In this document: positions 1 through 64,000 of the stretch, piece by piece | Layout of the letters: the number at the start of each line of letters is the position of its first letter | How positions within the stretch are numbered: the first letter of the stretch is position 1 | Assembly: GCA_034435615.1 (NCBI GenBank) | Contig: DAOTWZ010000034.1 | Span: 4,381-68,380 of the forward strand | Reading direction: 5' to 3' | DNA: 64,000 nt | Source of the DNA: Dehalococcoidia bacterium | GTDB taxonomy: Bacteria > Chloroflexota > Dehalococcoidia > SM23-28-2 > HRBIN24 | The notes under the pieces: generated by a model | What the model saw: the letters and a program-made list of their open reading frames with translations, nothing else | Told to the model about the DNA's origin: nothing | The model's database searches: none | Translations under genes and position numbers: made by a program

Positions 1-147
1 TATTTCCTGAGCGTGGACGCGGTGGGGAACGATTTCCGCCTCTTCGCCATACCCAACTGCGGCAAGGGCCAGCCCATGCAGACCAAGCGGATGAGCAACG
101 GCGGCCCCACCATGCGGGCCCGGGCGCGCCTGAGTGGCGCCCGCTGA
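1..147 (+). CDS. 3' end of upstream gene; TldD/PmbA-family C-terminus (partial)
   Basis: Frame 1 is open from base 1 to TGA at 145-147. The translated tail ...LSVDAVGNDFRLFAIPNCGKGQPMQ... resembles the conserved AVGND...CGKGQ C-terminus of TldD/PmbA proteins. Confidence 0.45.
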   Translation, partial: YFLSVDAVGNDFRLFAIPNCGKGQPMQTKRMSNGGPTMRARARLSGAR

Positions 148-203
148 TACCATTGGAGTCGAGGGCGCAGCCCCAATACAAAGAGGACAGGAGGTAGGAG
201 CGA

Positions 204-734
204 ATGACACAGGTACAGGAGAGGCCGGGCGTGGTGACCTTCCGGGGCAACCCGCTGACCCTGCTGGGGCCCGACCTGAAGGTGGGCGACAGGGCCCCGG
301 ACTTCCAGCTGGTGAATATGGAGCTGAAGCCGGTGACCCTGAAGGACTTCGCCGGGAAGACGCTGGTCCTCAGTGTGGCCCTCTCCGTGGACACGCCGGT
401 GTGCGATGTCCAGGAGAAGCGGTTCAACGAGATAGCAGCCTCCCTCTCGGAGGACGTGGTGGTGGCAGCCGTCACGGTGGACCTTCCCTTCGCTCTCAGG
501 CGCTGGTGCGGCGCCAACGGCGTGGACCGCATCCAGGCCCTGAGCGACTATCAGGACCACCAGTTCGGCCTCAGCTACGGGGTGCTCATCAAGGAGATGA
601 AGCTCCTGGCCCGCTCCGTGTGGATCGTGGACAGGGACGGAGTCATCCGCTACAAGGAGATCGTCCCCGAGGTGACGCAGGAGCCCAACTACCAGGCGGC
701 GCTGGAGGCGCTCAAGCAGGTGGCCGGCGCCTAA
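204..734 (+). CDS. tpx: thiol peroxidase (atypical 2-Cys peroxiredoxin, Tpx)
   Basis: 176-aa ORF; ATG at 204 with an AGGAGG-like RBS upstream. Tpx/AhpC-TSA family similarity along the whole length. Confidence 0.88.
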   Translation: MTQVQERPGVVTFRGNPLTLLGPDLKVGDRAPDFQLVNMELKPVTLKDFAGKTLVLSVALSVDTPVCDVQEKRFNEIAASLSEDVVVAAVTVDLPFALRRWCGANGVDRIQALSDYQDHQFGLSYGVLIKEMKLLARSVWIVDRDGVIRYKEIVPEVTQEPNYQAALEALKQVAGA

Positions 735-784
735 GCGGCGCGGCCTGGCCATCCCCCAGCCATCAGTCGGAGGAGGTCCTGGTC

Positions 785-2338
785 TTGAGGGCTTTAGAGG
801 AGCTGACGAGGGCGGCGGAGCAGGCGCTGGCCTTCCTCCGTTCCCAGGAGGACGTGGAGGAGGCGGAGGTCTTCGTCTCCTGCAACGGCATCCTGCACAC
901 CCGCCTCAACTACACCTCGCACATCCCCTGCAACGGCGTCGAGGAGCCCAAGTCCATAGAGAACTTCGGCATCGGCGTGCAGGTGGTGCTGCGGACGGCC
1001 GGGGAGGAGGTGCGCCGGGTGGGCTTCGGCGCTGAGCCCTCCGACCTGACCCTGGAGGGGGCCCGCTCCGCCCTGGAGAAGGCCCGACGCGCCGCCGTGG
1101 CCGATCCCGAGTTCACCTCCCTCCCCCGCCCCGCCGGGGAGGGACGCCGCCTGGCCAGCTACCACGACCCGCGGGTCATGGACCTGAGCGACGCCGACCT
1201 GGTGGAGGCCGGCTGGCGGGTGGTGAGGGGCGGCCTGCGGGCCTTCCGCACCTCCGAGACGCTGCAGGCCCTGGGCCGCAGCCCGGAGGAGCTGGCCCTC
1301 ATCCTGGGCGGGGACGTCACCATCCTCCAGGAGCGGGTGGCCATCTGCTCCACCGCCATGCCCCAGGTGCAGACGGACGAGTCCACCCTCATCCTCTCCT
1401 TCATCACCGCCATGGTGGAGTCCGAGGGGAGCAAGGGGAGCGGCTACGGCGCCGCCACCCACTTGGAGCAGTTCCAGGGGGAGGCGGGGGAGGAAGCGGC
1501 CAGGAACGCCGTGCGTGGCCTGGGAGGCGTCCGGGTGCCCGGCGGCCAGTACCGCGTCGTCCTGGGGCGGCAGGCGGTGATGGATATCCTGGACAACCTG
1601 GTGCTCCCCGGCCTCTCCCTGGGCACCTTCTACGCCGCCGCCTCGCCTTTCCAGGGGAAGCTGGGGAAGCAGGTGGCCTCTTCCCTCTTCACCCTGGTGG
1701 ACGATGGCGCCGCCCCTGGCCTGGTGGGCTCCAAGGGCATCACCTGCGAGGGGCTCCCCACCGGCCGCACAGAGCTGGTCCGTGAGGGGGTGCTGGTAGG
1801 GCTCCTCGCCAACTGGTACGAATCACAGCGCATCCTGAGAGACCCCAGGGCGCGGGAGAAGCTGGGGGTGGATCCCCAGGAGTGGCGTCACGCCTTCGCC
1901 CCCCGCAACGGCTTCCGCTTCGCCCGGGGCGGCGGCCGCCACTTCGACCAGCAGCCGGGCATCGCCCCCACCAACGTCATCATTCCCGGCAATGTGGAGA
2001 CCCAGGAGGAGCTGCTGCGGTTGGTGGGGGACGGCCTCTACATCGGCCGCATCTGGTACACCTACCCGGTGAACGGCCTGCGGGCGGGCGACTTCACCTC
2101 CACCGTCGTCGGCGACTCCTTCGTCATACGGGACGGACGTCTGGCGGAGCCCATCCGGCCCAACACTCTGCGCATCAACGACAACGTCCACAACGTGCTG
2201 AACGCCATCCTGGGCATAGGCAAGGACGCCCGCCCCACCCTGGTCTGGGCGGCGGACGAGATCGTCTACGCTCCGGAGATAGCGGTGGAGCGGCTCCAGG
2301 TGGAGTCCATCGCCGAGTATATGGAGAGCGCCTACTAG
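785..2338 (+). CDS. TldD/PmbA family metalloprotease
   Basis: This is the second part of the 734-aa track ORF. The first part overlaps tpx in another frame and is not coding. The TldD/PmbA-like protein begins after the GGAGGAGG RBS at 769-776 with TTG at 785; start uncertain within ±10 nt. Confidence 0.75.
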   Translation: MRALEELTRAAEQALAFLRSQEDVEEAEVFVSCNGILHTRLNYTSHIPCNGVEEPKSIENFGIGVQVVLRTAGEEVRRVGFGAEPSDLTLEGARSALEKARRAAVADPEFTSLPRPAGEGRRLASYHDPRVMDLSDADLVEAGWRVVRGGLRAFRTSETLQALGRSPEELALILGGDVTILQERVAICSTAMPQVQTDESTLILSFITAMVESEGSKGSGYGAATHLEQFQGEAGEEAARNAVRGLGGVRVPGGQYRVVLGRQAVMDILDNLVLPGLSLGTFYAAASPFQGKLGKQVASSLFTLVDDGAAPGLVGSKGITCEGLPTGRTELVREGVLVGLLANWYESQRILRDPRAREKLGVDPQEWRHAFAPRNGFRFARGGGRHFDQQPGIAPTNVIIPGNVETQEELLRLVGDGLYIGRIWYTYPVNGLRAGDFTSTVVGDSFVIRDGRLAEPIRPNTLRINDNVHNVLNAILGIGKDARPTLVWAADEIVYAPEIAVERLQVESIAEYMESAY

Positions 2339-2354
2339 GCCCGCCGGCCAGGCC

Positions 2355-2636
2355 CTAGCGGGAGGAGAGGAGCTGCAGCGCCTCCGTCAGCGCCTGCACC
2401 GGCACGATGCGCGGCGTCCCGATCTTTATCAGGGGGCGGAGATAGCGCACCACCTGGGAATAGTCGTCCGCCTCCAGGACGAAGTACATGGTGTGCTCCG
2501 GCGGGGCGATGTAGCTGCCGATGGGCCTGACGCCGCTTTCCCGTATGTGCTGCTCGCTGGCCATCTGGTGTAGAGGGGCCGGGTTGTCCGCCGGGCAGAG
2601 CTCCGGCGTGTGGCTGTGAATGACGACGAACAGCAT
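2355..2636 (-). CDS. hypothetical small protein (93 aa)
   Basis: Clean ORF with non-repetitive composition, unlike the Gly/Ala/Arg-rich antisense ORFs. No family recognised. Confidence 0.45.
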   Translation of the reverse strand: MLFVVIHSHTPELCPADNPAPLHQMASEQHIRESGVRPIGSYIAPPEHTMYFVLEADDYSQVVRYLRPLIKIGTPRIVPVQALTEALQLLSSR

Positions 2637-2803
2637 CGTCCTCCTCCTCTGATGGTGTTCTCCAGATGCCCCGCGCCGCCCCCGCCCTCCCGGCGTCGAT
2701 GGTCAGCCTGCCGGCCGCCGCCCGGGCCGGCGTCGACAAGGTTAGAGGGGCGCGGCGGTACGGTCAACGTCCCGGGGGCCGCCAGAGGAGGGGAGGGTGG
2801 GCG

Positions 2804-3673
2804 TCAGGCCGCCGGCCCGCCGGACCGGGCAAAGGCCCTCGTCCGCAGGCGGGCCCGCGTCCGGCTGAGGAGGAGGGCGAGGGCGAAGAGGGCGGTGGCC
2901 GTCAGGACGATGGCGGCGCTGGGGGAGACATCGGCGTAGTAGGCGGCGTAGAGGCCCCCCACGGCGGAGAGGAGGCCCACCGCCACCGCCCAGGCCATCA
3001 TCCCGGGCAGGCTGCGGGCCAGTAGCTGGCCGGTGGCGGCCGGGGTCACCAGCAGGGCGGCCACCAACACGATCCCCACCGCCTTGAGGGCGATGACGGA
3101 GGTCAGGGCCACCAGCGCCAGCAGCCCCTGCTGCACCAGGTTCACCGGCACCCCCAGGGCGGCGGCCATGTTCGGGTCATAGGTGACGATGAGAAGCTCC
3201 TTCCAGAAGAGGGCCACCAACGCCAGGACGATGCCCCCCAGGAGGGCCATCAGCCAGATGTCCTGCCAGCCCACGGCCAGCACGTTGCCGAAGACGAAGG
3301 AGAAGAGGTCTACCGTGTAGCTGCTGCGACGGCTGGCCAGGAGGACGCCCAGGGCGAAGGCGGCCACGAAGACGATCCCGACCGCCGTATCGTGCTTCAG
3401 GGCGCCCCGGCGGGCCAGCAGGCCGATAACGAAGGCGGTGACCAGAGCGCCGACGGCGCCGCCCACGTAGAGGTTCGCCCCGGCCAGGAAGGCAGCGGCC
3501 ACGCCGCTGAAGGCGGCGTGGGGCAGGGCATCCCCGATGAAGGCCATACCCCGCAGGACGATGTAGCAGCCCACCACGGAGGCCACCACGCTGGCCAGGC
3601 AGGCCGCCAGCACCCCTCGCTGCATGAAGGCCAGCGTCCAGGGCTCCCGCAGGGCGTCAAGGATGTTCGGCAT
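2804..3673 (-). CDS. znuB: metal (Zn/Mn) ABC transporter permease, ABC-3 family
   Basis: 289-aa polytopic membrane protein with the ZnuB/MntB/TroC-like pattern. It overlaps the znuC stop. Confidence 0.88.
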   Translation of the reverse strand: MPNILDALREPWTLAFMQRGVLAACLASVVASVVGCYIVLRGMAFIGDALPHAAFSGVAAAFLAGANLYVGGAVGALVTAFVIGLLARRGALKHDTAVGIVFVAAFALGVLLASRRSSYTVDLFSFVFGNVLAVGWQDIWLMALLGGIVLALVALFWKELLIVTYDPNMAAALGVPVNLVQQGLLALVALTSVIALKAVGIVLVAALLVTPAATGQLLARSLPGMMAWAVAVGLLSAVGGLYAAYYADVSPSAAIVLTATALFALALLLSRTRARLRTRAFARSGGPAA

Positions 3674-4415
3674 AGATCTGTCCTCCGTGGCTGAAGAGGA
3701 GAAGGTGGCGTTGGAAGGTCTCCCGCAGGACGTCCTCCCGCAGCACCTCTTCCAGGCGGCCGAAGGCGATGACCCGCCGGTTCAGGAAGACGGCGTGATC
3801 GAAGTGGGTGGCGACGCAACTGAGGTCATGGGTGGCCACCAGGAGGGTCTTCCCCTCCGCCGCCAGGTCCTGGAAGAGGTGGAGGAGGTCGTGCTGGACG
3901 GGGGCGTCCAGACCGGCGAAGGGCTCGTCCAGGAGGAGCAGCTCCGCCTCCTGGGCCAGCGCCCGGGCGATGAGGGTGCGACGCTGCTCCCCGCCCGATA
4001 GCTCCTGGATGCGGCGGCGGGCCTTGTCCGCCATGCCCACCCGCTCCAGGGCCTGCCAGGCCACCTGACGGTCCCGCTTGCCCGGGCGGCGGAGGAGGCC
4101 CAGGTGACCGTAACGGCCCATGAGGGCCACCTCGAAAACGGTGATGGGGAAGGCCCAGTCTATGCTCTCCGTCTGGGGAGTGTAGCCGAGGCGACGTCGC
4201 TCCGGGCGGCCGCCGAAGACCCAGACCTGGCCCCGCCAGGGGCGCTGCAGCCCCAGGATGGTGCGCAGGAGGGTGGACTTGCCGGAGCCGTTGGGGCCTA
4301 CCAGGCCGGCCAGGCACCCCCGCTCGATGCTGAAGGTGACATCCTCCAGGGCCGGACGGCCGTCGTAGCCGGTCCAGAGCCCCTCCACTCGCAGGGCCGG
4401 GGTCTCAGCGGCCAT
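3657..4415 (-). CDS. znuC: metal ABC transporter ATP-binding protein
   Basis: Walker A GPNGSGKST, signature LSGGEQ and Walker B LLLDEP. Overlaps both neighbours. Confidence 0.9.
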   Translation of the reverse strand: MAAETPALRVEGLWTGYDGRPALEDVTFSIERGCLAGLVGPNGSGKSTLLRTILGLQRPWRGQVWVFGGRPERRRLGYTPQTESIDWAFPITVFEVALMGRYGHLGLLRRPGKRDRQVAWQALERVGMADKARRRIQELSGGEQRRTLIARALAQEAELLLLDEPFAGLDAPVQHDLLHLFQDLAAEGKTLLVATHDLSCVATHFDHAVFLNRRVIAFGRLEEVLREDVLRETFQRHLLLFSHGGQIYAEHP

Positions 4416-5379
4416 CGCTCCTCTCCCCCAGGCAGCGGGCCAGCTCCTGGGCGTTGAAGCGCATCATCTCCACATAGGAGGAGATGCGCTCGTCCAGGGC
4501 ATCGCTATAGAGGGTGCAGACCTGTAGGCCCAGGTCCTGGGCCAGGCGGGCCAGGGCGCGGTCGGGCCCCTCCAGCTGGGGCTCGGTGAAGACGGCGGGC
4601 ACCCCTTCGTCCCGGATGCGACGCAGGAGGTCGGCCACGGCGGTGGCGCTGGGCTCGGCGTCGGGGTTGCTGGAGAGGTAGCCTACCTCCTGGAGGCCGT
4701 AGCGATGGGCCAGATAGGAGAAGGCGGCGTGGGTGGCCACCAGCTTGCGTCGCTCGGGCGGGACGGACTCCACCTGCTGGCGGACGTAGGCGTCCAGCTC
4801 CTCTAGCTGGGCCCGGTAGCGCTCCGCCCGGGAGCGGTACTCCTGCTCTCCCGCCGGGTCCAGCTCCGCCAACCTCCGGGCGATGATTTCCACGTAGCGG
4901 ACGGCGTTGGTGGGGTCCAGCCAGAGGTGAGGGTCCTGGCCGTGGCCGTGCTCGTGGGCCTCCTCCGGTGCGGGCTCTTCCTCCCCCTCGTGGCCGCCTG
5001 CCACCTCCTCCCCCAGCAGGACGAGGGGGGTCCCGGGCGCCTTGTTGGCCTCCAGGGCGCGCAGCCCGCCTCCCTCCAGGCCCAGGCCGTTGGCGAAGAT
5101 GGCCCGCGCCTGGCCGATGCGTCTCACCTGGGCGGGCGAAGGGTCGAAGGTGTGGGGGTCGGCGGTGGCGGGTATGAGGACGTCCACCTGCCAGCGCTCC
5201 CCGGCGACGGCCCGCACCAGGTCAGCGATGATAGCAGTGCTGGCCATGAGGCGAGGCTGTCCCTCCCCCGTCCCGCCGCCGCAGGCCCCGGCGAGGGCCA
5301 CCAGGGCCAGGCCCAGGGCGGCCGGCCGGAGGAGGTTTTTGATACTCCGTATCACTTTCGGGCGGGCGTAGCGATCCAT
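4405..5379 (-). CDS. znuA: metal ABC transporter substrate-binding lipoprotein with His-rich loop (zinc-type)
   Basis: Lipoprotein signal LALVALAGAC; ZnuA/TroA fold similarity. His/Glu-rich loop HEGEEEPAPEEAHEHGHGQDPH is typical of ZnuA. Confidence 0.88.
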   Translation of the reverse strand: MDRYARPKVIRSIKNLLRPAALGLALVALAGACGGGTGEGQPRLMASTAIIADLVRAVAGERWQVDVLIPATADPHTFDPSPAQVRRIGQARAIFANGLGLEGGGLRALEANKAPGTPLVLLGEEVAGGHEGEEEPAPEEAHEHGHGQDPHLWLDPTNAVRYVEIIARRLAELDPAGEQEYRSRAERYRAQLEELDAYVRQQVESVPPERRKLVATHAAFSYLAHRYGLQEVGYLSSNPDAEPSATAVADLLRRIRDEGVPAVFTEPQLEGPDRALARLAQDLGLQVCTLYSDALDERISSYVEMMRFNAQELARCLGERSDGR

Positions 5380-5405
5380 TCCTCGCTTTCCTCCTTTAGA
5401 GCGGT

Positions 5406-5849
5406 CTATTCAGCGGGGGGCGCTGCCTGGCGGCAGGACTGGCAGAGGCCGTAGAACTCCAGCCAGTGCCCCTGGACGTCGAACCCGGTGCTCTGGGCTA
5501 TGTCCCGCACCAGATTGCCCACCACGCACTCGTCCAGGTCACGGACGCGGCCGCAGGTGACGCAGACCAGGTGGTGATGGTGGTGTCGGGGGCCAGCCAG
5601 TCGGTAGTGGAGACGGCCATCTTCCAGGAGGACGCGGCAGAGGACGCCCAGCTCGCACAGGAGGCGGATGGTGCGGAAGACGGTGGCCCGGCCGGCCCCC
5701 GTAGCCTGGCGCAGGATCTCCTCCACGGTGAAGTGGTCCGCCTGGCTGAGGACGGCCTCCAGGACGGAGCGCCGCGAGGAGGTGACCCGGTAGCCCCGGG
5801 ACTCCAGGGCGCTGACGATGGGCTCCAGCTCGGCCGTCTCTGATACCAT
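5406..5849 (-). CDS. zur: Fur-family transcriptional regulator (Zur-like)
   Basis: 147 aa with a His-rich HHHHH motif, CxxC...CxxC zinc ligands and Fur-like DNA-binding N-terminus. It leads the znuACB genes. Confidence 0.82.
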   Translation of the reverse strand: MVSETAELEPIVSALESRGYRVTSSRRSVLEAVLSQADHFTVEEILRQATGAGRATVFRTIRLLCELGVLCRVLLEDGRLHYRLAGPRHHHHHLVCVTCGRVRDLDECVVGNLVRDIAQSTGFDVQGHWLEFYGLCQSCRQAAPPAE

Positions 5850-5921
5850 GTCTCACTCCCTGCCTGAGATTACGATGATAGCGCCTTTCAGGGACCGGGT
5901 CAATAGGCCGGAGGTGTTTTT

Positions 5922-5951
5922 CCGGGGGGCGAGGGCCGTCTCGCCCCCCGG
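5922..5951. other. GC-rich perfect hairpin between anti-sigma gene end and zur promoter (possible terminator lacking a U-tract)
   Basis: ccGGGGGGCGAG-ggccgt-CTCGCCCCCCgg forms a 10-12 bp stem. On the plus strand it is flanked 5' by tgttttt. Confidence 0.3.
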
Positions 5952-6020
5952 ATGGGGATGGAGTGGGCCTGGCCGAGGCCAGCAGCCCATCATTAGAACG
6001 CCCGGGTAGGCCCCGTTGTT

Positions 6021-6788
6021 TCAGCGGGGCAGGGGGGAGGAGGAGAGGACGGGGGGGGTAGTGGGCTGAGGGCTGCCCCCCTCTGGCTCCAGGGTGACGG
6101 TGACCTCCGTGGGCCGCCAGCCGCTGGGGAGGCGGGAGAGGTCGAAGGCGTGGTAGGCGGTGCCGTTGCGGGGGAGGAATGTATCCCCGCTGTGGGCCTC
6201 GCCGTTGCGGAGGTACCAGAGCTGATAGACGCGGCCTGGCGGCGGGTCTGGCAGGTTAACGGCGGCCACGAACCCCCAGCGTTTGCTCTCGCTCCAGTAG
6301 TAGGTGGCCCGGGCGTCGCCGTACTGTGGGCTGGGGAACATGGGCACCAGCCGCAGGTCGGGCAGGGAGACGAGGGAGACCATCTCCGTGTGCTCCCTGG
6401 CCAGCTCGCGGGTGGAGAAGATCTCGGCCCGCAGACGTTCCTGCTCCACCCTCATATCCTGCACCTGGGTGTAGAGGAGCAGGGCCAGGGCGGCCAGGGC
6501 CACCGAGGCGGCGGCGGAGGCGGCGGCCAGGCCGGGCCAGAGCCAGCGCAGGCGGGGGAGCGCCGGCCGGCGCGCCTGCGCCAGGACGCGACGGCGCAGG
6601 GCCGGCCGCGGCCGGACTATGGGGACGGCGAGGCCCAGCAGGGCAGCCACGCGGCGGGCCTCCTCCAGTTCCCCCCGACAGAGCGAACACCCTTCCAGGT
6701 GCTCTTCCAGGGCGTGTATCTCCCGCTCCGCGAGGGCGCCCAGGGCGTAGCTGTCCAGAAGCTCCCTGGCCTCCTGGCAGTCCATCAC
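6021..6788 (-). CDS. anti-sigma factor, RskA-like (zf-HC2 N-terminus, TM segment, extracytoplasmic domain)
   Basis: N-terminal HxxxCxxC motif (HLEGCSLCRGE), a central hydrophobic helix and an RskA-type C-terminal domain. It overlaps the sigma gene stop by ATGA. Confidence 0.8.
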   Translation of the reverse strand: MMDCQEARELLDSYALGALAEREIHALEEHLEGCSLCRGELEEARRVAALLGLAVPIVRPRPALRRRVLAQARRPALPRLRWLWPGLAAASAAASVALAALALLLYTQVQDMRVEQERLRAEIFSTRELAREHTEMVSLVSLPDLRLVPMFPSPQYGDARATYYWSESKRWGFVAAVNLPDPPPGRVYQLWYLRNGEAHSGDTFLPRNGTAYHAFDLSRLPSGWRPTEVTVTLEPEGGSPQPTTPPVLSSSPLPR

Positions 6789-6789
6789 C

Positions 6790-7398
6790 TCACTCCTGTT
6801 CCTGGGAGAGGAGCAGGGCCCGTAGCTTGCGCATGCCCAGCCGGATCCTCGTCTTGATTGTACCCAGGGGCAGCCCCGTCAACTGGGCGATCTCCTGCTG
6901 GGTGAAGCCGCCAAAGTAGGCCAGCTCGATGGCCTGCCGCTGCTCCGGCGGCAGGGCCGCCAGGGCCGCCTTCACCCGCTCCCGCTCTTGGGCCCAGTGG
7001 GCCTCCTGGAGTAGGTCGTCGCCGCCGCCGACGTTGGCCTCGCCCGTGGGGGCCTGGCGCTTGAGACGGCGCATCTGGGAGCGGAGCTCATCGGTGGCCC
7101 GGTTGCGGGTCACGGTGAGGAGCCACCCCAGAAAGGGCCCCTTGCGGGGGAGATACATCTCTGCCCGGTGCCAGAGCCGCAGGAAGACGTCCTGCGTCAC
7201 ATCTTCGGCCTGGTGGCTGTCTCCCAGCACCTTCCGGGCCAGGGAGTAGACGAGGCTGCTGTAGCGGTCGTACAAGGTCTCGAAGGCACGTATGTCCCCC
7301 CGCATGAGCCTGGCCACCAGCTCCTCGTCCGGCAACGAGCTATAGCTCTGTCCCCCCTCTTGCGGGTGCTGGCCTCGAGCGCCGGACTGCTCCTCCAT
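6790..7398 (-). CDS. ECF (sigma-70 family) RNA polymerase sigma factor
   Basis: Region 2 (DVTQDVFLRLW) and region 4 (QQEIAQLTGLPLGTIKTRI) signatures are present. Confidence 0.9.
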   Translation of the reverse strand: MEEQSGARGQHPQEGGQSYSSLPDEELVARLMRGDIRAFETLYDRYSSLVYSLARKVLGDSHQAEDVTQDVFLRLWHRAEMYLPRKGPFLGWLLTVTRNRATDELRSQMRRLKRQAPTGEANVGGGDDLLQEAHWAQERERVKAALAALPPEQRQAIELAYFGGFTQQEIAQLTGLPLGTIKTRIRLGMRKLRALLLSQEQE

Positions 7399-7471
7399 AA
7401 CCTAATACGGACGCCCACCGTCGCCAGATCCCTTGTCGGCAGCGAGGGCCCAGCCCTGGCCAGTCGTGGCC

Positions 7472-8233
<762 letters not shown>

Positions 8234-8347
8234 CGCCGGGGCATCCCTGCGCTACGGGGCTTGCCTCTATCATACTGGCGACGAGGGAGGCCGTCGAGGC
8301 GGCGTTGTGGGGCAGCGTGGCTAGTGCTATCCTCCCCAGGAGGAGAG

Positions 8348-9055
8348 ATGAGGGAAGGTCAGATAGGCCTCTTCCAGGCCCTCTACACGACGCGGGCGCT
8401 ACGTCGGCTCCGCCCAGACCCCGTCCCGGAGGAGGTTATCTTCCAGCTCCTGGACGCCGCCATCCGTGCCCCCACTGGCCGGAATGCCCAGGACTGGCGC
8501 TTCGTCATCGTCACGGAGCGGGCGGCCAAGGAGCGGCTCCAGGAGTGGGCGGCGGAGGCGTGGGCCCGCTACCAGCCCCGCTACGCCGCCGATCCTTCCC
8601 TCATGGAGCGCCTTCCCCGTAGCCAGCGGCTGGCCCTCAAGTCCGTCCATCACCTGGTCCGCCACCTGGCCGAGGCGCCGCTGGTGATCGTGGCCTGCGG
8701 AGAGAAGGGGCGGCACTCCACGCCCGGCGGCAGTATCTTTCCGGCGGTGCAGAACCTGCTGCTGGCCGCCCGTGGCCTGGGGCTGGGCGGCACTATCTTC
8801 AACCTGCCCCTCCTGCGGGCGGAGGAGCTGGGCCGCATGCTGGGGATACCGGAGAGCTATCAGATCTACTGTCTGCTGGTGCTGGGGTACCCGCTGGACA
8901 GGCACGGGCCGGTGCGCCGGCGGCCGGTGAGGGAGGTGACCTTCTGGGGGCGCTGGGGAGAGCCGTGGCCCTTCGCCCAGAAGCAGCCGGATGAGGGCTG
9001 GCAGGCCCGGTGGCTGGCGGAGGAGCGCCCCGGAGGGCCGGCGGGGGAATCTTAG
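8348..9055 (+). CDS. nitroreductase family protein
   Basis: The 540-aa track ORF is composite. The nitroreductase-like part starts at ATG 8348 after the AGGAGGAGAG RBS; the upstream part is antisense to the SDR gene. Confidence 0.82.
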   Translation: MREGQIGLFQALYTTRALRRLRPDPVPEEVIFQLLDAAIRAPTGRNAQDWRFVIVTERAAKERLQEWAAEAWARYQPRYAADPSLMERLPRSQRLALKSVHHLVRHLAEAPLVIVACGEKGRHSTPGGSIFPAVQNLLLAARGLGLGGTIFNLPLLRAEELGRMLGIPESYQIYCLLVLGYPLDRHGPVRRRPVREVTFWGRWGEPWPFAQKQPDEGWQARWLAEERPGGPAGES

Positions 9056-9062
9056 GATAGAG

Positions 9063-9902
9063 ATGCTCAGGAACACCTTTCTCCACCTGCCAGGCGTGGG
9101 GCCGGGGACGGAACGGCGGCTCTGGCTGGAGGGCGTCCTCACCTGGGAGGACGCCCTGGTCCATCCCTTGCCCTGGCTGGGCGAGTGGCAGCGCCGCTGG
9201 CTCTGCGCTGGCCTGGTCGAATCGCTGGAGAAGCTGCGGGTGGAGGACGCCGCCTACTTCCACCGGCGCCTCCCCGCCGGGGAGCGCTGGCGAGCCCTGG
9301 CCGAGTTCGCCCACCGGGCCGTCTGCCTGGATATCGAGACCACGGGCCTCGCCTTCGGGCCCGGCCACATCACCGTCATCGGCCTCTACGACGGCCGGGA
9401 GTACATGGCCTTCGTGCGGGGCTACAACCTGCACCGCTTCCCGGAGGTGGTCCAGCGCTACCGCCTGCTCATCACCTACAACGGTCTCCGCTTCGATGTC
9501 CCCTTCATCGAGGCGGAGATGGGGCCGGTGCTGGAGGGGCTGGCCCATCTGGACATAATGTATCCGCTGCGGCGCCTGGGCTACCGTGGTGGTCTCAAGG
9601 GGGTGGAGGTGCTGACGGGGCTGGCGCGCCCTTCCGCTCTGCAGGGGCTCGGCGGTTACGATGCCGTCCGCCTCTGGCGCCTGCACCAGAGAGGGCACCG
9701 GGGCGCCCTGCCCACCCTGGTCCGCTACAATGCCGAGGACGTGGTCTCCCTGCTGCCCCTGGCCGTCCTGGTCTACAACGAGATGGTCTGCCAGTTACCG
9801 CTACCAGTGTGTCCGCTGGAGCCTCCGCCCCGTCCCTTCCTCGACCTCCCCTACGACGCCGAGCTGGTGGATTGGCTCAGGGAGACCAGCCCGGCCCAGT
9901 AG
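9063..9902 (+). CDS. DEDDy-type 3'-5' exonuclease-like protein (RNase H-like fold, YprB family)
   Basis: Exo motifs CLDIETTG (Exo I), YNGLRFDVPF (Exo II) and YNAEDV (Exo III). Start taken at ATG 9063 because the track start overlaps the nitroreductase gene. Confidence 0.7.
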   Translation: MLRNTFLHLPGVGPGTERRLWLEGVLTWEDALVHPLPWLGEWQRRWLCAGLVESLEKLRVEDAAYFHRRLPAGERWRALAEFAHRAVCLDIETTGLAFGPGHITVIGLYDGREYMAFVRGYNLHRFPEVVQRYRLLITYNGLRFDVPFIEAEMGPVLEGLAHLDIMYPLRRLGYRGGLKGVEVLTGLARPSALQGLGGYDAVRLWRLHQRGHRGALPTLVRYNAEDVVSLLPLAVLVYNEMVCQLPLPVCPLEPPPRPFLDLPYDAELVDWLRETSPAQ

Positions 9903-9912
9903 GCCGGCCATG

Positions 9913-9928
9913 ATTAAGGCTCCTTAAT
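9913..9928. promoter_or_regulatory. AT-rich inverted repeat ATTAAGG-ct-CCTTAAT upstream of the htrA-like gene; candidate operator
   Basis: Perfect 7-bp arms with a 2-nt spacer, in an otherwise GC-rich intergenic region 36-45 nt upstream of the CDS. Confidence 0.3.
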
Positions 9929-9963
9929 GCGCCCCCGCTCGCCACGCCTTATGATGGGTGTGT

Positions 9964-11067
9964 ATGGGACGTGCCTTCGGGCTGGTCTGGCCAGCGGTGG
10001 CGGCGCTGCTGCTCCTGGCAGCCTGTGGGGGCGGCGGCGCGCCTTCCACTCCCCCGGCAGGGGCGCCCGCGCAGTCGGGCGGCGCTGCGCCGGCCCCCGC
10101 CCAGCAGGGGGCGCTCTCCACGCCCGATCTGGTGGACAGGCTGCGTCCCAGCGTGGTCCATATCCTCACGGAGTCTGCCAGTATAGACGTCTTCGGCCAG
10201 GTGGTGCCCAGCCAGGGGGTGGGCACCGGCGTCATCATCGACGAAGAGGGTCATATCGTCACCAACAACCATGTGGTAGTCCGCCCCAATACCTGCGATG
10301 AGCCCGCCCAGCGTATCACCGTCACCCTGAGCGACGGCCGCCGCTTCACTGCCCGCATAGTGGGGCGTGACGTCCCCACCGACCTGGCGGTGCTGAAGAT
10401 AGACGCCTCCGACCTGCATCCCGCCTCCTGGGGGGACTCCGCCACTCTCCAGGTGGGCGAGGAGGTGGTGGCCATGGGCAATGCCCTCAACCTGCCGGGC
10501 GGCCCCACCGTGACCAAAGGCGTGGTGAGCGCCAAGGAGCGGCTCATTCAGGAGACGGAGTGCGGCGTCAGCATCCCCGGTGCCGTCCAGACGGATGCCG
10601 CCATCAATCCGGGGAACTCGGGGGGGCCGCTGGTGAACATGCGGGGCGAGGTCATCGGCATCACCACCGCCGTCATCCGCGGCGTGGCCGAGGGGGTGGG
10701 GTTCGCCATCTCCTCTGAGACGGCCCGCCCCATCGTCCAGGAGCTCATCGAGCGGGGGCGAGTGGAGCGGGGCTTTCTGGGCATCGTCATCGCCGCCGAG
10801 GTGACGCCCAGCCTGGCGGCCGAGTTCGGCCTCCCCGTGGACTACGGGGTGGCCATAGACCAGGTGATGCCGGGCTCGCCGGCGGCCCGGGCCGGCCTCC
10901 AGCCCAACGATATCATCGTCCGCGTGGGGGAGGTGGAGGTGCGCAACAGCGGCCATCTCTTCCAGGCCCTGGCCCGCTACCGGGCAGGGGACCGGGTGAC
11001 GGTGGAGTTCTACCGTGGGGAGCGGCGCCTCCAGGCCACGGTGCAACTAGGAGAACGGCCCCAGTAG
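9964..11067 (+). CDS. HtrA/DegP-family trypsin-like serine protease with PDZ domain (lipoprotein)
   Basis: Lipoprotein signal (LLLLAAC); catalytic H (TNNHVV), D and GNSGGPL serine motif; C-terminal PDZ (GSPAARAGL). An alternative GTG start lies at 9958. Confidence 0.88.
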   Translation: MGRAFGLVWPAVAALLLLAACGGGGAPSTPPAGAPAQSGGAAPAPAQQGALSTPDLVDRLRPSVVHILTESASIDVFGQVVPSQGVGTGVIIDEEGHIVTNNHVVVRPNTCDEPAQRITVTLSDGRRFTARIVGRDVPTDLAVLKIDASDLHPASWGDSATLQVGEEVVAMGNALNLPGGPTVTKGVVSAKERLIQETECGVSIPGAVQTDAAINPGNSGGPLVNMRGEVIGITTAVIRGVAEGVGFAISSETARPIVQELIERGRVERGFLGIVIAAEVTPSLAAEFGLPVDYGVAIDQVMPGSPAARAGLQPNDIIVRVGEVEVRNSGHLFQALARYRAGDRVTVEFYRGERRLQATVQLGERPQ

Positions 11068-11108
11068 CCCTGCCAGCGGTCTATACTGGTAACGATAGGG
11101 GAGCGTCC

Positions 11109-11915
11109 ATGCGAAGGCAGGATGCCCTCGGCCGCAGCATAGAGGTGGAAGCGCCGCCGGCGCGCATCGTCTCTCTGGTGCCCAGCCTGACGGAGGCCCT
11201 CTTCGCCTTCGGCGTCGGCGAGCGGGTGGTGGGCGTCACCTACTTCTGTGTGGAGCCCCGCGAGGAGGTGCGCCACAAGGCCAGGGTGGGGGGCACCAAG
11301 ACGCTGGACGTCCCGCGCGTCCTGGCCCTGCGCCCGGACCTGGTCATCGCCAGCGCCGAGGAGAACCGCCGGGAGGACGTGGAGGCGTTGCTGGCCGCCG
11401 GCCTGCGGGTCTTCGTCACCCTGCCCACCACGGTGAGGGAGGCGGTGGAGATGCTGCGGGACGTGGCGGCGTTGGTGGGGGCGGAGCGGGAGGCGGAGCC
11501 CATCATCGCACGGGCGGAGGAGGCGCTGGCGGAGACCGTCGACATCGTCTCCCGGCGAGGGAGGGTGCGGGTCTTCTGCCCCATCTGGCGGGGGCCGTGG
11601 ATGAGCGTCGGCCCCGGCACCTACATGAATGACCTCCTCAGCGTGTGCGGGGGCGACAACATCTTCGCCGACAGCGCCGCCCGCTACCCCGAGGTGACCC
11701 TGGAGGAGGTGGTGGAGCGAGACCCCCAGGTGGTCCTCCTCCCCAGCGAGCCCTACCGCTTCCGCCACCGCCACCTGCCGGAGATAGAGGCCCTGCCCGT
11801 GAGCGCCGTGCGGGACGGGCGGGTGCACCTGGTGGACGGGCGGCTCCTCTGCTGGTATGGCCCCCGCATCCCCGAGGGCCTGACTCAGGTGAGGCGGCTG
11901 CTGGTGGGAGAATGA
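11109..11915 (+). CDS. ABC-type periplasmic binding protein (BtuF/FhuD-like, class III SBP)
   Basis: 268 aa with class III SBP fold similarity. No cognate permease or ATPase is adjacent. Confidence 0.75.
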   Translation: MRRQDALGRSIEVEAPPARIVSLVPSLTEALFAFGVGERVVGVTYFCVEPREEVRHKARVGGTKTLDVPRVLALRPDLVIASAEENRREDVEALLAAGLRVFVTLPTTVREAVEMLRDVAALVGAEREAEPIIARAEEALAETVDIVSRRGRVRVFCPIWRGPWMSVGPGTYMNDLLSVCGGDNIFADSAARYPEVTLEEVVERDPQVVLLPSEPYRFRHRHLPEIEALPVSAVRDGRVHLVDGRLLCWYGPRIPEGLTQVRRLLVGE

Positions 11916-11927
11916 GGGGGGAGAGGC

Positions 11928-12869
11928 ATGAAGGGGACGCGGCTGGCCGGGCTGGTGCCGTTGGCCCTGGCGCCGGGTGCCCTGTGGGCCTACGCCAAGT
12001 GGCTGCAGCACCGCTACGAGCGACAGGAGCTCGAGTCGCTCCGTGACCCGCAACATGTGGCCCGGGTGGACGGCGTCGGCCTCTACCACGTGACGGCGGG
12101 GGAGGGCCCGGCCATCGTCCTCATCCACGGCATGGGCAGCTCCCTGCAGACCTTCCGCCGCACCATCTCCCTGCTGGCCAGGGACTACCGCGTGGTGGCC
12201 TTCGACCTGGCGGGTTTCGGCCTCTCCGACCGCGCTCTGGAGGCCGACCTCTCACCCCAGGGGCAGGCCCGCCTCACCTGGGAGCTGATGCGGCACCTGG
12301 GCATCGAGAGGGCGTCCGTCATCGGCCACTCCCTGGGAGGGGCGATAGCCCTCCACCTGGCAGCCCGACACCCGGAGGCGGTGGAGCGGCTGGTGCTGGT
12401 CTCCAGCGCCGTCCCCGGCCACGTCCTGCCCTCCTGGGTGCGCCCCTTCTGGCGTCCCCCCGTGCTGGAGGTGATAGTAGCCCTGGCCCTGCACGATCCC
12501 CTCTTCCGGGAATGGCTCTGGCGGGGGGGCGTCTGGGACTCCAGCATCCTGACGCCGGAGCTGCGGGCCATCATGCGGCAGCCCGCCCTGGTCAGGGGGA
12601 CGACCAGGGCCATCGTCCGGGCGGGGCTGGCCCTCCTGGAGGAGGAGCCCTTGGACCTCTCGCGCATCGCTCAGCCGGTGCTCCTCCTGTGGGGCGAGGA
12701 CGACCGCTGGCTGGACCTGCGCAGCGCCCGCCGTCTGCTGCAGGCGCTGCCAGACGCCCGTCTCCGGCTGGTGCCGCGGGCGCGCCACATGGTGCTGGAG
12801 GAGAGGCCGGAGGAGGCCCACACCATCATCCTGGCCTTCCTGAGGGGAGAGGAGGAGGGCAGTTGGTAG
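11928..12869 (+). CDS. alpha/beta hydrolase
   Basis: GHSLGG nucleophile elbow and an HGMGSS oxyanion region. Confidence 0.85.
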   Translation: MKGTRLAGLVPLALAPGALWAYAKWLQHRYERQELESLRDPQHVARVDGVGLYHVTAGEGPAIVLIHGMGSSLQTFRRTISLLARDYRVVAFDLAGFGLSDRALEADLSPQGQARLTWELMRHLGIERASVIGHSLGGAIALHLAARHPEAVERLVLVSSAVPGHVLPSWVRPFWRPPVLEVIVALALHDPLFREWLWRGGVWDSSILTPELRAIMRQPALVRGTTRAIVRAGLALLEEEPLDLSRIAQPVLLLWGEDDRWLDLRSARRLLQALPDARLRLVPRARHMVLEERPEEAHTIILAFLRGEEEGSW

Positions 12870-12943
12870 GAGCGCTGTAGCTGGAGTATGCTAGAGATGG
12901 ACGCTGGTCTGGACAGACCAGGTTCGGGGGTGAAGAAGGAGCC

Positions 12944-13834
12944 ATGATGAACAACCTGAAGACCGTGGCGTTGCTGGCTCTCCTGAGCGGCATACTGATG
13001 GGCATCGGCGTGCTCATCGGGGGGTTCAACGGCCTCATCGTGGGGCTGGTGCTGGCCCTGGTGATGAACGGCATCGCCTACTGGTTCTCGGACCGCATAG
13101 CCCTGATGGCGACGGGGGCGCACGAGGTGTCGCCCGCGGAGGCGCCGGAGCTGCACCGCATCGTGGAGGACGTGGCCCGCATGGCGGGGCTGCCCAAGCC
13201 GCGGGTGGCCATCATCAACTCTGACCAGCCCAACGCCTTCGCCACGGGCCGCGATCCCAAGAACGGCGTCATAGCCGTCACCACCGGCATCATGCGCATC
13301 CTGGACGAACGGGAGCTGCGGGCTGTCATCGGCCATGAGCTGGGCCATATCCGCAACCGGGACATCCTTATAAGCACCATCGCCGCCGTCATCGCCAGCG
13401 CCATCAGCTTCGTGGCCTGGATGCTGCAGTGGACCCTCTTCTGGGGCGGTTTCGGCAGCCGCGACCGCAACGGCTACACGGGCTGGCTCTACCTGCTGGC
13501 CCTGCTGGCCACCATCATCCTGGCGCCCATCGCGGCCACCATCATCCGGCTGGCCATCTCGCGGGCGCGTGAGTTCGAGGCGGACGCCACGGGGGCGGAG
13601 ATCACCCATTCGCCCCTGGCGCTGGCCAGCGCCCTGGAGAAGCTGGAGGCCTACTCTCGCGGTCGCGCCCTGAACGTGCAGCCGGCCTTCTCCAGCCTGT
13701 TCATCGTGAACCCGCTGCGGGGCCAGCGGCAGGAGCAGGACTGGTTCGTGGGGCTGTTCCAGACGCACCCGCCCATTCCCAAGCGCATCGAGCGGCTGTA
13801 CGAGATCGCCCGCAAGATGGGCGTCTACGCCTAG
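12944..13834 (+). CDS. htpX: zinc metalloprotease HtpX (M48 family)
   Basis: HELGH zinc motif, N-terminal TM helices and a GAAGGAG RBS. Confidence 0.9.
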   Translation: MMNNLKTVALLALLSGILMGIGVLIGGFNGLIVGLVLALVMNGIAYWFSDRIALMATGAHEVSPAEAPELHRIVEDVARMAGLPKPRVAIINSDQPNAFATGRDPKNGVIAVTTGIMRILDERELRAVIGHELGHIRNRDILISTIAAVIASAISFVAWMLQWTLFWGGFGSRDRNGYTGWLYLLALLATIILAPIAATIIRLAISRAREFEADATGAEITHSPLALASALEKLEAYSRGRALNVQPAFSSLFIVNPLRGQRQEQDWFVGLFQTHPPIPKRIERLYEIARKMGVYA

Positions 13835-13861
13835 AGAGTGAGGCCCGGCGACGCCTCGCGG

Positions 13862-13893
13862 GGGCCGCCCGATGCCGGGCGGCCCTTTCGTTC
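13862..13893 (+). terminator. intrinsic terminator downstream of htpX
   Basis: GGGCCGCCCG-atgc-CGGGCGGCCC forms a 10-bp stem, followed by TTTCGTTC. Confidence 0.6.
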
Positions 13894-13974
13894 ATCGGGA
13901 CTTCCCAGCGCTTTGCGCCTCGTCTCGCCCGTGGGCCCTCGGGGTGTCGGGGAGCAGGGGCGTCGGGTGCCGGG

Positions 13975-14553
13975 CTAGCTGGCCCCGGCGATGCCTAGCT
14001 CTCGGGCCACTGGCTTCAGCGCCTCGATGACGAAGGCGATGTGCTCGTCCAGGTCCACACCCAGCACCTCGGCCCCCTTGACGATGTCCTCGCGGTTGAC
14101 GGCGCGGGCGAAGCCCTTCTCCTTCATCTTCTTGCGGACGGCGGCCACGTCTACCTCGTGGATGCTCTTGTTGGGCCGCACCAGGGCCACGGCGATGATG
14201 AAGCTGGCCAGCTCGTCCACGGCGTAGATGGCCCGGTCCATGGGGGTGCGGCGCTCGGCGCCGGTGTAGTCGGCGTGGCAGAGGACGGCGTGGACTATCT
14301 CCTCAGGCCAGCCCCGCTCCCGCAGGATGCGGGCACCCTCCATGGGGTGTTTGTCCGGGGTGGGGTACATCTCGTAGTCAAAGTCGTGCAGGAGGCCGAC
14401 GATAGCCCACTTCTCCTCGTCCTCGCCGAACTTACGAGCGTAGGCCCGCATGGCCGCCTCCACGGCCAGGGCGTGTTTGCGCAGGGAATCGCTCTGGGTG
14501 AACTCGCACAGGAGCTGCCAGGCGTCGTCGCGGGTGAAGCTTCTGTCGCTCAT
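13975..14553 (-). CDS. HD domain phosphohydrolase
   Basis: H...HD...H...D motif (LLHDFDY...HADY). Confidence 0.82.
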   Translation of the reverse strand: MSDRSFTRDDAWQLLCEFTQSDSLRKHALAVEAAMRAYARKFGEDEEKWAIVGLLHDFDYEMYPTPDKHPMEGARILRERGWPEEIVHAVLCHADYTGAERRTPMDRAIYAVDELASFIIAVALVRPNKSIHEVDVAAVRKKMKEKGFARAVNREDIVKGAEVLGVDLDEHIAFVIEALKPVARELGIAGAS

Positions 14554-15017
14554 GGGCCTACCTTCTCCACCAGGGGGGCGTAGACGAAGCCGCCCCCCTC
14601 CAGGGCATACCAGAGGTCGCCCCTGCCGGCCTCCACCTCCTGTCCGCGGGCCTCGCCTATGACGCGTCGTCGCTCCCCGGGGTAGATGCCGCCCAGGAGG
14701 GGGGCGCTGGTGTTGGGGGCGGCGCGGACGTTGACGGCGTCTCTCACCGTGATCTCGAAGGGGGAGACCGGGGTGACGGGGACGTTGCCTGCCGGGGCGG
14801 GAGAGGGGGTGGGCGTGGGGGTAGGGGTGGCGGCCCCCGTCGGCGCGGGGGAGGGCGAGGGGAAGGGCGTGGCGATGGGGCTAGCGCGGCCCGGGGGCGT
14901 GGGCGTGCGGGTCTCGCTCAGGAGGGGCGGGCCGCCGTCGCCGCAGGCCATGGAGGCCAGGAGCAGCAGGCCGGCCGCCGCCCCCCGCCATGGCCAGCGG
15001 GCCCTTGCCAACCGCAT
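14550..15017 (-). CDS. lipoprotein with Pro/Thr-rich linker and bacterial SH3-like domain
   Basis: Signal plus lipobox (LASMAC), then a TPTP linker and an SH3b-like VNVRAAPNTSAPLLGGIYPGERRRV...WY segment. Confidence 0.65.
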   Translation of the reverse strand: MRLARARWPWRGAAAGLLLLASMACGDGGPPLLSETRTPTPPGRASPIATPFPSPSPAPTGAATPTPTPTPSPAPAGNVPVTPVSPFEITVRDAVNVRAAPNTSAPLLGGIYPGERRRVIGEARGQEVEAGRGDLWYALEGGGFVYAPLVEKVGP

Positions 15018-15038
15018 GCATACCTCCCCCTTTCTCGC

Positions 15039-15875
15039 TCAGCTCGGTAGGGCGGTGGCGAAGAGGAGCCCCTTGGCAAGCACCTCTCCTGCCAATACTA
15101 ACGCCATGGCGATGTAAAGGAGTCCGGTGGCCGACTGCATAGCCCGGATGCCGCTGGAGTCGTAGGCCATGTAGGTGAGGGCCAGGGGGAGGGCCAGCCC
15201 GCCGGCCACCCGCAGCCAGAAGAAGGGGCTCTGCAGGAGGGGAACGTCCAGGCCGCCCGGTATCGTCTCCCGGGGCAGGGCCAGGTTGGGCACCAGCAGC
15301 AGCCCTTGCAGCAGGAGGGCCAGCAGGACGAAGGCCGTCAGCTCCCGCAGCGGCTTCTCCGGCAGGCGCGGCGTCACCAGGTACCAGTGGCCCAGGATCA
15401 TGCCGATGGAGACGCCGCCCACGGCCAGGGCCCCCGCCACCAGGGCCAGGAGGACGCCAGCGTAGCCCCAGGTGGGCGGGGCGAAGACGCGGGCCAGGAG
15501 GGCCAGCGCCCCCAGCCCCACCAGGCAGGCTATACCGCCCACGGCGAGGCTGCTCCGGCGGTCCTCCCGCAGGGTGAGCAGGGCGTAGGGGAAGGAGAGG
15601 GCGAAGAAGGCAGCCAGGAGCACGCGGGCCGGGCCCATCTGGGCGGCGTCCAGAGGATAGCCGGCGATCTCCTGGGGCGTGGTCACCTTGGCGGCGGCGA
15701 CGAAGGTGAGGGTGGCCATCACCACCAGGAGGCCGGCGCAGAACTTGACAAAGCTCCAGGCCACCTCGCCCCGCACCTGGGTGCCCCAGAGCACCCACAG
15801 TCCGCCGATGGTGAACTCGGCCAGCACCAGCAGGACGGTGTAGGGCAGGGCATCCACGCTCATGACTGGCACCAC
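15039..15875 (-). CDS. integral membrane protein, unknown function (about 8 TM helices)
   Basis: Hydrophobic periodicity throughout; no motif recognised. Confidence 0.65.
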   Translation of the reverse strand: MVPVMSVDALPYTVLLVLAEFTIGGLWVLWGTQVRGEVAWSFVKFCAGLLVVMATLTFVAAAKVTTPQEIAGYPLDAAQMGPARVLLAAFFALSFPYALLTLREDRRSSLAVGGIACLVGLGALALLARVFAPPTWGYAGVLLALVAGALAVGGVSIGMILGHWYLVTPRLPEKPLRELTAFVLLALLLQGLLLVPNLALPRETIPGGLDVPLLQSPFFWLRVAGGLALPLALTYMAYDSSGIRAMQSATGLLYIAMALVLAGEVLAKGLLFATALPS

Positions 15876-15902
15876 CCATTATGGGAGGCCGAGGGTCAAG
15901 GG

Positions 15903-16526
15903 TCAACAATGTGTGAGAAATTTCACGAGATCTCCCAATCGACGGAAGTCGGCGAGCTGCCGCTCCCAGGGACGGTGGTTCTCCGCCCGCGGCGATGGGT
16001 GGTAAAGGGGCACTAACCAGCGGCCGTCCCAGGGCAGGAGCTGGCCCACGTGCTGACGCAGCCGGTAGGGATGGGGAGAGACCAGGCGCAGCGCCTCCAG
16101 GGCCACCTCGCCCAGGGAGACCACCAGCCGGGGCTGCACCACCTCCACCTGCGCCCTCAGCCAGCGGGCGCAGGCCCGTAGCTCCTGAGGGCGGGGCCGA
16201 CGGTTCCGCCGGCCGTCGCCAGGGTGGCAGAGGAGGGCGTTGGTCAGGAAGAGCTCTTCCCGTCGCAGCCCGGCCGCCGTCAGGAGGCGGCCGAAGCGCC
16301 GGCCCGTAGCGTCGGCGGTGAAAGGGACGCCGGTGCGAGCGGCGCCCAGCCGGCCCGGCGCCTCCCCCACCACCATGACGAGGGCGTCCGGACGGCCGTT
16401 CCCCGGCCCCAGGACGTGGACGTGAGCCACGTCCTGGCAGGCCCGGCAGCGGGCCGCCTCGCGGCAGAGGGAGCGGAAGCGCTCCCGGCGGTCGCCCTCG
16501 GCCATCGCACCGCCATTCTGCCCCAA
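15903..16526 (-). CDS. uracil-DNA glycosylase superfamily protein (family 4/5 type, Cys-rich N-terminus)
   Basis: CRACQ Fe-S-type N-terminus, GEAPG active-site motif and a HPSP motif near the C-terminus. Confidence 0.85.
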   Translation of the reverse strand: MGQNGGAMAEGDRRERFRSLCREAARCRACQDVAHVHVLGPGNGRPDALVMVVGEAPGRLGAARTGVPFTADATGRRFGRLLTAAGLRREELFLTNALLCHPGDGRRNRRPRPQELRACARWLRAQVEVVQPRLVVSLGEVALEALRLVSPHPYRLRQHVGQLLPWDGRWLVPLYHPSPRAENHRPWERQLADFRRLGDLVKFLTHC

Positions 16527-16543
16527 GGGTGCCAGCTAGTCTA

Positions 16544-16572
16544 TTGGCGCGGCGGGCGGCCGTCGTTAGAAT
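16544..16572 (+). promoter_or_regulatory. sigma70-like promoter for the radical SAM gene (TTGGCG-17-TAGAAT)
   Basis: Read directly from the sequence, in the AT-rich core of the 77-bp divergent intergenic region. Confidence 0.4.
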
Positions 16573-16603
16573 ATTTGTGCTAATCTCTCGTCGGGGGTGG
16601 GCC

Positions 16604-17842
16604 ATGGAGACGGAGGAGAAGCTACGGCTCCTGGGCGGCACCGAGGACGTGGACGAGGTGGGCGTCCCCTATGCCCGCGCCCACTCGCCCCAGATGCGTC
16701 AGGCGCCGGGGGCGGCGGGGGTCTACTGGGCGGCCGCCGGCGGCAAGCGGGTGCCCCTCCTGCGGGCCCTGCGCACCAACGTCTGCGAGCTCAACTGCCG
16801 GTACTGCGCCATAAATGCCTACCGGGATACTCGCCGCGCCTCCTTCCGGCCGGTGGAGCTGGCCCGCACCTTTATGGAGATGCACCGGCGGGGCATGGTG
16901 GCCGGCCTCTTCCTGAGCTCCGGGGTGGCGGGCGGGCCCGCCCGCACCGCCGAGAAGCTGCTGGAGACGGTGGAGCTGCTGCGCTTCCGGGAGGGCTTCC
17001 AGGGCTACATCCACCTGAAGATCATGCCCGGGCAGCCGCCGGACTACATAGAGCGGGCGGTGCAACTGGCGGACCGGGTCAGCATAAATCTGGAAGCGGC
17101 CACGCCGGAGCACCTGGCCCGTATCGCCCCGCGCAAGGACTACTGGCGCGACCTGGTGGCCTGCATGCAGGAGGTGCGGCGCCTCCAGGCCCGCTACCCG
17201 GACAAGCTGCGGGCGGGGCAGATCACCCAGATGGTGGTGGGGGCGGCCGGGGACTCGGACCGGGAGGTGCTGCGGACCAGCCAGTGGCTCTACGATGACC
17301 TCCAGATGCGGCGCGTCTACTACAGCGCCTATCACCCCGTCTGCGGCGAGGTGCTGGCGCCTCCCGTCCCCAAGCTGCGGGAGCACCGCCTCTACCAGGC
17401 CGACTGGCTCCTCCGCTTCTATGGCTTCCGCCACGAGGAGCTGCCCTTCCAGGAGGACGGCTCCCTGCCTCAGGAGGTGGACCCCAAGATGGCCTGGGCG
17501 ATGCGGCACCCGGAGCTCTTCCCCGTGGAGGTGAACCGGGCGGACGTCGCTGCCCTCCTGCGGGTGCCCGGCATCGGGCCGCGGAGCGCCCGGCGCATCG
17601 TGGCCCTGCGACGGCAGCAGCCCTTCCGGGACCTGGCCCACCTGCGGGCCGTGGGCGTCGTCGTCTCCCGCGCCCTGCCCTTCCTGCTGCTAGACGGCCG
17701 CTACCTGGCCGACCGCTCCCTGGCCCGCGCCTTCTGGGCCCAGCGGCACCGGGAGGCGCCCCGGCAGCTCGTCCTCCCCCTGGAGACGGACCCCCTGCGG
17801 GCGATGGAGCTCCTGCGGAAGGGGCGGGCGGCCGTGGCCTAG
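16604..17842 (+). CDS. radical SAM protein of the UDG-linked putative DNA modification/repair type, with C-terminal helix-hairpin-helix
   Basis: CxxxCxxC (CELNCRYC) radical SAM motif and an HhH motif (LLRVPGIGPRSARRIV). Start at ATG 16604; the track ORF starts upstream in the intergenic region. Confidence 0.85.
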   Translation: METEEKLRLLGGTEDVDEVGVPYARAHSPQMRQAPGAAGVYWAAAGGKRVPLLRALRTNVCELNCRYCAINAYRDTRRASFRPVELARTFMEMHRRGMVAGLFLSSGVAGGPARTAEKLLETVELLRFREGFQGYIHLKIMPGQPPDYIERAVQLADRVSINLEAATPEHLARIAPRKDYWRDLVACMQEVRRLQARYPDKLRAGQITQMVVGAAGDSDREVLRTSQWLYDDLQMRRVYYSAYHPVCGEVLAPPVPKLREHRLYQADWLLRFYGFRHEELPFQEDGSLPQEVDPKMAWAMRHPELFPVEVNRADVAALLRVPGIGPRSARRIVALRRQQPFRDLAHLRAVGVVVSRALPFLLLDGRYLADRSLARAFWAQRHREAPRQLVLPLETDPLRAMELLRKGRAAVA

Positions 17843-18384
17843 CCGGCGTAAGTCCAGCCGGTGACCTCGGAGGTGAGGGCGCGGCCGGGCCGCCGCACCT
17901 CTCCCCCCACCACGCGGCCTATGACCAGGGTATGGTCGCCCGCCGGGAACTCCGTCTCCACCTCGCACTCCAGCCAGGCCATGGCGGCCTCCAGGATGGG
18001 GCAGCCGGTGCGGGGGCCGGGACGGTAGGGGACATCGGCCAGCTTGTGGTAGACCTTGGCCGCCTCCTCCTCGGGGCGGCCGCTGACCTTGGCGGCGTAG
18101 TAGGGCTGGGCGAAGCGCTTGGCCAGCTCGAAGGACTCCTCCCCTAAGATGTTGACACTGAAGACGCCGGTGGCCCTGACGTTCTCCAGGGTGCGGGCGT
18201 CGTTCTCCAGGGCCAGGAGGAGGAGCCGGGGGCGGAAGGAGACCTGCATCACCCAGTCGGCCATCATGCCGTTGACATCGCCGTCCTTGCGGGAGCCGAT
18301 GATATAGAGGCCGTAGACCATCAGCTCCAGCGCTTCGGCTATGGGGTCGCGCTCCTTCTTGGCGGGGAAGTCGTGCTCCTGCAT
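17839..18384 (-). CDS. flavin reductase family protein (FMN-binding split barrel)
   Basis: Similarity to the flavin reductase-like domain (GSRKDGDVNGMMADWVMQVSF...). Confidence 0.82.
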   Translation of the reverse strand: MQEHDFPAKKERDPIAEALELMVYGLYIIGSRKDGDVNGMMADWVMQVSFRPRLLLLALENDARTLENVRATGVFSVNILGEESFELAKRFAQPYYAAKVSGRPEEEAAKVYHKLADVPYRPGPRTGCPILEAAMAWLECEVETEFPAGDHTLVIGRVVGGEVRRPGRALTSEVTGWTYAG

Positions 18385-18391
18385 GGCGGCC

Positions 18392-18889
18392 CTAGGATAG
18401 GAAGGTGAGGACGAGGGTGACGCCGCCGGCGGCCATGGTGGCCAGCAGAGCCAGATAGGCGAGGGCGCGGCCGGCTGGCAGCGGCTCCTCCGGCGCCGGG
18501 TCGTCCACCACCTCGGCGCCGTCCAGGGCCTCCCGGAACCACTCCGTCAGCTCCACGTTGGTGTAGCGGTCCAGACCATCGCAGACGCGGCCCATGCGGG
18601 CTACCGCCTGGCAGGTGATAGGGCCCCGCACCTGCTCCATCTCGTAGGCGATGATGGCCCTGAGCATCGCCTCTCGCTCCATCTCCTCTATGCCGGGGAC
18701 GCGGCCGCGGTAGAGCTGCCTCAGCTCGGCATCCCGCAGGCGAAAGATGCCGCCGCAGCAATGGCCGGCGCCGAAATCGGCGTAGAGCTCCCAGGTGGAG
18801 AAGCACTCGTAGCGCTCCAGGAGCTGCCGCTGGTACTCCTCGATGCGTCGCTCCGCCTCGCTACGGGTGATGACCCGCCGCTGGGCCAT
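18392..18889 (-). CDS. hypothetical Cys-containing protein with C-terminal TM anchor
   Basis: Clean ORF tightly packed between flanking genes; a C-terminal hydrophobic helix. Confidence 0.55.
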   Translation of the reverse strand: MAQRRVITRSEAERRIEEYQRQLLERYECFSTWELYADFGAGHCCGGIFRLRDAELRQLYRGRVPGIEEMEREAMLRAIIAYEMEQVRGPITCQAVARMGRVCDGLDRYTNVELTEWFREALDGAEVVDDPAPEEPLPAGRALAYLALLATMAAGGVTLVLTFLS

Positions 18890-18893
18890 CTCC

Positions 18894-19817
18894 TCACCTC
18901 CTCGCCTCTGCCACCAGCTCCGCCACCAGGTTGTAGTTGCCGTGGGTGGGCACCAGGTAGACGCCGGCCGTGCGGCCCGCGCAGAAGGAGATGATGTCCC
19001 GGGCTATGGCTCGCCCCTCCTGGGGGGCGTCCGGGCCGGCGCGGCGGAGACGCTCTCGCATCTCCTCAGGGATGAGCATGCCCGGCACCTCGTGGTGCAG
19101 GCGCTCAGCGTGCTCGTAGCTGTGGAGGGGTATGACCCCCACCACGATGGGCTTGCCGAAGCGGGAGGCCCGCTCCAGGAAGCGCTCCAGTCGAGAGATG
19201 TCGAAGACGTTCTGGGTGAGGAAGAAGTCGGCGCCGGCCTCCACCTTGCGCCGCATGAGCCGTATCTCGGGCTCCAGGGGGTCGGCATTGGGGTTGCAGG
19301 AGGCGCCGATGTAGAAGGAGGCGGGCCGCCCTATGGAGCGCCCCGTCCAGTCCAGGCCTTCGTTGAGGAGGCGCAGGGTGCGGATGAGGCCCACAGCGCT
19401 GACGTCCCAGACGCCGATGACGTCCCGGTAGCCGCCCAGGGAGGGGGGGTCTCCCCGGAGGCAGAGGACGTTGCGGATGCCCAGGGCGTGGCAGCCCACC
19501 ATGTCCGAGTGGATGGCCATGGCGTTGCGGTCCCGCGTCGTGTAGTGCATGACGGTCTCCATCCCCAGCTCGCGCTGGATGAGGAGACAGAGGGCCCAGG
19601 GGCTCATGCGCACGTGGGCGGTGGGGCTGTCCCCCACGTTGATGACGTCGGCCCCCGCTTCTTTCATCAGGGCGGCCGCCTGCAGGGCGCGGCGGGGGCT
19701 CAGGCCGTGGGGCGGGTCTATCTCCACGCTGACGATGAAGCGGCCGGAGGCCAGCTTCTCCCGCAGCGTGGAGGGCTGGGCGGCCACTGGCGGGTCGGGT
19801 ATGCGGGTGCTGTCCAT
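18894..19817 (-). CDS. metF: methylenetetrahydrofolate reductase
   Basis: MetF-family similarity over the full length. Confidence 0.88.
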   Translation of the reverse strand: MDSTRIPDPPVAAQPSTLREKLASGRFIVSVEIDPPHGLSPRRALQAAALMKEAGADVINVGDSPTAHVRMSPWALCLLIQRELGMETVMHYTTRDRNAMAIHSDMVGCHALGIRNVLCLRGDPPSLGGYRDVIGVWDVSAVGLIRTLRLLNEGLDWTGRSIGRPASFYIGASCNPNADPLEPEIRLMRRKVEAGADFFLTQNVFDISRLERFLERASRFGKPIVVGVIPLHSYEHAERLHHEVPGMLIPEEMRERLRRAGPDAPQEGRAIARDIISFCAGRTAGVYLVPTHGNYNLVAELVAEARR

Positions 19818-19908
19818 AGTGAGATTTTATGTTAGCGGTATCGTTGGCCTGGGGCAACCGCCGGCCTCGCTTTCTCGTGGCCCTCGGCGGTGCTAGCATG
19901 GGCTTGGT

Positions 19909-20889
19909 ATGAGGGAGATGCCTTCCCCTGTCCGGGCCGCCGGCAGGGAGAGCCCCCACCCCTGGGCGGTGGAGGCGGAGGGGCTGGTCCTGGCCTACGG
20001 CGATCACCGCGCTCTGGACGGCCTCACTCTCAACGTCCCCGGCGGACAGCTCTTCGGCCTGCTGGGGCCCAACGGCTCTGGCAAGAGCACCCTGGTGCTG
20101 GCGCTGGCGGGGCTGCTGCAGCCCCAGGCCGGTGCCCTGCGAGTGCTGGGGCGTCCTCCATCGCCCGCTGTGCGGGCCTATATGGGCTTCCTCTTCCAGG
20201 GCAGCAGCCTGGACCCTTTCATGACGGTGGAGGAGACGCTCTGGCTGGCCGGGCGCCTCTACGGCCTGGGGGGACGGACGCTCAGGCGGCGCCTGGAGGA
20301 GCTCCTGGAGGGCTTCGGCCTGGGTGAGCGCTCCCGCGATGCCGTCCGCACCCTCTCCGGCGGCCTGCGCCGGCGGCTGGAGCTGGCCCGCGCCCTCCTC
20401 CACCGGCCGCGCCTGCTGGTCCTGGACGAGCCCACCACCGGCCTGGACCCGGAGGCGCGGGCCGCCCTCTGGCAGCAGCTACTGGCGGCCAACGCCGCCG
20501 GGGTCACCGTCCTCCTGGTGACCCACGAGGTGCTGGACGCCGAGCGTTACTGTCAGCGGGTGGCCTTCCTCTCCCAGGGCCGGGTGGTGGCGGAGGGTAG
20601 CCCCCAGGAACTCAAGGCCGGCCTGCGGCGGGACGCCGTGGTGGTGGAGTGGCCCGCCTGCCCGCCCGATGTGCTGGCCGAACTCTCTCGCTGGCCGGAG
20701 GTGGGCGAGGCCACCTGGGCGCCGCCCCTCCTGCACCTGAGCGTGGACCGCGCCGCCGATGTCGTCCCCCGCCTCTTCCAGATGGCCGGCGACGGCATCT
20801 CCAGCGTGCACGTCCATCCTGCCACGCTGGAGGACGCCTACTTCGCCATCGTCGGCAGGCCCTTCAGGGTGGAGGTGGGGACGCCGTGA
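19909..20889 (+). CDS. ABC transporter ATP-binding protein (ABC-2 exporter type)
   Basis: Walker A GPNGSGKST, signature LSGGLRRRL and Walker B LVLDEP. Confidence 0.9.
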   Translation: MREMPSPVRAAGRESPHPWAVEAEGLVLAYGDHRALDGLTLNVPGGQLFGLLGPNGSGKSTLVLALAGLLQPQAGALRVLGRPPSPAVRAYMGFLFQGSSLDPFMTVEETLWLAGRLYGLGGRTLRRRLEELLEGFGLGERSRDAVRTLSGGLRRRLELARALLHRPRLLVLDEPTTGLDPEARAALWQQLLAANAAGVTVLLVTHEVLDAERYCQRVAFLSQGRVVAEGSPQELKAGLRRDAVVVEWPACPPDVLAELSRWPEVGEATWAPPLLHLSVDRAADVVPRLFQMAGDGISSVHVHPATLEDAYFAIVGRPFRVEVGTP

Positions 20890-21680
20890 CGGGCGCCCTG
20901 GCCGTCTGGCAGGCCCTCCTCTGGCGAGACCTGCGGGCCGTCCTGCGCTCCCGCTCCCAGCTCTACTCCTCTGTCCTCTTCCCCCTCATGGTGGTGGCCT
21001 TCCTGGGGGCTGGCGTCTCCGGGGGGCTGGAGCCGGCCTCGGAGGCCATCCGTGACGGCGACTACGCCAGCTTCCTGGTGCCCGGCGCCATCGTCATGAC
21101 GGTGCTCTTCTCGTCCACCTTCTCCAGCGCCTCTTATTACTACGACAGGGACTGGGGGGTGTTGAAGGTCCTGCTGGTCTCCCCTCACCGGCCGATGGTG
21201 ATATTCGTGGGGAAGGCGCTGGGGGCGGTGGTCATCGGGTCGTTGCAGGCGCTGCTGGTCCTGCTCATCGCCTCGCTGGTGCCGCCCCTGGACCTGGCAT
21301 GGCAGTATGGCGTCCTCGCCGGCGTGCTGCTGACGCTGCTGACGGTGCTCCTTCTCTCCTCCTTCCTGGCCGGCCTGGCCCAGGTCCTGGCGAGCCGCAT
21401 CCGCACCATGCAGGGCTTCCACCTGCTGATGAACCTGGTCCTCTTCCCCTTCCTCTTCTTCTCCGGTGCCTTCTTCCCCCTGGAGGACCTGCCCCGCTGG
21501 TTGCAGGTGCTGGCCGTCCTCAATCCCCTCTCTTACGCCGTGGACCTGCTGCGGCTGGCCGTCTACGCCGAGGGTGGGACCTTCCTGGGGCTGGCGGTGG
21601 ACCTGCCCGTTCTCCTCGTCCTCGGCCTCCTGGTTCCCCTGCTGGGCGCCAGCGTGCGGGCCCAGCGGGCCCTCGTCTAG
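20886..21680 (+). CDS. ABC-2 family transporter permease
   Basis: A GTG start overlaps the upstream stop (GTGA); six TM helices. The track ORF extends upstream in antisense. Confidence 0.78.
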   Translation: MTGALAVWQALLWRDLRAVLRSRSQLYSSVLFPLMVVAFLGAGVSGGLEPASEAIRDGDYASFLVPGAIVMTVLFSSTFSSASYYYDRDWGVLKVLLVSPHRPMVIFVGKALGAVVIGSLQALLVLLIASLVPPLDLAWQYGVLAGVLLTLLTVLLLSSFLAGLAQVLASRIRTMQGFHLLMNLVLFPFLFFSGAFFPLEDLPRWLQVLAVLNPLSYAVDLLRLAVYAEGGTFLGLAVDLPVLLVLGLLVPLLGASVRAQRALV

Positions 21681-21723
21681 GGCTGTCACAGGTGATACAA
21701 TTCACATTCAGAGGTGCTGATCG

Positions 21724-22704
21724 GTGCGGTCTTTTCCGCGCCTGCCGCGGTGGGCGCTCCTCGTAGGGCCGTTGCTCGTGGCGACCCTCCTCGCCTGTGG
21801 CGGTGGTGGTAGCCCTTCCCCTGCTGGTGGAGACCCCACCAGCCCCGACTTCTGGCGGGTGGCCAGGCTAGGGGGAGAGATAAGCCCCCTCCTGGTGAAC
21901 AGCAGCCTGGCCGTGGGCAGCAACCGGGTGCAGTTCGGCCTCTTGGACCGGGAGCAGACGCCCATCCTAGGGGCCAGGGTGAACGTCCAGTTCTTCTACC
22001 TGGGCGGCGGCCAGCCCCAGCCCAAGGGGGAGAGGGAGACCCGCTTCGTCTCCATGCAGCTCTCCTTCGTGGACGAGAGCACCGGCCGCCTGGTGGAGCT
22101 CTCCCCCAATGGCGTCTATGTGACCGAGTTCAGCTTCGATACCGCCGGCCCCTGGGGGGCGGCCATCTCCGGCACCCTGTCCAACGGCGACCGCTTCGGC
22201 CCCCTGCCCTACCGGTTCGACGTGAGGGAGCGGACGCTGGAGCCCATGGTGGGCGACCCGGCCCCTCCCAGCGACAATCTCACTCTGCAGGACGTGAGCG
22301 ACATCAGGGAGCTCACCACCGACCTGCAGCCGATACCTGACCTCTACCGCTACACGGTGGCAGAGGCCCTCCAGACCGGCCGGCCCCTCGTCATCGTCTT
22401 CGCCACCCCCGCCTTCTGCGAGAGCCGCGTCTGCGGACCCGTCATGGAGGCCATCGTCCATCCTCTCTACCAGCGCTACCGCGAGCAGGCCATCTTCATC
22501 CACATTGAGCCCTACCAGCTCAAGGAGCTGCGGGAAGGGGTGGCCAGGATACCCGTCCAGGCGGTGAAGGACTGGAACCTCCCCTCTGAACCCTGGATCT
22601 TCGTGGTAGACCGCAACGGGCGGGTGGCTGCCAAGTTCGAGGGGATCGTATCGCTGGAGGAGGTGGAGGCGGCGCTGAAGGCGGTGCTGGGAGGCCAGCG
22701 ATAG
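21724..22704 (+). CDS. lipoprotein with C-terminal thioredoxin-fold domain (CxxxxC motif)
   Basis: Signal plus lipobox LLAC; C-terminal VIVFATPAFCESRVCGP thioredoxin-like segment. The track M is a GTG start. Confidence 0.72.
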   Translation: MRSFPRLPRWALLVGPLLVATLLACGGGGSPSPAGGDPTSPDFWRVARLGGEISPLLVNSSLAVGSNRVQFGLLDREQTPILGARVNVQFFYLGGGQPQPKGERETRFVSMQLSFVDESTGRLVELSPNGVYVTEFSFDTAGPWGAAISGTLSNGDRFGPLPYRFDVRERTLEPMVGDPAPPSDNLTLQDVSDIRELTTDLQPIPDLYRYTVAEALQTGRPLVIVFATPAFCESRVCGPVMEAIVHPLYQRYREQAIFIHIEPYQLKELREGVARIPVQAVKDWNLPSEPWIFVVDRNGRVAAKFEGIVSLEEVEAALKAVLGGQR

Positions 22705-22796
22705 CGTTGACCTTACACCGGACTTGTGATAAGAGATGCAAAGGGAGAGCCCCAACGCACTAGCGGGGCCGTGACTGGCCCCCCAGGTGGTGAGGC

Positions 22797-23777
22797 ATGG
22801 AGTATGTTCAGCTAGTCCTGGCCCAGATCCCCGGCGATAAGCTGGACGAGGCGCTGCGCCCCGGCGGGCTCCTCGCCAAGCTGGACGACCACCGCAACTA
22901 CCTGGTCCACCAGCCGGGCTTCCACGACCTGCGGGTGGTGCGCTCCATCAACCGTGAGGGGAACGTCCAGCTAGTGGTGGAGACCCGCTGGGAGGACGAC
23001 CAGAGCCTCATCGACTACGAGACGGGCGAGCCCACCGTCGTCTCCATCCTCAACGAGCACCGTGACCTGCTGGTGCCCGGCAGCCTGCAGGTGCTGGACA
23101 TGGAGGCCCTGCGCAGCGAGGGCTGGTGGCAGCAGTTCGAGGCGGAGCAGGCGGTGCGCCAGCGCCTGGCCTTCCCCATCTTCCTGCCGGTGGGTATCTT
23201 CCTCTTCTCGGTGCTGGTCATATACGGCCTCTCTCGCATCTACCTGGAGCTGGCCGAGTGGCACTGGGGCGATGTCAACGGCGCCACCGTCCTGGCCCTG
23301 GTGGTGGCCACCATCATCCTGGGCACGGGCACTTTCGTGGCCCTGAACCGCAACATCAAGGCCTGGCAGATAGGTGGCCTCGCCGCCTTCTTCCTTCTGG
23401 CCATCCTGGCGGGGAGTATCTGGGCGGCCGTGCACGAGGGAGGGGGCGCCGCCGAGGCCGGCCCGCCAGTTGAGGGCGGCGCCCCGGCCGGTGGTGCCCT
23501 CACCATACGGGCCGTCCCCTCCCTCCGGTTCGACAAGGACCGCCTCACCGTCCCCGCCAATCAGCAGGTCACCATCACCTTCGTCAACGAGGACACCGGC
23601 ATCCCCCACAACTTCGCCGTATACCGGACGCAGGCCGCCACCGAGGTCATCGCCCAGGGAGCTACCTGCATTGCCCCCTGCCAGAACACGGTGACGGTGC
23701 CGCCCCTCTCCGCTGGTCGCTACTTCTTCCGCTGCGATGTCCACCCGCAGATGACGGGTACTCTGGTGGTCCAGTAG
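22797..23777 (+). CDS. fusion protein: N-terminal ABM (dimeric alpha/beta-barrel) domain, 3 TM helices, C-terminal type-1 copper cupredoxin (auracyanin/plastocyanin-like)
   Basis: Type-1 Cu ligand set HNFAV ... CDVHPQM (His, Cys, His, Met); three hydrophobic helices mid-protein; an ABM-like N-terminus. Confidence 0.78.
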   Translation: MEYVQLVLAQIPGDKLDEALRPGGLLAKLDDHRNYLVHQPGFHDLRVVRSINREGNVQLVVETRWEDDQSLIDYETGEPTVVSILNEHRDLLVPGSLQVLDMEALRSEGWWQQFEAEQAVRQRLAFPIFLPVGIFLFSVLVIYGLSRIYLELAEWHWGDVNGATVLALVVATIILGTGTFVALNRNIKAWQIGGLAAFFLLAILAGSIWAAVHEGGGAAEAGPPVEGGAPAGGALTIRAVPSLRFDKDRLTVPANQQVTITFVNEDTGIPHNFAVYRTQAATEVIAQGATCIAPCQNTVTVPPLSAGRYFFRCDVHPQMTGTLVVQ

Positions 23778-23816
23778 CTCAGGGCCCTTCCTCGCTAGGA
23801 AAAGAGGCTAGAGGAA

Positions 23817-23845
23817 TGGGGGGCCGCCCGCACCGGGCGGCCCCC
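23817..23845. terminator. bidirectional GC-rich hairpin between convergent cupredoxin gene and ctaG
   Basis: GGGGGGCCGCCC-gcacc-GGGCGGCCCCCC forms a perfect 12-bp stem with no clear U-tract on either side. Confidence 0.5.
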
Positions 23846-23885
23846 CATCGCACTCGTGGTATCTTACGGGGTCCTGCGCGGACGG

Positions 23886-24797
23886 CTATCTGGAGGGGCT
23901 GGGCCCTTTGTCGCTGCGCCGGGTGAGGCCCAGCCGCTGCAACTCCGCCTCCACCCCCTCCCAGCGGGGGCCCCTCTCCTGGGCCTCGTGCTGGGCGTAC
24001 CAGCGGAAGAAGGCGACGGCGATGAAGACCCACATGATGATGGCCGGCACCAGCTTCATCACCAGGCCTCCCACCTGCTGGTCGGTTATGGGGTCCAGCC
24101 GCTCCCAGATGCGGGGGCTCTGTCCGTAGATGGGGTAGATGAGGCGGTCGGAGAAGGTGAGGAAGGAGGCCAGGACAGAGGGTATGAGGGACTGGGCAAA
24201 CAGGTAGGCCATTTGCATGGGGTAGGAGATGGGCGGCAGTTCGGGCATGTTGCTGAGCACCGGCCACCAGAGGACGAGCCCTGCCAGGAGGAGGAGGGCG
24301 TGCACCAGGATGTGGTACCAGCCCTGCTGCACCTGGAGCTCTATGGAGGGCGGCAGGTGGGTGAAGAGGAGCACGCCGTTGAAGACGAAGAGGGCCACTA
24401 TGGGGTGCACCAGCCAGCGGGCGAGACCCCTGACGGGTCCCTGGGGCAGCAGCCATTGCCAGAGCCAGGAGGGGACGCCCGCCAGGAGGAGGGGGGCGGC
24501 GATGGTGGTGAAGGCCACGTGCTGCATCATGTGGGCGCTGGCCAGCCAGCCCTCGGAGAGGCGCTCCAGGGGAGAACTGTCGGCCAGGTAGAGGGCGAAG
24601 AGCCCCAGCAGGAAGAGCCCTACCTGGGCCCGCTTCACCCGTCCGGCGTCAGAGATGCGGGGGCGCAGGTAGCGCAGGGCGTAGATGTAGGCCCCCAACA
24701 GGGCCAGGATGATGATGAGGACGTCGGGATGGATCCAGGCTGACCAGTCGAACGGCCCGGCACCGCCGGGTATGCCTACGATGTGCAGGAATGGCAT
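23886..24797 (-). CDS. ctaG: cytochrome c oxidase assembly factor CtaG (Caa3-type CtaG family)
   Basis: Polytopic membrane protein resembling Bacillus CtaG, at the distal end of the cox operon. Confidence 0.8.
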   Translation of the reverse strand: MPFLHIVGIPGGAGPFDWSAWIHPDVLIIILALLGAYIYALRYLRPRISDAGRVKRAQVGLFLLGLFALYLADSSPLERLSEGWLASAHMMQHVAFTTIAAPLLLAGVPSWLWQWLLPQGPVRGLARWLVHPIVALFVFNGVLLFTHLPPSIELQVQQGWYHILVHALLLLAGLVLWWPVLSNMPELPPISYPMQMAYLFAQSLIPSVLASFLTFSDRLIYPIYGQSPRIWERLDPITDQQVGGLVMKLVPAIIMWVFIAVAFFRWYAQHEAQERGPRWEGVEAELQRLGLTRRSDKGPSPSR

Positions 24798-24821
24798 CGC
24801 CCTAGCATCGCCCGCCCTTCC

Positions 24822-25166
24822 TCACAGGAGACCAGCCCCCAGAGTAGCCAAGGTAGCCACGAACAGGGCTATGGTCATCGCCAGACCCATAGCGAAGAGG
24901 GCCGAGAAGAGCTTGCTGTCGAAGCGCAGGTGCATGTACCAGAGGACCACCAGCACGAACTTGATGGAGGAGAGGGCCAGCAGCAGCTCCACCAGTATGC
25001 CGTGCAGAGACGGTATGTAGTAGATGGCCACCTCGATGGCGGTGACGATGAAGAGGATCACAGCCACCCGCACGTAGTCCGCCACCGTAGGGTGGAAGCC
25101 GTGCCTCTCTACCGTCTGGGCCTCTTCCTGGGCCTTGCGGACGCCACGCAGTTCGGACAGGGTCAT
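24822..25166 (-). CDS. ctaF: cytochrome c oxidase subunit IV (bacterial CoxD/CtaF type)
   Basis: 114-aa protein with 3 TM helices, immediately downstream of subunit III. Confidence 0.78.
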   Translation of the reverse strand: MTLSELRGVRKAQEEAQTVERHGFHPTVADYVRVAVILFIVTAIEVAIYYIPSLHGILVELLLALSSIKFVLVVLWYMHLRFDSKLFSALFAMGLAMTIALFVATLATLGAGLL

Positions 25167-25177
25167 CGGTCACCCTC

Positions 25178-25777
25178 CTAGGGCTGGATCAGATAGACCA
25201 GGGTGAAGATGAGGATCCAGACGATGTCCACGAAGTGCCAGTAGAGGCCGCTGAGCTCCACGTTGATGGCGTTGTGGCGTCCTATCTGCCCCCGCATGGC
25301 CATCACCCACAGGGAGAGGAGGATGAGGACGCCTACGGAGACGTGAGCGCCGTGGAAGCCGGTCAGGATGTAGAAGGTGCTGCCGAAGAGGTTGGAGGAG
25401 AGGGTCAAACCACGGTGGTAGAAATCGGTGAACTCGAAGGCCTGGCCGGCCAGGAAGGACATGCCTAGCAGGGCGGTGGTCAGCAACCACGTCCGCAGGG
25501 CGCGGACATCGCCCCGGTTGGCCGCCGCAACCGAGAGGGCCATGGTGGTGCTGCTCATGAGGAGGACGAAGGAGCTGACGGAGGTGAAGGGGATGTCGAA
25601 GACGTCGGACGGTTGGGGGCCGGTCTGGCTCTGGCCCCGGTACAGCAGGTAGGTGGCGATGAGGGAGCCGAAGAAGAAGGCCTCCGAGGCCAGGAACAGC
25701 CACATCGCCAGTTTGCGGTTGTCCAGCCCCGTGGAGGTCTCCAGGGTGGACTCGGCCAGGCGTGCCGTCTGGTGCAT
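25178..25777 (-). CDS. ctaE: cytochrome c oxidase subunit III
   Basis: Subunit III family similarity over the full length. Confidence 0.9.
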   Translation of the reverse strand: MHQTARLAESTLETSTGLDNRKLAMWLFLASEAFFFGSLIATYLLYRGQSQTGPQPSDVFDIPFTSVSSFVLLMSSTTMALSVAAANRGDVRALRTWLLTTALLGMSFLAGQAFEFTDFYHRGLTLSSNLFGSTFYILTGFHGAHVSVGVLILLSLWVMAMRGQIGRHNAINVELSGLYWHFVDIVWILIFTLVYLIQP

Positions 25778-25813
25778 CTGGTCTCCTCCTGCTCTCCCCT
25801 TCGTCCCTCTTCT

Positions 25814-27712
25814 TCACTCGCTGGCCGGCTCCAGGGCCCAGCCGTAAATGCCCAGCAGGAGCACCACCACCCCCGCCGCTACCAGGGCGTAGTCGGCGTA
25901 GATGAAGCCATAGCCGATGATGGGGAAGCCCAAGGCGGCGATGAGGGGGAAGTAAGAGGGAGAAGGCATGTGGATGCCATGGCCGCCGTGCCCCTCCGCC
26001 TCGTGGTGCTCCTCACCGTTGGCGCCGCCGGCCACCACGGGGACGGGGCGGCCCTCCTGGTCCTCCACGTACTTCTCGTGCCAGTAGGGGTCACGGGCCC
26101 GCACGTGGGGGATCTCGGCGAAGTTGTAGGGCGGAGGCGGCGAAGGAATGCTCCATTCCAGGGTGCGGCCGTCCCAGGGGTCGGCGCCCGCTACCTCGCC
26201 CCGCCGCATCACCAGGCTGTAGATGGCGTTGATGATGAACACCAGTATGGAGAGGGCGATGACGAAGGTGCCGATGGTGGCCAGCAAGTTCCAGATCTCC
26301 AGCCCGAAGCCAGAGGGGTAGGTGTAGACCCGTCGCGGCATCCCCATCAGCCCTGCCACCATCATGGGCTGGAAGGTCAGGTTGAAGCCCAGGAGCATCA
26401 GCCAGAAGTGGAGCTGCCCCAGCTTCTCGTTGAAGAGGCGGCCGGTGAACTTGGGCAGCCAGTAGTAGATGCCGGCGAAGAGGGCGAAGATAGCGCCGCC
26501 GAAGAGCACCTGGTGGAAGTGGGCCACCACGAAGTAGGTGTCCTGCTGCTGGTAGTCCGAGGGGACCATGGAGTGCATGACCCCCGTGAGCCCGCCGATG
26601 ACGAACATGCTGATGAAGCCCACAGCAAAGAGGAGGGGCGTGCGCAGACTGATGTTACCGCCCCACAGAGTCCCTATCCAGTTGAAGATCTTCACCCCCG
26701 TGGGGACGGCGATGAGGATGGTGGTGATGCCGAAGGCGGAGTTGGCCACCGGGCCCAGCCCCGTGGTGTACATGTGGTGCACCCACACGCCGAAGCTCAT
26801 GAAGGCGATGGCTATCCCCGAGAAGACCACGAAGGGATAGCCGAAGAGGGGCTTGCGGGCGAAGGTGGGCAGCACCTCCGATACGATGCCCATGGCTGGC
26901 AGGATGAGGATGTAGACCTCCGGGTGGCCGAAGAGCCAGAACAGGTGCTGCCAGAGCAGGGGCGTCCCGCCGGCCGCCGGGTTGAAGAAGTGGGCACCGA
27001 AGAGGCGGGAGAAAGACAGCTGGAACAGGGCCACCGCCAGCACCGGCATGGCGAAGATGATGAGGAACGAGGTCACCATCGTCATCCAGACGAAGACGGG
27101 CAGGCGGAAGAGGGACATGCCGGGCGCCCGCATGTTGAGGATGGTCACCAAGAAGTTGAAGCCGGAGGCCAGGGAGGAGATGCCCAGTATCTGGAGACCC
27201 AGGGCCCAGAAGTCTATGCCGTGCCCGGGCTGGCGGACGGTGAGAGGAGCGTAGCCGAACCAGCCCCCGTCCGGCGGACCGCCCAGGATATGGCTGGAGT
27301 AGAGGAAGAGGCCTCCCAGGAGGAAGACCCAGTAGCTGAAGGCGTTCAGGCGGGGGAAGGCCACGTCCCGGGCACCGATCATCAGCGGCACCACCAGGTT
27401 GAAGAAGGCGGAGGAGAGAGGCATCACCACCAGGAAGATCATGGTGGTGCCGTGCATGGTGAAGAACTCGTTGAAGGTCTGGGGGTCGACGATGTCGGCC
27501 TCGGGGCGGGCCAACTGAAGGCGGATGAGGAGAGCGTAGATGCCGCCCGCCAGGAAGAAGAGGAGGGAGGTCACCAGGTACATCATGCCGATGCGCTTGT
27601 GGTCCACCGTGGCGATCCAGCTCCAGATGCCCTGGTAGGTGGCAGCGTCCCGGCGGACCTGACGCAGCGTCTCCAGCAGCCCCAGGGGCTTCGGTACCGT
27701 CGCTTGCGCCAT
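25814..27712 (-). CDS. ctaD: cytochrome c oxidase subunit I (heme-copper oxidase, A-type)
   Basis: 632 aa with canonical subunit I His ligands, plus a C-terminal extension. Confidence 0.95.
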   Translation of the reverse strand: MAQATVPKPLGLLETLRQVRRDAATYQGIWSWIATVDHKRIGMMYLVTSLLFFLAGGIYALLIRLQLARPEADIVDPQTFNEFFTMHGTTMIFLVVMPLSSAFFNLVVPLMIGARDVAFPRLNAFSYWVFLLGGLFLYSSHILGGPPDGGWFGYAPLTVRQPGHGIDFWALGLQILGISSLASGFNFLVTILNMRAPGMSLFRLPVFVWMTMVTSFLIIFAMPVLAVALFQLSFSRLFGAHFFNPAAGGTPLLWQHLFWLFGHPEVYILILPAMGIVSEVLPTFARKPLFGYPFVVFSGIAIAFMSFGVWVHHMYTTGLGPVANSAFGITTILIAVPTGVKIFNWIGTLWGGNISLRTPLLFAVGFISMFVIGGLTGVMHSMVPSDYQQQDTYFVVAHFHQVLFGGAIFALFAGIYYWLPKFTGRLFNEKLGQLHFWLMLLGFNLTFQPMMVAGLMGMPRRVYTYPSGFGLEIWNLLATIGTFVIALSILVFIINAIYSLVMRRGEVAGADPWDGRTLEWSIPSPPPPYNFAEIPHVRARDPYWHEKYVEDQEGRPVPVVAGGANGEEHHEAEGHGGHGIHMPSPSYFPLIAALGFPIIGYGFIYADYALVAAGVVVLLLGIYGWALEPASE

Positions 27713-27725
27713 AGCTATTACCTCC

Positions 27726-28541
27726 CTAGCGGGCCGTCCCTTGCTGTTGGCCCTGGCCGCTCTGGGCCTGGGCAGCTAGTTGCTGCTGCGCCCAGGCGCG
27801 GAAGCTCTCCTCGCTCTCGTGGACCACCACTACCATGCGCATGTCGGCGTGCAGGAGACCACAGTACTCGGCACACTGGCCGGGGTAGGTGCCCGGCTCC
27901 TCCGCCACCAGCAGCAGGTGGTTGGTGTGGCCGGGGATGGCGTCCCTCTTGCCGGCCAGCCGTGGCACCCAGAAGCTGTGGATGACATCGGAGGCTGTGA
28001 GCTCCAGCGCCACCTCCTGGCCGACAGGAATATGGAGCTCAGCGGGGCGCTCCGGGGTGCCCAGGATGGTCAGGGGCTTCCCCTGGCTGTCGGTGATGGT
28101 GGGATACTCGAACTGCCACGCCCACTGGATGCCCGTCACCTTGACGGGGAGGGCGTTGGCGGAAGGCGGGCGGTCATGGTCTATGATCATGGAGACCATG
28201 GGCACCGCCAGCCCCAGGAGGACGAAGAGGGGCGCCAGCGTCCAGATCACCTCTATGGGCGGGTTGCCGTGCACCTGCTTGGGCAGGCTACGGCCGCGCC
28301 GGTGGCGGAAGACGATGAGGGCGACGATGAGCGCCCCTTCCACCAGTATCATGATGGCCAGGGCCGGCCACATGGCGTAGAGGAACAGGTTCTTCTGCTC
28401 CCGTGCGAACTCCCCCCGCGGGGCGAAGGTGTTCTGGGGGGCGTCCACATCGCCGATGCCAGTGCAGGCGGTCAGGAGGACTACGAGGAGCAACGGGAGC
28501 AGGGGGACCAGGTATCGGGCCAGAGTGCGCAGCGTCTTCAA
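27726..28541 (-). CDS. ctaC: cytochrome c oxidase subunit II (CuA; no fused cytochrome c domain)
   Basis: CuA ligands HSFWVP ... CAEYCGLLHADM. 271 aa, so there is no C-terminal cytochrome c domain. Confidence 0.93.
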   Translation of the reverse strand: MKTLRTLARYLVPLLPLLLVVLLTACTGIGDVDAPQNTFAPRGEFAREQKNLFLYAMWPALAIMILVEGALIVALIVFRHRRGRSLPKQVHGNPPIEVIWTLAPLFVLLGLAVPMVSMIIDHDRPPSANALPVKVTGIQWAWQFEYPTITDSQGKPLTILGTPERPAELHIPVGQEVALELTASDVIHSFWVPRLAGKRDAIPGHTNHLLLVAEEPGTYPGQCAEYCGLLHADMRMVVVVHESEESFRAWAQQQLAAQAQSGQGQQQGTAR

Positions 28542-28623
28542 GGGTTCCGCTCCTTACGTCCTGGTGCCATTAGTAATCTCGCGCACCGGCGGTGTCCCGT
28601 CAACGGCTTCGTTCCTCGCATCA

Positions 28624-29523
28624 CTAAGTCGCCAGGGCGTCCACGGCTATGGCCAGGAAGAGGAGGGCCAGGTATAGGTTGGACCAGTGGAAGAGGAGGA
28701 TAGCCCGCCGGACGGTGGGCCGGAGCCAGAGCCAGCCCGCCTGGCCCAGGAGGACCAGCCCCAGCAGGGCCGCCGCTGCCAGGTAGAGGGGCCCCGCCTG
28801 GCTCACCGTGGGCAGGATGAGGCTCAGGGCCACCGTCCCCACGCCGTGAAAGAATATCTGCCGCCGCGTCTCGTCTTCTCCCATGACCACCGGCAGCATG
28901 GGCACCCCCGCCCGCTCGTAGTCGCGGCGGTAGTTCAGGGAGAGGGCCCAGAAGTGGACGGGCGTCCAGAGGAAGACGATGCCGAAAAGGAGGAGGGCCG
29001 CCGGCTCCAGCCGGCCCGTCACCGCCACCCAGCCGATGAGGGGGGGCATGGCCCCCGCCGCCCCGCCGATGACGATGTTCAGGGGCGTCGTCCGCTTGAG
29101 GGTGAGGGTGTAGACCAGGACGTAGAAGGCATAGGCGCCCAGGGTGAGGACGGCCGCCAGGAGGCCCACGAAGGCCTCCATCACCAGGAAGCCCGCCGCC
29201 CCCAGCGCCAGGCCGAAGACCAGGGCCCGGTCCGGCTCCACCTGGCCCGCCGGGATGGGCCGTCCCCGCGTCCGCAGCATCACCGTGTCGATATCGCGGT
29301 CGAAGAAGCAGTTGAGGGCGTTGGCGCCGCCGGCGGCCAGGGCGCCGCCGCCCAGGGTGGCCAGGACGAGCCAGGGGGACGGCCAGCCGCCCTCAGCCAG
29401 GAGCATGGCGGGCACGGTGGTGACCAGCAGCAGCACCACGATGCGGGGCTTGGTCAGGTGGAAGTAAGACCTGACCGTCCCCAGGAAGCCCCGCGTTTGG
29501 CCTCGGATAGCTGTTCCCAGCAA
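28624..29523 (-). CDS. ctaB: protoheme IX farnesyltransferase (heme O synthase)
   Basis: UbiA-superfamily CtaB/CyoE similarity. Confidence 0.9.
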   Translation of the reverse strand: MLGTAIRGQTRGFLGTVRSYFHLTKPRIVVLLLVTTVPAMLLAEGGWPSPWLVLATLGGGALAAGGANALNCFFDRDIDTVMLRTRGRPIPAGQVEPDRALVFGLALGAAGFLVMEAFVGLLAAVLTLGAYAFYVLVYTLTLKRTTPLNIVIGGAAGAMPPLIGWVAVTGRLEPAALLLFGIVFLWTPVHFWALSLNYRRDYERAGVPMLPVVMGEDETRRQIFFHGVGTVALSLILPTVSQAGPLYLAAAALLGLVLLGQAGWLWLRPTVRRAILLFHWSNLYLALLFLAIAVDALAT

Positions 29524-29524
29524 C

Positions 29525-30502
29525 TCAGTCCCCCTGACTCGCCCGGCGCTGCAGATAGAGCCAGCTCGCCGCTGTGACGAGGGCGGCCCAGATGGCGGAC
29601 GCCAGCGCCACGTGGGCCACGCGGGCCGCCGTCGGCAATTGTAGCCATATGTTGCTGGCCCCTACCAGCGTCTGGGCGATGTAAAACGTCACTGTCACCG
29701 CTGCCAGGGCCTGCAGGGGGCGTCGCCCCGTCCACCAGGCGCGGGCCGCCCACCAGAGGACGAGGAGGCCTATGAAGGCCGCCAGCACGCGGTGGGCGTA
29801 GTGGAGGTGGGCCAGCCGGCCCGGCCCCGGCAACACGCCGCCGTTGAAGAGGGGCCAGTCTGGGTAGACCAGGGCGGCCCCCAGGTTGGAGACGAAGGAG
29901 CCCAGCAAGTTCAGAGAGAGGACGGCCAGAGCGGCCACCAGCGTCACCGCCAGAAGGGGCCCCGGCCGAGCGTTCGCCCGCGCCCCCGGCCCGGCGGGGG
30001 CCAGCCCCCCCAGCACCGCCACCGTGGCGAAGAGAAGGGAAGCCAGCACGGCCAGCGCCATCCCCAGATGGGCGGCCCGCAGGGCCGGCGGCAGCTCCTG
30101 CTCCACGGTAGCGCCGCCCAGCAGCGCCTGGGCCACTATCAGGGGGATGGCCAGCGTCACCCCCAGCAGCAGGGGGCCGTTGTCGCGGTGCCGCAGCCAG
30201 ACCACCAGGGTGCTCAGGGCCACCAGCAGCCCCGTCACCGAGGCCAGCAGCCGGTGCGAGTACTCGATGAGGATCTGTCGCTCCAGGGGTGGCACCAGTT
30301 GCCCGTGGCAGAGGGGCCAGTCCGGGCAGGCCAGGCTGGAGCCGGTGGCCCGCACCGTCCCCCCGAGGACGATGAGGGCGTAGACCGACAGGGCGGAGAG
30401 AGGAACGAGGTAACGGGCACTCAGCCCCCACCAGGAACGTCTGACGGTGCCTTGGGGAACGGTGCCGAAGGTGAGGGAGCGGCGTCGCGACACCTGCCTC
30501 AA
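29525..30502 (-). CDS. ctaA: heme A synthase
   Basis: COX15/CtaA family with paired Cys (CPDWPLCHG) and His ligands. The TTG start at 30502 is uncertain; GTG at 30493 is an alternative. Confidence 0.82.
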   Translation of the reverse strand: MRQVSRRRSLTFGTVPQGTVRRSWWGLSARYLVPLSALSVYALIVLGGTVRATGSSLACPDWPLCHGQLVPPLERQILIEYSHRLLASVTGLLVALSTLVVWLRHRDNGPLLLGVTLAIPLIVAQALLGGATVEQELPPALRAAHLGMALAVLASLLFATVAVLGGLAPAGPGARANARPGPLLAVTLVAALAVLSLNLLGSFVSNLGAALVYPDWPLFNGGVLPGPGRLAHLHYAHRVLAAFIGLLVLWWAARAWWTGRRPLQALAAVTVTFYIAQTLVGASNIWLQLPTAARVAHVALASAIWAALVTAASWLYLQRRASQGD

Positions 30503-30525
30503 CAGAGCACCCCGCTCGATTGTTC

Positions 30526-30554
30526 CTTATATCACCAAATTAGCGCTGGGTCAA
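30526..30554 (-). promoter_or_regulatory. sigma70-like promoter for the ctaA-ctaG operon (minus strand TTGACC-17-TATAAG)
   Basis: Read on the minus strand: plus-strand ggtcaa at 30549-30554 and cttata at 30526-30531 with a 17-nt spacer. Confidence 0.45.
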
Positions 30555-30571
30555 GGCGACGGGCGCTGGAG

Positions 30572-30600
30572 TTGCAAAGTCCCTTAGCAAAAGCTATAAT
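30572..30600 (+). promoter_or_regulatory. sigma70 consensus-like promoter for citrate synthase (TTGCAA-17-TATAAT)
   Basis: TTGCAA at 30572-30577, a 17-nt spacer and TATAAT at 30595-30600. It lies about 115 nt upstream of the ATG at 30716. Confidence 0.5.
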
Positions 30601-30715
30601 TGGGCCGCTCATCGGGTATAGCTATAGGCCCATACAGGGGATGGAGGGCCCGTGGAGGAGCGGCCTCTGCGGGTCTTCGCTTGCCCGGGGAAATCCTGAC
30701 GTAAGGAGAGGAGTC

Positions 30716-31861
30716 ATGAGCCAGCCGACCAGCGCCCCCGAGGTGGCCCGTGGCCTTAAGGGCGTCGTCCTGGACACCACCGAGACGAGCCTCATAGACG
30801 GTGAGCAGGGGAAGCTCCTCTACCACGGGTATAACATCCATGACCTGGCGGAGCGCTCCACCTTCGAGGAGGTCATCTACCTCCTCTGGCACGGACGGCT
30901 GCCCCGTCGGGCGGAGCTGGAGGAGCTGGATCGTCAGCTCAAGGAGAGCCGGGCCCTGCCCCCGGCCGTCATCGAGGTCATCCGGCTGGTGCAGAAGGCC
31001 CACCCCATGGACGTCCTGCGCACCGCTGTCTCCGCCCTGGCCGCCTTCGATCCCGACGTGGACGACCACTCTCGAGAGGCGGTCATCCGTAAATCGGTGC
31101 GGCTGACGGCACAGGTCCCCACCATCGTGGCCGCCCATGACCGTATCCGCCGCGGCCTGGAGCCGGTGGCCCCCCGGCCCGACCTGAGCCACGCCGCCAA
31201 CTTCCTCTATATGCTCCACGGCAGGGAGGCGGACGAGGAGGCGGTGCGGGCCATCGACGTGGACCTGATCCTACACGCCGAGCACGGCTCCAACGCCTCC
31301 GCCTTCGCCGCCCGCGTCACCGTCTCCACCGGCTCGGACCTGCACTCGGCCATCGTCAGCGCCATCGGCACCCTCAAGGGGCCCCTGCACGGGGGAGCGG
31401 CCGAGGCGGTGATGCGGATGGTGGAGGAGATAGGGGAGCCGGAGCGGGTGGACGAGTACATAGAGCGCACCCTGGCCGAGGGCCGGCGGGTGATGGGGAT
31501 GGGCCACCGCGTCTACAAGGTGGAGGACCCCCGCGCCCGTCACATGCGGGAGCGGGCACGCGTCCTGGGGGAGAAGCTGGGCCAGCCCAAGTGGTACCAG
31601 ATACTGGAGCGCATCGCCGAGGTGACGGCACCCATGCGGGCCCGCGGCATCTCCCTGAACGTGGACTTCTACGCCGGCGCCGTCTACTACCTGCTGGGAA
31701 TCCCGGAGGACCTCTTCATCTCCATGTTCGCCATGGGGCGGATGCCCGGCTGGTGCGCCCACGTCCTGGAGCAGATGCAGAACAACGTGCTCATCCGGCC
31801 CCTCCTCCACTACGCCGGGCCGATGGACCTGGAGTACGTGCCCCTGGAGCAGCGGGGCTAG
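30716..31861 (+). CDS. citrate synthase (type II / 2-methylcitrate synthase-like, about 380 aa)
   Basis: Citrate synthase signature GHRVYK and catalytic His/Asp context. The real start is ATG 30716 after a GGAGAGGAG RBS; the track ORF upstream is antisense to ctaA. Confidence 0.9.
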   Translation: MSQPTSAPEVARGLKGVVLDTTETSLIDGEQGKLLYHGYNIHDLAERSTFEEVIYLLWHGRLPRRAELEELDRQLKESRALPPAVIEVIRLVQKAHPMDVLRTAVSALAAFDPDVDDHSREAVIRKSVRLTAQVPTIVAAHDRIRRGLEPVAPRPDLSHAANFLYMLHGREADEEAVRAIDVDLILHAEHGSNASAFAARVTVSTGSDLHSAIVSAIGTLKGPLHGGAAEAVMRMVEEIGEPERVDEYIERTLAEGRRVMGMGHRVYKVEDPRARHMRERARVLGEKLGQPKWYQILERIAEVTAPMRARGISLNVDFYAGAVYYLLGIPEDLFISMFAMGRMPGWCAHVLEQMQNNVLIRPLLHYAGPMDLEYVPLEQRG

Positions 31862-31919
31862 GAACGGGGAGACGGAGAAGGACGAGGCCCTGATGGCGGG
31901 CCCCCCGGCGGGGCCCGCC

Positions 31920-32711
31920 TCACTCTATCTTCTCGATCCGGAAGCGGACGCGGCCCGCCGGCACCTGCACCTCCACCTCGTCACCAGGCCGGCGGTCCAG
32001 GAGGGCCCGCCCGACGGGCGAGGCGCTGGAGATGCGGCCGCCGCTGCCGCTGGCCTCGCCCGGGCCCACCACCGTGTACTTGAGGAGGCGGCCGTCCGCC
32101 AGGTTGCGCAGGTGGACGGTGCTCCCCAGCTGGACGCGCTGGCCGGACTCGTCCTGGGAGGGGCCGTCCACGATGACCGCCCGCCGGAGGATGGACTCTA
32201 TCTCCCGGATGCGCGTCTCCAGGTGGGATTGCTTCTCCCGGGCGGCCTGCAAGGGGGCGTTCTCGCGAAAGTCCTTGTCCAGGGCGGCGCGACGTATCTC
32301 CTCGGCGATGAGGGGACGCTGGGCCTTCAGGGACTCCAGCTCCGCCTGGAGTGCGGCGTAACCCTCCGCCGTCATCTCCACGGGGGCGGCAGCGGGGGCC
32401 GCCCGCCTGGGGGCCTGGGCGCGTCGCACCCGCACGTGCTGGGCCAGGGCATGGGGCACCAGCTTCCTCTCGCGGAGGTAGGACAGGAACTCCTTCAGGG
32501 CCTGGGCCCGTTGCTGGGCCGTCTCCCCGCTCCCCAGGTTCCCCGATTCCACATAGCGGGCGATGTCAGGGCCCTGGAGCTGGTTCAGGGCGGCATCGCG
32601 GCCGTACCAGTTCACGAAGTCCAGGACGACGCGGCGGGCCTCCGCCTGCCGGCCGGCCTCCAGCGATGAGAGGTAGTTTTCTGCCGCCTGGGCGAGTGTG
32701 ATGGACTCCAT
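31920..32711 (-). CDS. GreA/GreB-family transcription elongation factor homologue with about 100-aa N-terminal extension resembling integrase SAM-like/core-binding domain
   Basis: Start at ATG (plus-strand cat 32709-32711). The C-terminal 160 aa align to GreA (coiled coil plus FKBP-like domain, VVGPGEASGSGGRISSASPVGRALL); the N-terminal 100 aa are separate. Confidence 0.72.
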   Translation of the reverse strand: MESITLAQAAENYLSSLEAGRQAEARRVVLDFVNWYGRDAALNQLQGPDIARYVESGNLGSGETAQQRAQALKEFLSYLRERKLVPHALAQHVRVRRAQAPRRAAPAAAPVEMTAEGYAALQAELESLKAQRPLIAEEIRRAALDKDFRENAPLQAAREKQSHLETRIREIESILRRAVIVDGPSQDESGQRVQLGSTVHLRNLADGRLLKYTVVGPGEASGSGGRISSASPVGRALLDRRPGDEVEVQVPAGRVRFRIEKIE

Positions 32712-32753
32712 GGCAAAATTCCATTCTAGGGAAAGCGAGGAGGGACGGTCAAC

Positions 32754-33509
32754 GTGGAGGAGAGCTCGCAGGGGCAGCAACTGGAGGTGCTGCAGGCCGG
32801 GGCCGCCCGGCTGGGCGTCCCTCTGGAGGCCGGGACTTTGGAGCGCTTCGCCCTCTATTACCGCGAGCTGGCGAAGGCGGCGCCCCTGCTGGACCTCACC
32901 AGCGTCGTAGGGCCAGAGGAGGTGCAGCGACGCCATTTCCTGGAGTCCCTGGCGGTGGGCCGGGCCTTGGAGGAGCTGGGGGTGCTGGACCGGGAGCGGC
33001 CGCTGCGGGCCATCGATATAGGCGCCGGGGCGGGCTTCCCCGGCCTGCCCATACGGCTGGCCTGGCCCCGCCTCCGCCTCACCCTCCTGGAGGCGAGCCG
33101 GCGCAAGGCGGAGTTCCTGCGTCGCCTGGTGGATGCCCTGGGGCTGGGGGACGTGGAGGTGGTGTGGGCGCGGGCCGAGGAGCTGGCCCGCCAGCCAGCC
33201 CACCGTGAGTCCTACGACCTGGCCCTGGCCCGCGCTGTCGCCTCCCTGCCCGTCCTGGTGGAGCTATCGCTCCCCCTGCTGAGGGTCGGTGGCTACCTGG
33301 CGGCGCCCAAGGGGAGCCGGGCCCTCCAGGAGATGGCGGAGGCGCGGGGGGCGCTGGCCGCCTGCGGGGGCGACCAGCCCGTCGTCCATCCCCTACCACC
33401 TCTGGGCGGTGGCACCCTGCCCCTACTAGTTTTGGTGAGAAAAGCGCAGCCAACGCCAGAGCGCTACCCCCGACGGCCCGGTATACCCGAAAAGCGGCCG
33501 TTGCGGTAA
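32754..33509 (+). CDS. rsmG: 16S rRNA (guanine527-N7)-methyltransferase RsmG
   Basis: GTG start at 32754; SAM-binding IDIGAGAGFPG motif and GidB family similarity. Confidence 0.85.
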   Translation: MEESSQGQQLEVLQAGAARLGVPLEAGTLERFALYYRELAKAAPLLDLTSVVGPEEVQRRHFLESLAVGRALEELGVLDRERPLRAIDIGAGAGFPGLPIRLAWPRLRLTLLEASRRKAEFLRRLVDALGLGDVEVVWARAEELARQPAHRESYDLALARAVASLPVLVELSLPLLRVGGYLAAPKGSRALQEMAEARGALAACGGDQPVVHPLPPLGGGTLPLLVLVRKAQPTPERYPRRPGIPEKRPLR

Positions 33510-33554
33510 GCTAGACGGGGCTGACAGGCCCCAGACCCCCTGAGGAGGTGGGCT

Positions 33555-34160
33555 ATGCGTCAGCGGGGAAGCGAGGTCTACTCCGGCGGCTGGTTGAGGC
33601 GGCTCCTGCGGGGCGATATGGCGCTCTTCGAGGACGCCCAGGCCGACCCCGGCGCTACTGTGCCTGCCCTGGCGGTGGTGATAGGGGCCAGCCTCCTCTC
33701 CGGCCTGGGCTCCTGGCTCTGGTGGGTCTTCCAGACGGACGTGGGCCGGCTGGAGGTCTTCCTCAAGTCCTTCCTCATCGGCGGCCTGTTGCAGGTGCTG
33801 GTGTGGCTGGTGTGGGTGTATGTGGCCTACCAGGTGCTGACCATAGGCTTCGGCACCATGGTCAGCTTCTACGGGATGGTGCGGGCTATGGGCTTCGCCT
33901 TCGTCCCCATGGGGCTGATGGTGCTGATGGCGGTGCCCCAGTTCACCGTCCCGCTGGCGGTCATCGCCATCGTCGCCACCGTCCTCCTCAGCCAACTGGC
34001 CCTGCAGGCCGTCACGGACTACGATGCCCCCCGGGCGGCCGTGGCGAACCTCATCGGCTTCGCTGTCTTCGCTCTGGTGATGGGGGTGCTGGCCAACATA
34101 GCCGAGGTCCGCAACATCGGCGGGGTGGCGCCGGGCCTCTTCTTCTTCGACCTCAATTAG
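33555..34160 (+). CDS. Yip1-family membrane protein
   Basis: Five TM helices with a Yip1-domain-like pattern. Confidence 0.65.
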   Translation: MRQRGSEVYSGGWLRRLLRGDMALFEDAQADPGATVPALAVVIGASLLSGLGSWLWWVFQTDVGRLEVFLKSFLIGGLLQVLVWLVWVYVAYQVLTIGFGTMVSFYGMVRAMGFAFVPMGLMVLMAVPQFTVPLAVIAIVATVLLSQLALQAVTDYDAPRAAVANLIGFAVFALVMGVLANIAEVRNIGGVAPGLFFFDLN

Positions 34161-34175
34161 ACTGGCGAGGCCGAC

Positions 34176-35402
34176 ATGGGCGGCGACGGCCCGTCACGAG
34201 GACTCCAGGCTAACGTCTGGAAGCTATACCTTTACCATTTCCTCCTGAACCTGGGACTCTGGTGGCCCATCTGGGTGGTCTATCTGCAGGAAGAAAAGGG
34301 GCTCTCACTGGGTCAGGTGGGTCTGCTGGAGGTGCCCTTCTGGGCCACCATCGCTCTCTTCCAGGTGCCGGCGGCCGCCCTGGCCGACCGCTGGGGGCGC
34401 AAGCTGGCCCTCGTCCTGGGTGCCCTGGCGCTGACGGGGGCGGTGACCCTCTTCGGCCTGGCGGTGGGCTTCTGGATGCTCGTCCTCTCCTACGTGCTTT
34501 GGGCCTTCTCCTTCACCTTTACCTGGGGCCCGGACTCGGCCTTTCTCTACGATACGCTGCGCGCCCTGGGCCGGGAGGAGGACTACCAGCGGCTGTACGG
34601 ACGGGCCTGGGGGATCAATATGCTGGCCACGGTGGCCGGCACCCTGGCCGGGGCGCCCATAGCCGCTGCCACCGACCTCCAGATGCCCATTCTGCTGACC
34701 ATCGGCCTGGCCTTCGGGGCGGTGCTGGTGGCCCTGACCTTCAGGGAGCCGCTGACGGCCTTCCGTCAGGAGATGGCGGCCTCCTTCTGGGCGGTGGTGC
34801 GGGAAGGAGTGGCCATCGCTGTGGGGAGGCCAGTCTTACGCTATGCTCTCCTCTTCTCCGGGGTGGCCACGCTGGCCAGCGTGGGGCCGCTCCTCTTCGT
34901 GCAACCCTTCCTGGTGGGCCACGGGGTGACGCTGGGGCAGCTGGGCTTCTGGCAGGCGCCGGTGCGGCTGGCCGGGGCGGTAGGCTCCCTGTGGGCCTAC
35001 AAGCTGGGGACGCTGGTGGGAGAGAAAGGGGGACTGGTGGCCCTGGTGACGCTGGCGGCCGCCGCCTACGGCCTGTTGGCCCTGTGGGACTCCCTCTATG
35101 CCGTGGTTGCCTTCTTCGCCATGAACCTGGCCTTCGTGGGGGCGCGTCCCCTGGTGACGGACTATCTGAACCGGCGTCTCCTGAGCGGCCAGCGGGCGAT
35201 GGTGGTCTCCCTCACCACCTTCATATACGCCCTGGTCCGGATACCGGCCTCGCCCCTGTCCGGATATGTGGCCTCCACGGCCTCCCTGACGGTGGCCGGG
35301 GGCGTCCTGGCCTGCCTGATGTTCGGGCTGGGGCTGCTGGTGCTCTCGCTGTGGCAGCGGGCCGAGGCGAGAGAGGCGAGGCTACCTGCCCTGGCCCCCT
35401 AG
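34176..35402 (+). CDS. MFS transporter
   Basis: About 12 TM helices and an MFS signature (ALADRWGRK). Confidence 0.85.
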   Translation: MGGDGPSRGLQANVWKLYLYHFLLNLGLWWPIWVVYLQEEKGLSLGQVGLLEVPFWATIALFQVPAAALADRWGRKLALVLGALALTGAVTLFGLAVGFWMLVLSYVLWAFSFTFTWGPDSAFLYDTLRALGREEDYQRLYGRAWGINMLATVAGTLAGAPIAAATDLQMPILLTIGLAFGAVLVALTFREPLTAFRQEMAASFWAVVREGVAIAVGRPVLRYALLFSGVATLASVGPLLFVQPFLVGHGVTLGQLGFWQAPVRLAGAVGSLWAYKLGTLVGEKGGLVALVTLAAAAYGLLALWDSLYAVVAFFAMNLAFVGARPLVTDYLNRRLLSGQRAMVVSLTTFIYALVRIPASPLSGYVASTASLTVAGGVLACLMFGLGLLVLSLWQRAEAREARLPALAP

Positions 35403-36448
35403 GGGACGACCTCCACGCTCTCCCCTTCCACCACCTCGCCGATGGTCCACACGGGGAGACCGCTTTCGCCGAAGAGGACAGGGGCCTCGGCCGCTCTTTC
35501 GGCGGGGACAGCCATGAGGAGGCCGCCGGAGGTCTGGGGGTCGAAGAGGGCCAGGGCCAGCTCCTCGGGCAGGCCCTCGGGGAGGCGGACGCGGGGGCCG
35601 TAGTAGCGGCGGTTGCGCTGGCCGCCCCCCGGGAAGATGCCGCGGGCGGCGTATTCCAGCGCTCCCGGCAGGAGGGGGACGGCGGAGGCCCGGATGCGAA
35701 GGCAGGCCCCGCTCAGGGTGGCCATCTCCCAGGCATGGCCCAGGAGGCCGTAGCCGGTGATATCGGTGACAGCGCGGGCGCCCAGCCGACGGGCCAGGTG
35801 GGAGGCGTGGCGGTTGAGGGATTTCATGCTGGCCACAGCCGCTCCCAGGTGCTGAGGGTCGGCGCGGCCGGCCTTGGCAGCGGTGGTGAGGATGCCCGTA
35901 CCCAGGGGCTTGGTGAGGAGGACGACATCGCCCGGGCGGGCGCCTCCCTTGGTGAGAACCTGGTGGGGGTGGACGGTGCCCAGGACACAGAGGCCGTACT
36001 TGGGCTCGCGGTCGATGACGGTGTGGCCCCCGGCGATGACGCCGCCGGCCTCGGCCACCTTGTCGGCGCCGCCCTGAAGGATGCGGGCGACGACGTCAGG
36101 GGGGAGGTCGTCCGGGAAGGCGGCCACGTTGAGGGCCAGGGCCACCTCGCCCCCCATGGCGTAGACGTCGCTCATGGCGTTGGCGGCGGCTATGGCGCCG
36201 TAATCGTAGGGGTCGTCCACCACGGGCGCGAAGAAGTCCACCGTCAGCACTACCGCCAGCTCATCGCTCAGGCGGTAGACGGCGGCGTCGTCCGGGGAGG
36301 CCAGCCCTACCAGGAGGTCAGGGTGGCTGGCCCCCGGCCCGTGCTCCTGCAGATGGCGCAGCACCTGCGCCAGGGCTTCTGCCCCTATTTTGCCGGCTCA
36401 ACCGGCGCAGGAGGCCATCTGGGTGAGCCGCAGCTCCTCCGCTGTCAC
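35399..36448 (-). CDS. selD: selenide, water dikinase (selenophosphate synthetase) SelD; selenoprotein with in-frame UGA (Sec) at codon 17
   Basis: The same frame as track ORF 35399..36364 continues upstream through a single TGA (plus-strand tca 36398-36400) to GTG at 36448, with GAGGAGG 10 nt upstream. The N-terminus reads VTAEELRLTQMASCAG-U-AGKIGAEAL, matching the SelD RLTQ...GAG(C/U)G.KI active-site segment. Stop codons of selD and the MFS gene overlap in CTAG. Confidence 0.8.
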
Positions 36449-36524
36449 TGGCCGTTTCCTCCTCTCGTCGATAGTGTAACAGGTGCCGGGGGGCGGGAGG
36501 AGAGTAAAATGGCCCTAGCGGAGG

Positions 36525-37259
36525 ATGAGCGGCGAAGCTGCGGAGACGACGGCCCCCGCCCCCGGGGAGGCGACAGGGGCGGCGCAGCCGACCCTCGATG
36601 CGGACGGACTGGTGGCCCGCCTGGCCCCCCTCTACGGGATGCCGGCCTGGCGACCCCACGGCGACCCTCTCACGGAGCTGGTGTTGACTGTCCTCTCCCA
36701 GAACACCAGCGATGCCAACTCCGGGCGGGCCTTTATGCGACTGCGCGCCCGCTTCCCTCGCTGGGAGGAGCTCCTGACGGCCGACCTGGCCGACGTCGAG
36801 GAGGCGATAAAGATAGGAGGTCTGGGCCGCATCAAGGCGGCCCGCCTGCGCTCCCTCCTGCAGGAGGTGGTGCGAAGGTGCGGCTCCCTGGACGTCTCCT
36901 TCCTCAGGGAGCTGCCCGTGGAGGAGGCGAGGGCCTGGCTGGAGGGGCTGCCCGGCGTGGGGCCCAAGACCGCCGCCTGTGTCCTCCTCTTCGCCCTGGG
37001 GAAGCCGGCCCTGCCCGTGGACACCCACGTGCACCGCGTGGCCCAGCGGCTGGGGCTGGTGCCCAGGGGGATGGACGCCGTCCGCGCCCAGCAGCGCCTG
37101 GAGTCGATGGTGCCGCCGGAGCTGATGTACCCCGTCCACGTCCTCCTCATCCGCCACGGGCGACGGCTCTGCCGGGCGCAGCGCCCCCTCTGCCAGGACT
37201 GTCCCCTCCTGGACGCATGCCCCCACGGGAAGGGGCAACTGGGGCTGGCGGGAGCTTGA
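36525..37259 (+). CDS. nth: endonuclease III family DNA glycosylase (HhH-GPD with 4Fe-4S cluster loop)
   Basis: HhH motif LPGVGPKTAACVLLF, catalytic Asp context and a C-terminal CxxxxxxCxxCxxxxxC motif. Confidence 0.8.
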   Translation: MSGEAAETTAPAPGEATGAAQPTLDADGLVARLAPLYGMPAWRPHGDPLTELVLTVLSQNTSDANSGRAFMRLRARFPRWEELLTADLADVEEAIKIGGLGRIKAARLRSLLQEVVRRCGSLDVSFLRELPVEEARAWLEGLPGVGPKTAACVLLFALGKPALPVDTHVHRVAQRLGLVPRGMDAVRAQQRLESMVPPELMYPVHVLLIRHGRRLCRAQRPLCQDCPLLDACPHGKGQLGLAGA

Positions 37260-37451
37260 CACAAAGGGAGCGGGACGCTATCTTACTGGCGTAATGCAAG
37301 CTGGAGCCCCTTCCGTGCTGCGACGACGGGCCCGAGCCGGGCGCAGTGGGGGGCTTTAGCGCGCCTTACGCCAGAACCAGGGTATAGCGGAAGTGACTAA
37401 AGCCCCACCAGCGCAGGCCGGTGGGGCTGAATCATTTAGGGGTCTGGAGCG

Positions 37452-38489
37452 ATGATCAGAGCGGGCATCCTCAACGTCACCGGCTACGCCGGGGCTGAGC
37501 TGGCGCGGCTCCTGCGCCTCCATCCCCAGGTGCGGCTGACCTCCGTCACGGGGCGCTCGTCGGTAGGCAAGCCACTGGCGGAGGTCTTCCCTCACCTGGC
37601 CTGCTACGACCTGCCCATTCGGGAGGAGCTGGACGGCGTGGACGTGGTCTTCTCCGCCCTCCCCCACGCCGCCAGCGCCGAGGCCCTCCTCCCTCTGGCC
37701 CGGGCCGGCCTTCCCGTCATCGACCTCTCGGCCGACTTCCGCCTGCGCGACCCCCAGGAGTACGCCGAGTGGTACGGTGTCTCCCACCCTGCCCCGGAGC
37801 TGCTGGAGGAGGCGGTCTACGGCCTCACGGAGCTCAACCGGGAGTCGGTGCGGGGGGCGCGGCTGGTGGCCAACCCTGGCTGCTACCCCACCGGGGCGCT
37901 GCTGGCCCTGGCCCCCGCCCTGCGGGAGGGGCTCGTGGAGGCCGACATCGTGGTGGACGCCAAGTCCGGCGTCTCGGGCGCCGGCCGCACCGTTGGCCTC
38001 ACCTACCACTATTCGGAAGCCAACGAGAGCGTGGCCGCCTACGGACTGAAGGGGCACCGCCACCTGCCGGAGATGGCCCAGGAGCTGGCCCGCCTGACGA
38101 AAGACGGCGCCCGGCCCCGCCTCACCTTCGTTCCCCACCTGATACCCATGACCCGCGGCATCCTCACCACCTGCTACGCTCCCCTGCGCCCGGGTGCCCT
38201 ACCCGCAGGGGAGGCGGCCCGTCAGGCGCTGCTGGAGCTCTACCGGGAGGCCTACCGGGGCGAGCCCTTCGTGCGGGTGGTGGGTGAGCCGCCCACCACC
38301 AAGCAGACCTGGGGCAGCAATCTCTGCCTGGTCTACCCCACGGTGGACCTGCGGGCGGAGCGGCTGGTGGTGGTCAGCGCCATCGACAATCTGGTGAAGG
38401 GGGCGGCCGGCCAGGCCATCCAGAACATGAACGTGATGCTGGGTCTGCCGGAGGAAACGGGGCTGGAGGCCCCGCCGGTCTACCCGTGA
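37452..38489 (+). CDS. argC: N-acetyl-gamma-glutamyl-phosphate reductase
   Basis: ArgC family; catalytic Cys in the PGCYPT motif. Confidence 0.93.
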   Translation: MIRAGILNVTGYAGAELARLLRLHPQVRLTSVTGRSSVGKPLAEVFPHLACYDLPIREELDGVDVVFSALPHAASAEALLPLARAGLPVIDLSADFRLRDPQEYAEWYGVSHPAPELLEEAVYGLTELNRESVRGARLVANPGCYPTGALLALAPALREGLVEADIVVDAKSGVSGAGRTVGLTYHYSEANESVAAYGLKGHRHLPEMAQELARLTKDGARPRLTFVPHLIPMTRGILTTCYAPLRPGALPAGEAARQALLELYREAYRGEPFVRVVGEPPTTKQTWGSNLCLVYPTVDLRAERLVVVSAIDNLVKGAAGQAIQNMNVMLGLPEETGLEAPPVYP

Positions 38490-38503
38490 GGAGGCAAGAC
38501 CAG

Positions 38504-39721
38504 ATGGAGAGCTCCATCGAGCCCATAGAGGGCGGCACCGTCACCAGCCCGGCCGGCTTTCAGGCCGCCGCCGCCCACGCTGGCATCCGCTACAACCCCA
38601 ACAAGTTCGACCTGGGCCTCCTCTACTCGGAGGCGCCCTGCGCCGCCGCCGCCGTCTATACCGCCAACCGGGTGCGGGCCGCCCCCCTCTTGGTCACCGA
38701 GGAGCACCTGGCCAACGGCCGCGCCCAGGCCGTCATCGCCAATAGCGGCTGCGCCAACGCCGCCACCGGCCGCCGCGGACTGGAGGACGCCCGCGCCATG
38801 GCCCGCCTGGCCGCCCGCAAGCTGGGCCTGGACGCCAGCGACGTGGCCGTAGCCTCCACCGGCGTCATCGGCACCTTCCTGCCCATGGCCAAGATCGAGG
38901 CGGCCCTGGAGACGATGACGCTGGGGCGTGAGCGGGGGCTGGACTTCTCCCTGGCCATCATGACCACCGATACCCGCCCCAAGCACCTGGCGCTGCGCTT
39001 CGGCCCTTATACCCTGGGCGCCGCGGCCAAGGGGGCGGGGATGATCCACCCCAACATGGCCACCATGCTCTGCTTCCTCACCACCGATGCCCCCGTCGCC
39101 CAGCCCTTCCTGCAGCGGGCCCTACGGGAGGCGGTGGACGATTCCTTCAACCTCATCGACGTCGACTCCGACACCAGCACCAACGACATGGTGCTGGTCT
39201 TGGCCAACGGCCTGGCGGGAGGGAAGCCCATAGACGAGGGCCACCCCCTGGCGGGGACGTTCCGGGAGGCGCTCCTCCTGGCCTGTCGGGAGATGGGGCG
39301 GGCCATCGTGGCCGACGCCGAGGGCGCCACCCGCGTCATCCAGGTGACGGTGGTGGGGGCGGCCTCGCGTCAGGACGCTCGCCGGGCCGCCCGGGAGGTG
39401 GTCCGCTCCCTGGGGGTGAAGACGGCCGTCAAGGGGGCCGACCCCAACTGGGGCCGCATCGTGGCGGCGGTGGGCAACAGCGGCTGCGAACTGGACCTGG
39501 ATCGTCTCTGCCTCTGGCTGCTGGACCCGGACGGCAACGACCTCTGCCTCTTCTGCCTGGGCCAGCCGGAGCCCTTTGATGCCGTCCGGGCCAAGGAGTT
39601 GCTGCGTCAGCCCGATGTCCGCTTCCGCATAGACCTGGGGCTGGGAGAGGGGGCGGCTACTGCCTGGGGCTCCGACCTCACGGAGGACTACGTCCGCCTC
39701 AACAGCCTGTACACCACCTGA
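38504..39721 (+). CDS. argJ: bifunctional glutamate N-acetyltransferase / amino-acid acetyltransferase ArgJ
   Basis: ArgJ family with the autoproteolytic ATML motif (PNMATMLCF). Start at ATG 38504 after a GAGGAGG RBS. Confidence 0.9.
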   Translation: MESSIEPIEGGTVTSPAGFQAAAAHAGIRYNPNKFDLGLLYSEAPCAAAAVYTANRVRAAPLLVTEEHLANGRAQAVIANSGCANAATGRRGLEDARAMARLAARKLGLDASDVAVASTGVIGTFLPMAKIEAALETMTLGRERGLDFSLAIMTTDTRPKHLALRFGPYTLGAAAKGAGMIHPNMATMLCFLTTDAPVAQPFLQRALREAVDDSFNLIDVDSDTSTNDMVLVLANGLAGGKPIDEGHPLAGTFREALLLACREMGRAIVADAEGATRVIQVTVVGAASRQDARRAAREVVRSLGVKTAVKGADPNWGRIVAAVGNSGCELDLDRLCLWLLDPDGNDLCLFCLGQPEPFDAVRAKELLRQPDVRFRIDLGLGEGAATAWGSDLTEDYVRLNSLYTT

Positions 39722-39732
39722 GGAACGCTGAG

Positions 39733-40506
39733 ATGGACGCCGTGGTGGTCAAGATCGGTGGCTCCACCCTGGGGGAGCACGATACCAGCCTGGACGATCT
39801 GGCGGCCCTGTGGCGAAGGGGCCTGCGGCCGGTGCTGGTCCACGGTGGCGGCGCTCTGGTCTCCCGCTGGCTGGAGCGGCAGGGGGCGCCGGTGCGCTTC
39901 CACCGCGGCCAGCGCGTCACCGACCCGGAGACGCTGCAGGTGGTGGCGGCGGTGCTGGCGGGCCTGGTGAACAAAGAGCTGGTGGCCGAGCTCCAGGGCC
40001 GGGGCCTGCCTGCTCTCGGCCTCTCCGGGGCGGACGGCGCCCTCCTGCGGGCCCGCCTGGCGTCGCCCGAGCTGGGCCTGGTAGGAGAGGTGACGGGGGT
40101 GGCGACCGACCTCCTCCATCGCCTCCTGGAGGGGGGGCTCCTCCCCGTGGTGGCGCCCCTGGCCCTGGAGTGGCAGGAGGGGAGGGCCACGGGGCGCCTC
40201 CTGAACGTCAACGCCGATGTGGCCGCCGGCGCCATCGCCGGCGCTCTGGGGGCGCGTCTCCTCGTCCTCCTGACCGATGTCCCAGGCGTGCGGGACGGCC
40301 AGGAGCGGGTGCTGGCCCGCCTCTCGGCCGGGGAGGCGGAGTGCCTCATCGCTCAGGGGGCCATCGCCGGGGGGATGGTGCCCAAGGTGGAGGCCTGCCT
40401 CAGGGCCAGCGCCTCCGGCGTGCGGGCCGTCATCGCCGATGGCCGCCAGCAGGGCTCCCTTCTGGCGGCTGTAGACGGCGGCGCTATCGGCACTATAATT
40501 GAGTAA
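39733..40506 (+). CDS. argB: acetylglutamate kinase
   Basis: Amino-acid kinase family with the VVKIGGS motif. Confidence 0.93.
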   Translation: MDAVVVKIGGSTLGEHDTSLDDLAALWRRGLRPVLVHGGGALVSRWLERQGAPVRFHRGQRVTDPETLQVVAAVLAGLVNKELVAELQGRGLPALGLSGADGALLRARLASPELGLVGEVTGVATDLLHRLLEGGLLPVVAPLALEWQEGRATGRLLNVNADVAAGAIAGALGARLLVLLTDVPGVRDGQERVLARLSAGEAECLIAQGAIAGGMVPKVEACLRASASGVRAVIADGRQQGSLLAAVDGGAIGTIIE

Positions 40507-40548
40507 ACTTCACGGAGCCCTGGCTTGGGCGCGCAGGAGGCGATGGAG

Positions 40549-41466
40549 ATGTTCGAGAAGCTTCTCGTTCCCCTGGACGGCTCTCCACGCTCGGAGGCGA
40601 TACTGCGCCCGGTATCCTTCCTGGCCAGCAGGGCGGGCAGCCGGGTGACCCTGCTCTACGTGCTGGAGGCGCCGGTAGAGGACCATGAGCACGAGGCCGA
40701 CATCCAGCGCAGCCTCCAGAGCCGCTGGGAGCAGGCGGCCCCGCTGGCCCGCCAGTACCTGGCCGAGACCGCCCGCGGCCTGGAGCTGCCCGAGGAGACG
40801 GTGGACTTTGAGGTGGTGGCGGGCCGCCCGGCTGAGGCCATAGTGGACTACGCCGAGAGCCATGGCTACTCCCTCATCGCCATGGCGACGCGGGGCCGCG
40901 GTCTGCTGCCCGGCAGCTTCATCGGTAGCGTGGTGCACCGCGTCTTCCACATGACCCGCCTGCCCATGCTGGTGGTCCGTCCCCAGCGACGGCGCGGCTT
41001 CTGGGTGGCCCCCTCCCGCTTCACCCGCATCGTGGTGCCGCTGGACGGCTCCGAGCTGGCGGAGACGGCCCTCCCCTACGCCGAGGAGCTGGCCCGCCGT
41101 CTCTCCCTGCCGGTGGCCCTGGTGCAGGCGGTGCCCGGGCCGGTAGAGGTCCCAGTGGGGGCTAGCCGCATCGTCCTCTGGGACCTCCGGGGGACGCAGG
41201 AGAGCCGGCTGGACGTGGTGGCCACCGGCTACCTGGCCCGCGTGGGTAGCCGGTTGTCCGAGAAGGGCATACGGGTAGACTGGGACGTGAGCGGCGGCGC
41301 GGCGGCGGACGTCATCCTGAGCTGGGCCAAGCGCAACGGGCCGGCCCTCATCGTCATGGCAACCCGGGGCCGCTCAGGCCTGGCCCACTGGCTGGGCAGT
41401 GTTACCGAGGCGGTGGTCCGGCAGGCCACCTCCCCGGTGCTGATGGTGCCGCCGGCCACTCGCTAG
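40549..41466 (+). CDS. universal stress protein (tandem UspA domains)
   Basis: Two UspA-like halves (LLVPLDGS... and IVVPLDGS...). ATG 40549 is chosen for RBS spacing; TTG 40525 and ATG 40543 are alternatives. Confidence 0.78.
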   Translation: MFEKLLVPLDGSPRSEAILRPVSFLASRAGSRVTLLYVLEAPVEDHEHEADIQRSLQSRWEQAAPLARQYLAETARGLELPEETVDFEVVAGRPAEAIVDYAESHGYSLIAMATRGRGLLPGSFIGSVVHRVFHMTRLPMLVVRPQRRRGFWVAPSRFTRIVVPLDGSELAETALPYAEELARRLSLPVALVQAVPGPVEVPVGASRIVLWDLRGTQESRLDVVATGYLARVGSRLSEKGIRVDWDVSGGAAADVILSWAKRNGPALIVMATRGRSGLAHWLGSVTEAVVRQATSPVLMVPPATR

Positions 41467-41468
41467 CC

Positions 41469-42659
41469 ATGAGCGACTGGGCCGAACTGGAACGCCGCCA
41501 CTACATGAACGTGGCCAAGCGCCTGCCGGTGGTGCTGGTCCGCGGCGAGGGCCCCTACGTCTACGATGAGGAGGGGCGTCGCTATCTGGACATGGTGGCC
41601 GGCATCGCCGTGGTCAGCCTGGGCCACTGCCACCCGGCGGTGGTTCAGGCCCTCGCCGAGCAGGCGGGCCGGCTCATGCACGTCTCCAACCTCTTCTACA
41701 CTGTCCCCCAGCTCCAGCTGGCGGAGCTCCTCTGCCAGCTCTCCGGCCTGGACCGCGTCTTCTTCTGCAACAGCGGCGCCGAGGCGGTGGAGGGATGCAT
41801 AAAGCTGGCCCGCAAGTGGGGGAAGGAGCGGCGGGACGGCGCCTACGAGATCATCGTGGCCGAGAACGCCTTCCACGGGCGCACCCTGGCCACGGTAACG
41901 GCCAGCGGCGCCGAGCGCTACCGCGCCCCCTTTGAGCCCCTTCCCCCGGGCTTCGTGCGCGTCCCCTTCGGCGATATTGAGGCCATACGGCAGGCCACCA
42001 GCCAGCGGACGGCGGCGGTTCTGCTGGAGCCCATCCAGGGCGAGGGCGGCGTCTACGTCCCTCCGGAGGACTACCTGCGACAGGTTCGGGCCTGGTGCGA
42101 CGAGGCGGGCATCCTCTTCATGCTGGACGAGGTGCAGACGGGGCTGGGGCGCTGCGGGGCGATGTTCGCCTTCCAGCTCTACGACGCGCCGCCGGACGTG
42201 ATGGCCCTGGCCAAGGGGCTGGGCGGCGGCTTCCCCATCGGCGCCTTTTTGGCGCGGGAGGAGTGCTCCGTCTTCGTGCCCGGCGACCACGGCAGCACCT
42301 TCGGCGGCAACCCCCTGGCCTGCGCTGTGGCCCACCGCGTGCTGCGCTTCATGGTGGAGGAGGACATACCGGGCCAAGTGGAAGCCAAAGGGCGCTACCT
42401 GGAGGAGAGGCTGCGGGGACTGGCTGACCGTCACCCCATCGTGCGGGAGGTTCGGGGGAGGGGTCTCCTGTGGGCGCTGGAGCTCTCCCGCGACGCCGCT
42501 GAGGAGGCGGTTCACCTGGCGTTGCGGGCGGGCCTGTTGGTGAACAACGTGCGGCCCAACGCCATTCGCCTCATGCCACCCCTCACCATAGAGCGGGAGC
42601 AACTGGAGGAGGCGGTGGCCCTGCTGGACGAGGTGCTCTCTCATCTGGACGGGGCCTAG
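41469..42659 (+). CDS. argD: acetylornithine aminotransferase
   Basis: Class III PLP aminotransferase with a conserved Lys context. Confidence 0.93.
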   Translation: MSDWAELERRHYMNVAKRLPVVLVRGEGPYVYDEEGRRYLDMVAGIAVVSLGHCHPAVVQALAEQAGRLMHVSNLFYTVPQLQLAELLCQLSGLDRVFFCNSGAEAVEGCIKLARKWGKERRDGAYEIIVAENAFHGRTLATVTASGAERYRAPFEPLPPGFVRVPFGDIEAIRQATSQRTAAVLLEPIQGEGGVYVPPEDYLRQVRAWCDEAGILFMLDEVQTGLGRCGAMFAFQLYDAPPDVMALAKGLGGGFPIGAFLAREECSVFVPGDHGSTFGGNPLACAVAHRVLRFMVEEDIPGQVEAKGRYLEERLRGLADRHPIVREVRGRGLLWALELSRDAAEEAVHLALRAGLLVNNVRPNAIRLMPPLTIEREQLEEAVALLDEVLSHLDGA

Positions 42660-42702
42660 GGGGCAGCCTGGCCCCGCAGTCCATCCTGGAGGTCTGGCCG
42701 TA

Positions 42703-43926
42703 ATGGGCGAGAAAGTGGTGCTGGCATATTCCGGCGGTCTGGATACCTCGGTGGCCATCCGCTGGCTGAAGGAAGAACGCGGCTACGATGTGGTGGCCCT
42801 GACGGTGGACGTGGGCTTGGACCGCGACCGCGAGACGCTGCAGTCCCGGGCGCTGGCGGCCGGGGCCAGCCGTTTCCTGTGGCGGGATGCCCGGCGCACT
42901 TTCCTGCAGGACTACGCCTTCCGCGCCCTCCAGGCGGGGGCGGTCTATCAGGGGCACTATCCCCTGGCCACCGCCCTCTCCCGGCCGCTCATCGCCAAGC
43001 TGCTGGTGGAGGTGGCCCGGGAGGAAGGGGCCACGGCGGTGGCTCACGGCTGCACCGGCAAGGGGAACGACCAGGTGCGCTTCGACGTCTCGGTGCAGGC
43101 GCTGGCGCCCGACCTGCGCATCGTCGCCCCCCTGCGGGAGTGGGACATGGACCGCCAGCGGGAGATCGAGTACGCCGCCCGCCACAACATCCCCGTGCCG
43201 GTGACCAGGGAGAGCCCCTACTCCGTGGATGCCAATCTGTGGGGCCGCAGCGTGGAGTCCGGGCCCCTGGAGGACCCCTGGCAGGAGCCGCCGGAGGAGG
43301 CCTTCGAATGGACGCGCCCCCTGGAGCGGACGCCGGACCGCCCCGCCTACGTGGAGATCACCTTCCAGGAGGGCGTCCCCGTGGCCCTGGACGGACGCGA
43401 GCTGGGGCCCGTTGAGCTGGTGCAGTCTCTCAACAGCCTGGCCGGGGAGCACGGCGTGGGCCGCATCGATATGCTGGAGGACCGCCTGGTGGGGATCAAG
43501 TCCCGGGAGGTGTATGAGGCGCCGGCGGCCGTCACCCTCCTGGCCGCCCACGAGGCGCTGGAGCAGATGACCCTCTCCCGGGAGCAGCGGCGCTTCAAGG
43601 CCCGCGTCTCCCAGGAGTATGCGGAGCTGGTCTACTACGGGCTCTGGTTCAGCCAGCACCGTCTGGACCTGGATGCCTACGTCCGCTCCACTCAGCGCCA
43701 CGTCAGCGGCACGGTGCGGGTGAAGCTCCTCAAGGGGCAGGCCACGGTGGTGGGCCGGCGCGCTCCCAGGAGCCTCTACGACTTCTCCCTGGCCACCTAC
43801 GAGGCCGGCGACCGCTTCGACCACCGGGCGGCGCCCGGCTTCATCCACATCTGGGGGCTGCCAGTCAGGGTGCAGGCCCAGGCCCAGCCCCTGGAGCCGG
43901 CGGAGGGAGAGGCCCCGGCTCCCTGA
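42703..43926 (+). CDS. argG: argininosuccinate synthase
   Basis: AYSGGLDTS PP-loop motif and full-length family similarity. Confidence 0.95.
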   Translation: MGEKVVLAYSGGLDTSVAIRWLKEERGYDVVALTVDVGLDRDRETLQSRALAAGASRFLWRDARRTFLQDYAFRALQAGAVYQGHYPLATALSRPLIAKLLVEVAREEGATAVAHGCTGKGNDQVRFDVSVQALAPDLRIVAPLREWDMDRQREIEYAARHNIPVPVTRESPYSVDANLWGRSVESGPLEDPWQEPPEEAFEWTRPLERTPDRPAYVEITFQEGVPVALDGRELGPVELVQSLNSLAGEHGVGRIDMLEDRLVGIKSREVYEAPAAVTLLAAHEALEQMTLSREQRRFKARVSQEYAELVYYGLWFSQHRLDLDAYVRSTQRHVSGTVRVKLLKGQATVVGRRAPRSLYDFSLATYEAGDRFDHRAAPGFIHIWGLPVRVQAQAQPLEPAEGEAPAP

Positions 43927-44109
43927 GCCTCTTCCCCATTGTCAGGGGCCGCTCCCTCTGGCATACTCAGGGCGAGGCCCGCCGAGCGACCCCCTCCCCG
44001 AAGGACATCCGAAGGCACGGCTGCCGGAGACCCCTAGGTCCAGGCGACGTGGACAGGCCGGTCGCCCCCAAGGCCTCCCGTCCCTTCTGACAAGCCGGGG
44101 AGGAGCGCC

Positions 44110-45153
44110 ATGCGCCGGCTGCTTTTGGGCCTCGTCTTCCTCGTCTCCGCCATCGCCTGTAGCGGGGGAGCGGTCCCGCTGCCGACCCCGGGAACGCCCG
44201 CTGGAGGCGGGACGAGCGTCCCTCCCACTGCCACGCCTCCCCCCGCCACCGTCGCCCCGCCGACCTCCGTCCCCTCGCCGCCCCCCGGCCCGCAGCCGGC
44301 GCCTTCGCCCAGTCCACAGCCGCCCCCACCCTCGCCCACGCCGCCGGCCGTCGGCACCACGTACACCGTCCAGGCGGGCGATACCCTCTATTCCATAGCC
44401 CGTCGCTTCGGGGTGACGGTGGAGGCCATCGCAGCCGCCAACGGCCTGACCGACCCCAGCCAGATATACGTGGGCCAGGTGCTGGCGATCCCTGGCGCTC
44501 AGGCCCCGCCGCCCTCCACGCCCGGCGCGGCCAGAGTCGTCAGCAAGGGCGACCCCTCCCGCCGCTTGGTGGCCCTCACCTTCGACGCCGGCGCCGACGC
44601 CGGCTTCACCGCTGTCATCCTGGACACCCTGCGGGCCAACGGCATCCGGGCCAGCTTCGGTATCACCGGGCGCTGGGCGGAGCAGAACCCTGAGCTGTTG
44701 CGGCGCATCGTGAGGGAGGGGCACCACCTCATCAACCACTCCTATGACCACTCCTCTTTCACTGGCCGCTCCACCGGCCGGCCGCCCCTGACACAGGCGG
44801 AGCGCTGGCAGCAACTGGACCGGACCGAGGCGATAGTGCAGTCCCTGACGGGGGCCAGCACCAGGCCCTACTTCCGTCCCCCCTTCGGTGACTACGATGC
44901 CTCCGTCAACGCCGATGTCTACGCCCGCGGTTACCTCTACAACGTCATGTGGACGGTGGACTCCCTGGGCTGGCGAGGACTCCCTGCCCCCGAGATCGTG
45001 CAGCGCTGCCTGGAGCTGGCGGAGCCCGGGGCTATCTACATCTTCCACGTGGGTGGCGCCTCCCAGGACGCCATCGCTCTGCAGCCCGTCATCGATGGCC
45101 TGCGCCGGGCAGGCTACGGCTTCGGCACTGTGCCGGAGGTCATCGCCCCCTAG
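44110..45153 (+). CDS. lipoprotein with Pro-rich linker, LysM domain and polysaccharide deacetylase (NodB) domain
   Basis: Lipobox SAIAC; LysM (YTVQAGDTLYSIARRFGVTVEAIAAANGL); NodB motifs TFDAG and HSYDH. Confidence 0.83.
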   Translation: MRRLLLGLVFLVSAIACSGGAVPLPTPGTPAGGGTSVPPTATPPPATVAPPTSVPSPPPGPQPAPSPSPQPPPPSPTPPAVGTTYTVQAGDTLYSIARRFGVTVEAIAAANGLTDPSQIYVGQVLAIPGAQAPPPSTPGAARVVSKGDPSRRLVALTFDAGADAGFTAVILDTLRANGIRASFGITGRWAEQNPELLRRIVREGHHLINHSYDHSSFTGRSTGRPPLTQAERWQQLDRTEAIVQSLTGASTRPYFRPPFGDYDASVNADVYARGYLYNVMWTVDSLGWRGLPAPEIVQRCLELAEPGAIYIFHVGGASQDAIALQPVIDGLRRAGYGFGTVPEVIAP

Positions 45154-45218
45154 GCCGCTGCTCTTCCCCCTCCTGCCCACGGGCGCTATAGTGCAATAGA
45201 AGCGGAGGGAGGCAGGGC

Positions 45219-45998
45219 ATGAGCATCAAGGCTGTCTTGTTCGACCTGGGCGACACGCTGTGGCACTACCCGGAGATGCGTCCCAGGGACGAAGTGAGGG
45301 AGGAGACCACCCGTCGTCTCCTGGCCCTCATCAAGCGCTGGGGCTACGAGATCAACCTGGACCGGCGCATCATCGGCCGGGACATCCGTCTGGCCATCAC
45401 CGAGGCCACCGAGGACGCCTTCGAGGGCGACCTCAGGAGCCCGGACTACCCGGAGATCTGCCGCCAGGTGGCCCGTCGCCTGGGGATGCGCATCACCAGG
45501 GAGCAGGCGGAGGAGCTGTGGGACACCTGGAACCTGGAGGGCCAGTTCCTGGGCCGCCGCCTCTATCCCGATGTCCTGGACACCCTGCGCTGGCTCAAGG
45601 AGCGGGGTTACCGCCTGGGCTCCATCACCAACCGGGGCTGGTCCGGTCCCCGCTTCTGGAAGGAGATGGACGAGCTGGGCCTCACCCCCTTCTTCGAGGT
45701 GGTGTCCATCTCCTGCGAGGTGGGCTACCTGAAGCCCCACCCCGCCATCTTCTGGCACGCCCTGGAGCGCATGGGCCTCCGCCCGGAGGAGGCGGCCATG
45801 GTGGGAGACCACCTGCGGGCCGACGTGGCCGGCGCCAAGGCCCTGGGGATGGTGGCCATATGGCGTCGCCCGCCCCAGGGGGAGCCCGTGGCCCCCACCG
45901 AGGACGCCCCCGACGACGGTGCCGAGGTGCCCCCCGATTACATCATCGACACCATCGGCCAGATACGGGAGCTACCCATCTTCTCCCGGCCTGACTGA
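45219..45998 (+). CDS. HAD-family hydrolase
   Basis: DxG motif I (VLFDLGDT) and motif IV (VGDH). Confidence 0.83.
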   Translation: MSIKAVLFDLGDTLWHYPEMRPRDEVREETTRRLLALIKRWGYEINLDRRIIGRDIRLAITEATEDAFEGDLRSPDYPEICRQVARRLGMRITREQAEELWDTWNLEGQFLGRRLYPDVLDTLRWLKERGYRLGSITNRGWSGPRFWKEMDELGLTPFFEVVSISCEVGYLKPHPAIFWHALERMGLRPEEAAMVGDHLRADVAGAKALGMVAIWRRPPQGEPVAPTEDAPDDGAEVPPDYIIDTIGQIRELPIFSRPD

Positions 45999-46044
45999 GG
46001 CCGGCGCGGCCGCCCGCAGGGGCCGCTGCTATAATCGCCAGAGA

Positions 46045-47430
46045 ATGGACGACCAGGAAGGACAGCCGGAGAGCCCTACCGCCCAGGGGCTCGATCCCCG
46101 GGCGCTGGCCTACACCGTCTCCCTTCCCTTCGACCACCGCCTCTATCGCTACGACATCGCCTGCTCCATGGCCCATGTGAAGATGCTGGCCCGTCAGGGG
46201 ATCGTCCCTCAGGAGGACGCCGAGGCCATCCTGCTGGCACTGGAGGAGATACGCCGGGAGCTGGAGGAGGGCCGCTTCCCTCTGCGGGAGGAGCTGGAGG
46301 ACATCCATCTGAACATCGAGGCCCGCCTCTACGAGAAGGTGGGAGAGAGGGCGGGCCACCTGCACACCGCTCGCTCCCGCAACGACCTCATCGCCACCGA
46401 CCTGCGCCTCTACGTGCGGGACGCCTGTCAGCAGGCCGTAGGAGGCATTCGGGCGCTCCAGCGTGCCCTCCTGGAGCAGGCGGAGGCCCACCTGGACACG
46501 GTCATGCCCGGCTACACCCACCTGCAGCGGGCGCAGCCAGTGCTCCTGGCCCATCATCTCCTCGCCTACTTCCATATGCTGGAGCGGGACATCGGCCGCT
46601 TCCGGGACTGCCAGCGGCGAGCGGACTGCCTGCCCCTGGGCTCCGGCGCCCTGGCCGGCGTCCCCTACCCCATAGACCGGGAGTACCTGGCCAGGCAGCT
46701 CGGCTTCTCCCGCCTCTCCCCCAATTCCATCGACGCCGTGGCCGACCGCGACTTCATCGTGGAGTTCATCGCCGCCGCTGCCCTCTGTCTCTCTCACCTC
46801 TCCCGGCTGGCGGAGGAGATAGTGCTGTGGGCCAGCCAGGAGTTCGGCTTCCTGGAGCTGCCGGCGGAGTTCGCCACCGGCTCCTCCATCATGCCCCAGA
46901 AGCGGAACCCGGACGTGGCGGAGCTGGCCCGCGCCAGGGCTGCCCGCGTCGCCGGCCACCTCACGGCGATGCTGGCCCTCCTGAAGGCCCTCCCGCTCTC
47001 CTACAACCGCGACCTCCAGGACGACAAGCCCCCTCTCTTCGACAGCGTCGACTGCCTCCTGGCCACCCTGGACGTGATGGCGGCCATGCTCCCCCGCCTT
47101 CGCTTCCGCAAGGAGCGGCTGGAGGAGGCCGCCGCCGACCCCTCTCTCCTGGCCACCGACCTGGCCGATTATCTGGTCCGCAAGGGGATGCCCTTCCGCA
47201 GCGCCTACCGGGCGGTGCGGGAGCTGGTGGCCTACGCCCGCGCCCAGGGACGCAGCCTGCGCGAGCTCTCCTTGGAGGAGTACCGCCGCTTCAGCGAGCT
47301 GTTCGACGAGGATGCCCTGACGCTGGACGCCCGCGCTGCCGTGGCGGCCCGGGACATCCCCGGAGGGACAGCCCCCACCCGGGTCCAGGAGGCGCTGCGG
47401 GAGGCCCGCCGCCGTCTGGAGGAGACGTAG
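46045..47430 (+). CDS. argH: argininosuccinate lyase
   Basis: Fumarate-lyase signature GSSIMPQKRNP. Start at ATG 46045; the track ORF upstream overlaps the HAD gene. Confidence 0.9.
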   Translation: MDDQEGQPESPTAQGLDPRALAYTVSLPFDHRLYRYDIACSMAHVKMLARQGIVPQEDAEAILLALEEIRRELEEGRFPLREELEDIHLNIEARLYEKVGERAGHLHTARSRNDLIATDLRLYVRDACQQAVGGIRALQRALLEQAEAHLDTVMPGYTHLQRAQPVLLAHHLLAYFHMLERDIGRFRDCQRRADCLPLGSGALAGVPYPIDREYLARQLGFSRLSPNSIDAVADRDFIVEFIAAAALCLSHLSRLAEEIVLWASQEFGFLELPAEFATGSSIMPQKRNPDVAELARARAARVAGHLTAMLALLKALPLSYNRDLQDDKPPLFDSVDCLLATLDVMAAMLPRLRFRKERLEEAAADPSLLATDLADYLVRKGMPFRSAYRAVRELVAYARAQGRSLRELSLEEYRRFSELFDEDALTLDARAAVAARDIPGGTAPTRVQEALREARRRLEET

Positions 47431-48110
47431 TGAGGCCGGTGAAGATCGCTCCCTCTATCCTCTCCGCCGACTTTGCCCGCCTGGGTGAGCAGGTGCGGGA
47501 GGCGGAGGCGGCGGGGGCGGACCGCATCCACATAGACGTGATGGACGGTCACTTCGTTCCTGTCATCTCCATGGGGCTGCCCATAGTGGAGGCGGTGCGT
47601 CGCGTTACCCGTCTGCCCCTGGACATCCACCTGATGGTGGCCCAGCCGGAGCGTCAGATCGATGCTTTCATGGAAGCTGGGGGCGACATCATCAACGTGC
47701 ACGTGGAGGCGGCCACTCACCTGCACCGCATCCTCCAGGCGGTGAGGGGGCGGGGCCGCCTGGCTGGCGTCTGTCTGAACCCGGCCACGCCCCTGAGCGC
47801 CATCGAGGAGGTGCTGGGGGAGGTGGACCAGGTGATGCTGATGAGCGTCAACCCGGGCTACGCTGGCCAGCCCTTCATCGAGGCGGTGCTAGGGAAGGTG
47901 CGCCGGCTGCGGGAGACGCTGGACCGGCTGGGGCTGTCATCGGTGGAGATAGAGGTGGACGGCGGCGTGACGCCTGAGAACGCGCCTCGCTGTGTGGCCG
48001 CCGGGGCGACGGCCCTGGTGGCCGCCTCCGCCATCTATAACGACCGCGCCAGTGTGGCCGAGAACCTGTCCCGCCTCCGTTTTTCCTGCGCTCCCGAGGG
48101 TGCTGGGTGA
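47430..48110 (+). CDS. rpe: ribulose-phosphate 3-epimerase
   Basis: GTG start overlaps the argH stop (TAGTG). Rpe family with a DVMDGHFVP motif. The last about 13 codons lie in a tandem repeat. Confidence 0.88.
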   Translation: MRPVKIAPSILSADFARLGEQVREAEAAGADRIHIDVMDGHFVPVISMGLPIVEAVRRVTRLPLDIHLMVAQPERQIDAFMEAGGDIINVHVEAATHLHRILQAVRGRGRLAGVCLNPATPLSAIEEVLGEVDQVMLMSVNPGYAGQPFIEAVLGKVRRLRETLDRLGLSSVEIEVDGGVTPENAPRCVAAGATALVAASAIYNDRASVAENLSRLRFSCAPEGAG

Positions 48111-48257
48111 GCGGGTCGTGAGGCGGGAGGCGTGGCGAGACGCCCGCCTCCGTTTCTCTTGCGCTCCCGAGGGTGCTGGGTCAGCGGGTCGTGAGGCGGC
48201 GAGATAGCGAGTCTCCCGCTTCCGTTCTCCTGCACGCTCGAGGGTGCTATGTGCCCG
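48070..48257. repeat. tandem direct repeat, period 72-73 bp, about 2.6 copies
   Basis: Copy 1 is 48070-48142 and copy 2 is 48143-48214; the first 56 bp differ at about 3-4 positions. A degenerate partial copy 3 starts at 48215. Each unit ends in ...GTGAGGCGG[G/C]AG and is flanked by short divergent segments. Confidence 0.8.
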
Positions 48258-48355
48258 GCCTGCCAGGCCCGGCGGCTGGGCGAGGGGTGTCCTGGCCCTT
48301 TTCGTGCTACCGAACCTCCAGGGGCCCGTGGCGAGGGCCTCGTCCGTTCGGTGTC

Positions 48356-48760
48356 TCAGAGGGCGGCCCGCTCCAGGCGGGGGCAGAAGTAGCCCTCCGC
48401 TGGCGCGCCGGGCAGGTCGTCCCAGGTGGCGAGGAGCCGCTCTAGCCTCGCCCGCTGCTCCTCCAGTGCCCTTATCTGTGCCTCCAGCGTCCGCCGACGG
48501 GCCTCCATGAGGTCGCGAAGCTCGTCGCAGGGGCAGCTGTGGGCCAGGATGCTCCGTATCTCCCTGATGGAGAGGCCCAGGGCACGCGCGGTCCGCACGA
48601 AGCGGAGGAGACGCAGGTCGCCCTCGCTGTAGAGGCGGTAGCCGCCCTCGCTGCGAGGCGGCGACGGCAGGAGCCCCACCGCCTCGTAGAAGCGGAGAGT
48701 CTTGGCGCTGATGCCGGCCTGGCGGGCCGCCTCGCCGATGCGCATGGGACGGGTCGTCAT
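48356..48760 (-). CDS. MerR-family transcriptional regulator (Cys-containing effector region)
   Basis: MerR HTH (IGEAARQAGISAKTLRFYE), a coiled-coil dimerisation helix and Cys residues at HSCPC and FCP. Confidence 0.85.
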   Translation of the reverse strand: MTTRPMRIGEAARQAGISAKTLRFYEAVGLLPSPPRSEGGYRLYSEGDLRLLRFVRTARALGLSIREIRSILAHSCPCDELRDLMEARRRTLEAQIRALEEQRARLERLLATWDDLPGAPAEGYFCPRLERAAL

Positions 48761-49533
48761 CTCTTGTAGCCCTCCACGTAGACGCTGACGGCGTAGCTGT
48801 CCGGTCCGGCCTGGCCCAGGGAGGAGGCTGCTCCCGTGCCACCGCAGGAGTAGGCCCCCACGATGCTGGTCCTCACCTCCTGGAAGCCGGCCTCCTCAAC
48901 CATCTTGCGGTAGTCGTCCACCAGGACGGCGCCGGCCAGGCAGCCCGCGTAGGCCTCCGTGCTCTCTCGCACCTCTGGCGGCAGCTCTTGCAGCAGGGCG
49001 ATATCGGAGATGGCCAGGCGGCCGCCCGGCCTCAGGACACGGTAGGCCTCGCGGAAGACCCGCGGCTTGTCCGTGGACAGGTTGATGACGCAATTGCTGA
49101 TGATGACGTCCACGGAGGCATCTCCCAGGGGCAGCTCTTCGATCTCGGCCAGGAGGAACTCCACGCTGGAGAGCCCTCCCTGGAGGGCGAGGCGGCGGGC
49201 CCGCTCCACCATCTCTGGCGTCATGTCCACGCCGATGGCCCGTCCCCTGGGCCCCACCTGGCGGGCCGCCAGGAAGCAGTCGATGCCGGCACCGGAGCCC
49301 AGGTCCAGGACTACCTCCCCCTCCCGCAGGCCGGCTATGGCCACGGGGTTGCCACAGCCCAGCCCCAGGTCCGCGCCGAGCGGGAGGAGTGCGATCTCGT
49401 CCGGGGAGTACGCCAGGCGCCGGACGCTCTGCTGGGCTGACGGGGCGCAGTCGCCGCAGCTACCCTCACTGCGGGCCACCCGTGCATAGGCCTCGCGCAC
49501 TGTCTGCCGTCTGTCCTTCTCGTCCATGCTCAT
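48757..49533 (-). CDS. arsM: arsenite S-adenosylmethionine methyltransferase (ArsM/AS3MT-like)
   Basis: Motifs [37 protein letters not shown] and AGCLAGA, with conserved Cys positions typical of ArsM. Confidence 0.82.
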
Positions 49534-49581
49534 CTCCTCCGGCCTCCCGGCCGACGGTCGGGCCAGCCCCCGCCGCTGGTC

Positions 49582-49755
49582 CTAGAGCTCTCCCAGCTCC
49601 CCGGAACGGATGGCCGCCACCAGGCGGTTCCATTCCTCCCTGGTCAGTCTGGTCTGGTTGCCTGGCTCCCCCAGCAGGACGTGGTCACTGTAGACCACCA
49701 CCTCCGGGCAGGCATCGCAGGCGGGGCAGAGACTGTAACGCTGGCCTTCCTCCAT
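49582..49755 (-). CDS. small DUF397-like protein (57 aa), not in the ORF track
   Basis: ATG at 49755 preceded by GGAGGAGGTGA. It reads MEEGQRYSLCPACDACPEVVVYSDHVLLGEPGNQTRLTREEWNRLVAAIRSGELGEL, which matches the DUF397 pattern (...C.EVa...LtreEW.alva.ir.GE). Confidence 0.55.
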   Translation of the reverse strand: MEEGQRYSLCPACDACPEVVVYSDHVLLGEPGNQTRLTREEWNRLVAAIRSGELGEL

Positions 49756-49854
49756 GGCCTCACCTCCTCCTTCGGTCGTTCGTCGGGGGCTGGCCCCGGA
49801 GGGAAGGCTAGCCCTTCCAGCGACTGGAAGGTCAATAGGGGGGCGCGTCCCGCT

Positions 49855-50070
49855 CTATACGGTGGTGGTCTTCTTGAGGAGGGCGCTCAGGCAGGCGGTG
49901 CAGATGTTGACCCGCTGGCGCTTGCCATCGATGACGAGAGAGCGCTTCTGGACGTTGGCCTTGAAGGTGCGCGGTGTCCTGGGGGCGCGTCGCTCCCAGC
50001 GGCCGGAGTGCTGGTGCCGTATATTCCGCCCGTAGATGGTCCCCTTGCCACAGAACTGACACTTGGCCAT
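49855..50070 (-). CDS. rpmB: 50S ribosomal protein L28
   Basis: MAKCQFCGKG... L28 family. Start at ATG 50070 with an AAAGGTGGGGG RBS; the track ORF is extended upstream. Confidence 0.85.
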   Translation of the reverse strand: MAKCQFCGKGTIYGRNIRHQHSGRWERRAPRTPRTFKANVQKRSLVIDGKRQRVNICTACLSALLKKTTTV

Positions 50071-50083
50071 ATCTGCCCCCACC

Positions 50084-50152
50084 TTTACCGCAAACAGGCG
50101 CCCTGCTAGAATGCGCAATCGGCATCTTAGCATTTGCGTTGCCAACGGGCAA
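50084..50152. promoter_or_regulatory. divergent overlapping promoters: plus-strand TTTACC-17-TAGAAT for the DAK2/YloV gene; minus-strand TTGCCC-17-TAAGAT for rpmB
   Basis: Plus strand: -35 at 50084-50089 and -10 at 50107-50112. Minus strand: -10 is the complement of 50124-50129 and -35 the complement of 50147-50152. Confidence 0.35.
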
Positions 50153-50223
50153 GGTGACGGAAGACGAGAGAGGAGCCTGCCACCGACGTCGGCTCTTCCC
50201 CCGGCACCCGGGGCCGGGGCGCC

Positions 50224-51849
50224 ATGGCTGCCCTGACGGCCGCTGACCTGTTCCAGGCCCTCCAGGCGGCCCTGTCCGTCCTGGAGGCGCAGGAAGAGGC
50301 GCTGAATGCCATCAACGTCTTCCCCGTCCCCGACGGCGATACCGGCACCAACATGCTCCTTACCCTCCGCTCCACCCTGACGGAGGCCGAACGCCAGGTG
50401 CCGCAGCGAGAGAACGCCTCCGTGGCGCAGCTACTGGAGGCACTGGGCCGGGGCGCTCTCATGGGGGCGCGCGGCAACTCCGGCGTCATCCTCTCCCAAA
50501 TAGTGCGGGGGCTGGCCAGGGGAGTCGGCCCTGCCCGGGAGCTGGACGCCAGGGCCCTGGTCCAGGGGCTGGAGGAGGCCACCCGTCTAGCCTATCAGGT
50601 CATCACCCAGCCCAGGGAGGGCACCATTCTCACGGTGGTTAGGGAGGCGGCGGAGGCCGCCCGCGCCGCCCTGGAGCGGGGCGAGACGGACGTGGTGGCC
50701 GTCCTGGGTGAGGCGGCCCGCGCTGCCAGAGAGTCGGTGGAACGGACGCCCCAGCTCCTCCCTGTGTTGGCGGAGGCCGGCGTGGTGGACGCCGGGGGCC
50801 AGGGGCTCTGGCTTGTCCTGGAGGCGATGAGGCGCCACCTCACGGGGGAGCCGCTAGAGACCCTCGCCCCTCCGGGACGGGCCTCCCTGCAACGGGAGTG
50901 GGTGACCACCACCCAGGAGTTGCACCAGACCGGCCAGTCCCGCTACGGCTACTGCACCGAGTTCCTGGTGGAGGGACAGGGGCTGGACAGCACCGCCATA
51001 CGGGCCCGCATGGAGGAGCTGGGCGACTCCGTCCTGGTGGTGGGCGACGAGCGACTGCTGCGCGTCCACCTTCACACTGACGACCCCGGGGCCGCCATCA
51101 GCCACGGCACCCGCGTGGGCGAGCTCTTGGAGGTGAAGGTAGACAATATCCAGCGCCAGGCCGACCGCTTCCTGGACCAGCACGAGGCGGCGGCGGAGGT
51201 GGAGGCGCCGGTGGTAGCGGTGGCCCAGGGTCGGGGGCTGGCAGCGGTTCTGCGCAGCATGGGCGCCCTGGTGGTGCCGGGCGGCCCCACCATGAACCCC
51301 AGCGCCGGCGATCTCCTGGACGCCATACAACGTTGCCCGGGTGACGAGGTCATCGTCCTCCCCAATGACAAGAATATCGTGGCCGCCGCCCACCAGGCGG
51401 CGGAATTGACGGGGAAGCGGGTGGCCGTGGTGCCCACTCGCTCCGTCCCCCAAGGGATCGCCGCCCTCCTGGCCTACAGCCCGGAGCGTAGCCTGGAGGA
51501 GAACGTCAGGCTCATGGAGGAGGCGGCCGCCGCTGTCCGCACCATAGAGGTGACCCGGGCGGTGCGGGACACCAGGGCCAGCGGTCTGACGGTCCGGGAA
51601 GGGGACGCCATCGCCATCGTGGACGGTGAGCTGAAGGTGGTGGCTGCCGGCCCGGAGGAGGCCCTCCAGAAGGCGGTGGAGGGGTTGGGTGTCCAGGAGG
51701 GGTTGCTGACCGTCTACTACGGCGCCGAGGCGACGGCGGAGCGGGCGGAAGCCCTGGCCGAGTCCCTGCGCCGGCGGTTCCCCCAGTTAGAGGTGGAGGT
51801 GGTGGCCGGCGGGCAGCCTCACTACCCCTACATAGCCTCCCTGGAGTAG
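50224..51849 (+). CDS. DAK2 domain fusion protein YloV
   Basis: Dak phosphatase-like N-terminal domain (DGDTGTNM) with a DegV-like C-terminal half. It neighbours rpmB as in Firmicutes. Confidence 0.88.
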   Translation: MAALTAADLFQALQAALSVLEAQEEALNAINVFPVPDGDTGTNMLLTLRSTLTEAERQVPQRENASVAQLLEALGRGALMGARGNSGVILSQIVRGLARGVGPARELDARALVQGLEEATRLAYQVITQPREGTILTVVREAAEAARAALERGETDVVAVLGEAARAARESVERTPQLLPVLAEAGVVDAGGQGLWLVLEAMRRHLTGEPLETLAPPGRASLQREWVTTTQELHQTGQSRYGYCTEFLVEGQGLDSTAIRARMEELGDSVLVVGDERLLRVHLHTDDPGAAISHGTRVGELLEVKVDNIQRQADRFLDQHEAAAEVEAPVVAVAQGRGLAAVLRSMGALVVPGGPTMNPSAGDLLDAIQRCPGDEVIVLPNDKNIVAAAHQAAELTGKRVAVVPTRSVPQGIAALLAYSPERSLEENVRLMEEAAAAVRTIEVTRAVRDTRASGLTVREGDAIAIVDGELKVVAAGPEEALQKAVEGLGVQEGLLTVYYGAEATAERAEALAESLRRRFPQLEVEVVAGGQPHYPYIASLE

Positions 51850-51887
51850 GCCGGGGCCAGCGGCTGTCCGGCGGGCGCTGGCTCCCC

Positions 51888-51916
51888 TTTACAGGCCCCG
51901 GCCCGGTGGATAAAAT
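51888..51916 (+). promoter_or_regulatory. sigma70-like promoter in the greA leader (TTTACA-17-TAAAAT)
   Basis: TTTACA at 51888-51893, a 17-nt spacer and TAAAAT at 51911-51916. Confidence 0.45.
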
Positions 51917-51929
51917 ATAAAGGCCTTGG

Positions 51930-51963
51930 AAACTGAGGGCCAGGGCTCTCAGTTTTCTTTTTG
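51930..51963 (+). terminator. intrinsic terminator-like hairpin plus U-tract between promoter and greA start (leader attenuator, or terminator of the YloV gene)
   Basis: AAACTGAG-ggccagggct-CTCAGTTT forms an 8-bp stem, followed by TCTTTTTGT. Confidence 0.5.
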
Positions 51964-52005
51964 TCTATTTGCCCGCTCTCGGGCATGACGAGGGGTGATG
52001 TCTGC

Positions 52006-52479
52006 ATGGCCATGGCCGATAAGCCGATACCTGTTACCCGTGAGGGCCTGGCCCGCTTCAAGGAGCGGCTGGAGTACCTCATCAACGTGCGTCGGCCACA
52101 GGTGGCCAAGCGCATACAGGAGGCGCGAGAGCTGGCCGGCTCCGAGACCTCTGGCGAGTACGAGGACGCCAAGAACGAGCAGGCCATGGTGGAGGGGGAG
52201 ATCCGCCAGCTCGAGACCATCATCCAGAACGCCGTCGTCATCGAGGGGCGGCCCGACTCTCAGGTGGTGGATCTGGGCTCCACCGTCACTCTGGTGGACG
52301 ACGAGGGGAAGGTCTACCGTTACACCATCGTGGGCAGCGCCGAGGCCGACCCCAAGCAGGGCCGCATCAGCAACGAGTCCCCCCTGGGCCGGGCCCTTCT
52401 GGGCCGCCGCGCCGGCGAGGTGGTGGAGGTGCAGGCCCCCGCTGGCGTCAAGCGCTGGACCATCGTCTCCCTTGGCTAG
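52006..52479 (+). CDS. greA: transcription elongation factor GreA
   Basis: 158 aa from ATG 52006; GreA coiled-coil and FKBP-like domains. The track TTG at 51961 lies inside the U-tract. Confidence 0.9.
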   Translation: MAMADKPIPVTREGLARFKERLEYLINVRRPQVAKRIQEARELAGSETSGEYEDAKNEQAMVEGEIRQLETIIQNAVVIEGRPDSQVVDLGSTVTLVDDEGKVYRYTIVGSAEADPKQGRISNESPLGRALLGRRAGEVVEVQAPAGVKRWTIVSLG

Positions 52480-52595
52480 AAGCAGGGACTGACGGAGGGT
52501 AAAATGGCGGGGCGGGGAGCCGTATCCCCGCCTCATCCCTTCTCCCGAGCGCCCAAGTCACCTCATCTCGACAGAGCAGCGGCCGAGGCGACAGG

Positions 52596-54062
52596 ATGGA
52601 CGAGGTCACCGCTCGCAGGCACCGGGTGGAGCGACTGCGCGCCCGCGGCGTGGACCCCTACCCCGCCCGCTTCCACCGCACCCACAGCGCCCGGGAGTCC
52701 ATCGCCCTCCTGGAGCGGCTGGAACGGGAGGGGGGCGACTCCCCCCAGGTGGTGGTGGCGGGGCGCATCACCGCCATCCGCGATATGGGCCGCGCCACCT
52801 TCATAGACCTGCGGGACGGCTCCGGCCGCATCCAGACCTACCACCGGGTGGACCTCCTGGGCCAGGAGGCCTATCGCGGCCTGGAAGACCTGGACCTGGG
52901 CGACTTCCTGGGCGTGACGGGGGAGCTCTTCCGCACCCGCACCGGGGAGCCCACCGTCCAGGCCCGCTCCTACACCCTCCTCTGCAAGGCGCTGCGCTCC
53001 CCACCCGAGAAGTGGCACGGCCTCCAGGACGTGGAGACCCGCTACCGCCAGCGCTACCTGGACCTCATGGCCAACGAGGAGGTGCGGGAGCTCTTCCGCA
53101 CCCGCAGCCTCATCGTCCGGGCCATCCGCCGCTTCCTGGACGAGCGTGGCTTCCTGGAGGTGGAGACGCCGGTCCTCCAGGCCACCGCCGGCGGCGCCGC
53201 CGCCCGCCCCTTCGTCACCTACCACAACGCCCTGGACCGCCAGCTCTATCTGCGCATAGCCCTGGAGCTACACCTGAAGCGCCTCATCGTCGGTGGCTAC
53301 GACAGGGTCTACGAGCTGGGGCGCGTCTTCAGGAACGAAGGGGTCTCCGCTAAGTACAACCCCGAGTTCACCATGCTGGAGGCCTACCAGGCCTACGCCG
53401 ACTATCTGGACATAATGCAACTGACGGAGGAGATGGTGGTCTATGCCGCCCGGGAGGCCCTGGGCACTCTCCAGGTGCCCTATGGCGACACCGTCATAGA
53501 CTTCACTCCCCCGTGGCGGCGCCTCACCCTGCGGGAGGCCATCCTGGAGCACACGGGGATCGACTTCCGGGCCTTTCCGGACGCCGCCTCCCTGCGGGAG
53601 GCCTGCCGGGGCATCGGGCTGGTGCTGGAGGAGGGGTGGGACCGCGCCAAGCTCATTGATGAGCTCCTCTCCCAGCGGGTGGAGCCGCGGCTCCTGCAGC
53701 CCACCTTCCTGATGGACTACCCGGTGGAGCTCTCGCCCCTGGCCAAGCGCAAGAGGGACGACCCGGGCCTGGTGGAGCGGTTCGAGCTCTTCATCGCCGG
53801 CCGGGAGGTGGCCAACGCCTACAGCGAGCTCAACGACCCCATAGACCAGCGGGAGCGCTTCCTGGAACAGGCGCGGCGGCGGGCGGCCGGCCAGGAGGAG
53901 GTGGAGCTGGCGGACGAGGACTTCCTCGTCGCCCTGGAACACGGTATGCCGCCCACCGGCGGCCTGGGCGTCGGCATCGACCGTCTGGTGATGGCCCTCA
54001 CCGGTCAGTCCTCCATACGGGAGGTGATCCTCTTCCCCGCCCTGCGGGAGAAGGCCGACTGA
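52596..54062 (+). CDS. lysS: lysine--tRNA ligase (class II)
   Basis: Class II motifs plus an anticodon-binding OB fold. Confidence 0.95.
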   Translation: MDEVTARRHRVERLRARGVDPYPARFHRTHSARESIALLERLEREGGDSPQVVVAGRITAIRDMGRATFIDLRDGSGRIQTYHRVDLLGQEAYRGLEDLDLGDFLGVTGELFRTRTGEPTVQARSYTLLCKALRSPPEKWHGLQDVETRYRQRYLDLMANEEVRELFRTRSLIVRAIRRFLDERGFLEVETPVLQATAGGAAARPFVTYHNALDRQLYLRIALELHLKRLIVGGYDRVYELGRVFRNEGVSAKYNPEFTMLEAYQAYADYLDIMQLTEEMVVYAAREALGTLQVPYGDTVIDFTPPWRRLTLREAILEHTGIDFRAFPDAASLREACRGIGLVLEEGWDRAKLIDELLSQRVEPRLLQPTFLMDYPVELSPLAKRKRDDPGLVERFELFIAGREVANAYSELNDPIDQRERFLEQARRRAAGQEEVELADEDFLVALEHGMPPTGGLGVGIDRLVMALTGQSSIREVILFPALREKAD

Positions 54063-54550
54063 TGCACCGCCACTTCACCGCCACCGGCTTCGTCATGGAC
54101 GGGGAGCGTACTCTTCTCCTCTGGCACCCCCGCCTCCAGATGTGGGTGCCGCCGGGCGGCCATCTCCTCCCGGACGAGGACCCCGTCACCGCCGTCCTGC
54201 GCGAGATAGAGGAGGAGACGGGGCTGCAGGCGGCGGTGCTCCCCCTAGCCCCCGTCTTCCCCTTCGACTACCCGGGGCAGGTGCAGCCGCCCTACACCAT
54301 TCTCATCGAACGGAGCGCCGAGCCCGGGGAGCCCCACCAGCACATAGACCTCATCTACTTCTGCCGCCCCCTTCCCGGCTCGCGGCTGGCGCCGCCCGCC
54401 GGCACCGTCCTCTGCTGGGCCACTGAGGAGGATCTGCGGCAGGGCCGGCCCCTGGAGATGGACGGCGCCTGTGGGCTGGCCGTCCCCGTCCCGGCCGACG
54501 TGCGGGCGCTGGCCCTGGAGGGGTTCCGTCTTGCCCGCGACCGGGGATGA
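54062..54550 (+). CDS. NUDIX hydrolase
   Basis: Nudix box GGHLLPDEDPVTAVLREIEEETGL. The start overlaps the lysS stop (TGATG). Confidence 0.8.
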   Translation: MHRHFTATGFVMDGERTLLLWHPRLQMWVPPGGHLLPDEDPVTAVLREIEEETGLQAAVLPLAPVFPFDYPGQVQPPYTILIERSAEPGEPHQHIDLIYFCRPLPGSRLAPPAGTVLCWATEEDLRQGRPLEMDGACGLAVPVPADVRALALEGFRLARDRG

Positions 54551-54614
54551 GGCGCCCCCTCTCGCTCTTGATTTACGCCCGGGCTGGCCTTAGTCTAGAT
54601 TAGGGGCCCCGGTC

Positions 54615-55994
54615 ATGCTGTCTCTTCAGTTCATACGCGAGAACCCGGAGGCGGTGCGGGAGGCGCTGGCCAAGCGCCGCACGGAGGCCCCGCTGGACGA
54701 GCTTCTGGCCCTGGACCAGGAGCGACGTCGCCTCCTGCACGAGGCGGAGACGCTGCGGGCGGAGCGCAACTCCCTCTCCAAGGAGATCGGTCAGCTCACC
54801 CGCCTGCTCCAGGACGAGAACGCCCCCGGGCGGGAGCGTCGGCACGCCGAGCACCGGCGGGCCGATCTACTGGCCCGCTCCAGCTTCCTGTCGGAGCGAC
54901 TGGAGGGCCTGGAGGCCGAGCTGAGGGGACTGGAGGGGCGGCTGGAGCGGCTCCTCCTGGAGGTCCCCAACCTGCCCGACCCGCGCGTGCCGGAGGGAGA
55001 GGGGGAGGAGGACAACGTCATCGTCCGCCAGTGGGGGGAGCCCCGCTCCTTCGACTTCCCCCCGCGGCCCCACTGGGAGCTGGGGGAAGCGCTGGGCATC
55101 ATAGACTTCCAGGGGGGCGTCAAGCTGGCGGGCTCCCGCTTCTATGTCCTGCGGGGGCTGGGGGCGCGCCTGCAGCGCGCCCTCATCATGTGGATGCTGG
55201 ACTTCCACAACGCTCGCGGCTACCAGGAGGTCTACCCGCCCGCCCTCGTCCGCGAGGAGGGGATGTGGAAGGGAGGCTGGCTGCCCAAGTTCGCCGAGAA
55301 CATGTACCACGACGCGGAGGAGGACCTCTGGCTCATCCCCACAGCGGAGGTGGCCCTGACCAACCTCCACCGGGACGAGATCCTCCCCCCCGGCAGCCTG
55401 CCCATCTACTACGCCGCCTACACCCCCTGCTTCCGGCGGGAGAAGTTCAGCGCCGGGCGCGATGTCCGCGGCATCAAGCGGGTGCACCAGTTCGACAAGG
55501 TGGAGCTCTACAAATTCGTGGAGCCGGAGCGGTCGGCGGAGGAGCTGGAGCGGCTGGTGGAGGACGCCAGCGCCCTCCTGCGGGAGCTGGGGCTGCCGCA
55601 CCGCGTCGTCCTCCTCTGCAGCGCCGAACTGGGCTTCAACGCTGCCATGACCTACGATATCGAGGCGTGGGCGCCCGGCTCCGGCGAGTGGCTGGAGGTC
55701 TCCTCCTGCTCCAACTGCACCGATTTCCAGGCCCGCCGCGCCAACATCCGCTTCCGACGCGAGAAGGGGGCGCGGCCCGAGTATGTCCACACCCTCAACG
55801 GCTCCGGCCTGGCCCTCCCCCGCACGATGATCGCGCTCCTGGAGAACTATCAGCAGCCCGACGGCACTGTGCTGGTGCCGGAGGTGCTCCAGCCCTACAT
55901 GGGCGGCGTCAAGGTCATCGGCCAGCGGCCCCGGGGCGGCAGGCCCCGGGGCCGCTGGCCGCGACGGCCGCCGGAGGTGATGCCTTGGAGCTGA
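54615..55994 (+). CDS. serS: serine--tRNA ligase
   Basis: N-terminal coiled coil, class II core and an Arg/Pro-rich C-terminal tail of about 30 aa. Confidence 0.93.
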
Positions 55995-56257
55995 AACTCC
56001 TCCTCTCCACCTTCGCCCTCATCTTCCTGGCCGAGCTGGGCGACAAGACGCAGCTAGCCGTCATAGCCCTCTCCGCCAGGGAGCGGGCGCCTGCGGCCAT
56101 CCTCCTGGGAGCGGTGATGGGCTTCCTTCTGGCGGCCGCCATCGCCGTGGTCGTGGGGATGCTGGGCGCCCGCTACATCTCCACGGAGATAGTGGAGAAG
56201 GTGGCCGGGGTGGCCTTTATCGTCATCGGCGTCCTGGTGCTGCTGGACAGGCTCTAG
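55985..56257 (+). CDS. single-repeat UPF0016/GDT1-family small membrane protein (about 90 aa)
   Basis: E-x-G-D-K-T motif ([11 protein letters not shown]) and two or three TM helices. The putative TTG start at 55985 overlaps the serS end; start uncertain. Confidence 0.5.
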
Positions 56258-56334
56258 GGGGCCGGGAGGGCTCGTCCGGTGTATCATATTAGGCCAGCGC
56301 CGGGCATTCTGAAGCGTTCGCAGGGAGGTGTGGG

Positions 56335-57240
56335 ATGCGTCGTGATATCGAGTTCGACGCCGAAGGCGTGACCCTGAGGGGCTGGTTCTACTACCCGGAC
56401 GGCGCCAGCGGGCCGGTGCCCACTGTGGTGATGGCCCACGGCTTCTCCGCCGTCAAGGAGATGTACCTGGACCGCTACGCCGAGGTCTTCAGCGAGGCTG
56501 GCCTGGGCGCACTGGTCTTCGACAACCGCAACTTCGGTGCCAGCGACGGTGAGCCCCGCCAGGAGATAGACCCCTGGGCGCAGGCCCGCGACTACCGCCA
56601 CGCCATCACCTACGTCCGCAGCCTGCCCGAGGTGGACCGGGAGCGCATCGGCATCTGGGGCTCCAGCTATAGCGGCGGCCACGTCCTGGTGGTGGCCGCC
56701 ATAGACAAGCGGGTAAGATGCGTCGTCTCCCAGGTGCCCCTGGTGAGCGGCTACCGCAACGTCTTGCGGCTGGTGCGCAACGACGTGGTGGTCCAGCTAC
56801 GGGCGCAACTGGACGCCGACCGCGAGGCCCGCTTCGCCGGGCAGCCGCCGGGGATGATCGCGGTGGTCTCCGAAGACCCCACCACCACTCCCTGCGCCCT
56901 GCCCACGCCGGACTCCTGGCAGTGGTTCACGGAGACGGGCCGGACGCGGGCGCCGGCCTGGCGCAACGAGGTCACCCTCCGCTCCATCGAGATGCTCATG
57001 GAGTATGAGCCCCTGGCCTACATAGAGCGCATCGCTCCCACGCCCCTGCTCATGGTGGTGGCGGCCAACGATGTCCTCACCCCCACTGATCTGGCCCTGG
57101 AGGCCTACAACCGCGCTCTGGAGCCCAAGAAGCTGGTCATCCTCCCCGGCGGCCACTTCGACGCCTACACCAAGGACTTCGAGCTGGCGGCGGGGGTGGC
57201 GCGGGACTGGTTCCTGGAGCACCTGACGGGCCGACGCTAG
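56335..57240 (+). CDS. alpha/beta hydrolase (dienelactone hydrolase-like)
   Basis: GSSYSGG nucleophile elbow and AHGFSAVKE. Confidence 0.83.
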   Translation: MRRDIEFDAEGVTLRGWFYYPDGASGPVPTVVMAHGFSAVKEMYLDRYAEVFSEAGLGALVFDNRNFGASDGEPRQEIDPWAQARDYRHAITYVRSLPEVDRERIGIWGSSYSGGHVLVVAAIDKRVRCVVSQVPLVSGYRNVLRLVRNDVVVQLRAQLDADREARFAGQPPGMIAVVSEDPTTTPCALPTPDSWQWFTETGRTRAPAWRNEVTLRSIEMLMEYEPLAYIERIAPTPLLMVVAANDVLTPTDLALEAYNRALEPKKLVILPGGHFDAYTKDFELAAGVARDWFLEHLTGRR

Positions 57241-57265
57241 GCTCCAACGCCGAGGTGGTGCAACC

Positions 57266-58390
57266 ATGCGCGTCCTGGCCATCGATATGGGGACGGGCAC
57301 CCAGGACATCCTGCTGTTCGACAGCGAGCAGCCGCTGGAGAACTGCGTCCAGATGATCATGCCCTCCGCTACGGAGATCGCCGCCCGGCGAATAGCCCGG
57401 GCGACGCGAGAGGGGCGGCCCCTGGTGCTGACGGGCACCGTCATGGGCGGCGGCCCCTGCCACTGGGCCCTGGAGCGTCACCTGGAGGCCGGCCTCCCCG
57501 CCTACGCCACGCCGGAGGCGGCCCAGACCTTCGACGACGACCTGTCCCGGGTGGCGGCCATGGGCGTCACCATCGTCTCCGAGGACGAGGCCCGCCGCAT
57601 AGACGGCGAAGCTCTCCGCGTCCGCCTCCAGGACCTGGACCTGGAGGCGGTGCGGGCTGCCCTCTCCCGCTTCGAGGTGGAGACCCGCTTCGATGGCCTG
57701 GCCCTGGCCTGCCTGGACCACGGGGCCGCTCCCCCTGGCTACTCCGACCGCCTGTTCCGCTTCGAGCATCTGCGGCGGGTGGTGGAGCGCCGCAACGACC
57801 TGCGGGCCTTCGCCTTCCTGCCCGAGGAGGTGCCGGACTACCTGACGCGGGCGCGAGCCATGCTCCGCTATGCCGCCCCGGAGGGGGTGCCAACCGTCTT
57901 CCTGGACACCGGACCGGCGGCCGCCCTGGGCGCCCTCCAGGACCCTCTGGTGGCCCAGCAGGAGGAGCAGTTCGTCATCAACCTGGGGAACATGCACGCC
58001 CTGGCCTTTCACCTGCGGGGCACCCACATCTACTCCCTCTTCGAGCACCACACCGGCGAGGTGACGGCCCGGCAACTGGAGGAGTTCAGCGAGCGTCTCA
58101 TGGACGGCACCCTGCGCCACGAGGATGTCTTCGATACCAAGGGGCACGGCGTCTTCTACGCCGACGCGCCCCGGATCCGTCGCCCCCTGGTGGCGGTGAC
58201 GGGACCGCAGCGGGGGAAGCTCAGGGGGAGCCGCCTGGAGCCCTATTTCGCCGTCCCCCACGGGGACATGATGGTCTCCGGCTGCTTCGGTCTGCTGTGG
58301 GCCTTCGCCGAGCGCCACCCCCAGCACCGGGAGGAGCTCATCTCCCGGCTGGGTGTGGAGAGGCTGGCCGACGGGGCCTGGGGGTCCTAG
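57266..58390 (+). CDS. DUF1786-like protein with ASKHA (actin/Hsp70/sugar-kinase) type N-terminal phosphate-1 motif
   Basis: AIDMGTGTQDILLFD resembles the DxGxT phosphate-binding loop. Confidence 0.65.
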   Translation: MRVLAIDMGTGTQDILLFDSEQPLENCVQMIMPSATEIAARRIARATREGRPLVLTGTVMGGGPCHWALERHLEAGLPAYATPEAAQTFDDDLSRVAAMGVTIVSEDEARRIDGEALRVRLQDLDLEAVRAALSRFEVETRFDGLALACLDHGAAPPGYSDRLFRFEHLRRVVERRNDLRAFAFLPEEVPDYLTRARAMLRYAAPEGVPTVFLDTGPAAALGALQDPLVAQQEEQFVINLGNMHALAFHLRGTHIYSLFEHHTGEVTARQLEEFSERLMDGTLRHEDVFDTKGHGVFYADAPRIRRPLVAVTGPQRGKLRGSRLEPYFAVPHGDMMVSGCFGLLWAFAERHPQHREELISRLGVERLADGAWGS

Positions 58391-58881
58391 AGCAGCTTCT
58401 TGAGGATGCTGCTCAGGGGCCCGGGGGCCAGGTCCTCGGGCCCCGTCCACTGGGTAAAGAAATCGTTTATCTCGATCTCGTCCATGCCGGTGATGTAGCG
58501 CCAGGTGCGGATGCCCACCACCGGGATGTGGAGCTTCTTGCAGAGGCGTTGCGCCTCCTCCGCCAGGCCCACGGGCACGTAGAGGTAGAGGGGGGCCAGC
58601 TCGGCGAAGAGCTTCCACTCGTGGGCCTCGTCCTCGTTCACCGTCTCGGTGGTCTCCACCTCGCCCAGCATCTGGACGATGTTCTCCGGGTCCTGCACCA
58701 CCACGATATCGGGATAGACAACGCGGCCCCGCTCCGTGCGGACGCCCATGGTCCGTTCCGGGTGGTTGACGTAAGTCTTGTAGTAGGGGTAGCGCTCGTT
58801 GGGGAAGGCGAAGCGAGCCTTGGCGATGTCCTGCACCGCCCTCTCGTGCAGCGCTTCACGGGTGATGGTGCGCGTCGGCAT
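58387..58881 (-). CDS. hypothetical protein (164 aa)
   Basis: Clean ORF overlapping its neighbour by 4 nt; no family recognised. Confidence 0.55.
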   Translation of the reverse strand: MPTRTITREALHERAVQDIAKARFAFPNERYPYYKTYVNHPERTMGVRTERGRVVYPDIVVVQDPENIVQMLGEVETTETVNEDEAHEWKLFAELAPLYLYVPVGLAEEAQRLCKKLHIPVVGIRTWRYITGMDEIEINDFFTQWTGPEDLAPGPLSSILKKLL

Positions 58882-58982
58882 CTCCTGCCCCCTCTGGCCT
58901 CGGCGGTATAGAGGCTGCGGCTATGGCGAGCCGCCTCCCATCATAAAGGGGGCGGGGCCAAGCGTCCAGCCAGGCCTCTTCC

Positions 58983-59011
58983 TTGTGTCGCCTCTCGCCT
59001 TCGGCTAAAAT
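58983..59011 (+). promoter_or_regulatory. sigma70-like promoter for the enoyl-CoA hydratase/GYD/hydratase genes (TTGTGT-17-TAAAAT)
   Basis: TTGTGT at 58983-58988 and TAAAAT at 59006-59011, 22 nt upstream of the ATG. Confidence 0.45.
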
Positions 59012-59032
59012 GCGCCGGTCAGAGGACGGGAG

Positions 59033-59797
59033 ATGCCAGCGCTGAAGCTGCACAAGGACGGCCCCATCGCCTACATCGTCCTGGCGCGGCCGGAGGAGGG
59101 CAACCCGGTGGACGACCTCCTCCTGGCCGAGCTGGCGGACGCCTGCGAGGCCATAGAGCCGGACCCGGAGGTGCGCGTCGTCCTCCTGTGGGGCGGCGAG
59201 GGGGAGGTCTTCTCCCGGGGCTGGCGCTGGGAGCGGCTGCTGGAGGGGGAGGAGTGGCCCGGGTGGCCCCCCACCGGCGCCTTCGACTGCCTGGCGGAGT
59301 TGCCCCGGCCCGTAGTCTGCGCTATCAATGGCGACGCCTTCAGCGCCGGGCTGGAGCTGGCCCTGGCCTGCGATGTCCGTATCGCCGCCCTGGAGGCCCG
59401 CTTCGCCTTCCCGGAGACGGCCCTGGGGCTGATACCGCTGGCCGGCGGCACACAGCGGCTGGCCCGCGCCGTGGGCCGTAGCTGGGCCTCTTACCTGGTC
59501 CTGACGGGCGAGGCTATAGACGCCCAGCAGGCCCTGGCCATGGGCCTGGTGAGCGCTGTAGTGGAGCGGGAGCGGCTGCTCGGGGAGGCGGAATCCATAG
59601 CCCGCCGCATCGCCGAGAAGGGACCGCTGGCCGTCCGCTACGCCAAGGAGGCCCTCCAGCGCGGCCCCGAGATGCCCCTGGAGGAGGCCCTCCGCTACGA
59701 GACCGACCTGACCATCATCCTCCAGACGACGGCGGACCGACAGGAGGGGGTGAGGGCCTTCCTGGAGAAGCGGCGACCACGGTTCTCCGGCACCTGA
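59033..59797 (+). CDS. enoyl-CoA hydratase/isomerase family protein
   Basis: Crotonase fold with an oxyanion-hole region (AINGDAFSAGLELALACD). Confidence 0.85.
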   Translation: MPALKLHKDGPIAYIVLARPEEGNPVDDLLLAELADACEAIEPDPEVRVVLLWGGEGEVFSRGWRWERLLEGEEWPGWPPTGAFDCLAELPRPVVCAINGDAFSAGLELALACDVRIAALEARFAFPETALGLIPLAGGTQRLARAVGRSWASYLVLTGEAIDAQQALAMGLVSAVVERERLLGEAESIARRIAEKGPLAVRYAKEALQRGPEMPLEEALRYETDLTIILQTTADRQEGVRAFLEKRRPRFSGT

Positions 59798-59857
59798 GGC
59801 GTCGTCCCTCCCTGGCCTCGCGGGGAGGGACAGGGGTTGTGGGAGAGGGTGACTGCC

Positions 59858-60151
59858 ATGCCGACCTACATAACGTTGCTGAACTGGACGGACCAGGGAG
59901 TAAGGGCGGTAAAAGAGTCGCCGCAGAGGCTGGACGCCGCCAAGGAGGCCATCGCCCAGGTCGGCGGTCGCTTCGTGGGCTTCTACATGGTCTTCGGCGA
60001 CTATGATCTGGTCTCCATAGTGGAGGCGCCGGACGACGAGACTTACGCCCGTTTCCTCCTGGCCCTGGCTGCCCAGGGTAACGTGCGCACCAAGACCCTC
60101 AAGGCCTTCACCGAGGACGAATACCGGCGCATACTGGCGTCCCTACCGTGA
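59858..60151 (+). CDS. GYD domain protein
   Basis: GYD family motifs (GDYD, LLNWTDQG). Start at ATG 59858 after a GGGAGAGGGTGA RBS. Confidence 0.7.
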   Translation: MPTYITLLNWTDQGVRAVKESPQRLDAAKEAIAQVGGRFVGFYMVFGDYDLVSIVEAPDDETYARFLLALAAQGNVRTKTLKAFTEDEYRRILASLP

Positions 60152-60933
60152 GCGGCTTCCGGACCATCGTCTACGAGAAGAGGGAGGGGCTGGCCTGGGT
60201 CACCCTGAACCGGCCAGAGGTCCTCAACGCCATCAACCTCCAGATGCGGGACGAGCTGTGGGAGGCGGTCCACGCCGCCCGGCAGGACCCGGAGGTAGCG
60301 GTGCTTCTCTTCCGGGGCGCCGGGGAGCGGGCCTTCTCCGCCGGCGCCGATATCTCCGAGTTCGGCACGGCCCCCTCCTATGTGGAGGCCCGCCGCGCCC
60401 GTCAGCAGCGAGACCTCTGGGGATTCCTGGAGACCTTCCCCAAGCCCCTCGTGGCGGCCATCCATGGCTACGCCCTGGGGGCGGGGCTGGAGCTGCCCCT
60501 CTTCTGCGACATCCGCATCGCCGCCGAGGACGCCCGCCTAGGCCTGCCTGAGGTGAACCTGGGCTACATCCCCTCCGCCGGGGGCACCCAGACCCTCCCC
60601 CGCACCGTCCCCCGGGCCATCGCTGCCCAGATGGTCCTCACCGGTGAGCCCATCGCCGCCCGGGAGGCGCTGCGCTGGGGGCTGGTGCACCGCGTGATTC
60701 CCCGCGAGCGCCTGTACGAGGAGGCGGAGCGAGTGGCCCGCGCCCTGGCTGAGCGGCCGGCGGAGGCGCTGAGTTGCGCCAAACGGGCGGTGCGCCGGGG
60801 CCTGGACCTGTCCATAGAAGAGGGGCTGCGGCTGGAGGCCCGCCTGGCGGGACGGCTGCTCCGCGGGCGGGAGGCGCGGGAGAGGCTGGCCGCCTGGCTA
60901 GAAGGGCGGGCGCCTCGCTTTCCCGCCCCCTGA
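60148..60933 (+). CDS. enoyl-CoA hydratase/isomerase family protein
   Basis: GTG start overlaps the GYD stop (GTGA); crotonase motifs (AIHGYALGAGLELPLFCD). Confidence 0.88.
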   Translation: MSGFRTIVYEKREGLAWVTLNRPEVLNAINLQMRDELWEAVHAARQDPEVAVLLFRGAGERAFSAGADISEFGTAPSYVEARRARQQRDLWGFLETFPKPLVAAIHGYALGAGLELPLFCDIRIAAEDARLGLPEVNLGYIPSAGGTQTLPRTVPRAIAAQMVLTGEPIAAREALRWGLVHRVIPRERLYEEAERVARALAERPAEALSCAKRAVRRGLDLSIEEGLRLEARLAGRLLRGREARERLAAWLEGRAPRFPAP

Positions 60934-61015
60934 ACGCTCTGTGTAAAATGGTGTAGATTGTAAGGGACACCGGCGCGCCGCGCGCCAGAAAAGCCAAGAC
61001 CGAGGGGGTGGACCC

Positions 61016-62617
61016 GTGAACACTGCCGAGTTCCTGACCATAGCGGCCTCCGTGGTCCCCGACCGCGTCGGCCTCATCTGCGAAGGGCGCGAGGAGACCT
61101 TCGCTCAGCTCCAGGAGAGGGTCAACCGCCTGGCCAACGCCCTCCAGTCCCTGGGCCTCCAGAAGGGCGACAAGGTGGCCGTGATGGCCCTCAACAGCAT
61201 CCCTTATGTGGAGACCTACTACGCCGCCGCCAAGCTGGGCCTCGTCTTTGTCCCCCTCAACTACCGGGCCAAGCGGGAAGAGCTGGTCTACATGCTCAAC
61301 AACTCGGAGACGGCGGCCCTCTTCGTCGGCGAGCGCTACCTGGCGCTGGTGGACGTCATCCGGCCGGAAATCAACACCGTACGCCACTTCATATGCTACG
61401 ATGCCCGGCCCGAGGGGATGCTCAACTACGAGGAGCTCCTGGCCCAGCACGAGCCGGAGGAGCTCTTCGTGGAGGTGGACGATTCCGACCCCACCATCCT
61501 CATGTACACCAGCGGCACCACTGCCCTGCCCAAGGGGGTGGTCCTCACCCACCTGGCCATGTCCGTCTACGTCACCAACACCATCTCCCCTGCCGACCCG
61601 ACGGCCGAGGAATGGGACGTCCAGTTGGTGGCGGTGCCCTTCTACCACATCGCCGGCGCCACCACCATGCTGGCCTCCGTATGGGGCGGCCGCACCCTGG
61701 TGGTCCTCCCCCAGTTCGACCCCACCGCCTGGCTGGAGGCGGTGCAGCGGTACCGCGTCACCCACAGCTTCCTGGTGCCCACCATGGTGAAGCGGGTCAT
61801 TGAGCACCCGGACTTCGACAAGTACGACCTCAGCTCGCTGCGCCTGCTGGCCTACGGCGCCGCCCCCATGCCCTACGAGGTGCTCGTCGCCGCCATCGAG
61901 AAGTTCAAGAAGTGGCCCAACGTGGGGCTGATGAACGCCTACGGTCAGACGGAGAGCACCTCCACCCTCACCTACCTGGGGCCCGAAGACCACCGCATAC
62001 CTGAGGAGCCCGGCCCGGAGCGGGAGAAGGCGCTGCGCCGCCTCCGCTCCGTGGGCCGGCCCATGCCGGACGTGGTGGTGGCCATCATGGACCCGCAGGG
62101 GAACATCCTGCCCCCCGGCCATGAGGGGGAGATAGTGGTCCAGGGGCCGCGGGTCATGGCCGGCTACTGGCGCCGGGACGAGGAGACGGCCGAGGCCTTC
62201 AAGGACGGCTGGCTCCACACCGGGGACGTGGGCTTCATAGACGAGGACGGCTACGTCTACATCACCGGCCGCACCAAGGACCTGATCATCCGCGGCGGGG
62301 AGAACATCGCCCCCGGCGAGATCGAGGCGGTGCTGGACCAGCACCCCAAGGTATCGGAGGTGGCGGTCATCGGCGTGCCGGACGTGGAGTGGGGCGAGGA
62401 GATCAAGGCCATCGTCGTCCCCAAGGACCCGGCCGACCCGCCCACGCCGGAGGAGCTGACGGCCTTCGTCAAGGAGCGGCTGGCCAGCTACAAGGCGCCC
62501 AAGTACTACGCCTTCGTGGAGGAGTTGCCCAAGAACTACCTGGGCAAGGTGCTGAAGACGGAGCTGCGCAAGCTCTACGGCGAGCCCAAGCCGGAGGCCC
62601 ACGTCCAGCGGGGCTGA
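61016..62617 (+). CDS. AMP-dependent synthetase/ligase (fatty-acyl-CoA synthetase-like)
   Basis: AMP-binding signature YTSGTTALPKGV. GTG start with a GAGGGGGTGGA RBS. Confidence 0.9.
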   Translation: MNTAEFLTIAASVVPDRVGLICEGREETFAQLQERVNRLANALQSLGLQKGDKVAVMALNSIPYVETYYAAAKLGLVFVPLNYRAKREELVYMLNNSETAALFVGERYLALVDVIRPEINTVRHFICYDARPEGMLNYEELLAQHEPEELFVEVDDSDPTILMYTSGTTALPKGVVLTHLAMSVYVTNTISPADPTAEEWDVQLVAVPFYHIAGATTMLASVWGGRTLVVLPQFDPTAWLEAVQRYRVTHSFLVPTMVKRVIEHPDFDKYDLSSLRLLAYGAAPMPYEVLVAAIEKFKKWPNVGLMNAYGQTESTSTLTYLGPEDHRIPEEPGPEREKALRRLRSVGRPMPDVVVAIMDPQGNILPPGHEGEIVVQGPRVMAGYWRRDEETAEAFKDGWLHTGDVGFIDEDGYVYITGRTKDLIIRGGENIAPGEIEAVLDQHPKVSEVAVIGVPDVEWGEEIKAIVVPKDPADPPTPEELTAFVKERLASYKAPKYYAFVEELPKNYLGKVLKTELRKLYGEPKPEAHVQRG

Positions 62618-62636
62618 TGCACCGGGGCGCGGGCCG

Positions 62637-62667
62637 GGGCCTCCCCACGCGGGGAGGCCCTTTTCGT
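62637..62667 (+). terminator. intrinsic terminator downstream of the acyl-CoA synthetase gene
   Basis: GGGCCTCCCC-acgc-GGGGAGGCCC forms a 10-bp stem, followed by TTTTCGTCC. Confidence 0.7.
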
Positions 62668-62778
62668 CCTCTGGGACGGTGGCCCGGCCCTGCCGTGCAG
62701 CGGGGCGAGGCCGTCTCGCAGGTAGCCTGGCGCCCCCGCGTGGTGGCGATACCCACCCGGCGGGCGGCCAGGGCCGGC

Positions 62779-63996
62779 CTAGAAGTATTCCGGCGCTCCC
62801 GGGGGGCGGCTGGCGCTGAGGGCGGCCTCGGCGGCGTCCAGGGCGGCCGGATTGTGCACCCGCAGCAGGCCCAGGCGGGCCGCTTCCTTCACCGTGACGA
62901 GGCCGCTGTAGATGGCGGCCAGGTGGCCGGCGTCGCACGAGAGGTCGGGCTCGCCCTGGGCGGGACGGACGTGGAGGCGTCCCTCCGCCTCGATGCGCCA
63001 GAGGCCCTGATTCCAGGGAGCGGCCTCGTCCTGCACCGCCAGGGTGAAGGCGACGCCTTCCTGTGCTCTGGTGGGCCGCCCGGAGAGGGCGCGAGGGACG
63101 TCCACCAGGCGGAGCATCATCCCGGGGGCGAGGGAGACCTGCACCCGCTGGGCCTCGTCCACTACCGTGAGGAGGGGGTCTGCCGGGTCGGCCGGCACCT
63201 GGATGTCGCGGGCCAGATCGAAGGAGAGGATGTAGCGCAGGAGGCCGGCATAGGCGTCGCCGTCCAGGGCTACCAGCTCACGGACGGTGAAGAGGTTCTC
63301 GGTGCCCCGCTCGGTGCGGCGCATGCGGGCCTCGTAGAGAAGATAGCCGGTGGGCTCGCCCGTGGGGCCGGTCCAGACGGCTATCTCCTGGGGGCGACGG
63401 CCGGGGTCGTAGGGGGTGCGGAGCACCATGTTGCGCCACCAGGGCTCCGGGCGCACCAGGGAACCGTTCCGCTCCAGGGCGCGGCGACGGTAGAGGGTGT
63501 CCAGGAGGGGCCAGTCCTCCTCGGTGAGACGGCGGGCCTTGCCCTGGGGACGCTCCAGCCAGCGGGGGCTGATCTCCTTGGGCCGGAACAGGTAGTGGAC
63601 GTTGCGGTGGGCCACCGCCCACCCGTAACGGCGGTAGAGGGAGGGGTGGGTGGTGTGGAGGCCGGACAGGGCGAAGCCCTCCTGACGCAGCCGGTCCAGG
63701 GTGTAGGAGAGGAGGCGGCCCACCAGCCCCCGTCGCCGCTCCTCCGGCAGACAGGAGACGGTGGAGACGCCGGCCAGGCGGACCTCCGCGCCCTCGTAGA
63801 GGGCGGCCAGCGGGTAGATGGTGAGGCAGGCCACTACCCGGCCCTCCTCGAACATGGCGATGGGCTGCCCGTAGTCGAAGAGGCGGACGCGGTGAAGGAG
63901 GGGCTCCGGGCTCTTCTCGCCATCGAAGGCGATGGATATGGTGAGGGCCACCTCCGGCAGCTCCTCGGGCCGGGGGTCGCGGATCTCCAGCGTCAT
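62779..63996 (-). CDS. GNAT-family N-acetyltransferase, Eis-like (GNAT plus SCP2-like C-terminal domain)
   Basis: About 400 aa; acetyl-CoA motif RRRGLVGRLL in the N-terminal GNAT domain. Confidence 0.78.
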   Translation of the reverse strand: MTLEIRDPRPEELPEVALTISIAFDGEKSPEPLLHRVRLFDYGQPIAMFEEGRVVACLTIYPLAALYEGAEVRLAGVSTVSCLPEERRRGLVGRLLSYTLDRLRQEGFALSGLHTTHPSLYRRYGWAVAHRNVHYLFRPKEISPRWLERPQGKARRLTEEDWPLLDTLYRRRALERNGSLVRPEPWWRNMVLRTPYDPGRRPQEIAVWTGPTGEPTGYLLYEARMRRTERGTENLFTVRELVALDGDAYAGLLRYILSFDLARDIQVPADPADPLLTVVDEAQRVQVSLAPGMMLRLVDVPRALSGRPTRAQEGVAFTLAVQDEAAPWNQGLWRIEAEGRLHVRPAQGEPDLSCDAGHLAAIYSGLVTVKEAARLGLLRVHNPAALDAAEAALSASRPPGAPEYF

Positions 63997-64000
63997 GGCA

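Follow-up and report, generated by a model that had tools for sequence, protein, structure and literature searches.

The minus strand of the window, by which we mean the whole 64-kb stretch of DNA that was analysed, carries a locus whose sequence points, with a probability that we put at about 0.9, to a complete and functional selD gene (selenide, water dikinase, or selenophosphate synthetase) in which the catalytic loop residue would be selenocysteine (Sec) encoded by a UGA at codon 17. In the decoding that we propose, translation would begin at GTG 36448, behind the ribosome-binding site GAGGAGG, and a SECIS in the ~46 nt of coding sequence past the UGA would recruit SelB with GTP and Sec-tRNA(Sec), such that the UGA would be read as Sec rather than as a stop. 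This SECIS would consist of two abutting hairpins, H1, which starts 12 nt past the UGA, and H2, which would present a G-U apical loop 33 nt past the UGA. The features of the locus are collected in Table 1.

The selD frame and its internal UGA

From GTG 36448 to the TAG at 35399, the minus strand is open save for a single TGA (36400-36398, codon 17), and translation of 35399-36448 yields 350 codons with this one internal stop, VTAEELRLTQMASCAG*AGKIGAEALAQ.... The preliminary description had been built on a 321-aa ORF from GTG 36364, the lone TGA and GTG 36448 with GAGGAGG upstream, and all of these are present in the sequence, with a spacer of 9 nt. The ORF list for the window contains the 321-aa ORF (35399..36364, minus strand, GTG start) as its sole selD entry, and inspection of the sequence in front of GTG 36364 revealed no comparable Shine-Dalgarno motif. 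The start at GTG 36448 recurs in an NCBI locus (L081) and in five JGI loci (L082-L086). Because the same TGA and flanks are shared by independent contigs, namely the NCBI MAG contig that encodes the exact protein (L081) and five contigs from JGI metagenomes that belong to a relative with 98% identity (L082-L086), the TGA is not a sequencing error. Global reassignment of UGA is ruled out, as TGA is the terminator of 21 of the 44 confident ORFs in the window.

The extended product is a full-length SelD, as had been claimed. Its whole-protein profile scores lie well above the cutoffs of both TIGR00476 (374.8 bits; cutoff 125) and NF002098 (341.2 bits; cutoff 299), with the N-terminal loop included in the match, and the PurM-like AIRS/AIRS_C domains PF00586 and PF02769 are annotated on the identical 321-aa product and on every homolog. 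Alignment over the full length of E. coli SelD (3u0o; E = 4e-73) is collinear and places the TGA on Cys17 and the AAA at 36391-36389 on Lys20, which bears out the earlier assignment of the UGA to the catalytic Cys/Sec position. In this alignment, the Cys/Sec17 and Lys20 loop that defines the SelD family is found only when the UGA is read through; the A16-A17 columns of the Lys20 codon are invariant (alignment A1). Further along the protein, DDAAVY, VDFF, NAMSDVYAMGG and TDITGYGLLGH match conserved E. coli SelD segments, conserved aspartates included.

The nearest named relative is bacterium HR24 (SelD identity ~80%), and the host lineage is a high-GC (69.7%) group of Chloroflexota. Among the 80 closest genomic relatives, all from Chloroflexota, codon 17 is TGA in 71 and TGC in 9. 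The window and the 71 relatives with TGA make up the Sec-type set (n = 72) and the Cys forms number nine; the 72 sequences are phylogenetically related, so that fewer independent events underlie them than the counts given here and below suggest. In the ten codons before the TGA, variation is concentrated at third positions (entropy 0.80, 0.41 and 1.43 at codon positions 1, 2 and 3, respectively), and these codons are therefore translated; 71-72 of the 72 sequences retain Arg-Leu-Thr upstream of the TGA. The preliminary description would have been undermined by residues upstream of the TGA that do not resemble SelD; the reverse was found, as RLTxxxSCAG is the conserved SelD N-terminus.

Table 1 Features of the selD locus, with positions in the window
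Feature	Positions	Strand	Description	Basis
Full-length selD CDS	35399..36448	minus	349 codons + TAG stop; predicted selenocysteine at codon 17	translation, NCBIfam, 3u0o alignment
Shine-Dalgarno-like GAGGAGG	36458..36464	minus	9 nt upstream of GTG start	seen in sequence
GTG start of full-length gene	36446..36448	minus	first start after the ribosome-binding site, in frame with TGA and remaining selD	
In-frame TGA (UGA), codon 17	36398..36400	minus	proposed Sec codon; homologous to E. coli SelD Cys17	
AAA (Lys20)	36389..36391	minus	catalytic N-terminal loop; aligned to E. coli Lys20	
UGA-in-loop hairpin GCCGG-UUGAG-CCGGC	36392..36406	minus	present, unconserved	
H1 GGGGC-AGAA-GCCCU	36372..36385	minus	5 bp + 4-nt loop; stem 12 nt and loop 17 nt after UGA	
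H2 GGCGCAG-GUG-CUGCGCC	36355..36371	minus	7 bp + 3-nt loop; loop begins 33 nt after UGA	
GTG (Val29)	36362..36364	minus	H2 apical loop and false start of 321-aa ORF	ORF list, H2 coordinates, public gene calls

RNA structure around and downstream of the UGA

Two candidate hairpins had been put forward, and both form where they had been placed; the one at 36371-36355 (H2) proved to be conserved and under selection at the RNA level, whereas the one that holds the UGA in its loop (GCCGGUUGAGCCGGC, 36406-36392; -9.0 kcal/mol) did not. The latter was rejected as a conserved element, with 62% of cells paired across the relatives and, among its five pairs, 2-14 unpaired in 45 of the 72 sequences and 4-12 in 54; it is probably an incidental by-product of the Ala and Gly codons.

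H2 (GGCGCAGGUGCUGCGCC, 36371-36355) folds at -11.3 kcal/mol, a stability reached by none of 200 shuffles. Across the 72 sequences, 90% of its cells are paired and double changes occur at five of the seven pairs; these compensatory changes include a paired non-synonymous one in L047, where CAG -> CAC is accompanied by CUG -> GUG. The codons on the paired sites are strongly biased: GCG is used at the paired Ala site in 60 of 61 cases (20.6 expected from the codon usage of the same genes), CTG at the paired Leu site in 63 of 69 (32.6 expected on the same basis), and CGC or CGU at the paired Arg site in 59 of 60, and the third position of the loop Val is free (G32, C16, T16, A3). No such codon bias exists at the paired synonymous sites of the Cys forms (n = 9). 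Selection on synonymous sites maintains H2, and does so only in Sec forms. An H2-like hairpin is present in 50 of the 72 minimum-energy folds, compared with 8.0 expected from synonymous resampling. The 15-mer GCGCAGGTNCTGCGC was found at the H2 site only, in 51 loci, and the conserved 15-mer GCGCAGGUNCUGCGC, which lies 30 nt past the UGA, can serve to recognise Sec-type selD genes of this group.

The preliminary description had overlooked another conserved hairpin, H1, whose distance from the UGA is the canonical one. H1 forms in the minimum-energy fold (-7.5 kcal/mol), and H1-like hairpins occur in 55 of the 72 Sec-type minimum-energy folds (17.7 expected from synonymous resampling), with compensatory changes that include columns 24-31 (CG, UG, UA and GC). 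CCGA and CUGA are common H1 loops among the relatives, and a GU loop is usually absent.

Comparison of the hairpin 3' of the UGA with a bacterial SECIS model had been named beforehand as a check. The bSECISearch (bSECIS) model (PMC13188914) specifies a loop of 3-9 nt with a G within its first two positions, a stem of 4-16 bp, a distance of 16-37 nt from the UGA and an MFE of -7.5 kcal/mol or lower. H2 fits these published constraints, with a 3-nt GUG loop that starts with G-U, 7 bp, 33 nt and -11.3 kcal/mol; H1 also falls within them (AGAA loop whose second base is G, 5 bp, 17 nt), its -7.5 kcal/mol lying exactly at the limit. H2 is the best candidate for the apex of a SECIS that SelB may bind, either alone or as part of an H1+H2 unit.

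In the Sec forms, the 45 nt after the UGA have more structure than synonymous resamples (mean z -1.23), which is not so for the Cys forms (-0.16) or for control segments (-0.16). For the window sequence alone, z was -1.16 by synonymous resampling (28 of 200 resamples as stable) and -1.35 by dinucleotide shuffling. RNAalifold returned an empty consensus structure for the 72-sequence alignment, and the analysis turned instead to explicit counts of pairs, folds of the individual sequences and resampling of synonymous codons. Rfam at gathering thresholds gave no match in the window, and permissive searches around the UGA gave chance-level matches only (the best being P33 sRNA, 17 bits vs 45). Because bacterial SECIS elements are too diverse for one curated model, the lack of an Rfam match was not counted against function. 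The synonymous fixation in H2, the resampling results and the difference between Sec and Cys forms, drawn from related sequences for which the RNAalifold consensus is empty, demonstrate that RNA structure is conserved past what the protein sequence requires.

We can further speculate, as a rather doubtful extension, that tandem H1+H2 is a distinct, lineage-wide SECIS of Chloroflexota selD, in which H1 would serve as a folded spacer that brings a SelB-binding H2 to the ribosome entrance, and that SelD would sustain the Sec trait as a whole in these aerobic thermophiles. Seen in this tandem arrangement, H1 covaries at the canonical 12 nt and H2 is a nearly invariant GU-loop hairpin.

Decoding machinery and alternative explanations

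If the UGA is decoded as proposed, selA, selB and selC would be encoded in the host genome and selenium would be incorporated into the protein. As no tRNA-Sec, selA or selB was found in the 64-kb window or, like any other selenium gene, in ~9-10 kb beyond either end, the Sec-decoding capacity of the host is here an assumption. ARAGORN predicted no tRNA anywhere in the window, and in 69 loci that were either related or flanking it predicted no tRNA-Sec. SelB/SelA motif scans over all loci produced one match, a SelB beside selD in a distant relative (L057), and a protein search seeded with it retrieved 120 Chloroflexota SelBs, none linked to the host genome; the most GC-biased candidate, SelB P0217, belongs to another assembly and was set aside. 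Scans of the window for other selenoprotein genes, in the form of an in-frame TGA flanked by coding signal on either side, met ordinary gene junctions only, a weak negative given that such scans miss selD-like cases. One candidate, at 11913, was dismissed as the end of a periplasmic-binding-protein gene just before a hydrolase gene.

The failure to see Sec machinery in the sequence examined is compatible with the TGA being a real stop, in which case the locus would be a pseudogene or would yield only the N-terminally truncated 321-aa product from GTG 36364. Public gene calls agree with such a truncation (321 aa here and in JGI; 306 aa in GenBank GBD12910.1 from bacterium HR24), and truncated automated annotation had been predicted in the preliminary description. 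The truncated product, however, would be devoid of the Sec/Cys17-Lys20 loop, the counterpart in the alignment of the E. coli SelD catalytic loop, and its GTG, which no Shine-Dalgarno motif precedes, falls inside a stable hairpin, in the loop. Unlike in a pseudogene, the 16 upstream codons preserve the protein sequence across 72 lineages while their third positions vary freely, and the TGA persists in 71 of 80 relatives, and selection acts on the H2 synonymous sites only where the codon is TGA; we find a pseudogene or a truncated protein scarcely credible. It is also highly improbable that the hairpins are mere by-products of a conserved peptide (…GPEALAQVLRP…) in GC-rich genes, with no SECIS at all. 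The AQVL peptide is indeed fairly conserved in Cys-type SelDs too, the structure z-scores of the window itself are modest and an RNAalifold consensus is absent. Nevertheless, codon resampling with the amino acids fixed recovered H1 in only 17.7 of the 72 sequences (55 observed) and H2 in only 8.0 (50 observed); paired third positions show fixation, in contrast to the freely varying third position of the loop; Cys-type genes with similar peptides lack the codon bias; and the compensatory double changes extend to the non-synonymous pair in L047.

A further possibility is that the UGA is decoded as Cys, always or under selenium scarcity, by a SelB-dependent, tRNA-Sec-shaped tRNA-Cys(UCA) of the selC*/tRNA-ReC type. 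Such a tRNA has been shown to insert Cys at the opal codon of Desulfomonile tiedjei selD in engineered E. coli with a modified CysRS (PMC5389517), and tRNA-Sec-shaped tRNAs of Cys identity (discriminator U) adjoin Sec-type selD in two related Chloroflexota loci (L052 and L057). However, the tRNAs of L052 and L057 have a GCA anticodon, which corresponds to UGC/UGU and not to UGA, the window contains no selC*-type tRNA, and the default for a UGA with a SECIS in SelD is Sec insertion (PMC1794560, PMC13188914). Decoding as Cys is thus very unlikely, and Sec remains the preferred reading of codon 17.

Significance and comparison with known systems

The main value of these results is for annotation, and known selenocysteine biology is unchanged. 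The catalytic N-terminus of SelD is absent from the public calls of the host and its relatives (the 321-aa product and the 306-aa GBD12910.1), and metabolic reconstructions could therefore score SelD as defective or overlook Sec decoding in these Chloroflexota. The same UGA is present in ~90% of the nearest relatives, and the correction therefore holds clade-wide.

The product belongs to the same AIRS/AIRS_C family as E. coli SelD (3u0o), is collinear with its residues 2-342 and aligns with it residue for residue in the RLTQ...GAG-X-G/A-x-K-I loop. The two genes differ in that E. coli specifies Cys17 by UGC and has no SECIS, whereas the window gene has a UGA, presumed to encode Sec, and hairpins downstream of it. 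The native SelD of Aquifex aeolicus is a selenoprotein, reportedly crystallised as a Sec-to-Cys variant. It shows full-length homology (2yye, 2zod, 2zau; E = 5e-59) and its SSG-C-AAKVG aligns with CAG-U-AGKIG, but the similarity is much lower than that to the Chloroflexota relatives (67-81% identity). Among prokaryotic selenoprotein families, SelD ranks second in breadth of distribution (PMC1794560, PMC13188914), and, as in other Sec-containing bacterial SelDs, the UGA lies at the catalytic N-terminal loop, the putative SECIS lies in the coding sequence just downstream and Cys-type homologs occur in sister lineages; the host lineage (Chloroflexota, 69.7% GC) is not among the main Sec-decoding phyla listed in the 2006 survey. 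A Sec-type selD whose first 28 codons are cut by gene callers is a well-known situation and involves no new biology.

With respect to the RNA element, the H2 apex CAGGUGCUG resembles that of E. coli fdhF (CAGGUCUG), and the start of H1, 12 nt past the UGA, matches the position of the minimal fdhF hairpin; the H2 loop is ~14 nt more distant from the UGA than its fdhF counterpart. In contrast to the bacterial SECIS consensus and to fdhF, the UGA is followed not by one extended stem-loop but by two hairpins that abut, and H1, which lies at the fdhF-like distance, usually has no GU loop.

Reading frame and identity of selD

The only ORF listed on the minus strand at the selD locus encodes 321 aa, running from GTG 36364 to a stop at 35399. 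Read from GTG 36448, the frame spans 350 codons interrupted by a single stop, VTAEELRLTQMASCAG*AGKIGAEALAQVLRHLQ..., so the ORF list and the translation together confirm what the preliminary description had read from the sequence, namely a 321-aa ORF, a single TGA and a GTG start at 36448. A GAGGAGG motif precedes this start, and sequence inspection revealed no comparable motif upstream of GTG 36364.

Features of the selD locus; H1 and H2 are hairpins 3' of the UGA and candidate SECIS elements
Feature	Coordinates	Strand	Sequence or position	Free energy
In-frame TGA	36400-36398	minus	codon 17	
GAGGAGG	36464-36458	minus	9 nt 5' of GTG 36448	
H1	36385-36372	minus	GGGGC-AGAA-GCCCU	-7.5 kcal/mol
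H2	36371-36355	minus	GGCGCAG-GUG-CUGCGCC	-11.3 kcal/mol

The 349-aa product, searched with Cys as a stand-in at residue 17, exceeded the cutoffs of two NCBIfam SelD models by a wide margin (TIGR00476, 374.8 bits versus 125; NF002098, 341.2 bits versus 299). Its top solved-structure match was E. coli SelD (3u0o; E = 4e-73), collinear over residues 2-342, with query residue 17 on Cys17, query Lys20 on Lys20 and the DDAAVY, VDFF, NAMSDVYAMGG and TDITGYGLLGH segments conserved.

Codon 17 in relatives and in public annotation

Among the thousands of matches to a SelD protein search, the records for the closest relatives (98% and 81% identity) give shortened products, 321 and 306 aa long, and relatives at ~67% identity are full-length and read RLTELASCAGCAGKAG. 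For comparison at the DNA level, the 80 nearest homologs were taken from contigs representing one genome per species; almost all belong to Chloroflexota (Dehalococcoidia, Anaerolineae, Thermoflexales). At the position of the window's TGA, 71/80 have TGA (Sec-type; 72 sequences with the window) and 9/80 have TGC (Cys-type). Over the ten codons 5' of the TGA, entropy is 0.80, 0.41 and 1.43 at codon positions 1, 2 and 3, and Arg-Leu-Thr is kept in 71-72 of the 72 sequences; these observations therefore exclude the scenario, raised in the preliminary description, that the residues upstream of the TGA are not SelD-like. Such a pattern marks the upstream codons as translated and under purifying selection.

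Two other explanations of the TGA were rejected. Reassignment of UGA as a sense codon is at odds with its use as the terminator of 21 of the 44 confident ORFs in the window, and an assembly error with the recurrence of the identical TGA-bearing sequence in an independent NCBI MAG contig (GCA_006214125.1) and in five contigs from JGI metagenomes that belong to a 98% relative.

The GTG taken as a start by ORF callers (36364-36362) forms the apical loop of H2, which explains the annotation problem: the artefactual start is created by the recoding signal itself. The prediction that the gene would be annotated as truncated was borne out, as the exact 321-aa product is on public record in GCA_006214125.1 and in a 126.6-kb NCBI contig, and the bacterium HR24 homolog is deposited as GBD12910.1 with 306 aa. 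The original finding is a correct and careful sequence reading that describes a known kind of gene, and its practical value lies in annotation repair for a Chloroflexota clade.

Six very Chloroflexota-like Sec-type selD genes (L008, L049, L056, L059, L068 and L070) lie on contigs labelled as Acidobacteriota, Sphingomonadaceae, Spirochaetales or Eisenbacteria MAGs, which points to mis-binning or horizontal transfer.

Selenium genes in the window and in relatives

The window contains no tRNA and no Rfam match, and SelA, SelB, SelU, YedE and YedF are absent among the ORFs scanned; nothing relevant to the Sec machinery was found in the ~9-10 kb past each window end, and a SelB protein search gave no match traceable to the window's genome. 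The selD gene is surrounded by the arg operon, an endonuclease-III-like gene, an MFS transporter, rsmG, greA, citrate synthase and the cox operon. The endonuclease III-like (HhH-GPD) gene (36525-37259, plus strand) is divergent from selD, an adjacency conserved in 20/80 related loci, Cys-type ones included; a functional link is not obvious. Seryl-tRNA synthetase (54594-55994, plus strand) would load tRNA-Sec with serine, is a housekeeping gene and is not evidence for the Sec trait. A selenoprotein form of the thiol peroxidase (Tpx/AhpC-TSA family; 204-734, plus strand) was ruled out by the Cys in its DTPVC motif, and the HesB/IscA-like gene that syntenic contigs carry immediately to the left of the window is Cys-type too. 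About 1.1 kb past the right end, in the same NCBI assembly, a 751-aa Fer4 and CCG-domain (GlpC/HdrD-like) oxidoreductase (L093 7658-9913) adjoins ETF alpha and beta genes; the GlpC-like family is among the known selenoprotein families, but this member is called as one unbroken product.

SelB adjoins selD in L057 alone, a distant relative whose compact selenium gene cluster (3963-11053) comprises a YedE-like Sulf_transp protein, a class-V aminotransferase (NifS/Sec-lyase-like), a selC*-like tRNA, SelB, a TusA/YedF-like protein and a Sec-type SelD; none of these neighbours occurs at the window's selD. Long tRNAs (93-97 nt) adjoin Sec-type selD in two relatives (L052 9223-9319; L057 6983-7077), scoring 51.7 and 46.0 bits, respectively, against Rfam tRNA-Sec (RF01852; gathering score 47). 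Both have the Cys anticodon GCA and a U directly after the acceptor stem, followed in L052 by an encoded CCA, and look like selC*-type tRNA-Cys. Such tRNAs have been reported in Firmicutes, Thermodesulfobacteria, Nitrospirae and Proteobacteria, Chloroflexota not being among them (PMC5389517).

Hairpins downstream of the UGA

In the minimum-energy fold of the 56 nt from the UGA onward, H1 and H2 abut. Both hairpins that the preliminary description had proposed, H2 and one with the UGA in its loop (36406-36392), were found where it had placed them; the UGA-in-loop hairpin did not hold up across the 72 Sec-type sequences, with only 62% of cells paired and two of five pairs mostly unpaired. The corresponding pair counts were 90% for H2, with double changes at 5/7 pairs, and 69% for H1 in a fixed register; among subgroups the H1 register is offset by 1-2 nt.

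Because RNAalifold returned no consensus structure, RNA-level selection was tested directly. Compared with the expectation from codon usage of the same genes, pairing codons at the paired third positions of H2 are far commoner (Ala GCG, 60/61 sequences versus 20.6 expected; Leu CTG, 63/69 versus 32.6), the Arg codon is CGC or CGU in 59/60, and the third position of the loop Val is free (G32, C16, T16, A3); the nine Cys-type genes display no such bias. When synonymous codons were resampled with the protein fixed, H1-like hairpins occurred in 55 of 72 folds versus 17.7 expected and H2-like hairpins in 50 versus 8.0. In a subgroup of relatives, L024 and L026 among them, the minimum-energy fold keeps an H1-like hairpin and lacks an H2-like one. 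In Sec forms, the 45 nt 3' of the UGA are stabler than synonymous resamples (mean z = -1.23), versus -0.16, no excess, both for control segments of the same genes and for Cys forms; for the window sequence itself the signal is modest (z = -1.16 against synonymous resamples and -1.35 against dinucleotide shuffles). Each of 51 loci has a single copy of the 15-mer GCGCAGGTNCTGCGC, in every case within selD and 30 nt 3' of the TGA; the rest of the fetched DNA lacks it. All of these counts come from related sequences and do not represent independent events.

Some Cys-type selD genes retain partial H2 remnants, such as GGCGCAGGUGCUGCAGC (L015) and GGCGCAGGUGUUGCGAC (L027), which fits recent Sec-to-Cys conversion, a process described previously (PMC1794560).

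The bacterial SECIS model specifies a loop of 3-9 nt, a stem of 4-16 bp, a G among the first two loop nucleotides, as a rule with G or U next to it on the 3' side, a UGA-to-loop distance of 16-37 nt and an MFE of -7.5 kcal/mol or lower (PMC13188914). H2 fits throughout (GUG loop, 7 bp, 33 nt, -11.3 kcal/mol), and H1 fits narrowly (AGAA loop, 5 bp, 17 nt, -7.5 kcal/mol). The two hairpins may act as one unit, in which folded H1 would bring H2, a candidate SelB site, to the mRNA entrance. H1 sits where the minimal hairpin of the E. coli fdhF element does, and H2 carries an fdhF-like CAGGU(N)CUG apex, ~14 nt further out than in fdhF.

Follow-up and report, generated by a model that had tools for sequence, protein, structure and literature searches.

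The tandem repeat at the 3' end of rpe in the window (the whole 64,000-nucleotide stretch of DNA analysed here) was in all likelihood produced by local tandem duplication of a 73-nt unit, lying within a species-specific insertion at the junction of the convergent genes rpe and merR. The host is an uncultured hot-spring Chloroflexi-like bacterium, and the repeat adds one more case to a familiar type of event, the ordinary local duplication.

Tandem Repeats Finder places the array at 48070-48248 with a period of 73 nt, 2.5 copies, 85% matches and a score of 249, the second-best array in the window scoring 86. This agrees with the first-pass annotation, which had described a 72-73 bp tandem repeat of about 2.6 copies made up of two near-identical units and a degenerate third. 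Copy 1 (48070..48142, + strand) comprises a 57-nt hairpin core and a 16-nt linker and carries the rpe stop codon; copy 2 (48143..48213, + strand) comprises a core and the 15-nt linker CGAGATAGCGAGTCT; copy 3 (48214..48275, + strand) is an old unit, now decayed, that every strain of the species carries. The start-to-start distances between units are thus 73 and 71 nt. The cores of copies 1 and 2 (48070-48126 and 48143-48199) are 95% identical, with three differences in 57 nt (T/C, C/T and G/C), and the third core (48214-48270) retains 63% identity in an ungapped comparison. A 21-nt piece of the core occurs at two sites only in the window, which has a G+C content of 69.7%, and two or more matches were obtained in none of 100 shuffles. 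Between copies 1 and 2, about 7 of the 16 linker positions are different, as against 3 of 57 in the cores; linker divergence so far in excess of core divergence is odd for a simple recent duplication and may be a sign that the junction was imprecise, or that the core is under selection or subject to gene conversion.

Two other kinds of repeat system were considered and rejected. As in CRISPR arrays, direct repeats are parted here by short variable segments; unlike in CRISPR arrays, where several repeats of about 23-55 nt alternate with unique spacers of similar length and cas genes usually accompany them, the repeat is 57 nt long and partly intragenic, the would-be spacers are 15-16 nt long and related to one another, there are 2.5 copies, and the neighbours are rpe, merR and arsM with no adjacent cas genes, so the misfit already recorded in the first-pass annotation holds. 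A variable/template repeat pair of a diversity-generating retroelement was set aside on the grounds that the differences between copies are not adenine-specific and that no reverse transcriptase gene is adjacent.

The repeat intrudes into coding sequence. The gene rpe (ribulose-phosphate 3-epimerase, 226 aa; 47430..48110, + strand) has a translation ending in ...SRLRFSCAPEGAG*, and its last nine codons (FSCAPEGAG) and TGA stop come from copy 1, to which the first-pass annotation had assigned about 13 codons and the stop. The family model TIGR01163 matches the window Rpe with 271.6 bits over residues 5-212 only, and the tail therefore lies outside the family profile. All 119 Rpe homologues listed (67-85% identity; the closest named ones are from Dehalococcoidia/Chloroflexi MAGs) read ...ENM(A/S)RL(R/K) and then continue into an unrelated native tail, which in the nearest orthologues listed (about 80-85% identity) is AALAELRA or a near variant (...RLRAALAELRA); the FSCAPEGAG tail is found in 0 of the 119. 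Judged against these orthologues, the final nine residues of the window Rpe are evidently not native and are encoded by inserted repeat DNA, as the first-pass annotation had suspected. The same annotation had pointed to a +1 ORF at 47992-48207 that repeats the tail peptide; it does so out of copy 2, because 73 = 3n+1. At its other end, the GTG start of rpe shares one base with the TAG stop of argH (taGTG, 47428-47432), which suggests translational coupling of argH and rpe; the corresponding overlap in relatives is 4 nt.

Comparison with relatives identifies the DNA around the repeat as an insertion. Seven loci whose Rpe is 83-85% identical (L004-L010, obtained from five distinct protein look-ups) were compared by means of their gene tables and alignment A1. 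In these the rpe and merR stop codons overlap by 4 nt in the palindrome CTAG, the end of rpe lying 3 nt past the end coordinate of merR, and from this 4-nt overlap we infer that the ancestral state was spacer-free. Alignment A1 delimits an insert of 278 nt (48078..48355) which has no counterpart in the more distant relatives and replaces about 24 nt coding for the native Rpe tail. The gap between rpe and merR measures 245 nt in strains of the bacterium HR25 type and 170 nt in other strains, and on these alignments the spacer is best read as an insertion of about 170-245 nt specific to the species of bacterium HR25. Derivation of the insert from flanking DNA or from the ancestral junction was rejected, local alignments to either scoring no better than shuffles.

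The gene order around the junction is argH and rpe on the + strand, followed by merR, arsM, a conserved 57-aa ORF and rpmB on the − strand, so that the repeat does sit between convergent rpe and the MerR/arsM genes as first described. The MerR-family metal-responsive regulator (48356..48760, − strand) is preceded by arsM (arsenite methyltransferase; 48757..49533, − strand; NF008823, 312 bits against a cutoff of 263), whose stop codon overlaps the merR start by 4 nt. The window comes from bacterium HR25, which has no classification at NCBI; its MerR-like protein is GBD14963.1 and its methyltransferase GBD14964.1. A literature search found no paper on HR25. In the relatives with 83-85% identical Rpe, merR directly adjoins the small conserved ORF and arsM is absent (L004-L010), with no tblastn match to arsM in L004 or L008. 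We considered that merR and arsM might be a horizontally acquired cassette that brought its own 3' region, and rejected this for merR: apart from the protein itself, the closest homologues are the syntenic orthologues (59-61% identity), and merR is vertically inherited. The value of 59% is the lowest among the neighbouring genes (65-85%), and is not far below the 65% of dak2. Relative to the relatives compared, arsM is inserted directly upstream of merR in this species only, and control of arsM may be a role for which the MerR-family regulator was recruited. The 57-aa ORF (49582-49755, − strand) contains the motif CPACDACP and matches nothing in Pfam or NCBIfam. Every relative examined has it in the same place between merR and rpmB, at about 70-72% identity, and it likely encodes a real small metal-binding or zinc-ribbon-like protein.

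Within the species, the number of units varies. The spacer is 289 nt long in the window and in contigs L001 and L002, and 214 nt long in ten contigs (L012-L018, L020, L025 and L026) from at least nine other samples, which have the same gene order including arsM. According to alignment A2, the 214-nt allele is without exactly one 73-nt unit, and the contigs that carry it have one good unit and one decayed unit. Four spacer alleles were distinguished in all, one of 289 nt and three of 214 nt that are 1-2 substitutions apart, and the ten contigs encode members of the 90% identity cluster of the window Rpe, proteins that are one residue apart. In these contigs, copies 1 and 2 represent a strain-level copy-number polymorphism, in which copy 2 corresponds to the single good unit of other strains and copy 1 to the extra, strain-specific unit. 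The correspondence is not exact: the single good unit resembles copy 2 in its linker and at positions 14 and 17 and has the TGA stop of copy 1. Such a mosaic of copies 1 and 2 is not producible by one crossover deletion; it is in keeping with a duplication in the HR25-type lineage and a small number of substitutions thereafter.

The two-copy allele was obtained from runs DRR101363, DRR101365 and DRR101366 only. From the DRR10136x run numbers, the window allele and contigs L001-L003 probably share one sample series, and the two-copy allele has in that case been seen in essentially one population. This restricted occurrence, together with the Logan contig L003, which ends inside copy 1, might raise the suspicion that the extra unit is an artefact of assembly at a single-copy locus. 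We regard this as extremely improbable, since L001 and L002, two Logan contigs assembled independently, have the same two-copy sequence as the deposited MAG, and since copies 1 and 2 are distinguishable by three core positions and their linkers and together span 146 nt, which is short relative to typical reads. Outside the repeat, the same two Logan contigs (DRR101363 and DRR101366) show 35 differences to the window within 46539-47855 (about 2.7%) and are identical to it over 47856-51311, including the repeat, merR, arsM and rpmB; the change, which falls inside rpe, has the look of a breakpoint in a mosaic, of recombination, or of the consensus of mixed strains.

Copy 3 has diverged by 9.7% between strains, as against 2.0-2.6% in flanking rpe and argH. 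This roughly fourfold faster divergence, together with the loss of its fold (described below), indicates that the extra copies appear not to be maintained. Divergence is also raised beyond the repeat. When the HR25 strain is compared with L012-type strains, the segment from copy 3 through merR and arsM (48214-49533) is 7-11% divergent, with 18 gap columns in arsM, and the flanks (argH, rpe, the rpmB region and dak2) are 2-3% divergent. This pattern suggests either that a more distant lineage contributed DNA by recombination or that selection on the arsenic-related module has been relaxed or diversifying.

The first-pass annotation had supposed that each unit could fold on itself, and its ends are indeed complementary: the unit start CCCGCCTC pairs with the core end GAGGCGGG over 8 nt. 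Copy 1 forms a 57-nt hairpin with a predicted energy of −33.2 kcal/mol on the + strand (z −3.1) and −27.4 kcal/mol on the − strand (z −3.7), and the stem uses several G-U pairs, which are mismatches in DNA. The folds of the other copies are less distinctive with respect to shuffles (z −0.4 and −0.8 for copy 2; z +0.6 and −0.2 for copy 3), and folds of the whole region are unremarkable (z −1.6 and −0.6). Downstream of the array a weak terminator-like hairpin, GGGCGAGG-GGTGT-CCTGGCCC, can be read directly from the + strand at about 48278-48298, followed by TTTT at 48299-48302. A terminator-like hairpin had been expected at 48290-48325; the structure and its T run exist but lie at about 48278-48302, and a consensus terminator scan of 47300-49800 called none, including this hairpin with only four T. 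On the − strand, a fold of the form ACCGAAC...GTTCGGT without a U-tract (48309..48352) lies directly downstream of the merR stop and is kept in all spacer alleles. Its reading as an attC-like site was rejected: it departs from RYYYAAC/GTTRRRY, which we take to be the relevant consensus, and is presumably too short. A tRNA scan of the window for a possible integration site found none. Like intrinsic (Rho-independent) terminators at junctions of convergent genes, these stem-loops are rich in GC and directly follow the stop codons of both strands, one of them with TTTT; in contrast to such terminators, they have no proper U-tract, the consensus scan is negative and the repeat hairpins overlap coding sequence.

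A functional structured RNA transcribed from the + strand of the rpe 3' region, acting as a 3'-UTR small RNA, a stabiliser or a bidirectional terminator or insulator with copy-number dosage, would account for several of these features. The + strand fold of copy 1 beats its − strand fold by virtue of G-U pairs, differences between copies and alleles preserve the base pairs (position 11 changes from U-G to C-G, position 17 from C-G to U-G), the array is followed by the weak hairpin with TTTT, and the convergent genes once overlapped and are now apart. We nevertheless think it improbable that the region encodes such an RNA. Besides the negative terminator scan and the ordinary whole-region folds, copy 2 alone is no more stable than shuffles and copy 3 has lost its structure. 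No Rfam family reached the gathering threshold in the window, and with the cutoff relaxed to E<=10 the repeat is still unmatched, the only hit being a spurious HOTAIR_2 match outside it. Alignment A3 is 96% identical, which is too little variation for covariation, and the relatives do without any spacer. The corresponding evolutionary proposal, that the hairpin units newly arose, at the former rpe-merR stop overlap, as a bidirectional terminator or insulator with a variable number of copies, or as a 3'-UTR small RNA, we consider just as doubtful; if true, strains would tune the separation of convergent transcripts by gaining and losing units, in a lineage that inserted arsM into the merR operon.

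We searched for further copies of the unit at several levels. In the window and related loci (about 100 kb), blastn-short with the unit found no further copy. The covariance model R1, made for the hairpin with its 22 base pairs and run over 162 kb, scored the good copies at 88-90 bits and copy 3 at 18.8 bits, and everything beyond the known copies had E>0.01. In a metagenome contig collection, a 20-mer of the core matched the orthologous locus L020, which lies on a 181-kb contig of this species (assembly ERZ511473), and three unrelated chance sites; the same 20-mer gave two unrelated chance matches only in species-representative genomes and none in viral contigs. The insert had no blastn match in plasmids and phages, and none of the six-frame repeat peptides had a match at E<=10 among 5.8 billion protein clusters, from which 8000 word-sharing candidates were scored, so that this negative carries moderate weight. 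The degenerate pattern TCCGTTN{1,2}TCNTGCNNNCNCGAGGGTGCT gave 0 matches in the genome and metagenome contig collections because other strains read CCGCTT there, and exact-word searches in general are blind to copies whose core is more than about 5-10% diverged, as well as to any copies in unassembled regions. The best weak match to the 3' half of the unit in the window, CTGGGTGAGCAGGTGCGGGAGGCGGAGGCG, lies in the 5' coding region of rpe (47481-47510); it is identical at 27 of 31 positions (blastn-short E 0.001) and is the next covariance-model match after the real copies (17 bits, E 0.48). This similarity probably reflects GC-rich codon bias, and could hint at the source of part of the unit.

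In the DNA searched (the window, related loci and public collections), these results do not support the unit as a member of a dispersed element family, and the suggestion of the first-pass annotation that it might be REP/BIME-like or a miniature mobile repeat found no second copy to sustain it. The unit does share with REP, BIME and REPIN elements a tandem arrangement and a position between convergent genes, its hairpin may pass for an imperfect palindrome, and placement at convergent junctions is typical of BIMEs; a member of such a family, spread by a RAYT-type transposase and clustered at this junction, would look much like this. However, the 64 kb window, the roughly 100 kb of related loci, the R1 search and the public collections, which include the 181-kb contig of the species, yielded no second locus, and no RAYT gene was noticed in the vicinity. 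The 57-nt unit is longer than typical REPs, its G-U-rich stem is mismatched in DNA, and the oldest copy is decaying. On the DNA searched, we conclude that a REP-type origin is very unlikely.

A MITE-like remnant that inserted into the palindromic CTAG of the stop overlap and was then duplicated internally would explain why every more distant relative lacks the inserted spacer, and would be in keeping with the 8-nt complementarity of the unit ends, the second insertion (arsM) on the other side of merR and the block from copy 3 through arsM that is 3-4 times more divergent between strains than the flanks. On reading the sequence, however, the 278-nt insert shows neither a target-site duplication nor longer terminal inverted repeats, there is no adjacent transposase gene, and no other copies were present in the collections, plasmids, phages and protein clusters searched. 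The chance that such an element was the source is slight, and local duplication is the reading we follow.

For the local duplication we propose the following history. The ancestral rpe and merR stops overlapped in CTAG with no spacer, as they do in the relatives. In the lineage of bacterium HR25, about 170 nt then came to stand in place of the last 8 rpe codons, giving Rpe its FSCAPEGAG* tail. Residual similarity suggests that an early duplication of the unit gave rise to the copy that has since decayed. Finally, in the HR25-type strain only, the good unit doubled to yield copies 1 and 2, as comparison with the ten other contigs shows. The duplication most likely occurred by replication slippage or unequal recombination at the hairpin: each unit opens with the 10-13-nt direct repeat CCCGCCTCCG(T/C)TT, at which slipped-strand mispairing or recombination could have taken place, and a stable hairpin would favour either. 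The extra copies probably have no specific function. At most, the stem-loops may act as 3'-end structures or terminators that part the convergent rpe and arsM-merR transcripts.

In its behaviour the locus resembles minisatellite-like VNTR loci, with which it shares copies that follow one another head to tail at intervals of tens of bases, a copy number that varies between strains at one locus (the 289-nt and 214-nt alleles), an array overlapping the 3' end of a gene and an older copy in decay. It differs from them in having only 1.5-2.5 copies, a unit that forms a strong hairpin and linkers that are unusually diverged between the young copies. The finding matters little beyond annotation. It does offer, in the one-unit and two-unit alleles, a possible strain marker for this uncultured thermophile, and, on a small scale, a clear illustration of how two convergent genes that overlap can gain a spacer and how duplication then multiplies a hairpin unit within it. 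Were the units functional terminators, the locus would be a case of de novo insulation of convergent operons.
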